DNA of 64,000 nucleotides from contig CM000153.2 in the NCBI GenBank assembly GCA_000004695.1, forward strand, positions 4,736,001 through 4,800,000. Direction: 5' to 3'. Position numbers and translations under genes: made by a program. The notes below the pieces were generated by a model. The model was given only the letters and a program-made list of their open reading frames with translations, had not been told where the DNA came from and made no database searches. Source of the DNA: Dictyostelium discoideum (Eukaryota). Below, piece after piece: positions 1 to 64,000 of the stretch. The first letter of the stretch is position 1, and each line of letters begins with the position of its first letter.

Positions 1-524
1 AAAAAAAATAAAAAAAAAATTAAAAAAAAAAAAAAGTGAAAAAAGAGAAAAAAAAAAAAAAAAAAAACTTTTTTTTAAAAAAAGCAACAAATAAGTTTTT
101 GCATTTGTCCATATGACGTATTATTATTTGATTCTAAAATCTGTGAACATTAAGTAATGTTTTTATACATGTTTAGTTGAATATAATACCTTTTTGGTCA
201 TTTTATTATTATTTGCTGTTTTTTTTTTAAGAAAAAAATTTTTAAAAAAATAAAAATAAAATAAAAAACGATTATGAAAAAAAAGAAAAAAAATAAAAAA
301 ATAAAAAAATAAAAATAAAAAAAAAACTTGAATAAAAAACTAAAATAAGGTTTATGTTTATAATATTATACAATTTTAGGTGTTGCAGGTAAATTTTTAA
401 AGTATTGTCTAATAGTTATCACGATTGATTTTTATATACCTGTTGAGTTTATTTTTAAAAAAAAAAAAAAAATAAAAAAAATAAAAAAAAAAATAAAAAA
501 AAAAATAAAAAAAAAAAAAATTGT

Positions 525-569
<45 letters not shown>

Positions 570-830
570 AATATCTTTTTTTTCAAACCAAAATATCTAA
601 AAAAAAAACTTTTTTTATGAAAGTATTGTTTATTTGAAAATACCAAAGGAGAGTGATTGTTATTTATGGAATAAATAAATAATAATAAATAATATAATAA
701 ATAAATAAATAAATAAATAAATAATATAATAAATAAATAATATAATAAATAAATAATAAATAATAAATAAATAAATAAATAAATAGATGTATTATTGTTG
801 CTAAGATAAATACTATAAAAAAAAAAAAAG

Positions 831-862
<32 letters not shown>

Positions 863-2030
863 CAACCTTGCTATTTTTATTTTTTCCTTTTTTTTTTATA
901 TTTTTATTTTTATTATTATTATTATTATTTTTTTTTTTTTTTTTTCACATTCAAATTATCACTAATAATAGTGTGTGAGTGGTTATGCTTTTTTTTTTTT
1001 TTTTTTTTACAATGTGGGATGTGTAATGTGTGGGTTATTTTATCATGTTGTTTGATTTATTGTTATTGAGATCGATTAGCTTTAATAATAACCGCTAATA
1101 ATAATAATAATAAAAACAAAACAAAATAAAATAAAATAAATAAAAAAAATAATAAAAATAAAATTTATTTGGATTGTTTTTATTTTTTTTTTTATTAATT
1201 TTTAATTTATTTATTTTTAATTTTTTTTATTTTTATAATTTTGATTTATGGGGGTGATGATGATGATAAAAAGTTTTGATTGATGATTTTATAATATAAA
1301 TTGGTGAGGTGTTTATATGAATAGGTGTTTCTGTGCTCTTAAAATTGCAATGTGAAATGATGATAAGTTTTAAGAGGTGTTCAGTGCGTTTGTGTTTTTG
1401 TTTAAAAGAAAAACCACAATCTTCTACTCACCCCCCCTCATAAATAGCACCATCCCCAAAAAAAAAAAAAAAAAAAAGGAAAGGATAAAAGAAAAGAAAG
1501 AAAAGAAACAAAAATCACCACCCAAAGTGATATTTCTATTTTTGTAATAAAAAAAAAGTAAAATAAATTATAATAATTAAAAAAAAAAAAAAAAAAAACT
1601 ATGGAATCCAATCATTCATGAATAAAAATAAAATAAAAAAAAGAAAATAAATAAATTTTTGGTGATAAAATTTTGGGTGATTAATTTTGGTTATAAACAT
1701 ATTGGTGTAGTGTATTATTATTTTTGGATTATGTGAATTAATTTTATTTGGTGCATAATCTTCATTTTATTATTATTATTATCTAAAAATAATAATGGTC
1801 ATTACTTTTTTATTTTTTTAATTATTTATTTTTTATTTTTCTTTAAGAAAAAAATTATAAAATTGCAAATATTCTAAAACTGAAGAGTTATCTAACTAGT
1901 TTGATAAGTGTGGGAATATATATTTAAATTTTTAGTTTAAAAAAAAAAAATAAAAATAAAAATAAAAAAAAAAAAAAAAGAATCCAACGGTTTTTATAAA
2001 TTTTAAGACCAAAAATTAAAATATGATAAA

Positions 2031-2110
2031 TTTTATTTTTATTTTTATTTTTATTTTTATTTTTATTTTTATTTTTATTTTTATTTTTTATTTTTTATTT
2101 TTTTTTATTT
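2031..2110. repeat. (ATTTTT)n hexanucleotide tandem repeat, ~11 units, intergenic
   Basis: Directly visible 'tttttatttttattttta…'. Similar hexamer arrays occur at 35161..35215 and 37085..37180. Confidence 0.9.
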
Positions 2111-2364
2111 TTCAAGTAGACACAAGATATTTTCACATCAAATTATCATGGGTGGACATCTGACAAATTACCACAATTATTATTTTTTTATTCATTTTTT
2201 TTTATTCATTTTTTTTTTTAATTATTATTATTATTTTAAAATGAATAATTATAAATAAATATTTCAACATTTATTAATTTTTTTTTTTTTAATTTTATTT
2301 TTATTTATTTATTTTTTGTTTTTATTTTATTTATTTGTTTTTATTTTTATTTTTTTTTAAATAT

Positions 2365-5300
2365 TTATTGACCAATCTTTCTGGAATTGAATTTTGAAAT
2401 TTTAGTTTGTGAAGATTGAACACAAATTGGACAATTACTAAATGAAACTTCTAATCCTTGTTGTTGTTGTTTTTGTTGCTGTTGTTGTTGTAGTTGTTGT
2501 TGTTGTTGTTGTTGTTGTAATTGTTGTTTTTGTTGTTGAGTTAATTGTTGTTGGGGTTGATTTGGATTGGTTGTAGTTGTTGAATCATTAGATTTCAAAC
2601 ATCTACTATGATAAGTATGATTACAAAAATATAAAACTATTGAACTATCAGGACGTGGTAAAATGATTGGTTGACAACAAGTGGCACATTTAGTAAGATC
2701 TTCAACCACTCTACCCATTCTTAGAGAGTCAACTAATGCCTCTTCCAAATTTACACAATCACTCTTTAGAATTTCTCTACAACCTTCACGAAGTGACATT
2801 TGAAGATTATAATCAGAGAGAATCTTAACTAGACGATCACGTAAATCTTCAATTTCCATTTTCTCTGGAATCAATCGAATCAATTTGATTGGATCAACGT
2901 TTGAACCTATATTTTCGAGTAGTTCACTAATGTAGAGTGAGTTATTCATTGATTTGTTGATGAGATATTCCCAAAGTTCTTCATCCTTTTGTTGTTCAAC
3001 AAACTCGACGGCATCTTTAATCTTGTGAAGTTTATCCAAAATTAAATTGAGTGCCTCTTTGGCATTACCAATACGACCCAACAAATAGACCATCTCTTCG
3101 TAGAGTTGTTTTTTTGAACATTCTTCCAAAGCTTTCTCCAATGAATAGTGACCACTATTTTTGAGGAAAGTCAACAAGAGTTCAGGTTCATATTGAGCGT
3201 ACAATTGAATTTGAATTTCATGGAAATCCGAAGCGATATGGGCATCCTTTAAAAACAATGTATGAAGATAACGATGTAAATACTCTCTACGATCTTTTAG
3301 CTGACTAACCACAACGGGTATTGGAATTCTATCGGTATTTGCCACCAATAGTTTAATGGCTTCGTTTTGATTGTAATCTATGAATAGAATGATCTTGTTT
3401 TGAATGGAGTTGAATAAAAGGTCAGGATAACGTGAAATCAATTCAAAGACATTACCACGTTTCAACTTTAAGTAGATATCCAAAGTTTTCTCCATATTGT
3501 TATCGTAGGTGTAGAGTTGTGCCAATGCAATCATAATGGTTTCGTTGGGCTGTCTTGAAAGCTTATCCTCGACTGCAGTGATAATGGCTTGAATGTTATA
3601 CAATGATGACGACCATTCTGTTACGGTCTTTAAGAATGAGTCTGGGTCGTTCTGAAGGAAATGGTTTAAAAACATCTCATAGATTGCACAACTTAATGAT
3701 GGATTACCAATTGGAATATATTGACAAAGTGGTTGAAGTCCACCCAAATTCAAGAATCTATAGACCCATTTCTCCCATAGTAAAGGATCACGTTGGCAAA
3801 TCTTTGGACATAACGAAGCCGCTTTTCTAATATCCTTCTTCTCCAAAAGGTAATCGATATATCTTTCACCCACTTCCCTAATCTTTGTTGGTGGTAGTGA
3901 TTTAATGGTCTTAATATCACGCTCAACTGCGTCCAATGCCTCATCATACTTTAACTTCTCCATTAACCAAGTTAAATGGTCATCTAAATTTCTTGGTTTA
4001 GCCGCAACCACATCCTTTGGACAAACAATGTAGAATATCGATTCATCGGTATTATAATCCAATCTATAATCGGTTGCTTTATAATGTTGATAGCCATTAA
4101 CCGATAGATTATCAGTGGTAATGGAGGAATTGGTCTTCCTTGATACAATATGAATCGATGGTTTTGAAGCACCATCCACTCTACCTTGATTCCAGGCACC
4201 CGTAATATTCGGACTGGTATTTGGATTGGTTGAACCACTATTTGTCAACATTTTTGGTGTTGCTGAAACTGACGAGAGGTCATCTTGGGCCTCGATCGTT
4301 GTGGCGTCATTGTAACCAAGTATGACCAATTCCTCAGCGAATGGTGCGATACCACCAATCCAATATTTTGTATTGAACTGATTCATAATCTGAGCGATCT
4401 TCACAGTATGGCCCGTTGTCATATCAACCTTTTCAGTGATTTGAATGACCTCCACACTCTTTGCCCAACCAATGATCAATTGGTTAGGTTTCTCCCAACA
4501 TAAACAACATCTATACAATTCACCTCTTGGTGATCCTTCCTTTCTAGGTATATGTGCAATACGAGTATTAGTTGAACAATCATAAATCTTTACACCTTGA
4601 TCATTAGCCCATGCAATGAAAATACCACTCCATTTAATTGCATAAATTGGTCCCTCTCCTGAATGAATTATAGTTTCCTTTGATCTAAACCAACCTTTTG
4701 AATTCATCACTAATTGACCTTGTTTACCACCACTTACAAATTGTCTTGTATTCTTATTTGTAAATTCTGGATCTAATGCTATAGCTGTTATTGGTCTTGT
4801 ATAATTATATATAAATTGTTCACCACTTTTATCAAATGGATTAATTACAACTTTACCTGTAAAAAAAAAAAAAGCAAACAAATAAATAAATAAATATGTT
4901 TATATATTATATATTATATATATATGATTACTATATTGTTTTTTTAAAACTTACCATCTTGTGAACAAGAAGCAATATAATCACCTTTTGGGTCAATAAC
5001 AATCTCAGTGATTGTTGAATTTTGAGTATCATATCTTTTAATTTCATTACCATCAAAATCGTGAATGGTAACAGAACCCCAATGTGTACCTAATACTAAG
5101 AATTTTGGATGAATTGCCATACAACTTGCACTATCTTTTTTTAAAATCTCTGTAATACCATGTCCTAATCTATTGTATTTTAAAATTGGTTCAATTTCAT
5201 CATCAACTTTACCTTCTTCATCCTCTTCATATTCAATCTCTTCATCTTCATCTTCATCACCTGTTGTTGCCGGTGCATTATTTTCACTATCTTCATATTC

Positions 5301-5726
5301 AATATTTCTAATAGTTCTATTTGGTGATGTAAATCCATTTTGTTGTTGTTGTTGTTGTTGTTCTTGTTGTTGTTGATATTGTTTTTTTAAATTTGTATTT
5401 GTATTTGTATTATTATTTGCATTTGTATTATTATTTGTATTTGTATTTGTATTATTATTATTTTCATTTTCATCTTCATCATATTCTTGCCCATTATCAT
5501 TTTGATGTGAAGTTGGTGGATTATAACCTATATCGAATATTATTGGTTTTGCAGTACTACCATTATCTAAAAAATTTGTACCGTTTGGTATGAATGCACC
5601 AGACTTTATTGGTGTACTCTCTATAATATATTCATTACCATCTTCATCAACCTCAACTTCTACCTCTTCATATTCAAATTCCTCTTCATATTCATCTCCA
5701 TTCTCGTCAATATATCTAGTTGACAT
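2365..5726 (-). CDS. vps41: Vacuolar protein sorting 41 (HOPS complex subunit), 2 exons: 5726..4955 and 4856..2365; ~1087 aa
   Basis: Exon 1 (ORF 4944..5726) has an acidic N-terminus then WD40/beta-propeller-like sequence with the Vps41-typical 'PILKYNRLGHGITEIL...LVLGTHWGSVTIHDFDGNEI' motif. It ends ...CAA GAT G|GTAAGTTTT. Acceptor tttttttacag|GT AAA GTT restores frame (…SQDG-KVVINPFDK) into the 838-aa ORF 2365..4881. The C-terminus has clathrin-heavy-chain-repeat-like helices and a RING-H2 finger (CATCCQPI...CNHTYHSRCL) preceded by a poly-Gln tract encoded by (TTG)n on plus. Confidence 0.85.
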
Positions 5727-6370
5727 TATTTAATGATTTATATTTTATAATTTTTGTATTTATTGTTTTTTTTTATTGTTTTTATTGTTTTTATTAAAGG
5801 TAGTTGTTACACTTGGGAAGTATAATAATAATGATAATAATAATAATTTCTGTGATTATTTGTTTGTTCTCTTTCTTTCTTTTATTATTTTTTTATTTTT
5901 ATTTTTATTTTTTTATTTTTTTTTTTTTGTTTTTTTTTTTATTTTTATTATATATATATAATACACCAATTCCACACAAACACACCTATCTAATTATTTT
6001 ATTATATTTCTAATATTTTTAAAAGGTTTTTATACATATATATACATATATAATATTTTTATCGTCAAGGGGGTGATGTGGTTATTATACAAAATATTAA
6101 AAATTAAAAAAATAAAAAAAAAAAAAAATTAAAAAAAAAAATAAAAAAAAAAAAAAAAAAAATTAAAAAAAAAAAAGTTTTTCAATTTTTCAAAAATATC
6201 ATAATTTTTTTTATTTAACCAAAAATGATGATGTGTGAGGATATTTATTTGATTAGAAAAAAAAAAAAAAATAAAAAGAATTTATGTTATATTTAAAAAA
6301 TAAAAAAATAAATAAAATAAAAAAAAAGATGGTGCAACTTGATTTGGTTGTTTATTTTTGGTTATTATTT

Positions 6371-9016
6371 TTACAATTTTGTAGTTGGTGTTGATTTATT
6401 ATTATTATTATTATCTTTATTTTTATTATTATCATTATTATTTGATCTTATTGATTTTTTAGTTGATGGTAATTGGTCAACTTTGTTTGTAAGTTTATGA
6501 TATTCTGCCTTTAGGGTATTGATTAATTCATCTAAATATTTAATTCTAGTTGTATGATAATCATCAACAGCTTTCAAAACTGATGGAATGTTATCTTGTT
6601 GTTCGTTGGTATCATTGGAATTGGAAGAGTTTGATTTTGTTCTTTGAATTAATTGACGTTCCTCTAAAAGACGATCCAAAGTTTCAACGATTTTTTCAAC
6701 TTCTTTATTGAATATACCTTGTTTCTCTAACCTTCTTTTTAAACCCATATAATAATCACTAATTGGATGAGTTGGTGGTTTCATATCAGCAAAGAATGGG
6801 AACATATAATAAAATGTATGACTATGTGATACAACTCCACCTTGTGTTAAATTATTAAATTGTTGGACATTAACATTATTAATAAATTCAAGTAATCTAT
6901 TATTACTATTATAATTATTATTATCACTAGTGATTTCATTGTTTAGTAATGTTTGTGTTGTAGCAGAGGTGGTAGTTGTTGTTGTTGTATTTAATAAAGA
7001 ATCGTTTGACCAAAACCAATTAAAACCATCACTACCACTAGTTTTTATACAAAGATCATTTATGAAAGATTTGTATTTTTTGTTATAAAATTTATGAATA
7101 TTTTCGTGAATCTCTGCAAATGTAAGAGATGGAAGTGATTTACTATCCCTATAATAGGAATGAATGAATTGACTAAATGTTTCAGTTGCTTTTTTAATAT
7201 TCCAAATACCTGTATCCCAAAATTCAGCTTCTATTTCATTAATTGATTCAGTGATTGTATCATGCACAAAAAATATTGGCACCATAGTTGGGATTAGTTC
7301 AAGTTGTATACTTTGGTTTTTATTATTATCATTATTATTTGTTATGGTTTTCTTTGCAGTGGTGGATGATGAAGTGGATGAATTATTTGGTTTGTTTACA
7401 TCTTCTATAATATCTTCAGTTTCATTATTATGAATTTCATTATTATTATTGTTATTGTTATTATTATTATTATTATTATTATCATCATTATTATTATTAT
7501 TATTATCATCTTCATCATCTTCATCATCAACATCCATTGAATCATCTTCATGTTCTGATGAGGATGATGAAGAGGCAGTTGTAGATTGAATTTGGTGATT
7601 AATTTCCTTTATTTTTGAAATCGTATGATCTTCACCTTCATAAATGATGATTTCATCACCATCATCAATATCTTCCTCATCTTCGTCATCTTCATCATCA
7701 TCTTCATCATCCTCATCCTCGTCTTCATCACCTTTACCAAGATCATCCAAATCTATAACTTCATCAGCATCAACTCCAGCTTCATCACTATCACTATCTT
7801 CATTATCTTGAATCATTAAACTACCACCACCTAATTGATTATAAACTTTTTGAGTATGGTAGGCCCAAATGAAACGATACCATAATTCCAATACTAAGAA
7901 ACCAAACCAAACTTTAAATAGACTTGAGGGTTTCATAACTGATGGTTTTAAAAACATTTTATTAGTTGTTTTAACCCACCATAACTCTTTTTGTAACTTT
8001 AAGAATTTATTATTATCAACTAATAATGTTGATGATGAATTTTTTAAATTTAAATTATATAAATCTTGTATTATTATTAATTTAGATTTATTAGATTCAA
8101 TCAATTCTACATTACAAAGTATTTTAATTAATTCTTTTGTATCAATACCATCTATAGGTCATATGAAAAAAAAATAAAAAAAATAATTAATATTAGTAAA
8201 TAGTACCCCATATATATTTACTATTTAAATTAAAATTATACATACGTTGCTCTAATTTTAATAAATGGTTTGAAGTGAAAGGTGTTGTTTCAATATTTAA
8301 ATCTTTTGAAAATAACCAATCTTTTAAATCTAAATAAAATAATGCATATAGATTTGGTGGCATTGAGATTAAAAAAGAGAATGGTTCTAATATATTTAAG
8401 GTTTTTGAAACTTTTAATTTCTTTTTTTTTTTTAATGACGGAGATGTTTTCTTTGATTTTAATGTTGGTACTGTTTTATCAATATCATTCTCATCCTCAT
8501 TATCATCATCTGCATCATCATAAAATATATTACTAGTTGAATTGTTTTCTGTAGAATTTGTTGTTGTTGTTGTTGTGGTTGTTGTTGATGTTGTTTTTGT
8601 TGTATTATTTTCACTATCACTATTTTTATTGTCATTTGTTGATTTTGAAGGTTTTTTTCTCATTCTTTCTTTTCTTTTCCTTTTTTCTTTAATTTCCTTT
8701 TCTTTTTCAATCATTTTTTTATTCCTACTTTCTGTGACCATATTAATTGTTGTTGCTGGTGCAGATGTTGCTGGTGCAGATGTTGAAAAAGGTTGAGATT
8801 TTGAAAAAAATGCACTAAACATTGATGATATTGGTGCTGATAAATCATAGTTAAAGTTAAAAGGATTGGCATTTGTAGCTGAGGAAGATGCATTTGTTGA
8901 AGGTGATGCAGAGTTTGTTGCAGATGAAGAATCGATACTAGTTGATATTAGTTTAGGTGTTATTCTTTTTTTTTTAGGTTGATTATTATGATTATTATTA
9001 TTATTATTATTATTAA

Positions 9017-9050
<34 letters not shown>

Positions 9051-9221
9051 TAGTGGGGTTGAAGATGATATTGATAATGATATTAGTTCTGGTATCATAT
9101 GATCGCTAATTTCGTTGCTGTCATTTTTTAAGTCTTTAGAATCTTTTATTTTATTTGCAATATCACATGAAATTGGCTCTTCATCTTTGATTTTCAACTC
9201 TTCAAATTTCAAATTATTCAT
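6371..9221 (-). CDS. Hypothetical protein (~918 aa), 2 exons: 9221..8246 and 8151..6371. Ser/Thr/Asn-rich N-terminal half, one predicted TM segment, long Asp/Glu tract, conserved-looking C-terminal domain
   Basis: ORF 8193..9221 ends ...LEQ R with GTATGT at 8245. Acceptor cctatag|AT GGT ATT at 8151 is phase-compatible (C+AT = His) and runs into ORF 6371..8104, whose 'M' is an internal TTG. Hydrophobic stretch 'VWFGFLVLELWYRFIWAY'. Acidic run DEDEDEDDEDDDEDDEDEED. No family recognised from memory. Confidence 0.6.
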
Positions 9222-9258
9222 TTATAGTATTTTTATTTTATTAATATTATTATTTCTA

Positions 9259-9290
<32 letters not shown>

Positions 9291-9861
9291 GTTTTTATTA
9301 TTTTTATCTATGTTTACAAATGCACTAAAGAGATAAATGTGAGTGAAATAAAGAATGAAAAAAAAAAAATTAAAAAAATAAAAAAAAATTAAAAAAAAAA
9401 AATTAAAAAAATAAAAAAAAAAAATTTAAAAAATAATTTCTAAGAAAATAAAATTAGTTTGTAATTTAACAACTTTGATGAAAAAAAAAATAAAAATAAA
9501 AATAAAAATAAAAATAAAAAAAAAAAAAATATAAATAAAAAAAAATAAAATAAAAATACTTACTTTTATGGTTACTTGTTATTACTTCTTTTTATAAATT
9601 TTCAATTTATTATTTAAAAATTAATTAAAAAAATAAAAAAAAGAAATAAAAAAAATATATTTTTTTATTTTTTTTTATTTTTTTTTTTTTTTTTTCATTT
9701 TATTTTCGCGCCAATTTCATTTTTTTTTTTTTTTCTTTTTTTTTTTTTTAAAATAATTTTGTTTTCCATTATATTATTTATCTCTATATTTTTAATTTAA
9801 ATAATAGAAACCAAATAATAATAATAATATAATAATATAATTGTAAAAATAAAAATAAAAA

Positions 9862-9870
9862 ATGTCACAA

Positions 9871-9927
<57 letters not shown>

Positions 9928-12900
9928 AGAAAAACAAAAACGCCATCGTCAGTGAATCATAATAATACAAAAATAAATGAAGATAAAGATTTATATAATT
10001 TCATTGATAAGATAAGAGATAAAACAGATAAATCACATTTAGAAGATGAATATGATGAAGATGATAATACTAAAGATGGTAAATTTAATAAAGTAGAAGA
10101 TGAAATTAAAAATGATATAGATAGTGAAGAGGATGACGATGATATTATAGAAGATAATGAACATTTATATGATGGAGATGAAGATAGTGAAAATTTATCA
10201 TCAGAGGGTGAGGGTGATGATCTTTTAGATGAAGATTTACAAGATCAAGATGAAGAAGAGGTATTGGGAGATGAAGATAATCATTATGAAATGGAAGGTT
10301 TAGATAATGAAACCTATGAAGATATTGATAAAGATAAGAAAACAGAAGTTGATTCAATCTTAACGAAACGTGATCGTGAAGAACAAAAAACAAGACAAGC
10401 TACAAATCGTCATCAATACAGAATTAGCTCTTTTCTTTTAGATGAAAATGATGAAAATATGGTTGATGAGGATACAGAAAATAATAAATTATTAGGTAAA
10501 TATTATTGTGTATTTAAAAATCAATAAATAAATAAATAAATAAATATATTAATTTTTTTTTTTTTTTTTTTTTTTTAGAAAAAAGAAAAGCAAATTTAAT
10601 TAAAAAAAGAAGAGAAACAATTAGACAACAAAATGATAATATAAAGAAAGATTATGATGGATCAGTACCATCATTTAAAGATGGATTTGTTAATAGTGAA
10701 CGTTATTTTGAAGATGGTGATGGTGATGATGATGATGATGATGATGATTTTGATATTGGTGATAATGGACAAGTTGTAAATTTGGAGGAGCCAGATAAGG
10801 ATAAATGTTTAAGGGAATATGTTTGTATGTCAGGACCAAGAAATGAGATATCGAAGCAGTTTGCAAAGTTTTTATTAGAGTTTAAGGAAAAGGATGGCTT
10901 TAATCCAATTTATCAAGAGTCAATTCAAAAGATGTGTGCAGCAAATAAAGAGAGTTTAATGATTAATTTCACACATCTTTGTGCATCAACAGTGTTTGGT
11001 GTGTGGGTGGCAGAGATACCAACAGAAATGATAGAGATATTCGACGAGGTGGCTTTGAAAGTCGTATTGCGTATCTATCCAAACTATCGTAACATTGTTA
11101 AATCAATTCATGTTCGTATCACACATTTACCAATTTGTGAATCACTTAGAGATATCCGTCAATCAAATTTAAATAAACTTACCAAAGTTGGTGGCGTAAT
11201 CACTCGTCGTTCAAACGTTTACCCACAATTGAAACATGTTAAATATGATTGTGTCAAATGTAAAACCACATTGGGCCCATTCAGTTTGGATGGTACTTTC
11301 AATGATAGTAAACCACCCATTGGTTTATGTCCACAATGTCAAAGTAAAGGTCCATTCGTTATGAATTCAGAACAAACAGTTTATCGTGACTTTCAAAAGG
11401 TAACATTACAAGAGTCACCAGGCACCGTACCACCAGGTCGTTTACCAAGAACCAAAGATATCATCTTGATGGATGATCTCATTGATACAGTTCGTCCTGG
11501 TGAAGAGGTTGAAATCACAGGTATCTATAAACATAATTTCGATTTGAAATTGAATTATTCTCAAGGTTTCCCAGTATTCTCAACAATCATCGAAGCAAAT
11601 CATATCAATAAGAAGGAGGATTTACTCTCATCATTCATTTTAACTGATGAAGATGAACGTGAAATTCGTAAGCTTTCAAAGGATAGTAACATCGCTCAAA
11701 AGATCATTCAATCTATCGCTCCATCAATCTATGGTCATGAAGATATTAAAACAGGTTTGGCTTTGGCTTTGTTTGGTGGTACACCAAAGGATGTAAATAA
11801 TAAACATCGTATCAGAGGTGATATCAATGTATTGTTAATTGGTGATCCAGGTGTTGCTAAAAGTCAATTCCTTAAATATGTAGAGAAAACAGCTCATCGT
11901 GCAGTTTATACAACAGGTCAAGGTGCTTCTGCTGTTGGTTTAACTGCTGCCGTTCGTATGGACCCACTAACAAGAGAATGGACATTGGAAGGTGGTGCAT
12001 TGGTATTGGCAGATCGTGGTGTTTGTATGATTGATGAATTTGATAAAATGAATGATCAAGATCGTACCTCAATTCATGAAGCTATGGAACAACAATCTAT
12101 CTCCATCTCAAAAGCGGGTATTGTAACCACACTAACTGCACGTTGTTCTGTAATTGCTGCTGCAAATCCAAAGAGAGGTAAATATGATTCCGGTTTGAAT
12201 TTACTTCAAAACGTAGAACTCACCGAACCAATTTTATCACGTTTCGATATTATTTGTGTCGTAAAGGATACCATCGATTCATTCAAAGATAGAGAGTTGG
12301 CAAGATTCGTTGTTGCAAGTCATATAAATTCACATCCCGATAATCAAAATAATCCAGAGAATGATTATTTGAATAGAGCAACTAAACAATCACCAATCTC
12401 TCAAGAATTACTTAGAAAATATATCATCTATGCAAAACGTATTAAACCTAGAATCACCGATATCGATAAGAATAAAATCTCTCAACTATATACTGATCTA
12501 CGTAGGGAATCAAGAGCTGGTGGATTTGCTATGACAGTTCGTCATGTTGAATCCATTGTTCGTATGGCTGAAGCTCACGCTAAAATGCATCTTCGTGATT
12601 ATGTCACCGATTTCGATGTAAATACAAGTATTCGTGTTATGTTGGATAGTTTCATCAATGCTCAAAAGAATTCAATGTATAAAAATCTTCGTACTAAATT
12701 CGCACCTTATGTAATCTTCCAAAAGGATATCAATCAACTCTTAACTCAATTACTTCAAACATTGGCAAGAGATTTTTCAAATTATCATTTCGCAAGAAGT
12801 GGTGATATTCCCGATCAAATCAATATACCCTATGATGATTTTGATACAAAAGCTCGTGAACTTGGTATTAGTGATATCACCTCTTTTTTTAGATCAAATG

Positions 12901-12971
12901 AATTTACTTCAAATAATCAATTCACTTTAAAAAAAGATAAATCAACTATTATTTATTATAGAAATAAATAA
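9862..12971 (+). CDS. mcm2: DNA replication licensing factor MCM2, 2 exons: 9862..10495 and 10579..12971 (~1008 aa)
   Basis: Exon 1: poly-Asn then acidic Ser/Asp/Glu-rich N-terminus typical of MCM2. It ends TTA G|GTAAAT. A poly-T acceptor ...ttttttag|AA AAA AGA restores frame. Exon 2 has the MCM2 N-terminal block ([14 protein letters not shown]...FLLEF...[10 protein letters not shown]), a C4 zinc finger (CVKCKTT...[10 protein letters not shown]) and the MCM AAA+ core: Walker [14 protein letters not shown], Walker [25 protein letters not shown], arginine finger SRFD. Confidence 0.9.
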
Positions 12972-12977
12972 ATTAAT

Positions 12978-13012
<35 letters not shown>

Positions 13013-13017
13013 TACTC

Positions 13018-13055
<38 letters not shown>

Positions 13056-13167
13056 ATATAATAATAATTTAATAATATACTACTACAATATTATTAATAT
13101 AAATTATATATATTTTTAATGATGAAAAATTAATATTTATTTAAAATTAATTTTTTTTTTTTTTTTT

Positions 13168-29266: not shown

Positions 29267-29815
29267 TTAATTAAATAATCTTAATGGTGGATTTGTTTTT
29301 GTACGAGATAAAACCATTTCCATAATCATTTTATTGTGAGAGACGTTTAAATCGAACTTTTCACCCTCTTTAACTATTACGCCATTAATTGAATTTACTT
29401 CGGTAGGTTGACCTCTGAGTATATCTTGTAACATACTTGAATAGTTAGCAGAAGTTTTCAAGACAATATCAGCAACATATTTAAATGCTTCATCTGAATC
29501 CTCTCCATATGGTAATGATATATTTTTTGCTTTACAAACACTTAATGCTTCAATGATAATTTTTTTCATTAAATTCTTGGAGTATTCATTCTCTAATAAT
29601 TGACCATTTGATACACCTAAAACTGCTGATAAAGGATTAATGGCAGCATTAGCCACCACTTTATTCCAAACCAAACCCTCTAAATCATCAGAGATATCAC
29701 TTGAAATTCCAGATTCATTTAAAATATCACAAAATGCTTTCAATGCTAAAATCTCTTCACGAGTGGAAGGTGGTGGAAATTGTGATAACAATTGCTGTTG
29801 TTGTAGTTGTTGTTG

Positions 29816-29848
<33 letters not shown>

Positions 29849-31611
29849 TAAATAAGGTGATGATAAAAATGTTGAACCAATACCAGTTTGTTTAACTGAG
29901 CCAGGAGATACTACAATTGCACCATTACTAGTTACACCTTGCCAAACATGGTTTTTCAAACCTTTATCAATATTAATTATACTTTCGAGTTCTTCACGAT
30001 TTCCAATACCATTTTGTAAAGTTAATACAGCAGCTTTAGGATTTCCACCAACCAATGTAGCGGCAGTTAATGCAGCTTGTTTAGTTGAGTTACTCTTTAC
30101 CAAAACCAATGCTAAATCTGGTGAAATACCATCTTTTAATACTTGCATTCCATCCAAGGTTGCTTTAATACCTTTAATATTCTCTTCTTTACCTTGAGGA
30201 TTAAAAAATTTCATTCCATTCTTATTGATACTTTCGACATGTTCTTTCCAAGCTGAAACCATCCAAACATCAGCAATACCTTTTGAAGCCAATTTTGCAC
30301 TAAAAAGACTTCCCATTGCACCTGCTCCAATCACAACGATCTTTGGTTTCCTTGAACCATTCAATGTCATTTTATTTGGTAAAATATTATTTTTAATTTC
30401 ATTATTAATTAATTTTGTTGAAATCTCTTCTGTTATTGGTGGTGTTGGTGTTAATTTGATTTTATCTTTTTCATTTTCATTTTCTTTAATTTGTGGTGAT
30501 ACTTGTGCCATTGTGGTAGTAGTAGTAGTATTAGGTACTATTACTTGTTGTTGTTGTTGCTGCTGTTGTTGTTGTTTTAATGCTTTATTTTGATTTAAAA
30601 TATTTTTATTTGATGATAAAATTGATGATTTATCAAATAATGAAGTTGATGTTGTATTACTATTTATAATTTTATCTAAAAATGGTGATAATTCAGATTC
30701 TTTCATTGAGAAAGAATGAGTAGGTGATGGAAATTCTCTTGATTCAACTTCATTTTTATAGTTTTTCAAAGATTGATCAATATTTTCTGATAGTGTTGCA
30801 TATTGTTTACAAAATTTAGGGACGAAATCTGAATATAGTCCCAATAGATCATGATAAACTAAAACTTGACCACTTGTACCATTACCAGCACCAATACCAA
30901 TGGTTGGAATCGATAGGGTATTAGTTATGGCCATAGCGGTTGCATGAGGTACCATTTCTAAAACAATAGCAAAACAACCTGCTTCTTGTAATGATTTTGC
31001 GTCCTCTAATAATGATAATGCTTCTTGTTCGGTTTTACCCTGTAATTTAAATCCACCTAGTGAAGTTGAAGTTTGTGGTGTTAGACCAATATGGCCGACA
31101 ACCAATATACCAGTATCACAAATTGCTTTAATCTTTTCAAATTGTTTTTTACCACCTTCCAATTTAATAGCATCAACACCACCTTCCTTTATTAAACGAA
31201 TTGCATTTGAAACCGCATCTTTTGTTGATGTTTCATAACTACCGAATGGCATATCACCAACTACAAATGACCTTTTACTACCTTTCATCACTGATTTACA
31301 ATGATAAATCATTTGTTCCATTGTCACTGATGTTGTACCACTCTCACCATTCATAACCATACCTAATGAATCTCCCACCAGTATCATATCCATTCCTGAT
31401 TTATCAACTATCTTTGAACTTGTAAAATCATATGCTGTAACCATTGAAATTGGTATACCATCTTTATATTTCTTTAAAATATCTAAAACTGTCTTTTTTT
31501 TATTTTCTCCCATTTCCTCTTTAACATGTGTTGAATAATTTAATCTTTGTTGTTGTTGTTGTTGTTGTTGATATTTTCCAAATAATTCATTTTTTTTATT
31601 ATTATAATTAA

Positions 31612-31645
<34 letters not shown>

Positions 31646-31777
31646 AATATTTAAACCATTGTTGGTAGGTAAAAATAATTTATTATTATTATTATTTAAG
31701 TTACTATATATTGATAATTTATTTTTAAATTTATTTATTATTTTAAATTGTTTATTGATTTTAATCATTATTTCCAA
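29267..31777 (-). CDS. Bifunctional pantoate-pathway enzyme: N-terminal 3-methyl-2-oxobutanoate hydroxymethyltransferase (PanB/KPHMT) fused to C-terminal 2-dehydropantoate 2-reductase (PanE/ApbA/KPR), 836 aa
   Basis: Single ORF. An N-terminal Asn-rich presequence, then the PanB core (ISMVTAYDFTSSKIVDKSGMDMILVGDSLGMVMNGESGTT…GDMPFGSY…AIKLEGG…VVGHIGLTPQ…VLEMVP). A Gln/Thr-rich linker follows. Then a KPR domain with Rossmann motif KIVVIGAGAMGSLFSAKL and the ApbA C-terminal domain (…VWNKVVANAAINPLSAVLGVSNGQLLEN…SMLQDILRGQPTEVNSINGVIV). Confidence 0.85.
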
Positions 31778-32924
31778 AAAAAAAAAAAAAAAAAAAAAAA
31801 GGTGTGTTTTTTAACAAAATAAATTATAGTTTTTTTTTTTTTTTTCCTAAAATGTTTATTGTATTTATCGAAAAATTATTAAAAAAAAAAAAAAGTGTGC
31901 GAGTGACAAAAAAAAAAAAAAAAACTATAACTAAAAATATATTAATATAAAATAAATAATAAATAAATATTTAAAATAAATAAATAAAATTATGAAATAA
32001 ATAAAATATTAATAATAATATTATAAATAAATATTAATTTTTTGTTATTTTTTTTTTTTTTATTACTATTAAAATAATGAATGAAACAATAAAATCTATA
32101 TATACAATTTCGATGACTAAAATTTAATTATGTAAAAAAAAATAATTAAAAGGGTGGTTTTTTTTTTTTTTTAATTATTTTTTTTTTTTTTATTTTTTTT
32201 TTTTTATTTTAATTTTTATTTTTTTATTTTTCCCAATATCTTTGCAAAATAGGTTCGTTTTCTGGAAGAATATTTTTATTATTTTTATTATTTTTTATTT
32301 TTTTTTTTTTTAATTAGTTTTTAATTTAAATTTGAAAAAAAAAAATAAAATAAAAAGTTTAAATAAGATAAATTTTGAAAAAAAAAAAAAAAAAATTAAT
32401 TTGAAAATAATTTTTTTAATTTGTGGTGTTATATTGAGACTTTTTTAGTTTTAAAACATGTCAAAAAAAAAAAAAAAACCATAAATTTCCAGAAATGTGG
32501 GTTGGGAAATTTAATTTTCTTTTTATTTTGGATCATTATATAAATATAATAAAAGTAATTTAATGTTGTCATTATTAAAAAAAATTTTGTTTTTTTTTTC
32601 TAATTTTATTTAATTTATTTTTTATTTTTTATTTTTTTTTTTAAAAAAAAAATTTATAAATTGAATTCTATATATACATTTATAAATAACTAATTTTATA
32701 AATTTTTAGAAAAAATAAGGGTGGTCGGATATAAAAATTTCGGCATTTATGTGGTGAAAAGTAATTTTGTGCGCTGGTTTTATTTTTTTATTTCCCTTAA
32801 AAAAAAAAATGATAGAAAAAAAAAAAAAAAATAAAAAAAAAAAAATAGAAAAAAAAATATACATACAACCAATTTATTTTTAAAATTATTTTTATTTTTT
32901 TTTTTTTTTTATTTTTTTTTATTT

Positions 32925-34804
32925 TTATTTATAACCAGTTTGAGAATATTTAAATAAGTTATTTTTAAAATCGTCAACTGGAGTTGGTTGTAAATATCTT
33001 GGTTGTGATTGTTGTGGTTGTAATGGTGGTGATTGATTATTAGGGGAAGATGAAGATGACGATGACGGAGTTGGAGTTACAGTTTGTGATTTCTTTTTAC
33101 CAGAAAGACTAAACCTTCTAGATTTCTTTCTTTCATGTGAAGGTGGTTGTTGTGGTGAAGATGATAATGGTGTTGATAAAGGTTCAGAGGGTGGTAAATT
33201 AATTGGATCAGTATCTCTAACTCTATCCAGTATTGGACTTTTATGTTTAATTTTTAATTTCTCTAATTCTGTTTGTTGACTTAATATATGATTTTTATTA
33301 TCTCCTCCTCCTCCTCCTCCTCCTACTTCTAAATTATTTTTATTTTTATTATTATTATCGCTATTATTGTCGCTATTATTATTATTTTTTAATTGTTTTT
33401 CATAATCACCAATAGGTATTAACGAATTTGGGGTTGATGATATATTTGTCGAAATTGTAGTTAATGATATATTATTTTCGTCATTCTTTTCATAGTCATT
33501 ATTATTATTATTACTACTACTATTATTATTATTACCATCATTTGTAATCATACCTCTTCCTTCATTATTATTTCTATTTAAGAATTTAAATTTCCATAAT
33601 TTAATTGAACTTGAATAATATCCTAATGAGTCTAAAATTGGGAATAATGCAAATTCCTAATATAAAATAAAATAAAATATTAATATTATATTATTATTAT
33701 TATTATATTATTGTTGTTTGATTAAAAAAAAAAAAAAAAAAGATGCCATACCAAAACACCAATTAATAAAACTACTATATCAACGAAAAAGAAAGCATTA
33801 AATAATGCTTGACTTATTTTACCAATATTTAATGTGAAAATTAAAACTACTTTAATTGCTACTTCTAATGGTAAAAATGCTATAAAACTGAATTGTAATA
33901 ATCTAATTCTATTTATTAGTGACCTATTAATAATTGTTTTTGAGAATTTTCTTGATATAAAAACTATAATAAATAATTATTATTTTATTGGAAGGATGAC
34001 AAATAAAATATATTAGTAAACTTCATTTTGATACATGTATTTTGTGTTTTGTTTTGTTTTGTTTTTTTTTTTTTTTTTTCTTCCAACACTTACTAAAAAA
34101 TAATAAAAATAAAACATAAAATATAGCAAATGCAGCAGTGCTAACAATTGGTACTAAACATTTTGATTCTTCATTATCGAATACAGTATATGCTATATTA
34201 ACCTTATCATTTAATGCATCTAAAATTAATAATACAATATGAACAATAATCAATGGTAACGAACATATAAATGCACATAAATAAACATAATCATTTGGGT
34301 CTTCAAAATTTAATCTATTTGTAAAAATTCTAAAAATTCCACTCTGATTATTATTATTATTACGACCTTTATCTCTACTACAAAATTTTAAAAAGTATTT
34401 ATAAAAAAAAAAAAAAAATTAGTTTATATTTTAATAAATTATTATTTATTATTTATTATTGAATTTACATACTTTGTTTTTGATTTAAGTGTAAATAATA
34501 CAGATAAAAAGAATAAGGGTTCAGCTAAACCTACAGTAAAGAATAAATGTAAACCACAAATTGCAGCAGAATGTGATTTTATACCAAATAAACCATCTGT
34601 ATTCCAAAGGTATTCATTACCCAACATTAAAAATACAACCCATATAAATGCTGAACTTGCTAGTAATGCTCTTGATTTCCAATACATATTAAACTCTAAT
34701 TTTCTATTCTTTATAATCACTACTATCACACCAATTAAAAATAATAATACAATCAATACAATGACAAATTCAATAATACCTAATATCTTTTGCCATGATT
34801 CCAT
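32925..34804 (-). CDS. Multi-pass membrane protein with Ser/Pro/Gln-rich C-terminal tail, 4 exons: 34804..34463, 34376..34094, 33953..33751, 33657..32925
   Basis: Exon 1 (MESWQKILGIIEFVIVLIVLLFLIGVIVV…) ends AAA ACA AA|GTATGT. Acceptor ttttgtag|T AGA GAT gives …NRDKGRNNNNNQSGIFRIF…CLVPIVSTAAFAIFYVLFLLFF (ORF 34023..34253 fragment). Donor TTT A|GTAAGTG avoids read-through into a poly-K artefact. Exon 3 ttattatag|TT TTT ATA…GVL ends TTG|GTATGG. Exon 4 atattag|GAA TTT GCA… reads into ORF 32925..33551. Each junction is phase-consistent. About 7 hydrophobic helices. Family not recognised. Confidence 0.5.
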
Positions 34805-35304
34805 TTTTTTTTTTTTTTTTTTTTTTTATATCTTTATTTGAATTATATTATTACAGCGAAATTATTATTATTGTTTTTTTATTTTATTTTATTTTATTAT
34901 TTTATTTTATTATACATAGATATTTTTTTTTTTTTTTTTATCTTTTGTTTTGATCTTTTTTTTTTTTTATTAATTTTTTTTTTTTTTTTACAGATATAAA
35001 AAAAAAAAAAAAATTGGATGTGATTGATTATAGGAGTCAGAAAAAAAAAAAATTAATAATATGATTAAAAAATTTATTTATATTTTTACAACCAAATTAC
35101 CGTTAAAAAAAAAAAAAATTTTATTTTATTTTTTTTTTTTAATTTTTTTTTTTTTTTTTTCATTTTTATTTTTATTTTTATTTATTTTTATTTTTATTTT
35201 TATTTTTATTTTTTTTTAAAAATTTTTTAAAAGGGTGTTGTGTGTGATCACACAAAAATAAACATTTGATATCTCACAAAAATCTTACCAAAGATTTTTT
35301 TTTT

Positions 35305-35336
<32 letters not shown>

Positions 35337-35345
35337 TTTTTCTTT

Positions 35346-35440
35346 CCCTCACACCCACTAATCCAAAGATGTGGGAAACACTAAAATTTTTTTTTTTTTT
35401 TTTCCCTCATACCCACTAATCCAAAGATGTGGAATCACTA
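35346..35440 (+). promoter_or_regulatory. Two copies of a ~36-bp element 'ccctca[c/t]acccactaatccaaagatgtgg(g)aa[a/t]cacta' (58-bp period), each with an internal 5-bp inverted repeat (cccac…gtggg), embedded in poly-T
   Basis: Directly visible. It sits between the 3' end of the CaCA gene (35485, minus) and the 5' end of the multi-TM gene (ATG 34804, minus), ~550-640 bp upstream of the latter. Confidence 0.3.
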
Positions 35441-35484
35441 ATTGTTATTTTAATATTTTTATTTTTTTTTTTATTTTTTTTATT

Positions 35485-35731
35485 TTAAGCAATTGGGTCA
35501 ATAACAGGTATATCACCTTCATCAATGTTTATATTATATTTATATTGTATTATTCCAGCTAATAAGAAAATAGCGAATAACATTAAACCATGTTGTTGTT
35601 TTATCTTGTTCACAAAATAACCAATACCAGATGCTGCAGCTGCACAAATTGTCAATAATATCAAGCATAATGAATATGTAGGTGATTCCCATTCAAATCC
35701 TTTAACAACTCCAAAGAAACAGAAAATCTAT

Positions 35732-35775
<44 letters not shown>

Positions 35776-36590
35776 AATACATTAGTTTAATTATAATTAA
35801 ATAAATAGAAATAGAAATAAAAATAAAAACTTACACCCATTAATAAAGTTGTTTTGGTTATTGTACCACCAATTAAATTTGAAAAAGCTATATTAATACT
35901 TTGAGAATGACCTTTTCTTGATAATGAAATTGATTCTAAGATTTCAGGCATTTCTGAAGCAATTGGAGCTAAAAAGAATGCTAATAAGATTGGATTAATT
36001 TCCCAAGATGATGCTAATGATACAATTGAGTCAATGAATGGTTTACTAAAGTAACAAATTAAAAGACCACCTAAAAATAAATAAAATACACCTTTATATA
36101 ATGGTTCGTCATGTTCATCTTCTTCATCGGTGTCTTCGTCGTCGGATTCTGTTGATGATGCTGTTGTTGATGCTGTCGTTTGTTCATTTGCACCATTCTT
36201 TCTTTCACCCATTTCAATATCACGATCTTCTTTTTTCTCGTCTTCTGGTAATTTATGAAATAATGAATATCCAATGAATATTAAATAATAGATTATTCCG
36301 AAAATACCAAAGAAAACATTATATCCAACCAATGATAAGAATAATGGTATCAATAATGATAATAGTAAAATTAAACATTGCTTTTTAACTGGTGGTTGTA
36401 ATTGAAATGATCCACCTTTTCTATTTCTTGTACCTAAAACTATACAACATCCCAACGCTACTGTACAAACTACAATACTACTACCACTAACTGCTCCAAC
36501 TGCAAATCTTGTATTATCACTTGTTAATGCTGTTATAAAGAAAATTGCTTCTGGTGCTAAAATATAATAGCAAAATATTAATTATATTAG

Positions 36591-36627
<37 letters not shown>

Positions 36628-36787
36628 TGTGTGAATTGCACTTACCTGTATTTAACCAAGCTATAATTAGACCACCAATAATTGAGGCATCATATTTCTT
36701 ACCAAGGATTTCACCACCTTCACCAACACACCAAGATGCAAAACAAAGAAATGCAAACGATAAAAATGCTGTGATAACTGGTGTCAT
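35485..36787 (-). CDS. Ca2+/cation antiporter (CaCA) superfamily membrane protein (sodium/calcium-exchanger-like), 3 exons: 36787..36646, 36556..35835, 35727..35485
   Basis: Exon 1 (MTPVITAFLSF…IIGGLIIAWLNT) ends ACA G|GTAAGTG. The intron contains (TA)n. Acceptor tattttag|CA CCA GAA gives the alpha-1 repeat 'NTAPEAIFFITAL'. Exon 2 holds the central acidic loop (ESDDEDTDEEDEHDE) and the alpha-2 repeat 'LAPIASEMPEILESISLSRKG'. Donor ATG GGT|GTAAGT. Acceptor aataatag|ATT TTC TGT yields two further TM helices and the stop at 35485. Confidence 0.6.
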
Positions 36788-37021
36788 ATTAAATTTAATA
36801 AAAAAAAGGGTGTGAAAGTCCAACCTTTTTATTTTATAAAAACAAGAATTTTATTTTATTTTTTTTTTTTAATTTTTGAAAAAAAAAAAAAAAATTAAAA
36901 AATTATTTTGTTTTTTTAAAAATAATTTTCCAATAAAAGAAATAATAATAATGTTACAAATAAATTTAGATATTACAAAATTATATTTATATTTATACTA
37001 TAAACATTCGTTTTTTCAATT

Positions 37022-37059
<38 letters not shown>

Positions 37060-37187
37060 TCATTTGAAAATTAAATTGATTTTTTTATTTTTTTTTTTTT
37101 TTTTATTTTTATTTTTATTTTTATTTTTATTTTTATTTTTATTTTTATTTTTTTATTTTTATTTTTAATTTTAATTTTAACAAACCA

Positions 37188-37236
<49 letters not shown>

Positions 37237-37312
37237 CTAAACAGAAATAATAAAAATAAAATATTAATTAATTGGTTTTTTTTTTTTATTTTTTTTTATT
37301 TTTTTTTTTTTA

Positions 37313-38503
37313 TTAATAATTTGGATCAACTTTTTTTGATAATTTCATTAACATATAAGTGAAAATGAAAACTATTAAAACAAAAACAATGATAAGACAA
37401 TAGTTTAAAGTATCTTTTGTTGATTTTGATGTATAATCTTTTAAATTTAAATTTTGTCTTTGAATTTTTGAAGAACTTGTATCAACCAATTGACCAAGTT
37501 CATTTAATTTTTTATCTTCTTCCGATAGTTTTGTTGACATTGTATTTGAATGATTCTTTAAACTCTCTGAGTAATCTAATAGTTCAGATGTTAATAGCTC
37601 TTGTTGTAATCTTTGTTCCTCTGTTTTCTTTTCAAATGAATCATCATCCAATAACTCATTATTAAATAAATTATCATTCTCTGCTGCTTTATTACCTAAT
37701 AAACTCTTTAATTCTGAATTTCTATTTTGAAATTGATTTCTAAATCTTAATGCTGGTGATAAATTATTATTATTACTGCTACTAAAATTACTCCTATTTG
37801 GTGTTTTAATTATATTATTATTATTATTATTATTATTATTGCTATTATTATTATTGCTATTATCTACATTTTGTGGTATTAATTGGTCAATTTTCTTTTT
37901 TTCTTCTTTATTTCTTGTTTTCATTACAGTTTGAATTTCATCCATTTTCTTTGAATGTGAAATACTACTAGCTTGTAGACGTACGATACTGGGTTTATTT
38001 GAAATTGGTGAATTTAATTTCTCTTTATTTACAAGTCCAACTATTACATCTATCTTTCTAGAATATTCACTTAATGCTTCTTTTGATATAATATAATTTG
38101 ATGATGATGATGAGGGAGTAGATGTAGAAGATGATGGTGTTGTTGATGAAGATGAGGGAGAAGATAATTGAGCTATTTGGGGTGAACTTAATTGATTTGC
38201 AGTATTTGTATATAATTGAAATAATGGTGACGATAATGATTGTTGTTGCTGTTGTTGTTGCTGATGTTGATGTTGCTGTTTATTTTGTTCATACATTTTC
38301 TCATTTAATTGTTTTAATAGTGATAACATAGTTGGTATATATCTTTCAACTGTGAATGTATTATCAATGAGTACTGGTCTAATCTCACCTTCACCATTAA
38401 TAACATCAACTTTATCGTCATCCGCTATAATCTTTTCACATGATGATATTAATCTCTTTAAATTAATTTCTATCTTTTTAATATCACTTATATTTGTTGT
38501 CAT
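37313..38503 (-). CDS. Tail-anchored coiled-coil protein, possible ER/Golgi SNARE (Sec20/Use1/syntaxin-18-like), 396 aa
   Basis: Single ORF. A membrane-proximal heptad/SNARE-like segment (…LGQLVDTSSSKIQRQNLNLKDYTSKSTKDTL) lies immediately before one C-terminal TM helix (NYCLIIVFVLIVFIFTYMLM) and a short luminal tail. The middle is Gln/Ser/Asn-rich low complexity. The specific SNARE family is not determinable by eye. Confidence 0.4.
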   Translation of the reverse strand: MTTNISDIKKIEINLKRLISSCEKIIADDDKVDVINGEGEIRPVLIDNTFTVERYIPTMLSLLKQLNEKMYEQNKQQHQHQQQQQQQQSLSSPLFQLYTNTANQLSSPQIAQLSSPSSSSTTPSSSTSTPSSSSSNYIISKEALSEYSRKIDVIVGLVNKEKLNSPISNKPSIVRLQASSISHSKKMDEIQTVMKTRNKEEKKKIDQLIPQNVDNSNNNNSNNNNNNNNNIIKTPNRSNFSSSNNNNLSPALRFRNQFQNRNSELKSLLGNKAAENDNLFNNELLDDDSFEKKTEEQRLQQELLTSELLDYSESLKNHSNTMSTKLSEEDKKLNELGQLVDTSSSKIQRQNLNLKDYTSKSTKDTLNYCLIIVFVLIVFIFTYMLMKLSKKVDPNY

Positions 38504-38577
38504 TGTAATTTATACATATATAAATATAATTATTTTTCTGTGTGTTTTTATTATTTTCATTTAAATGTTTGGAATTG

Positions 38578-38611
<34 letters not shown>

Positions 38612-38706
38612 ATTTTCTGTTTTTTTTTTTTTTTAATTAAAAAATAAAAATTAAAACCACAGACACGTGTGTTTATTGTGAGTCAAAAAATAAAAACAAA
38701 AATAAA

Positions 38707-39636
38707 ATGGATATTTATAGTTTTAAGAATATTCAAATTGTGACCACCTCAAAAGAATTGGTGGACATTGTTTCACTAAAGATTCAAAATAATTTTCAAA
38801 CAGATAAGCAAAATTCAATTAGTCATATTCGTTCCACATATATGAAAAAAGTTAAATGCGCATCACAGTTCTATAATGAAAAATTAAATCAAATTGTTAT
38901 TGATTTTCCATTTTTAGAAGTATGTACTTATAAAATAAAATATATTTAAAAATACATGTAAAATAAAATTAATTTTTTTAATTTTTTTAATTTTTTTTTT
39001 TATATAAATAAAGAATATTCATCCATTTTATAAAGATATTTTAAATAAAGAATGTGATTTAAATAAATATAAAATAGAATTGGATCAAATTAGTATTGTT
39101 ATAAATTCAATTATTAAAATAAAAAATAAATATTTAAAATTATTGAAATATAGTAATTCATTAAACCAATTTAAACAATTGGAAATAATTTCAATAAATA
39201 GAATTAATAAATTAATTTTAAATTATGAATCATCTTTAAAATATTTAGAACAATTTAGAAAACATTTATTAAATTTACCATCAATTAATGCAAATACACC
39301 AACGCTATTAATAATTGGGTATCCATTAGTTGGTAAATCAACATTAACGAATATTCTAACAATTGCAAATGTTAATGTTGAAACATTAACTTCAAATTTA
39401 TTATTCGTTGGTAATACAAATTTTCAAAATAATAATAATAATAATAGTATTTTACAAGTTATAGATACTCAAAGTATATTTGATCATCCATTAGTAGATG
39501 AAATTGAAATCAAGTCTATTAATGCATTAACTCATTTAAATTGTTGTATTTTATTTTTAATTGATATTTCTGAACAATGTGGTTATTCAATTAAAAAACA
39601 AGTAAAGTATAAAACATTTAAAAATGAAAAACTATT

Positions 39637-39699
<63 letters not shown>

Positions 39700-39979
39700 T
39701 AATTTTTTTTTTTTTTTTTTTTTTTTAATACATTAGGTTGATTTATTTTTAAATGTTCAATTATTATTTTCTGACAAACCATCATTGATTTTATTAAATA
39801 AAATTGATATAAAAAATCCCAACCATTTACCTGAAAATGATTGGAAATTATTAAAAAATTTGGAAAAACCAATAAATAGTAGTTTTGGTGGTATACAATT
39901 AATACCAATGTCAAATTTAATAAGTGATAGTATTTTAAAAGTTAAAGAGAAAGCATATAACACTTTAAATGGGATTTAA
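38707..39979 (+). CDS. Nog1 (nucleolar GTP-binding protein 1/GTPBP4)-like truncated paralogue, 3 exons: 38707..38919, 39014..39601, 39737..39979 (~348 aa)
   Basis: Exon 1 matches the NOG1 N-terminal domain (FKNIQIVTTSKELVDIVSLKIQ…HIRSTYMKKVKCASQFYNEKLNQIVIDFPFLE|GTATGT). Exon 2 (aaag|AAT ATT CAT CCA TTT TAT) gives IHPFYKDIL… plus G1 'LLIIGYPLVGKSTLTN'. G3 is degenerate ('VIDTQSIFD' instead of DTPG). 'CILFLIDISEQCGYSIKKQ' ends the exon (donor CAA|GTAAAG). The intron contains (ATA)n/poly-T. Exon 3 (cattag|GTT GAT TTA TTT) gives VDLFLNVQLLFSDKPSLILLNKID (NKxD) and ends 'KAYNTLNGI*' with no NOGCT domain. Confidence 0.75.
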
Positions 39980-40483
39980 AATAAAAAAAAAAAAAAAAAA
40001 AAAACCTTTTTGGCAATAACCAAATTAAAAGAAAAAATAAAAAAATAAAAATAAAAAATTTGTTTATTATAATAAACATTGTTTCCTGTAATATATGTTC
40101 AAAATCATACGGTTGATTTTTTTTTTCTGAAAATGATGTTGGTTTTCTTTTTTTTTTTTTTTTTTTTTTTTTATAAAATGTAAAATGAAAGTGAACAACA
40201 AAAAAAAATACACTATTTTTAGGTTCCAAATATTCAAAATAATAGGCTAAATTTGCAATATTGTAAAACATAATCTCGATAGAAATACACAAAAGAAAAA
40301 AGGTTTATTTTTTTTTTTAAAAATTTTATTATCTTTTTTTTTCATTTAAATTTATTAAATTTAATTTAATTTTTTTTTTAATTAAATTATTGAAAAAAAA
40401 AAAAGTAAAGTAAACTTCAAAAAAAAAAAAAAAAGTAAATGGTTTAAATGAATGCTATTATTAGAACAAAAACCAAAATTATA

Positions 40484-40515
<32 letters not shown>

Positions 40516-40780
40516 CTTCACCTATTGAGGCTAATTTTGTAAAATTTAGATGTCAAAATCATTCCCAAATAGAAAAGGTCCATTATTTTAAAAAGAATGG
40601 TTTGTCCATGGACACTTTAATTAAATTTTAATAAAACATTTTTTTTAAAAACTTTTTTTTTTTTAATTGTGTCATACAACGTCATAGTAAAATATAAACT
40701 AATCTATTTTTAAAATTTTTTTTTTTTTTTTAAACCCAAAAATAAAAAAAAAAGTTAAAACACTTAGTAAGTTCTAAAAC

Positions 40781-40820
<40 letters not shown>

Positions 40821-41469
40821 TATAAAAGAGATAAAAAATATCTGTTTACTTTTTTTTTTCTAAACACTTTTTTATTTGAAAATAAGAAAAAAAAAAAAAA
40901 AAAAAATTAAAAAAAAAAAAAAAAAAAATAAAGACTATAAGTAATTTATTTTTTTGTGCATTGTTTATTATAATAAAATTTGACTGTTACATATCTTTTT
41001 TTTTTCACAGACTCTATTTTAAGCCTTTTTTTTTTTCAAAAAATATCTCCCAAATTGTGCCATTGCCCCTACTAAATTTTTTGAAAAAGTGTAAAAAAAA
41101 TAATGAGATTTCAATTCAGATTGAAATGTCGTTTATTATAATAAAATTACCAACCAATCAAATGATATAAAACTGATATTTTTTTTTTTTTTTTTTTTTT
41201 TCTGGGCTCGAAAGTTAATTTAAAATGACTCCACATAACTCGCACAATGAAAACTTTTAATCGGCCTATTTCTACTGAGATCAAAATAATTTAAATGAAA
41301 ATAATCCCCTAACTGTTTTCTTTTTTTTTTTTTATTTTTTTTTATTTAATTTTTTTTTTTTATTTTAATTTAAAAAAATTTTTTTTATTTTTTCGGTTAT
41401 AGATTTCCTTTTTTAAAGGGCGTGATACATATCTTTTTTATTTTTTTTTTTTTTTTCTAAAATTCTGAC

Positions 41470-41520
<51 letters not shown>

Positions 41521-42121
41521 AATATTTAATATTTTTTTTCTTTTTTCTTTTTTTTTTTTTCTTTTAGTTTAGTTTATGTGATTATTTCTGCAAAGTTACC
41601 AACCATTTTTAACACTTTTTTGTAAAATTTTGTAATTTTTTTTTTCAAATAAGTTTTTTTTTTTTTTTTTGTCATTTTATTTTCTTTTAAACTATTTTTT
41701 TTTTTTTATATTTTATAATAATAATTATTCTAAATATATAAAAATAAAATATTTTTATATATACAATAATTTTTTTTTTTATTTTAAAATATATATAAAT
41801 AGTTTAATAATTGTAAAATTATATTCACCAATTTTTTTTTTTAAAACATATATATAAATTTGGTTATAATTTTACATATTTTTTATTTTGGAGATTTTTT
41901 TAGATTTTTATTTTTCCACTGTATTATTATAAAACTTGACACTTTTTTCACAAATTTTTTTTTTTCACTGCGCAATCACACCATCCAAAAAAAATATCTT
42001 TTTCTTTTTTTTTCCAAAAATCACCCCATAATCATTTATTTATAAAAAAAAAAAAAATAGAAAACAAAAATAAAAAATAAAAAATATAAAAATAAAAAAT
42101 AAAAATATAAAAAATAAAAAC

Positions 42122-42153
<32 letters not shown>

Positions 42154-42202
42154 AAATAAATAAATAAATAAAATTCTTTATTTTTTTTTTTTTTTTTAAA
42201 AA

Positions 42203-43350
42203 ATGATAAAATTAATTTTATCATTAATATTTTTAATAATATGTTGTAATATAAATCCAAGTGAAAGTTTTAAATTAATCACATTAACAACTGGACCAAC
42301 AAGTGATTTAGGTTTTAATAATATGGTTAATCAAGGTAGAATAGGTGTTTCAAAAGCAATGAATATCGAAGATTCAAGAATATTTATTGTATCAGGTAGA
42401 AATGAAACTTATGCTTTGCTTTTACCATTGATTCAAAATGATGATATTGATTTAGTAATTTGTTCAAGTCAAGATCATGGCGATGCATGTAAAGAGATTG
42501 CAGCAATGTATATTGATAGTCCAACCATTAAAACCCAATTCTTAGTAAGAGGTAGTGGTGCAGCTACAAAGAATTTAATTCAAATCACTTACAACTATGC
42601 CTCAGTCAATTATATTAGTGGTATGTTTGCAGGTTTACAAACTGTAAAGAATAAGATTGGGTTCCTTTCACCTGGTTCCGCAGCCAACAATAATGACTCA
42701 TTTGTTTATGCATTTTGGATCGGTGCTAAGCAAGTGAATCCAGATGTTAAATTTTATTATTACAATATTGGTAGCTACCTCGACCAAGATAAAACCATAG
42801 CAGCAACTCAAGATCTTATCAATATCTATGGTTGTGATGTTATAGCCGATACATTGGACGATTTCTCTGCTGGTAATGTCGCAATCCAAAATAACCAATA
42901 TGCAATGGGTACCAATGGGTTCCCACAAAGAGATGTGTATGGTGAGAATGTAATTTTCAGTTATGCCTACAATTGGACAAAATATTTCTTACCTATCGCA
43001 GGTTCCGTTGCCAATGGTACTGTTCCAGGTAAATGGTATGCTGATTTCAATAAAGAAGATAATTATAATTTCTATGATCTTAGCTTTGGTTTCAAAGTTT
43101 CACAAAATACCAAAGATCTTCTCATCCAAAAAAGTCGTGTACTTGCTACAACCCCAAGAGCCGGTCATCCATATTATTGTAATGAATATATAGAACAATA
43201 CACTAAAAAATATAATTTACCAACACAAGCAGCTAATTCAAGTTGTATAAGTACTGCTGGTTTCTTTTATATTAATCAACCAGTTGGTGATATGATTTAT
43301 TTAGGTAGTTATAATATTAGATTATCAAAAGTAAGTAAAAAATTAAATTG

Positions 43351-43386
<36 letters not shown>

Positions 43387-44576
43387 CAGTTTTTTCCAAA
43401 AAAAAAAAAAAAATAAAAATTCTAATACATATTTTTTTTTTTTTATAAAAAAAGATTGAATTTTCAAGTTCAGTTCAAAAAGGTTTTTCAATTGTTTCAG
43501 GTTGTTTAATTGCATTTGTAATATTAATGATGGTTGGTATTGTATATTATAAAGATACACCATCAATTCGTTCAGCAAGTCCAATTTTCTTAAACTTTAG
43601 TTTAATTGGTGGTATTATAATTTATATTGGTATTATTATTTGGGTTGGACCAATTAGTACACATCAATGTAATGCAAGATTTTGGTTAGTTACACTCGGT
43701 TTCTCAACATTGATTGGTAGTTTGGTAGTTAAAAACTTTAGAATTTGGTTGATTTTTGATAATCCAGAATTGAAAGCAATTAAAATTACAAATTATCAAT
43801 TGTTCCCATGGGTTGGTTTATGTTTGGTGATTAATATAGTTTTAATGGCAATTCTAACATCGGTTGGTGATTTGAAGGCTATTGAAGCTCAAGGAATTGA
43901 TTCGTTGGGTAAATATGAGTATATGACAGTATGTAAAATGAATAGTGCTGGTGCATCAACATTGTATTCGATTTTGGCATATTTTGCAGCACTTTTATTG
44001 GTTGGTGTTTTTGTGTCATGGAAAATCCGTATTGTAGATATCGAGGAGTTTAACGAATCAAAAGCAATTGCTAATACACTCTATGCCGTTAGTTTCTGTT
44101 TATTCGTTATTGTGCCATTGATGATTTCACCACAAGAGAAACAATCCGAGACTATTATCCTCTGCGTTGCTGGTCTTTTCATTACGACCGCTGCTCTATT
44201 AATTGTTTTCATTCCAAAATTCTGGAGAGTTTTCATTTATGGTAAAGAAGGTACAAATGAAATGTTTAAACAAAAGAAATCATCATCAGTTGCAACTGCT
44301 CGTGCTGAAAGTTTAAGTAAAAATAGTTCAAATGGTGGTGCTCATAGTGGTGGTGGTGCTGTTAAAACTAATCGTAGAGGTAATATTGTATCTGGTGATT
44401 TCACTGATGATTCAGAATCATCACTATCTGAACCAAATAAACCAACTAAAAATAATGATGGTAATGTAAATGTTACAGCTGGTGCTGTTTTAGCTGAATT
44501 CACTGATGATACAATCTCTGAATTTGATGAAAATGAAGTTAATGAAGAACCTGTAAAAACAGAATCTCAAGAATAA
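42203..44576 (+). CDS. Family-3 (metabotropic glutamate/GABA-B-like) G-protein-coupled receptor of the Dictyostelium Grl family, 2 exons: 42203..43330 and 43455..44576
   Basis: Signal peptide, then a BMP/periplasmic-binding-protein-like extracellular domain (…FLVRGSGAATKN…FWIGAKQVNPDVKFYYYNIGSYLDQDKT…). Exon 1 ends TCA AAA|GTAAGT. Acceptor aaaaaaag|ATT GAA TTT is in frame with ORF 43527. Exon 2 has a 7TM bundle (…NFSLIGGIIIYIGIIIW…FWLVTLGFSTLIGSLVVKNFRIW…PKFWRVFIYG…) and a Ser/Gly-rich cytoplasmic tail. Confidence 0.8.
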
Positions 44577-44613
44577 AAAAAAAAAATAATAATAAATTAA
44601 AATAATAAGTTAA

Positions 44614-44658
<45 letters not shown>

Positions 44659-44957
44659 GTATATAAATATCTCTCTAGTATATATAATTTAAAAAAAAAA
44701 AAAAAAAATTGTCCGAATATATAAATAAAAGCTTGTATTTTTAAAACATAATTATAAATTAATTTTTTTAGCTGTCTTCAAAAAAAAAAAATAAACAAAA
44801 AATAAAAAAGTTAATAACCATTGAAATTCGAAGAGAACTTGGTTTATTTTTTTATGTTTTTATTTTTTTATTTTTTTTTTGGGGTATTGTGCCCGCAAAC
44901 AATGAAACACACCATTTTAATTTAGTAAAACTTAAATAGATAATTAAACGATATATG

Positions 44958-45040
44958 AATTTTCAAATAATGAGATGATTTTAAAATTATTTTTTCTGTT
45001 ACATGTTTGGTAATTTTCAAATAATCAGATGATTTTAAAA
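44958..45040 (+). promoter_or_regulatory. Direct repeat 'aattttcaaataat[g/c]agatgattttaaaa' x2 (54-bp period), ~200-290 bp upstream of the cstf3 start codon
   Basis: Copies at 44958..44986 and 45012..45040 differ at one base. Confidence 0.3.
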
Positions 45041-45244
45041 AATACTTTTTTTTTTTAAAAATAAAAAATAAAAAATAAAAAAAAGTGAAAATTAAAAAAA
45101 CAATTGTTGTTCAAATTTAATTTCATAAAATTTTTTTTATTTTTTTATTTTTATTTTTTTATTTTTTATTTTTTATTTTTTATTATTTACGTTTTCACTT
45201 CAAACTCATAACACCACACTATATAGTGTGTTGTTATTATTAAT

Positions 45245-45279
45245 ATGGAAGATGAAAATAAAGAAGTTATGGATACTTC

Positions 45280-45366
<87 letters not shown>

Positions 45367-45958
45367 GCAACAACCATCACAAGATACTATAACTTCAACA
45401 ACAACAACAACTACAGATAATAGTGGACCAACAACAACAGTAGCAGTTTCACCTCCAACAACAACAGCAACAGCAGCAGTTTCACCAACACCAGAAAATC
45501 AAAATGTTACAACACCAACACCCATATCACCAAGTTTATCAAGTGTTAATGTTTCACCAACTACTGCAGTAACTATTACAGCTTCACCAACAACTTCAAC
45601 AACTACTACAGCTTCACCAACAACTGTAGCAGCACCAACAACAGTTGGTAGTACACCAACTACAACAACAGCATCACCATTAGGTAATATTTTATCATTA
45701 AATATGCCAGCAGTTGGTAAAAGATTAAATGTACAAATTGAAACATTAGAAAATAGAATAAATAATGATATGTATGATACTGAAGCATGGACACTTTTAT
45801 TAAATGAAGTTCAATCACAACCAATTTCAATTGCAAGAGATATTTATAAAAGATTCTTATCTGTATTTCCAACTGCGGTAAGTAAATTTAAAAAAAAAAT
45901 AAAAAAAAATAAAATAAAAAAAATAAATAAAAATAATAAATAATAATTATTAATACTT

Positions 45959-45994
<36 letters not shown>

Positions 45995-48575
45995 TTATTT
46001 ATTTATTTAGGGTAGATATTGGAAATTATATGTTGAAGAAGAAATGAAAGAAAAAAATTATGATATAGTTGAAAAAATATTTTTTGAAAATTTAAGAAGT
46101 GTAAAGAATGTTGAATTTTGGAAGAGTTATATAGCATATATTAAACAGATTAAAGGTGATAAAGTTGAGAATAGAGAAGAGATTATTAAAGCATTTGAAT
46201 TTGCATTGGAGAGTATTGGAATGGACATTTCATCCACATCGATTTGGACAGATTATATTCAATTTTTAAAGGATGAAAAGGCAAGTACACAATTTGAAGA
46301 GGGTCAAAAGATGACAGCAATTAGAAAACTATATCAACGTGCAATAGAGAATCCAATGCATGATTTGGATAACATTTATAAAGAGTATGAAGTTTATGAA
46401 AATTCAATCAATAAAACCTTGGCAAAGGCATTGTTATCCGATCATCAAGGCAAATATCAACATGCAAGAAACGTCTATAGGGATCGTAAGTCCCTATTGG
46501 AGGGTATTCTAAGGAACATGTTGGCAAAGCCACCTAGATCATCCGATAAGGAGGAACATCAAGTTAGACTATGGAGAAAGTTAATAACCTATGAACGATC
46601 AAATCCGCAGAAATTCGATGCTGTTACATTGAGAAATCGAGTAATTGCCACCTATAATCAATGTTTGCTTTGTCTTTATCATTATCCAGACATTTGGTAT
46701 GAGGCTGCCACTTATTTAGCCGATTGTGGTGATTCAAGTGGTTGCATTGCAATGTTTGATCGTTCGTTGATTGCCTTACCAAAGAATCTTTTCATACATT
46801 TTGCATATGCCGATTATTTAGAGTCACAAAAGAAACAACCTCAAGCTAAAGAAATCTATGAAAAGATATTACAAGCCAATCCAGAGCCATTGGTATGGAT
46901 ACAATATATGAAATTCTCAAGACGTACCGAAAGAATTGAAGGACCACGTAAAATATTTAAACGTGCTAAATCAACACCAGATTGCACCTATCATGTTTAC
47001 ATTGCATTGGGTTTAATCGAATATTACATCAATCAAGACACAAGAATGGCAAGGGATATCTTTGAAATTGGTTTAAAGAAATTCCCATCGGAAATTGCTT
47101 TTGTCAATTTCTACATTGAATTTCTAACCAATCTAAATGAAGAAAACAATACAAGAGTACTCTTTGAGAAGCTATTAACTTGGCCATCATTGGAGAAATC
47201 GGAATCAATTTGGAGAAAATTCTTAGATTTTGAATATCGTCAAAATCAAGATGTTTCATCAATTCTAAAGTTAGAGAAACGTTATCAAGTGACTGTAAAT
47301 TCAAATACCGATAAATCTGGTGTACTTCAAGCATTGAATAGATATAAATTTTTAAATCTTTGGAGTTGTCATCCAACTGAAATTGAAATCATTACAAAGA
47401 ATATCTTGGATGATCATTCAGATCAAAATAAAGATGATCATCATTCTCATTCTCATGCTCATCATCATCCCCCTCATTCACGTCATAATGCAAATAAAGA
47501 TTCAACTGAAAAAGACCAAGGAGCTATTGATGGTAAAGAAGGAGCAGTAGCTGCTAAACTTCATAAAAAAGGTAAAGGTAAAGAAATTAAACCAGTACCA
47601 CAAATTGAATCAAAACCAACTTTTTCAACAATTATACCTACTTCAAATTGGAAAGTAAAAAAACCAGATATAACTCAAATGGTACCTTTTCGTGGTGAAA
47701 TTGGTAAATTCACTCAATCAAGTGTAGTTTCAATACCGCAACAACAACAACAGCAACAGCAACCAACACCAATATCATCACAACCAATATCACAACAACA
47801 ACAACAACAACAACAGCAACCAACACCATTATCATCGCAACCAATATCATCACAACCATCATTACAAACTAATACTCAACAACAAGGTAATCAACCACCA
47901 AATAGAAGTGGTTTACCAGATTTTATATTTTATTTCCTTCAAAATTTACCTTCGAATCAATCATTTATGGGACCATATATAGATCCTGAACAATTGATTG
48001 GAATTATTAGAGATACTCCTTTACCAATACAATTTTTAAATCAACAACAATTACAATTACAGCAACAACAATTACAGCAACAACAATTACAATTACAACA
48101 ACAACAACAATTACAATTACAACAAATACAACAACATCAACAACAACAACAACAAGCAAATAGAACCTCACCCACTTTATCAAATGAAACTTTAATTATT
48201 CCTAATAAACCTCAACAACCTCAACAACCTCAACCTCAACAAACACAAACTCATAAAAGAAAACAACCAGATGATGAATCAAATAATGAACAACAACAAC
48301 AACCACCACCACAACAACCACCACAACAACAACAAGAACAACAACAGCAACCACCAACAACAACAACAGCAACAACGAGTGTAGTATCACCAATAACAAC
48401 ACTAAATTCAACGCCAATATCAGCTCCAACTACAGTATCTCCAATCACTACAACGACAATCCCATCAACAAGTTCACCAACTACAACATCAACAACTGTA
48501 ACTGCTAAATCACAACAATCAGCTTCTGATATATACAGAAAACGACAGGCAAATAAACTTTCTAAAAAGTCTTAA
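45245..48575 (+). CDS. cstf3: Cleavage stimulation factor 77 kDa subunit (CstF-77/CSTF3/Rna14/Su(f) homologue), 2 exons: 45245..45877 and 46011..48575
   Basis: Exon 1 is a poly-Gln and Thr/Pro-rich N-terminal extension, then 'DTEAWTLLLNEVQSQPISIARDIYKRFLSVFPTA|GTAAGT'. The intron contains (TTTA)n. Acceptor atttatttag|GGT AGA TAT TGG AAA gives 'GRYWKLYVEEEMKEKNYDIVEKIF…'. HAT repeats are co-linear with metazoan CstF-77 (…HYPDIWYEAATYLAD…FAYADYLESQKK…WIQYMKFSRRTEGI…NNTRVLFEKLLTW…). The C-terminus is Gln/Pro/Thr-rich. Confidence 0.85.
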
Positions 48576-48976
48576 CTTTTTTTTTTTTTTTCTCATTTAT
48601 CAAATATTTTATTAAACATATAAATTTTGGTTTATATTTTATTTTTTTATTAATTTTTATTTGGTTTGTTTTTTTTTTAGAAAAAAGATTCAGATAATTA
48701 TTCACTCTAAATAAATAAAATTTTTTTTTTTTTTTTTTTCATTTTTTTTATTTTTTTTTTTTTTTCATTTTTTTTTTTCGATTTAAAAAAAAATTTTGAC
48801 GGAAACGTTATCGATCACTTCGTTTATATATTTGCAAATTTTATTTTTCATTTTTTTTTTATTTTTTTTATTTTTTTACTTTTTTTACTTTTTTTTTTTT
48901 TTTATTTTTTTTTAATTTTTTTTTATTTTCATACATATTATTACAAACAAATAAACACTCACAATAAGAAAGAAGA

Positions 48977-51338
48977 ATGTTTTCTATTAATAACAGAAAT
49001 GAAGACAATGAAAATGAAGATATGGGTGAAAACATGTCAGATATAAAAGAAAAATGTGAAATTGTAGAACAAATAAACTTTGGAGATTATGGTAATGTTG
49101 AATCATTTAGAGTAATTTTCATACCAAGTAATCAAGATATTCAACCATATGAAGTATCTATTTCAACTAAAGAATCAATACAAACACAGTAAGTTTTTAA
49201 AACCTTTTATTATTTATTAAAACATTAATAATTATTATTAATTATTATTAAATAAAAATATAAACAAAAAAAAAAAAAAAATAAAAAAAAAAAAAAAAGA
49301 CTTGATAATATTATAAATACGAAAAATAGAGTTTCAGAGTATATTTCAAAAAAAGATACATCTCATATTATATTTCCATTAGTTGATATTGGAGCAAATG
49401 GTTTTCTAGCGAATCCAAGAGCATCAGATTTATTAAGAAGAAAGAAATCATTTTTAGGTGATGCATTATTTGTTAATTTTAAAAAAATATATAGAGATAT
49501 CTCTTTGGAAGAATTCTTGAAGATTGAAAAATTCATTTCAAAGAATATATACGTTCAAGACTTTGAAAATATTTGTAAAATTAATGACCATGATTTGGTT
49601 AGTTTAATTACCAAAAAATCAACATTTCAAGTTGATAAAGATGTAAGGGTTTTTTTTTTTATTTTTTTTTTTTTTTCAATTATTATTATAATATATTAAT
49701 TATTTATTTATTTATTTATTTATTTCATTTACTTTATTTATAAAGATATGGATTTATAAAAAAAAGTCATCACAAGCTTTATATGAAATTAATTTTAAAG
49801 TAAATGATATAGATTTTGAATATAAACCAATTGTTGAAAAGTTAAAACCAGCCGGTCCTTTCTATTCACATTTTACAATTGAAGGAATTTCATTCTTTTC
49901 TAAAATTTTACCTCAAAAAACTCTCTCCATCAATTCATTAAGTAATAGAGTATTAATGTATTTGATTTGGAGACAACAAAAACTATTGTTTGGTTGTGAT
50001 CAACAATACATTGATACTTCTGAACAAGAACATAGATTAGAACATGAACAATTTTTAAAGGATAATGTAAAAATACAAAAAGATAATGAACAAACATCAA
50101 TGGATATTACAACCTCAACTTCTACAACAACAACTGCAACTGCAACAACTACCACAACTGCAACAGATGTAGAATTTAAAGATGTTACAAAACCAAAACA
50201 AACAGATGTTAAATTTAAAGATATATCACCACCATCACCATCATCATCATCAACATCTACATCAACATCAACATCAACAATGATTAATAATGATAAAGAA
50301 GATGAAGAAATTATTGAATTATATGGTATAAAAATTAAAAAGAATCATAGTGTAATTAGTATTAAAGATAAAGAAATTTATAAACATGTTATTAAAGCTG
50401 GTAATGGTACAGTATTTCCAACAATTGGTAATTCTATTGTAATTAGTTTTAGTACTAGACTACCAAATGGTAAAATCATTCAAGAGAAACAAAAACAAAC
50501 AATCATTATTGGTGAAACCAATTGTATCATTGGTATACATTATGCATTAACATCGATGAGTCCTGGTGAACATTCAATAGTTGTATTGGATCCACAGTAT
50601 GCATATGGTGATTTAGGGTTACCTGGTTTAATCACTGCACATACCAGGTTAATTGTTTTAATTGAAGCTTCAAATCAATTCGATACAAGGGAGAAATCAA
50701 ATAATGCAACTATAATTAGAATGAGTACAACTGAGAAAATCAATGCAATTCGATCAGGTAGTGATCTAGCAAAGAATAATTTCAACTCTAATAGACTTGG
50801 TAGGTCATTGAGGGATTATAAATCTTTGGAAAACTATTATAATTTAGATTATCTATCAAAGGTTTCTCAAGAGGAATGGGACGATATTCAAAGTTTGGCA
50901 ACTTCAAATTCTATCAATATAGCCATAGTTTACTCAAAGCTAAATAGATGGGATCGTACATTTCATTATTTAAAACTTGCAATGGAATATGATGAAGACT
51001 CTCCAAAAATTCATTATTGGCTCTCCAAATGCTATAAAAATGGTCAAAACTATGAAGATGCTATCAAAGAAATTCAATTGGCTCAAAAAATTGACTCTGA
51101 ATCTCAAACTCCAAAAATGACAAATCTTCAATACAATAAGGAATTAGATCATTTGAATAAACTATTGGCAAATCAAGAATTGGAAGAACGTAAAATGTAT
51201 AAAAGAATATTTGATAATTTACATGAAGATGATGATAATCAAACTACTGAAATTAATAAAATGGAAGATGATTTATTATTTACTCAAGGTAATAGTGAAA
51301 ATAAAAATCTTGATATTATTGCCGATTCAAATAATTAG
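48977..51338 (+). CDS. FKBP-type peptidyl-prolyl isomerase domain plus TPR-repeat protein with extended N-terminal region, 3 exons: 48977..49188, 49300..49642, 49746..51338
   Basis: Exon 1 ends ACA CA|GTAAGT. Acceptor aaaaaaaag|A CTT GAT is phase-consistent. Exon 2 ends GAT AAA GAT|GTAAGG. Acceptor tttataaag|ATA TGG ATT is in frame with ORF 49956..51338. FKBP-like fold 'YGIKIKKNHSVISIKDKEIYKHVIKAGNGTVFPTIGNSIVISFSTRLPNGKII…IGIHYALTSMSPGEHSIVVLDPQYAYGDLGLPGLITAHTRLIVLIEA'. Downstream TPR-like helices (…IAIVYSKLNRWDRTFHYLKLAMEYDEDSPKIHYWLSKCYKNGQNYEDAIKEI…). Confidence 0.65.
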
Positions 51339-51403
51339 AGGAAAAAAAAAAAAAAAAAAATAAAATAAAATGTATATAGTGTAAAAAATAAAATAAAATT
51401 AGT

Positions 51404-51434
<31 letters not shown>

Positions 51435-51506
51435 ATAATAAATAAATAATAAATATAAATATAAAAATATATAAATATATTTTTTTTTTGTTTGGGTGTG
51501 TGTTTT

Positions 51507-52407
51507 TTAAACTCTTTCAAATGAAACTGTTGAGAAAGTTGGATTTACAACTGCTGAAACGAAACCAAATGAGAAAGAGTCACCAACTGGAAGAGTATTT
51601 ACAAATGATGGGAAACCTAAATTACCAGTTTGAGCATTTTTTTCAACATTCCAAAATTCAGTTGGATTCCAATTATCAGAGTGAATTTGAATTGATTTAA
51701 TTGCTGTGCTATCATTATTTGTTACTGTAACTCTATATTGATAATAGTGTACATTATTTGAATCCCATTGCCAATCAATATCTAATTTATAATTAAATTT
51801 TAATGGTCCAGTTGGTGGTTTGGTTGTTGGTGATGGTGTTGTTGTTGGTGTAACTGTTGGTGTATTACAAGGTTCACCATAGTAAAGTCTTGGACATGTG
51901 TCATATGATTTTAACTATAATCAAAAAATTAAAATTAATTTATAAGTACTATTTAAAATCAAAAAAAAGATTATCTATTTTGTTTATACTTACTGCCAAT
52001 GCATAATAAAAGTTATTTAAATTAAAGAAACCAACATTACCATTACAAGTAAGCTGAGTATTTATTTGTTTTAATCTAAGATTACCATCACTTAATCTAA
52101 TACTAAAATCTTCAACACGGAATTGATCATCAGCTGCAAATGGTTGAACTAATCCGCCACGACTACAAGTTGTTTCATAGGTTTGTAAATTGTATAATGA
52201 TTCCCTTAATACAAATTCACCAGATGCGAAAACAAGATTACCTTTATAACCTTCTTGAGCCAATGATTGAGAATGAACACCAGAGATTGAAACTTGAACA
52301 CATTTTGATGGATCAGCTAATGATGAAAGTAATTGATTACAACTATTATCACCAAATGCAACTGATGAAACACCTAATAATGCAACTAATGAATATAATA
52401 ATTTCAT
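51507..52407 (-). CDS. Secreted Cys-rich domain plus Dictyostelium-type cellulose-binding module (CBM49-like) protein, copy A, 2 exons: 52407..51994 and 51914..51507
   Basis: Signal peptide MKLLYSLVALLGVSSVAFG. ~115-aa Cys-containing domain ending TAT GCA TTG GCA|GTAAGTAT. Acceptor tgattatag|TTA AAA TCA TAT GAC gives 'LKSYDTCPRLYYGEPCNTPTVTPTTTPSPTTKPPTGPLKFNYKLDIDWQWDSNNVHYYQYRVTVTNNDSTAIKSIQIHSDNWNPTEFWNVEKNAQTGNLGFPSFVNTLPVGDSFSFGFVSAVVNPTFSTVSFERV*'. The Thr/Pro linker and W…W…F module resemble the cellulose-binding domains of Dictyostelium spore-coat/matrix proteins. Confidence 0.65.
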
Positions 52408-53670
52408 TTTTTTTAAATAGGAATATTTTAAAATAAATAGTATTAAAGAAAATTGAATATTTTATAAATTTAAATTTATAATTATTTAATTGATGATAAT
52501 TTAATGATTTATTAAAAAAAAAAAAAACCAATCTATTTATACGTTTTTTAAAAAAATAAAAATAATAATTATTAAAAATGAAAAAAAATATAAAAATAAA
52601 AATTCTGTATATTTGTGTATGTAACTGTGGTTATTTTTTTGTGTATGTAATAGTGATTGGAGTTTCAATATAAATATTTATGTGAAAATAGCACTATTGC
52701 TATTGGTCACTTTAGTACATCCATTTTCAGAATATAAAAAAAAAACCAATTTTCCAATCCATGAATCTGTGTTTTTCCACTTTTATCATTTTTACCTTTT
52801 TCAAAATACATCAATATATATATACACACAATGTGAGGGTTAAAAAAATTAACTGAGCACATAAAAAAATTTAACACAACCCCAAAGTATATTAACACAA
52901 CATAATAATTATTTATTTTAAAAAATTAAAAAAATGTATTGGGGGGGTGGGTAGGTAGGTGAAAGTTAATTAATTCTATATATAAAAAAAATTTGTAATA
53001 TTTTAATTCTTTTGATTTTATAAATTCTATGAATGTTTTATTATAAAAAATAAAAACAATTATAATTTTTTGAGAATAATGTAAATAACAACTTATCAAT
53101 AACTGAAAAAAAAAATTAATTATTTTAATTTCGTGTTAAATAAATAAAATGATTGTATATTTTTTTTATATTTTAAAAAAAATATAATGACATTACAAAT
53201 TAAAAAATTGATGAAGAACTTTGTAAAAAGGCAAAAAATAATGGTTTCTTTTTTTTTGATATTAATTTACCAAACTATAAAATGAATTGAAATTATTATT
53301 ATTATTGTATTTACTGTTATCTTTTGATTGTTATATTTGTGTTTTCTATCATAAAAATAGTAGCATTTAATTTTTGAATGCATCAGTTGGCATTTGCAAG
53401 TTCTCTTACTGGATTGAATAAATTAAATGCTAAATAAAAAAACTTAATATCCATTTTTTGGAATAACTAATTTAAAAAAATTATGAAGCAATTTAATATT
53501 GATGAAAAGAACAAAAAAAAGACTATGAAGCTCAAAAAATAATAACGGAAAATTGATTTTAAAGGTTTAGATATATATAAATAATAGAAATATTATTTTT
53601 TTTTTTTTTTTTTTATTATTATGAATATGTTAATAAATATTAAATAAAAAAATGATATTTTAAAAAGTTT

Positions 53671-54625
53671 TTAAGCCCTAACAATTTTAACAGTTGAAAA
53701 AGTTGGATTGGCAGTTGAAGAAACGAAACCAAATGAGAAGGATTCACCAACTTTGAGAGTTGATACGAAAGCTGGGAAACCTAAATTACCAGTTTGTACA
53801 TTTCTTTCAATATTCCAAAATTCAGTTGGATTCCAATTATCAGAATGAATTTCAATTGATTTAATTGCTGTGGCCTCATTATTTGTTAAGGTTAATTTAT
53901 ATTGATAATATGTTACACCACTGGTTATCCATTGATTGTCAATATTTAATTTATAACTAATTTTTGGTGTTCCACTTGGTGTAGTAGTTGGTGTAGTAGT
54001 TGGTGTAACTGTTGGGGTAACTGTTGGAGTAACAGTTGGAGTAACAGTTGCTGTTGGTGTAACTGTTGGTGTATTACAAGGTTCACCATAGTAAAGTCTT
54101 GGACATGTGTCATATGATTTTAACTAAAATTAAAAAAAAAAAAAAATATATATTAATATGAAAAATGATAATAATGATAATGAAAATAATAATAATTAAT
54201 TTTATACATACTGCAACTGTATAATAAAAGTTATTTAAATTGAAGAAACCAACATTACCATTACAAGTAAGTTGAGTATTAATTTGTTTTAATCTAAGAT
54301 TACCATCACTTAATCTAATACTAAAATCATCAACACGGAATTGATCATCTGCTGAAAATGGTTGAACTAATCCACCACGGCTACATGTTGTTTCATAGGT
54401 TTGTAAATTGTATAATGATTCCCTTAATACAAATTCACCATTGGAGAAAACAAGATTACCTTTATAACCTTCTTGAGCCAATGATTGATAATGAACACCA
54501 GAGATTGAAACTTGAACACATTTTGATGGATCAACTAATGATGAAAGTAATTGATTACAACTGGTATCACCAAATGCAACTGATGAAACACCTAATAATG
54601 CAACTAATGAATATAATAATTTCAT
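53671..54625 (-). CDS. Secreted Cys-rich domain plus cellulose-binding-module protein, copy B (tandem paralogue of 51507..52407), 2 exons: 54625..54202 and 54123..53671
   Basis: Exon 1 is ~90% identical to copy A (MKLLYSLVALLGVSSVAFGDTSCNQLLSSLVDPSKCVQVSISGVHYQSLAQEGYKGNLVF…). Donor GTT GCA|GTATGT. Acceptor aattttag|TTA AAA TCA. Exon 2 has a longer (TVTP)n linker and the same CBM (…IEIHSDNWNPTEFWNIERNVQTGNLGFPAFVSTLKVGESFSFGFVSSTANPTFSTVKIVRA*). Confidence 0.65.
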
Positions 54626-55193
54626 TTTTCTTTTTTTTTTTTAATAAATAAATATAAATTTTAGAATTTAAATATTTGAATAAATAATAATAGTTTGAAT
54701 TAATGATTATACTTTTAAAAAAAAATCTATTTATACTTTTTTTTTTTTTCATAACGAAAATAAAAAAAAAAAAAAAAAAATATAATTAAAAAAATAAAAT
54801 TATTAAATTGACGTCACTTAAAATAATTTTTTTAATTTTTTGTATGATTTAATATATTAAAATATTCTGGAAGTGTGGGTGAATATGTGTGTGTAAGTAG
54901 GGATTTTCCAATGTTTAAATTTTTTTTTTTTTTAAATTATTATAATTTTACCACGATACAGTGTGTTTAATATAAAATATAACGAGGTGGAAAAATTTTT
55001 AAAATTGTAATAAATATTAGATAAAAAGATTTATCTGTTTTGTCCAAAAGTAGGCTAGTGTTGAAAATATTGCAACATTATTAAATTGATGATATGATAT
55101 AGAATCAAAAAGATTTTTGAAAAAAAAAATAAAAAAATAAAAAAAAAATAAAAAAAATATAAAATAACTATAATATAAAATAAAAATGTTTAG

Positions 55194-55230
<37 letters not shown>

Positions 55231-64000: not shown

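Follow-up and report, generated by a model that had tools for sequence, protein, structure and literature searches.

In the 64,000-nucleotide stretch of Dictyostelium discoideum DNA analysed here (the window), one uninterrupted reading frame on the minus strand encodes two successive enzymes of pantothenate synthesis. A ketopantoate hydroxymethyltransferase (PanB) is followed in the same polypeptide by a ketopantoate reductase (PanE). With high confidence, the whole is best explained as the gene of D. discoideum AX4 that encodes a bifunctional enzyme forming pantoate (XP_637588.1 / Q54LH3).

The coding sequence is a single exon (29267..31768, minus strand) of 833 codons plus a TAA stop (29267-29269), and begins with an ATG at 31768-31766. 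Its product matches the AX4 protein XP_637588.1 / EAL64074.1 / UniProt Q54LH3 with 100% identity over 100% of the length. Because the two agree end to end, the public gene model is the same intron-less reading frame. The fusion protein is thus already in public databases, where its product name, "3-methyl-2-oxobutanoate hydroxymethyltransferase" (XP_637588.1 / Q54LH3), covers the PanB half only.

Pfam families occur along the protein in the order PF02548, PF02558, PF08546. All three are the families expected for a complete PanB followed by a complete PanE, as the preliminary description had claimed, and all score above their curated thresholds.

The protein begins with an Asn-rich, basic extension (residues 1-90; 31499..31768, minus strand) that, judged by its composition and its pLDDT, is a putative mitochondrial presequence. 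The extension has no Pfam match, its GC3 is 0.078, and its AlphaFold2 pLDDT stays under 50 from residue 1 to 83. Among its first 60 residues are nine Lys or Arg and no Asp or Glu; E61 is the first acidic residue.

Just before PanB lies R75-L-N-Y78-S79 (31532..31546, minus strand), a candidate processing site and an instance of the conserved pattern Arg-x(1-2)-Tyr/Phe-Ser/Thr. In the alignment of named fusion relatives, Y78 and S79 hardly vary. The pattern R-x(1-2)-[YF]-[ST] precedes PanB in 35 of 50 fusions, and in 34 of these it falls no more than 25 residues from the start of the domain. In D. discoideum an additional residue separates the Arg from the Tyr, giving RLNYS where most relatives have RxYS.

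A basic, acid-free extension ending in R-x-x-Y-S may well be a mitochondrial presequence, with R-L-N-Y-S as the candidate cleavage site. One presequence would then import both enzymes, by analogy with the KPHMT-KPR protein of Toxoplasma. The Asn-rich extension suggested earlier is present, and its proposed targeting role is plausible in view of the charge bias and the conserved motif.

The alternative is a cytosolic protein, in which the extension would be Asn-rich low complexity of the kind typical of Dictyostelium and would have no targeting role. Asn and Gln runs do occur throughout the fusion protein and its neighbours, and the Asn runs that dominate the N-terminus are common in Dictyostelium proteins of every compartment. 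The best helical hydrophobic moment of the N-terminus is modest (0.40), and 15 of the 50 relatives have no N-terminal extension at all. A cytosolic location is nevertheless unlikely, given the excess of basic over acidic residues, the recurrence of the motif across widely separated lineages with constant spacing to the domain, and the mitochondrial location of the Toxoplasma orthologue-type enzyme.

That enzyme, T. gondii KPHMT-KPR (TGME49_257050), is bifunctional and has been placed in the mitochondrion by experiment (PMC8764084, PMC8717973), where it co-localises with mitochondrial HSP70 (PMC8764084). The preliminary description had mentioned a comparable fusion in Toxoplasma, and these reports bear this out. 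A mitochondrial enzyme in Toxoplasma fits with the targeting-like N-terminal region in D. discoideum. Plant and yeast PanB homologues are also mitochondrial.

In both organisms PanB precedes PanE within one polypeptide and PanC is encoded separately. For D. discoideum the PanB-PanE order is seen in the single reading frame and in the identical reference protein, and it recurs in transcriptome-derived relatives. The Toxoplasma protein is much larger, at 144 kDa against about 93 kDa (computed from 833 residues), and its sequence lies outside the 120 best relatives of the D. discoideum protein; the likeness described here is one of architecture. Localisation and dispensability are known for the Toxoplasma enzyme, whereas the D. 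discoideum protein is known from sequence.

The N-terminal half (residues 91-356; 30701..31498, minus strand) is a PanB-type ketopantoate hydroxymethyltransferase, with the activity (EC 2.1.2.11) predicted from profiles, structure matches and a model. PF02548 (Pantoate_transf) matches at E 1.6e-111 with 372.3 bits against a cut-off of 28.7, over profile positions 1-258 of 259. Two NCBIfam models agree, TIGR00222 panB (321.8 bits; curated cut-off 207.55) and NF001452 (359.3; cut-off 272). In sequence searches, five solved PanB structures were matched at E 1e-55 or better, with 3ez4, 1oy0 and 1m3u at E 1e-57 to 1e-60.

The AlphaFold2 model of this half has eight strands (107-111, 128-131, 168-172, 200-204, 223-227, 267-271, 289-292 and 300-303) alternating with helices at a pLDDT above 90, the arrangement of a (beta/alpha)8 barrel. 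Residues D133, S134, D172, K202, E204, H226 and E271 align with the metal-binding and catalytic residues of E. coli PanB, D45, S46, D84, K112, E114, H136 and E181. All seven are invariant in 50 fusion proteins.

The two enzymes are joined by a linker (residues 357-475; 30344..30700, minus strand) made up of a short conserved helix (357-370), a predicted helix that includes a poly-Gln run (380-407), and a disordered stretch rich in Thr, Asn and Lys. The Gln/Thr-rich linker described earlier is thus present. It is mostly low-complexity, with a GC3 of 0.076 and no Pfam match at E up to 10. AlphaFold2 assigns a pLDDT above 90 across both enzymes, about 86-89 to the block of helices 357-370 and 380-407, and below 50 to residues 409-471. 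The first helix is shared with bacterial PanB, in which a short helix (HxFxMxxxE...) likewise follows the C-terminus of the domain. Measured between the equivalents of H351 and G481, the connection spans 32-142 residues in 50 relatives; linkers of the D. discoideum group are the longest, at 124-142 residues against a median of 55.

A decayed PanC was considered as the source of the linker and rejected, since triple fusions have the order PanB-PanE-PanC by their Pfam coordinates and the linker gives no Pantoate_ligase signal at E up to 10.

The preliminary description held that the fusion implies substrate channelling. In its strict form, this would mean that the fusion exists to pass ketopantoate from the PanB site to the PanE site along a defined path between the domains. 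The two domains do catalyse consecutive steps, the domains of triple fusions stand in pathway order, and the helices at 357-370 and 380-407, whose prediction is fairly confident, might pack against a domain. A connecting segment that varies from 32 to 142 residues, is mostly low-complexity in D. discoideum and includes about 60 residues predicted to be disordered nevertheless makes such a path quite unlikely. The model itself, with a pTM of 0.49, gives the two domains no fixed relative placement, and the same two enzymes work as separate proteins in bacteria. Channelling is therefore not supported as a consequence of fusion.

A low-complexity, partly disordered linker of variable length argues against a built channel and for tethering and co-import. 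Fusion would then pay off by fixing expression at 1:1, by letting both enzymes use one targeting signal, and by keeping the active sites close together on a flexible tether. By analogy with bacterial PanB, the PanB half probably oligomerises, in which case the reductase domains would be arrayed on its periphery.

The C-terminal half is a ketopantoate reductase of the PanE/ApbA type, its activity (EC 1.1.1.169) being predicted from context and conserved residues. It begins with an NAD(P)-binding Rossmann domain (residues 476-640; 29849..30343, minus strand), which matches PF02558 (ApbA) at E 5.4e-28 with 97.9 bits against a cut-off of 22.2. The helical, substrate-binding domain that ends the protein (residues 669-833; 29270..29764, minus strand) matches PF08546 (ApbA_C) at E 1.1e-32 with 113.5 bits against 22.7. 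Solved KPR structure is matched at E 1e-31, and residues 2-142 of T. kodakarensis KPR (5hws/5ayv) match the Rossmann domain.

Between the two sub-domains lies a low-complexity Asn/Gln insert (about residues 641-668; 29765..29848, minus strand), recognised from the alignment and from its pLDDT of about 58-64. It appears as a 27-residue gap against a bacterial PanE, and is shorter or missing in other dictyostelids.

The Rossmann domain carries the GxGxxG dinucleotide-binding motif as G481-A-G483-A-M-G486, and further along Q585-N586-G587. Across 50 fusions G483, Q585, N586 and G587 are invariant, and 90% or more retain G481 and G486. Because phmmer leaves the N-domain of E. coli PanE unaligned, the equivalence of Q585-N586-G587 to E. 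coli N98 is put forward only as probable. In the C-terminal domain K703, N707, N711, N721, N775, S778, D782 and E790 correspond to E. coli K176, N180, N184, N194, N241, S244, D248 and E256. Every mapped E. coli PanB or PanE catalytic or ligand residue is invariant or at least 90% kept in the 50 fusions.

It is very unlikely that this half is some other ApbA-family enzyme, acting on another 2-oxoacid or as another NAD(P)H oxidoreductase, and fused to PanB by chance. The ApbA family does include enzymes with other substrates, and identity to a bacterial PanE encoded next to panB is 31%. The narrow NCBIfam "equivalog" models for PanE, which describe particular bacterial clades, all stay under their cut-offs (for example NF005092, 160.5 against 500; NF005093, 133 against 308). 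Those scores limit the claim to membership of the apbA_panE subfamily without contradicting it, as the broad subfamily model TIGR00745 is passed with 216.6 against 141.35. Since only this model is passed, the substrate of the reductase has to be judged from its context and its conserved residues. Both speak for ketopantoate: all eight mapped E. coli PanE residues are conserved, triple fusions place the PanE domain between PanB and PanC, and panE lies between panB and panC in bacterial operons.

In the ORF listing the reading frame is open over 836 codons (29267..31777, minus strand) and free of internal stops, whereas the two remaining frames of that strand contain 67 and 124. At the base composition of the window, 836 stop-free codons have a probability of about 5e-35, and the 119 codons of the linker about 1.3e-5. 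The single uninterrupted frame with PanB upstream of PanE, as first described, is borne out. The length then given, 836 residues, is wrong and should be 833, because bacterial-code (table-11) ORF calling had picked a TTG at 31777 as the start. This spurious start lies inside a run of 25 T, read from the sequence directly upstream of the ATG (31776..31800, minus strand).

No missed intron or frameshift separates the domains, as the frame is open and the AX4 reference protein is co-linear with it. An intron in the linker (GTAATAG...CACAAG, about 30500-30545) was rejected on the same two grounds, and also as too short and too GC-normal for Dictyostelium. It is extremely improbable that the single frame is an artefact of gene model or assembly, whether it joins two separate genes or conceals an intron or frameshift within the low-complexity linker. 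The GC3 of the linker is much like that of non-coding Dictyostelium DNA, and in one metagenomic relative the ApbA_C part was cut off by the gene caller. The frame nevertheless contains no stop even across the linker (P about 1e-5), and the AX4 protein is identical from first to last residue. The same fusion is also found as one frame in genomes assembled independently of one another, from four Dictyostelium strains or species and from four further dictyostelid genera, and in ORFs of de novo transcriptomes (EukProt TRINITY entries).

The fusion had been thought unusual among eukaryotes, and this proved wrong. Among the 120 best database relatives, about 66 have the same PanB-PanE architecture and about 23 more are PanB-PanE-PanC. 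Carriers of one or the other include all sampled dictyostelids, other Amoebozoa, Thecamonas, Capsaspora, Naegleria, Acrasis, Perkinsus, a choanoflagellate and Vitrella; Perkinsus and Vitrella belong to the Alveolata. A literature search returned nothing specific on a eukaryote-wide PanB-PanE fusion.

The fusions of Polysphondylium, Acytostelium, Cavenderia, Heterostelium, Planoprotostelium, Balamuthia, Thecamonas, Capsaspora, Naegleria, Acrasis and Perkinsus share the D. discoideum architecture and have R-x-Y-S before PanB. Identity to the D. discoideum protein is 37-61% in the named set and reaches down to 32% in the set of 50 sequences. Extra poly-Asn and poly-Gln runs, at the N-terminus, in the linker and in the PanE hinge, set the D. 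discoideum group apart from other protist fusions.

Trifunctional proteins are found in Salpingoeca rosetta, Vitrella brassicaformis and many protist or metagenome sequences. They have a homologous PanB-PanE core in the same order, with PanC as a third, C-terminal domain, whereas the PanC of D. discoideum is a separate gene elsewhere in the genome. Short metagenome matches of about 610 residues were suspected of being bacterial. This was rejected, as they sit among eukaryotic-type genes (Rad9, PQ-loop, ArgJ).

The separate PanB and PanE proteins of bacteria (E. coli 1m3u; 1ks9/1yjq/2ofp) have the same two folds and the same catalytic residues, but lack the presequence, the low-complexity linker and the Asn/Gln insert in PanE. 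Bacteria with the most similar PanB carry panB-panE(-panC) operons. The two genes are adjacent on the same strand in Chloroflexota, Desulfobacterota and some Bacillota, sometimes with a 4-nt overlap, and the order is panB-panE in 24 of 29 loci. None of these 29 prokaryotic loci holds a PanB-PanE fusion; their tblastn matches over both halves were rejected as fusions, each resolving into two adjacent reading frames.

The three eukaryotic fusion architectures mirror three gene orders of bacterial operons. In a rough neighbour-joining tree, 78 of 80 fused PanE domains fall on one side of a split that contains no sampled bacterial PanE. It is possible, and offered tentatively, that the eukaryotic PanB-PanE, PanB-PanE-PanC and PanB-PanC fusions all trace back to a single bacterial-type panB-panE-panC operon that lost its stop codons. 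Such fusions would be an old shared trait of eukaryotes (Amoebozoa, Apusomonadida, Holozoa, Heterolobosea, Alveolata). Fungi and plants would later have split or replaced them, and on at least one occasion they would have reached an animal, the oribatid mite Oppia nitens. If this origin is true, the "missing" ketopantoate reductase of many protist reconstructions would be hidden in these proteins, because public names give the PanB half only.

Within the pathway, the PanB half would act as a Mg2+-dependent enzyme that transfers a hydroxymethyl group from 5,10-methylene-tetrahydrofolate to alpha-ketoisovalerate, yielding ketopantoate. The PanE half would reduce ketopantoate to pantoate with NAD(P)H, and a separate PanC would ligate the product with beta-alanine to give pantothenate. 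D. discoideum has a panC gene, DDB_G0288935 (PMC5928759). The 64-kb window contains no second panB or panE copy and no panC by tblastn. A six-domain PanC profile searched against the protein database gave no Dictyostelium among the 120 matches listed, nearly all of which are nameless or from bacteria or metagenomes.

The fusion and the panC gene together make D. discoideum very likely a prototroph for vitamin B5. The vitamin cocktails that papers give for Dictyostelium media omit pantothenate, but they are used in the complex medium HL5 and so do not prove prototrophy. These same six vitamins also go into the defined medium FM. A microarray feature that shares the product name, and may represent this gene, changes expression when D. 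discoideum is on Pseudomonas (PMC2474670). The searchable literature yielded no enzyme assay, localisation or knockout for the D. discoideum fusion protein.

The fusion is already known and common in protists, hence ordinary, and it matters little beyond housekeeping. Its pattern is a textbook-style joining of consecutive pathway steps and a modest lead for evolutionary study. For the organism, it confirms that a single D. discoideum protein covers steps one and two of pantothenate synthesis. The PanB-only public name under-describes that protein, so its ketopantoate reductase could be missed in automated metabolic reconstructions.

The minus-strand open frame extends from 31777 down to 29267 and has 836 codons if it is begun at a TTG, as an ORF lister does. 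This TTG (31777) lies within a 25-nt run of T. The first ATG (31768-31766) is found three codons inside that frame and, since the host is a eukaryote, the product is 833 aa long, which corrects the 836 aa of the preliminary description. The claim of a single uninterrupted ORF stands: the coding frame contains no internal stop, compared with 67 and 124 in the remaining two minus-strand frames, and the reference protein of D. discoideum AX4 (XP_637588.1 / EAL64074.1 / UniProt Q54LH3) is 100% identical, from end to end, to the 833-aa translation. This match identifies the window as Dictyostelium discoideum DNA. At 77% A+T, the probability of 836 open codons is about 5e-35, and that of an open 119-codon linker alone is about 1.3e-5. 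Public annotation already includes this gene, with a model that is the identical ORF without introns. Its product name, '3-methyl-2-oxobutanoate hydroxymethyltransferase', covers only the first (PanB) half and is incomplete, a point worth passing on.

The identification as PanB followed by PanE is correct, and the original observation is confirmed save for the start codon. The expected Pfam families are matched in the expected order: Pantoate_transf (PF02548, E 1.6e-111, covering positions 1-258 of a 259-position profile), ApbA (PF02558, E 5.4e-28) and ApbA_C (PF08546, E 1.1e-32). The protein also passes the NCBIfam panB equivalog TIGR00222 (321.8 bits, cut-off 207.55) and the apbA_panE subfamily model TIGR00745 (216.6, cut-off 141.35), and none of the narrow NCBIfam PanE equivalog models, which represent particular bacterial clades. 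Among solved structures, those of PanB match with E values between 1e-57 and 1e-60, and the best match to a ketopantoate reductase reaches 1.8e-31.

Alignments converted to E. coli numbering allow individual residues to be compared. D45, S46, D84, K112, E114, H136 and E181 of E. coli PanB correspond to D133, S134, D172, K202, E204, H226 and E271. In PanE, K176, N180, N184 and N194 correspond to K703, N707, N711 and N721, and N241, S244, D248 and E256 to N775, S778, D782 and E790. All of these positions, which have functional roles in the E. coli enzymes, are conserved. Across 50 aligned fusions, each is invariant or kept in at least 90%. An AlphaFold2 model built from this alignment has pLDDT >90 over both enzyme halves. 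Its PanB half shows eight strands that alternate with helices, and its PanE half shows a Rossmann domain followed by a helical one.

Two regions lie outside the enzyme domains. Neither residues 1-90 nor the linker (residues 357-475) matches any Pfam family at E up to 10, and their third-position GC is 0.078 and 0.076, respectively, compared with about 0.16-0.21 in the domains. The first 60 residues contain nine Lys/Arg and no Asp/Glu. The N-terminus is predicted by AlphaFold2 to be disordered except for a short helix at residues 5-15, and R75-L-N-Y78-S79 closes the extension directly ahead of PanB. Of the 50 fusion proteins, 35 carry an R-x(1-2)-[YF]-[ST] motif, in 34 cases at most 25 residues from the domain start; proteins that lack it mostly lack any N-terminal extension. 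This pattern is as expected of a mitochondrial presequence with a candidate Arg-2/Arg-3 type processing site. Such a reading agrees with the location of Toxoplasma KPHMT-KPR, which is mitochondrial by experiment (PMC8764084).

The linker opens with a short helix (residues 357-370) that is conserved among fusions and has its counterpart at the C-terminal end of those bacterial PanB proteins that are closest in sequence. A second predicted helix, at residues 380-407 (window 30548-30629), takes in a poly-Gln run of ten; it is long, with a block pLDDT near 88-89. At the aligned position, other dictyostelids carry a helix rich in Lys and Glu (…LKELxxKEKEIE…), and the helical element is dictyostelid-specific. 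The last ~60 residues have pLDDT below 50. The PanE hinge carries a 27-residue Asn/Gln insert with no counterpart in the one bacterial PanE compared.

The gene and fusion type are already known. The preliminary description is right about a comparable fusion in Toxoplasma: reviews of apicomplexan CoA metabolism describe a bifunctional KPHMT-KPR in coccidians and Perkinsus, and a trifunctional ORF in chromerids (PMC8717973). Together with these reviews, the database relatives contradict the view that the fusion is unusual among eukaryotes. In an approximate hand count of precomputed Pfam architectures, the best 120 relatives comprise about 66 with PanB and PanE, 23 with PanB, PanE and PanC, 18 with PanB and PanC, and 13 with PanB alone or with unrelated domains. 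Sources of PanB-PanE include four Dictyostelium strains or species, Polysphondylium, Acytostelium, Cavenderia, Heterostelium, Planoprotostelium and Balamuthia, as well as Thecamonas, Capsaspora, Naegleria gruberi, N. fowleri, Acrasis and Perkinsus. A EukProt entry already bears the name 'putative fused 3-methyl-2-oxobutanoate hydroxymethyltransferase + 2-dehydropantoate...'. The named triple fusions, those of Salpingoeca rosetta and Vitrella brassicaformis, have their domains in pathway order (PanB-PanE-PanC) by Pfam coordinates.

In the public model of the Heterostelium album protein (P0010, 1097 aa), the PanE Rossmann domain is about 50 residues short, and a C-terminal extension of ~270 aa carries a PhyH domain (PF05721), probably a sign of a mis-merged gene model and not a real third domain. 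On a 2.9-Mb ENA contig (L004:6001-8294), the ApbA_C part is called as a separate overlapping 148-aa ORF, which suggests a frameshift, intron or sequencing error at the PanE hinge. Two JGI metagenome contigs of 138 and 322 kb (L002:4791-7833 and L003:4791-7833) encode a 610-aa PanB-PanE fusion with a separate panC 330 nt upstream on the same strand, among eukaryotic-type neighbours (Rad9, PQ-loop, ArgJ). This is an operon-like pantothenate gene pair in a compact eukaryotic genome.

A fusion is also found in the oribatid mite Oppia nitens (scaffold JAPNUB010000033.1, 69-87 kb of 892 kb; L001:8001-10359). The protein (P0011, 742 aa) ranks right after the dictyostelids at 742 bits, with 58% identity in the PanB part. 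At 2359 nt, the gene would contain ~130 nt of intron, and it is flanked by intron-bearing MFS sugar-transporter genes. This copy is apparently integrated in the genome and is worth passing on; it may represent eukaryote-to-animal horizontal transfer of the entire pantoate module. Other mites acquired panB and panC from bacteria (PMC7738191).

A prokaryotic scan, with one genome per species, returned 80 loci, and both query halves are matched by tblastn in 29. None of the 29 has a single PanB-PanE ORF by stop-codon scan (three loci were inspected); the two ORFs are always adjacent, and in an Ardenticatenaceae contig (L005:2821-5713) they overlap by 4 nt (ATGA). The gene orders are panB-panE-panC (12/80), panB-panE (12/80), panE-panB (5/80), panB-panC (27/80) and panB alone within the flank (24/80). 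Head-to-tail panB, panE and panC occur in Chloroflexota (Anaerolineae, Ardenticatenaceae) and some other bacteria (L005, L013, L014, L023, L029, L030, L039, L042, L050, L067, L070, L078), in the domain order of the eukaryotic triple fusions. By these counts, each of the three fusion architectures of eukaryotes has its own counterpart among the prokaryotic operon orders, a pattern worth passing on. In a rough neighbour-joining PanE tree (Kimura-corrected p-distances, biased sample), 78 of 80 fused PanE domains fall on one side of a split without any sampled bacterial PanE, and triple fusions are not monophyletic. The tree would fit an operon-like ancestor that underwent fusion once or a few times, and is far from decisive.

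By tblastn, the 64-kb window has neither a panC nor another copy of panB or panE. The convergent neighbour (25629-28568, plus strand, 979 aa) is an unrelated Integrator-subunit-4-like HEAT protein, with the Integrator subunit 4 C-terminal domain (PF25458, E 6.9e-8), HEAT repeats and very long tracts of Gln and of Asn. Because the ORF lister begins it at TTG, this ORF is probably just the larger exon of its gene. Two further unrelated minus-strand ORFs that flank the fused gene, a Lys/Glu-rich one of 136 aa (28609-29019) and a Ser/Asn/Pro-rich one of 208 aa (32925-33551), match no Pfam family. Standard Dictyostelium vitamin supplements (biotin, B12, folate, lipoate, riboflavin, thiamine) lack pantothenate, and defined FM medium has the same six vitamins. 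The supplements do not prove prototrophy, because the source papers add them to complex medium. A D. discoideum microarray feature named '3-methyl-2-oxobutanoate hydroxymethyltransferase', which may correspond to this gene, is down-regulated on Pseudomonas (PMC2474670).

The best-supported reading is a bifunctional pantoate-forming enzyme. The PanB half would convert alpha-ketoisovalerate and methylene-THF to ketopantoate, the PanE half would use NAD(P)H to reduce this to pantoate, and the last step, to pantothenate, would fall to a separate PanC. The preliminary description held that fusion implies substrate channelling, but this is not supported. The tether speaks against a built channel, as it is disordered and variable: between the equivalents of H351 and G481 it spans 32-142 residues in 50 relatives (median 55), and is longest in the D. 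discoideum group. So does the AlphaFold2 model, whose pTM of 0.49 points to no fixed placement of the two domains. Because bacterial PanB forms a decamer, the bifunctional enzyme probably forms an oligomeric PanB core with reductase domains attached outside. The advantage of the fusion likely lies in having both activities imported by one presequence, in fixed 1:1 amounts, and kept close together.

Follow-up and report, generated by a model that had tools for sequence, protein, structure and literature searches.

We propose that DDB_G0286641 of Dictyostelium discoideum AX4 is a young, weakly selected and dispensable partial duplicate of nog1, and that it probably encodes a nucleotide-binding, hydrolysis- and switch-dead pseudo-GTPase; we put the probability of this reading at roughly 0.55. 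Among the sequences searched, the gene is confined to the D. discoideum/D. firmibasis group. It belongs to the known Nog1 family rather than to a new kind of system, and it is a minor lineage-specific oddity, not a core factor. Lineage-specific degenerate duplicates of housekeeping GTPases are unsurprising; the point worth noting is the natural change at the G3 glycine, the residue whose substitution makes Nog1 dominant-negative (see below).

An earlier note on this DNA had proposed a three-exon gene at positions 38707-39979 of the window (the whole stretch that was analyzed, 64 kb in length, to which all positions refer), and this model was borne out. The spliced coding sequence (1044 nt) is in frame and intact in AX4, both introns have GT..AG boundaries, and the 347-aa product agrees with the annotated DDB_G0286641 protein at every position (100% identity; Table 1). 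Databases already list the gene, as encoding a hypothetical protein; a full-text literature search found its gene ID in no paper text. UniRef names it after Nog1, which we consider misleading. The 203-bp region between this gene and its use1-like neighbor is presumed to be the promoter.

Table 1. Coordinates of DDB_G0286641, its motifs and its flanks within the window
Feature	Position	Strand	Remarks
Exon 1	38707..38919	+	Codons 1-71; start of the NOG1_N helical domain (spliced CDS, Pfam)
Intron 1	38920..39013	+	GTATGT...AAAG, AT-rich; same place in the ACTFIR strain and D. cf. discoideum
Exon 2	39014..39601	+	Codons 72-267; remaining NOG1_N and G domain through G1, switch I and G3
Intron 2	39602..39736	+	GTAAAG...TTAG; position common to D. 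firmibasis
Microsatellite (ATA)~20	39638-39699		Within intron 2
Exon 3	39737..39979	+	Codons 268-347 and TAA; carries G4 and the G5 Ser
G1/P-loop GYPLVGKST	39317..39343	+	Residues 173-181 (motif alignment)
Degenerate switch I/G2 NVNVETLTSNLLFVG	39368..39412	+	Canonical VQPYAFTTKSLFVG is two residues longer; carries T198S
(AAT)6 insertion, six Asn	39428..39445	+	N210-N215; length differs among strains
G3 DTQS	39464..39475	+	P224Q and G225S relative to DTPG
G4 NKID	39797-39808		Residues 288-291, exon 3
G5 Ser326	39911-39913		Exon 3
Divergent intergenic region, 203 bp	38504..38706	.	Between the use1-like gene and DDB_G0286641; putative promoter
use1-like gene	37313-38503	minus	Use1 Pfam assigned to the orthologous neighbor
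AT-rich intergenic stretch, 2.2 kb	39980..42202	.	Low-complexity, homopolymer-rich

As the earlier note had claimed, the product is colinear with NOG1/GTPBP4 through the N and G domains. It aligns with residues 3-337 of human GTPBP4 (E 4.2e-73), and is also colinear with Nog1 of yeast, S. pombe and C. thermophilum and with the 357-aa archaeal protein PH1320, all of known structure. Pfam NOG1_N (PF17835) matches residues 6-162 (9.5e-29, profile positions 1-159 of 160), the NOG1 G-domain signature (PF06858) matches residues 234-291 over the full profile length (7.8e-23), and there is a further match to MMR_HSR1 (3e-7). The AF2 model (pLDDT 89.4) has two domains, of which the N-terminal one is helical and the G domain is complete; it is informed by homologues, so that a folded appearance is expected regardless of the stability of the real protein. 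With Foldseek, the best whole-chain match of the model is the archaeal two-domain protein PH1320 (TM 0.81/0.79), and Nog1 chains from many pre-60S structures are also matched. The model aligns with the G domains of Nog1, FeoB and PH1320.

The protein ends with its G domain. The stop codon falls in or just beyond the last G-domain helix (residues 330-346 in the model), and no Pfam match to NOGCT (PF08155) is present in the 347-aa protein, in agreement with the earlier description of a product that stops right after the G domain and has neither NOGCT nor a basic tail. A misannotated gene could look the same, either because it is the 5' part of a full-length nog1 with missed exons or because it is the sole Nog1 of the genome. 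The unannotated 2.2-kb stretch 3' of the gene leaves room for such exons, and the earlier note had itself named downstream NOGCT exons, and the lack of any other Nog1, as observations that would count against its reading. Neither was found. A tblastn search (E up to 10) with six Nog1 queries that include NOGCT detected no NOGCT-like sequence in the 64-kb window; translation of the downstream stretch in the three forward frames gave low-complexity sequence with no NOGCT-like coding potential, and tblastn, the same translation and RNA scans revealed no further exon, tRNA or Rfam RNA there. Two other assemblies have an identical TAA stop, namely ACTFIR, which represents a second D. discoideum strain, and D. 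cf. discoideum, where the stop persists as sequence in a locus that is now dead; the D. firmibasis copy likewise stops soon past the G domain. The ACTFIR gene model, which is independent, has the same shape. Furthermore, a canonical nog1 (DDB_G0285465; Q54N72, NOG1_DICDI) of 674 aa is recorded at 3263032-3265230 of chromosome 4, and its product has been detected by proteomics (PMC6830349 supplementary tables). The misannotation explanation therefore has a negligible chance of being correct. Because the canonical gene lies elsewhere on chromosome 4, DDB_G0286641 is a paralogue, as had been claimed.

With about 40-43% identity to eukaryotic Nog1 and 23-28% to archaeal sequences, the protein is closer to the eukaryotic family, and its short form is thus a secondary truncation rather than the ancestral state. 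Exhaustive HMMER and word-indexed searches recovered close relatives only as copies in Dictyostelium, every other match being at most 47% identical. In a neighbor-joining (NJ) tree of 68 sequences, the paralogue clade is placed on a very long branch beside a Leptophrys vorax transcript (P0141), near Acanthamoeba. The pairing with P0141 was treated as long-branch attraction, and we take the tree to show that the clade nests within eukaryotic Nog1 and nothing more. The canonical D. discoideum Nog1 was not among the matches of the word-indexed searches (with the protein, a version of it lacking the Asn run and an AT-rich metagenomic Nog1 as queries), and both the parent-daughter relation and the age of the duplication are judged from the taxonomic distribution and the long-branch NJ tree, built without the Q54N72 sequence. 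In the origin that we propose, nog1 would have been duplicated in part, the copy encoding the N-terminal helical domain and the G domain, with the NOGCT half absent.

The conserved positions of the family were audited using 64 canonical Nog1 sequences from an exhaustive HMMER search, in which 68 columns are at least 90% conserved. AX4 keeps 44 of these 68 and has lost the remaining 24. Those kept include G173, P175, G178, K179 and S180 in G1, D222 in G3, K289 and D291 in G4, and S326 in G5; those lost include N176L, T198S, H205N, P224Q, G225S and L227F. Within the N domain, 15 of 37 near-invariant positions are changed, among them the basic residues R28, K128 and R158. None of the three intact copies has lost the GK[ST] of G1, D222, the NKxD of G4 or S326.

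The earlier note had both G1 and G4 retained. This was right for G4 (NKID) and for the GK[ST] core of G1, and the Ser of G5 is present as well, but a change within G1 had been overlooked. AsnK, the K+-coordinating Asn of this motif (N177 in yeast; PMC6968927), is 92% conserved as part of GxPNVGKS and is replaced by Leu176 in AX4 and ACTFIR (D. firmibasis retains Asn), leaving a P-loop that has the GKS core and lacks the K+-coordinating residue. The other peculiarities that had been pointed out, namely an atypical switch I, an Asn insertion and DTQS in place of DTPG at G3, were all confirmed, the last by alignment with canonical Nog1. Switch I reads VE--TLTSN where the canonical sequence is VQPYAFTTK, a two-residue deletion with T198S, and PYAFTTK is accordingly missing; the corresponding residues are TLTSN in AX4 and KFATK in D. 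firmibasis. The Pro and Gly of G3 that are replaced are each conserved in 98% of the 64 canonical sequences. DTPG occurs in 240 of the ~266 Nog1 homologues with a pattern match, whereas DTQS is limited to four Dictyostelium copies, those of AX4, ACTFIR, D. cf. discoideum and D. firmibasis. A regular-expression screen also produced a candidate for a second short, G3-degenerate Nog1 (P0233); it was rejected when reading of the sequence showed DTPG to be intact.

A G-domain fold is thus combined with the loss of at least one catalytic G motif (G3, G2 and AsnK), the combination by which a pseudo-GTPase is recognized. Replacement of the G3 Gly by Ala is lethal and dominant-negative in yeast Nog1 (G223A) and dominant-negative in human GTPBP4 (G224A) (PMC6968927). 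By analogy with these mutants we infer, on good grounds, that the DDB_G0286641 product is GTPase-impaired. The guanine-nucleotide pocket would be retained through GK[ST], the G3 Asp, NKxD and the G5 Ser, and the GTP-driven switch and cation-assisted hydrolysis would have been lost through the AsnK to Leu change, the short switch I with T198S and the Pro-Gly to Gln-Ser change in G3, such that the protein would bind nucleotide without hydrolyzing it. It should be noted that, because about one third of the family-invariant residues are changed, even nucleotide binding is not guaranteed.

The copies in related Dictyostelium differ greatly in their fates. The ACTFIR copy (P0002) encodes 351 aa that are 95% identical to the AX4 protein, has the same three exons, and lies in the same neighborhood, with Use1 upstream and the Bmp/7TM gene downstream. 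The D. cf. discoideum copy (P0158) is syntenic, in the same neighborhood, and its flanking genes are intact and conserved. It is clearly a pseudogene, with one nonsense codon (TAT to TAG, Y148stop), three frameshifts (a +1 insertion after 38717, which shifts the frame at codon 5, a 5-nt deletion at 39547-39551 and a 2-nt deletion at 39943-39944) and a 51-nt deletion (39305-39355) by which the P-loop is lost. Disabling lesions of the kind that mark an unprocessed pseudogene are thus present in this orthologue and absent from AX4. The loss argues against the gene being essential.

In D. firmibasis, the copy (P0003) is a G domain only: it encodes 208 aa, starts shortly before G1, and has no NOG1_N sequence upstream. 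It contains GYPNVGKST, KFATK and DTQS, and keeps the second intron position. The surrounding genes are unrelated and the neighborhood differs from that of AX4; because a tblastx comparison of the D. firmibasis locus with the window revealed no neighbors in common, positional orthology cannot be claimed for the gene. Judging by its locus tag and contig, it may lie on a chromosome other than the counterpart of D. discoideum chromosome 4.

The main rival to our reading is that the gene is a functionless relic, a partial duplicate that in AX4 is already decaying into a pseudogene and whose ORF has so far simply escaped disabling mutations. This is what the multiply disabled D. cf. discoideum locus, the missing N domain of D. 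firmibasis and the loss of 24 of 68 invariant positions, catalytic ones included, would lead one to expect, and the substitution rates go some way in the same direction. Between AX4 and D. firmibasis, the G domain has dS 0.45, dN 0.30 and an omega of 0.65, marginally below 1 (P = 0.047), and evolution may be close to neutral over most of the protein. Within D. discoideum (AX4 vs ACTFIR), there are 16.5 synonymous and 16.5 non-synonymous differences (dS 0.089, dN 0.020), giving a dN/dS of 0.22, about three times the values of the neighbors (0.07 for use1 and 0.064 for exon 1 of the Bmp/7TM gene); DDB_G0286641 is less constrained than they are (Fisher P = 0.006).

Set against decay without function, the same AX4-ACTFIR comparison departs from neutrality, with a synonymous excess (binomial P = 1e-4), and the coding sequence is much more conserved than the gene's own introns (mismatches at 3% vs roughly 7-20%). 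All ACTFIR indels relative to AX4 are in frame, and the species have splice sites and nucleotide-binding residues in common. Survival of the ORF is also improbable under neutrality. There are 211 single-nucleotide routes to a stop in the AX4 coding sequence; with frameshifts uncounted, neutrality predicts 6.3 nonsense changes for the AX4-ACTFIR pair (P of none = 2e-3) and 15.1 for the G domains of AX4 and D. firmibasis (P of none = 3e-7). Frameshifts are frequent in homopolymer-rich DNA of this kind. A contrast of branches leading to intact and to dead lineages involved too few substitutions to reach significance (Fisher P = 0.41). The ORF-survival and selection statistics together indicate that the reading frames have been maintained by selection. 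The selection on DDB_G0286641 in AX4 and ACTFIR is only weak, and the constraint on most residues is slight. The tests speak for selection in the past, and function may have been lost very recently in AX4. On balance, we regard a functionless relic as an unlikely explanation, albeit one to be taken seriously.

A further possibility, raised in the earlier note as a regulator or competitor of canonical Nog1, is a competitor resembling a dominant-negative mutant, which would dock at the Nog1 site of pre-60S particles via its N and G domains and, having lost the G3 Gly, would be unable to cycle, thereby tuning 60S production (e.g., during starvation). The altered glycine is the very residue whose mutation gives dominant-negative yeast and human Nog1 (PMC6968927), the N and G domains have high model confidence and can be superposed on Nog1 bound to the ribosome, and the ORF is under selection. 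However, dominant-negative Nog1 has its full tail, and the paralogue stops at the equivalent of position ~340. In yeast, Nog1 1-426 does not support growth whereas 1-479 does, residues 427-479 being the segment that intertwines with Rlp24 and is required for recruitment, and the recruitment of Nog1 and Rlp24 is mutually dependent (PMC6968927). The changes at 15 of 37 N-domain positions (R28, K128 and R158 among them) also weaken the idea, as do the dead gene of D. cf. discoideum and the copy without an N domain in D. firmibasis, in which a function at the ribosomal site is evidently not required. Competition at that site is therefore doubtful at best. Much the same holds for a natural, tail-less, dominant-negative-like Nog1 that would bind GTP, fail to switch and act as a brake or decoy on 60S maturation (e.g., at the transition from growth to development), which we consider improbable, and for the accompanying suggestion, to which we would give similarly long odds, that such a brake or decoy would titrate a putative activator, or another partner, of the G domain of canonical Nog1.

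Returning to the weakly selected, dispensable duplicate that we favor, the loss of switch and catalytic residues, NOGCT and the tail would make it impossible for the protein to do the job of Nog1. Stable incorporation into pre-60S particles would have been lost with NOGCT and the Rlp24/exit-tunnel tail. Given the D. cf. discoideum pseudogene and the G-domain-only copy in D. firmibasis, any activity shared across species must sit in the G domain; low-level titration of a Nog1 G-domain partner would be the most plausible candidate. Competition with Nog1 on the ribosome is possible and is a less likely functional reading than this titration.

Should DDB_G0286641 be expressed as a protein that binds nucleotide, this search would have turned up its first pseudo-GTPase derived from Nog1 (a full-text literature search for Nog1 and pseudoGTPase in the same paper found none), and with it a natural experiment on the dominant-negative G3 glycine. 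The protein might then also be used as bait for a putative activator acting on the G domain of Nog1, in an organism that is amenable to genetics. In addition, the gene offers a clean, datable example of decay in a partial duplicate of an essential assembly factor, in a series that comprises an absent C-terminal half, lost catalytic residues, a missing N domain in one species and a dead gene in another. For annotation, the name “nucleolar GTP-binding protein 1” is unsuitable for DDB_G0286641.

PseudoGTPases are G-domain proteins that miss one or more G motifs. DDB_G0286641 resembles them in that the fold is kept, G3 and switch I are degenerate, and the nucleotide-contacting motifs are retained. 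Like canonical Nog1/GTPBP4, the protein has a NOG1_N bundle followed by an Obg/HAS-type G domain, colinear over residues 1-340. Unlike canonical Nog1 (634-674 aa), it stops at ~340, without NOGCT, the Rlp24-intertwining segment or the exit-tunnel tail, and it has DTQS, Leu for AsnK and a shortened switch I. In size and two-domain architecture it is like Pyrococcus horikoshii PH1320 (PDB 2e87, 356-357 aa; sequence E 1e-34), the crystal of which had GDP bound, although in sequence the Dictyostelium protein is nearer to eukaryotic Nog1. With the engineered nog1-G223A and GTPBP4-G224A alleles it shares substitution of the same G3 glycine. Those alleles keep the C-terminal half and all other motifs and are stuck on pre-60S particles, whereas DDB_G0286641 lacks the recruitment tail and has many further substitutions.

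The paralogue and its upstream neighbour, a use1-like gene, are divergently transcribed, and a shared bidirectional promoter in the short interval between their start codons (see table below) could sustain transcription of the paralogue whether or not the gene is useful. The 64-kb window contains just three copies of the near-palindrome GTTTATTATAATAAA, all in the intergenic stretch downstream of the paralogue (chance alone would give ~0.3 matches, and none of the shuffles attained the observed count). The motif may represent a binding site or the remnant of a repeat.

Coordinates of the features discussed in this part
Feature	Sequence	Position	Strand	Context
Intergenic region, 203 bp	window	38504-38706		from start codon to start codon of two divergent genes, use1-like and Nog1 paralogue
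A32 run	window	38578-38609		inside the 203-bp interval
(AAT)6 Asn run, coding	window	39428-39445		paralogue, exon 2
(ATA)~20 microsatellite	window	39638-39699		paralogue, intron 2
Near-palindrome GTTTATTATAATAAA, 15-nt	window	40062-40077, 40963-40978, 41131-41146		intergenic, downstream of Nog1 paralogue
MMR_HSR1/FeoB_N-type GTPase, 550-aa	L001	5862-7514	-	D. firmibasis
P0233, 368-aa Nog1-like protein	L004	596-1702		JGI metagenome contig, GC-rich

Two assemblies carry the syntenic locus, ACTFIR (labeled D. discoideum; L002) and ACTFIY (D. cf. discoideum; L003). When L002 and L003 are set against positions 37313-43351 of the window, dS from AX4 in the conserved flanking genes is ~0.09-0.2. These values are far above what is expected within a single population and suggest cryptic species-level divergence. 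Repeat lengths within the paralogue also vary: the intron 2 microsatellite is 47-48 nt shorter in both assemblies than in AX4, and the coding Asn run is 9 nt longer than in AX4 in ACTFIR and 12 nt longer, and interrupted, in D. cf. discoideum. These changes in length are ordinary Dictyostelium repeat instability, which, in the case of the Asn run, operates within a G domain.

In D. firmibasis (L001), the second gene upstream of the Nog1-like gene that is restricted to the G domain encodes another GTPase, with the P-loop GYPNVGKSS.

A further short homologue, P0233, is encoded on a metagenome contig (L004), where the next gene downstream is convergent. The protein comprises NOG1_N and a G domain in which DTPG is intact, and its C-terminus falls directly after the G domain. 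P0233 is a naturally short Nog1, and its two-domain layout is one that it has in common with the Dictyostelium paralogue.
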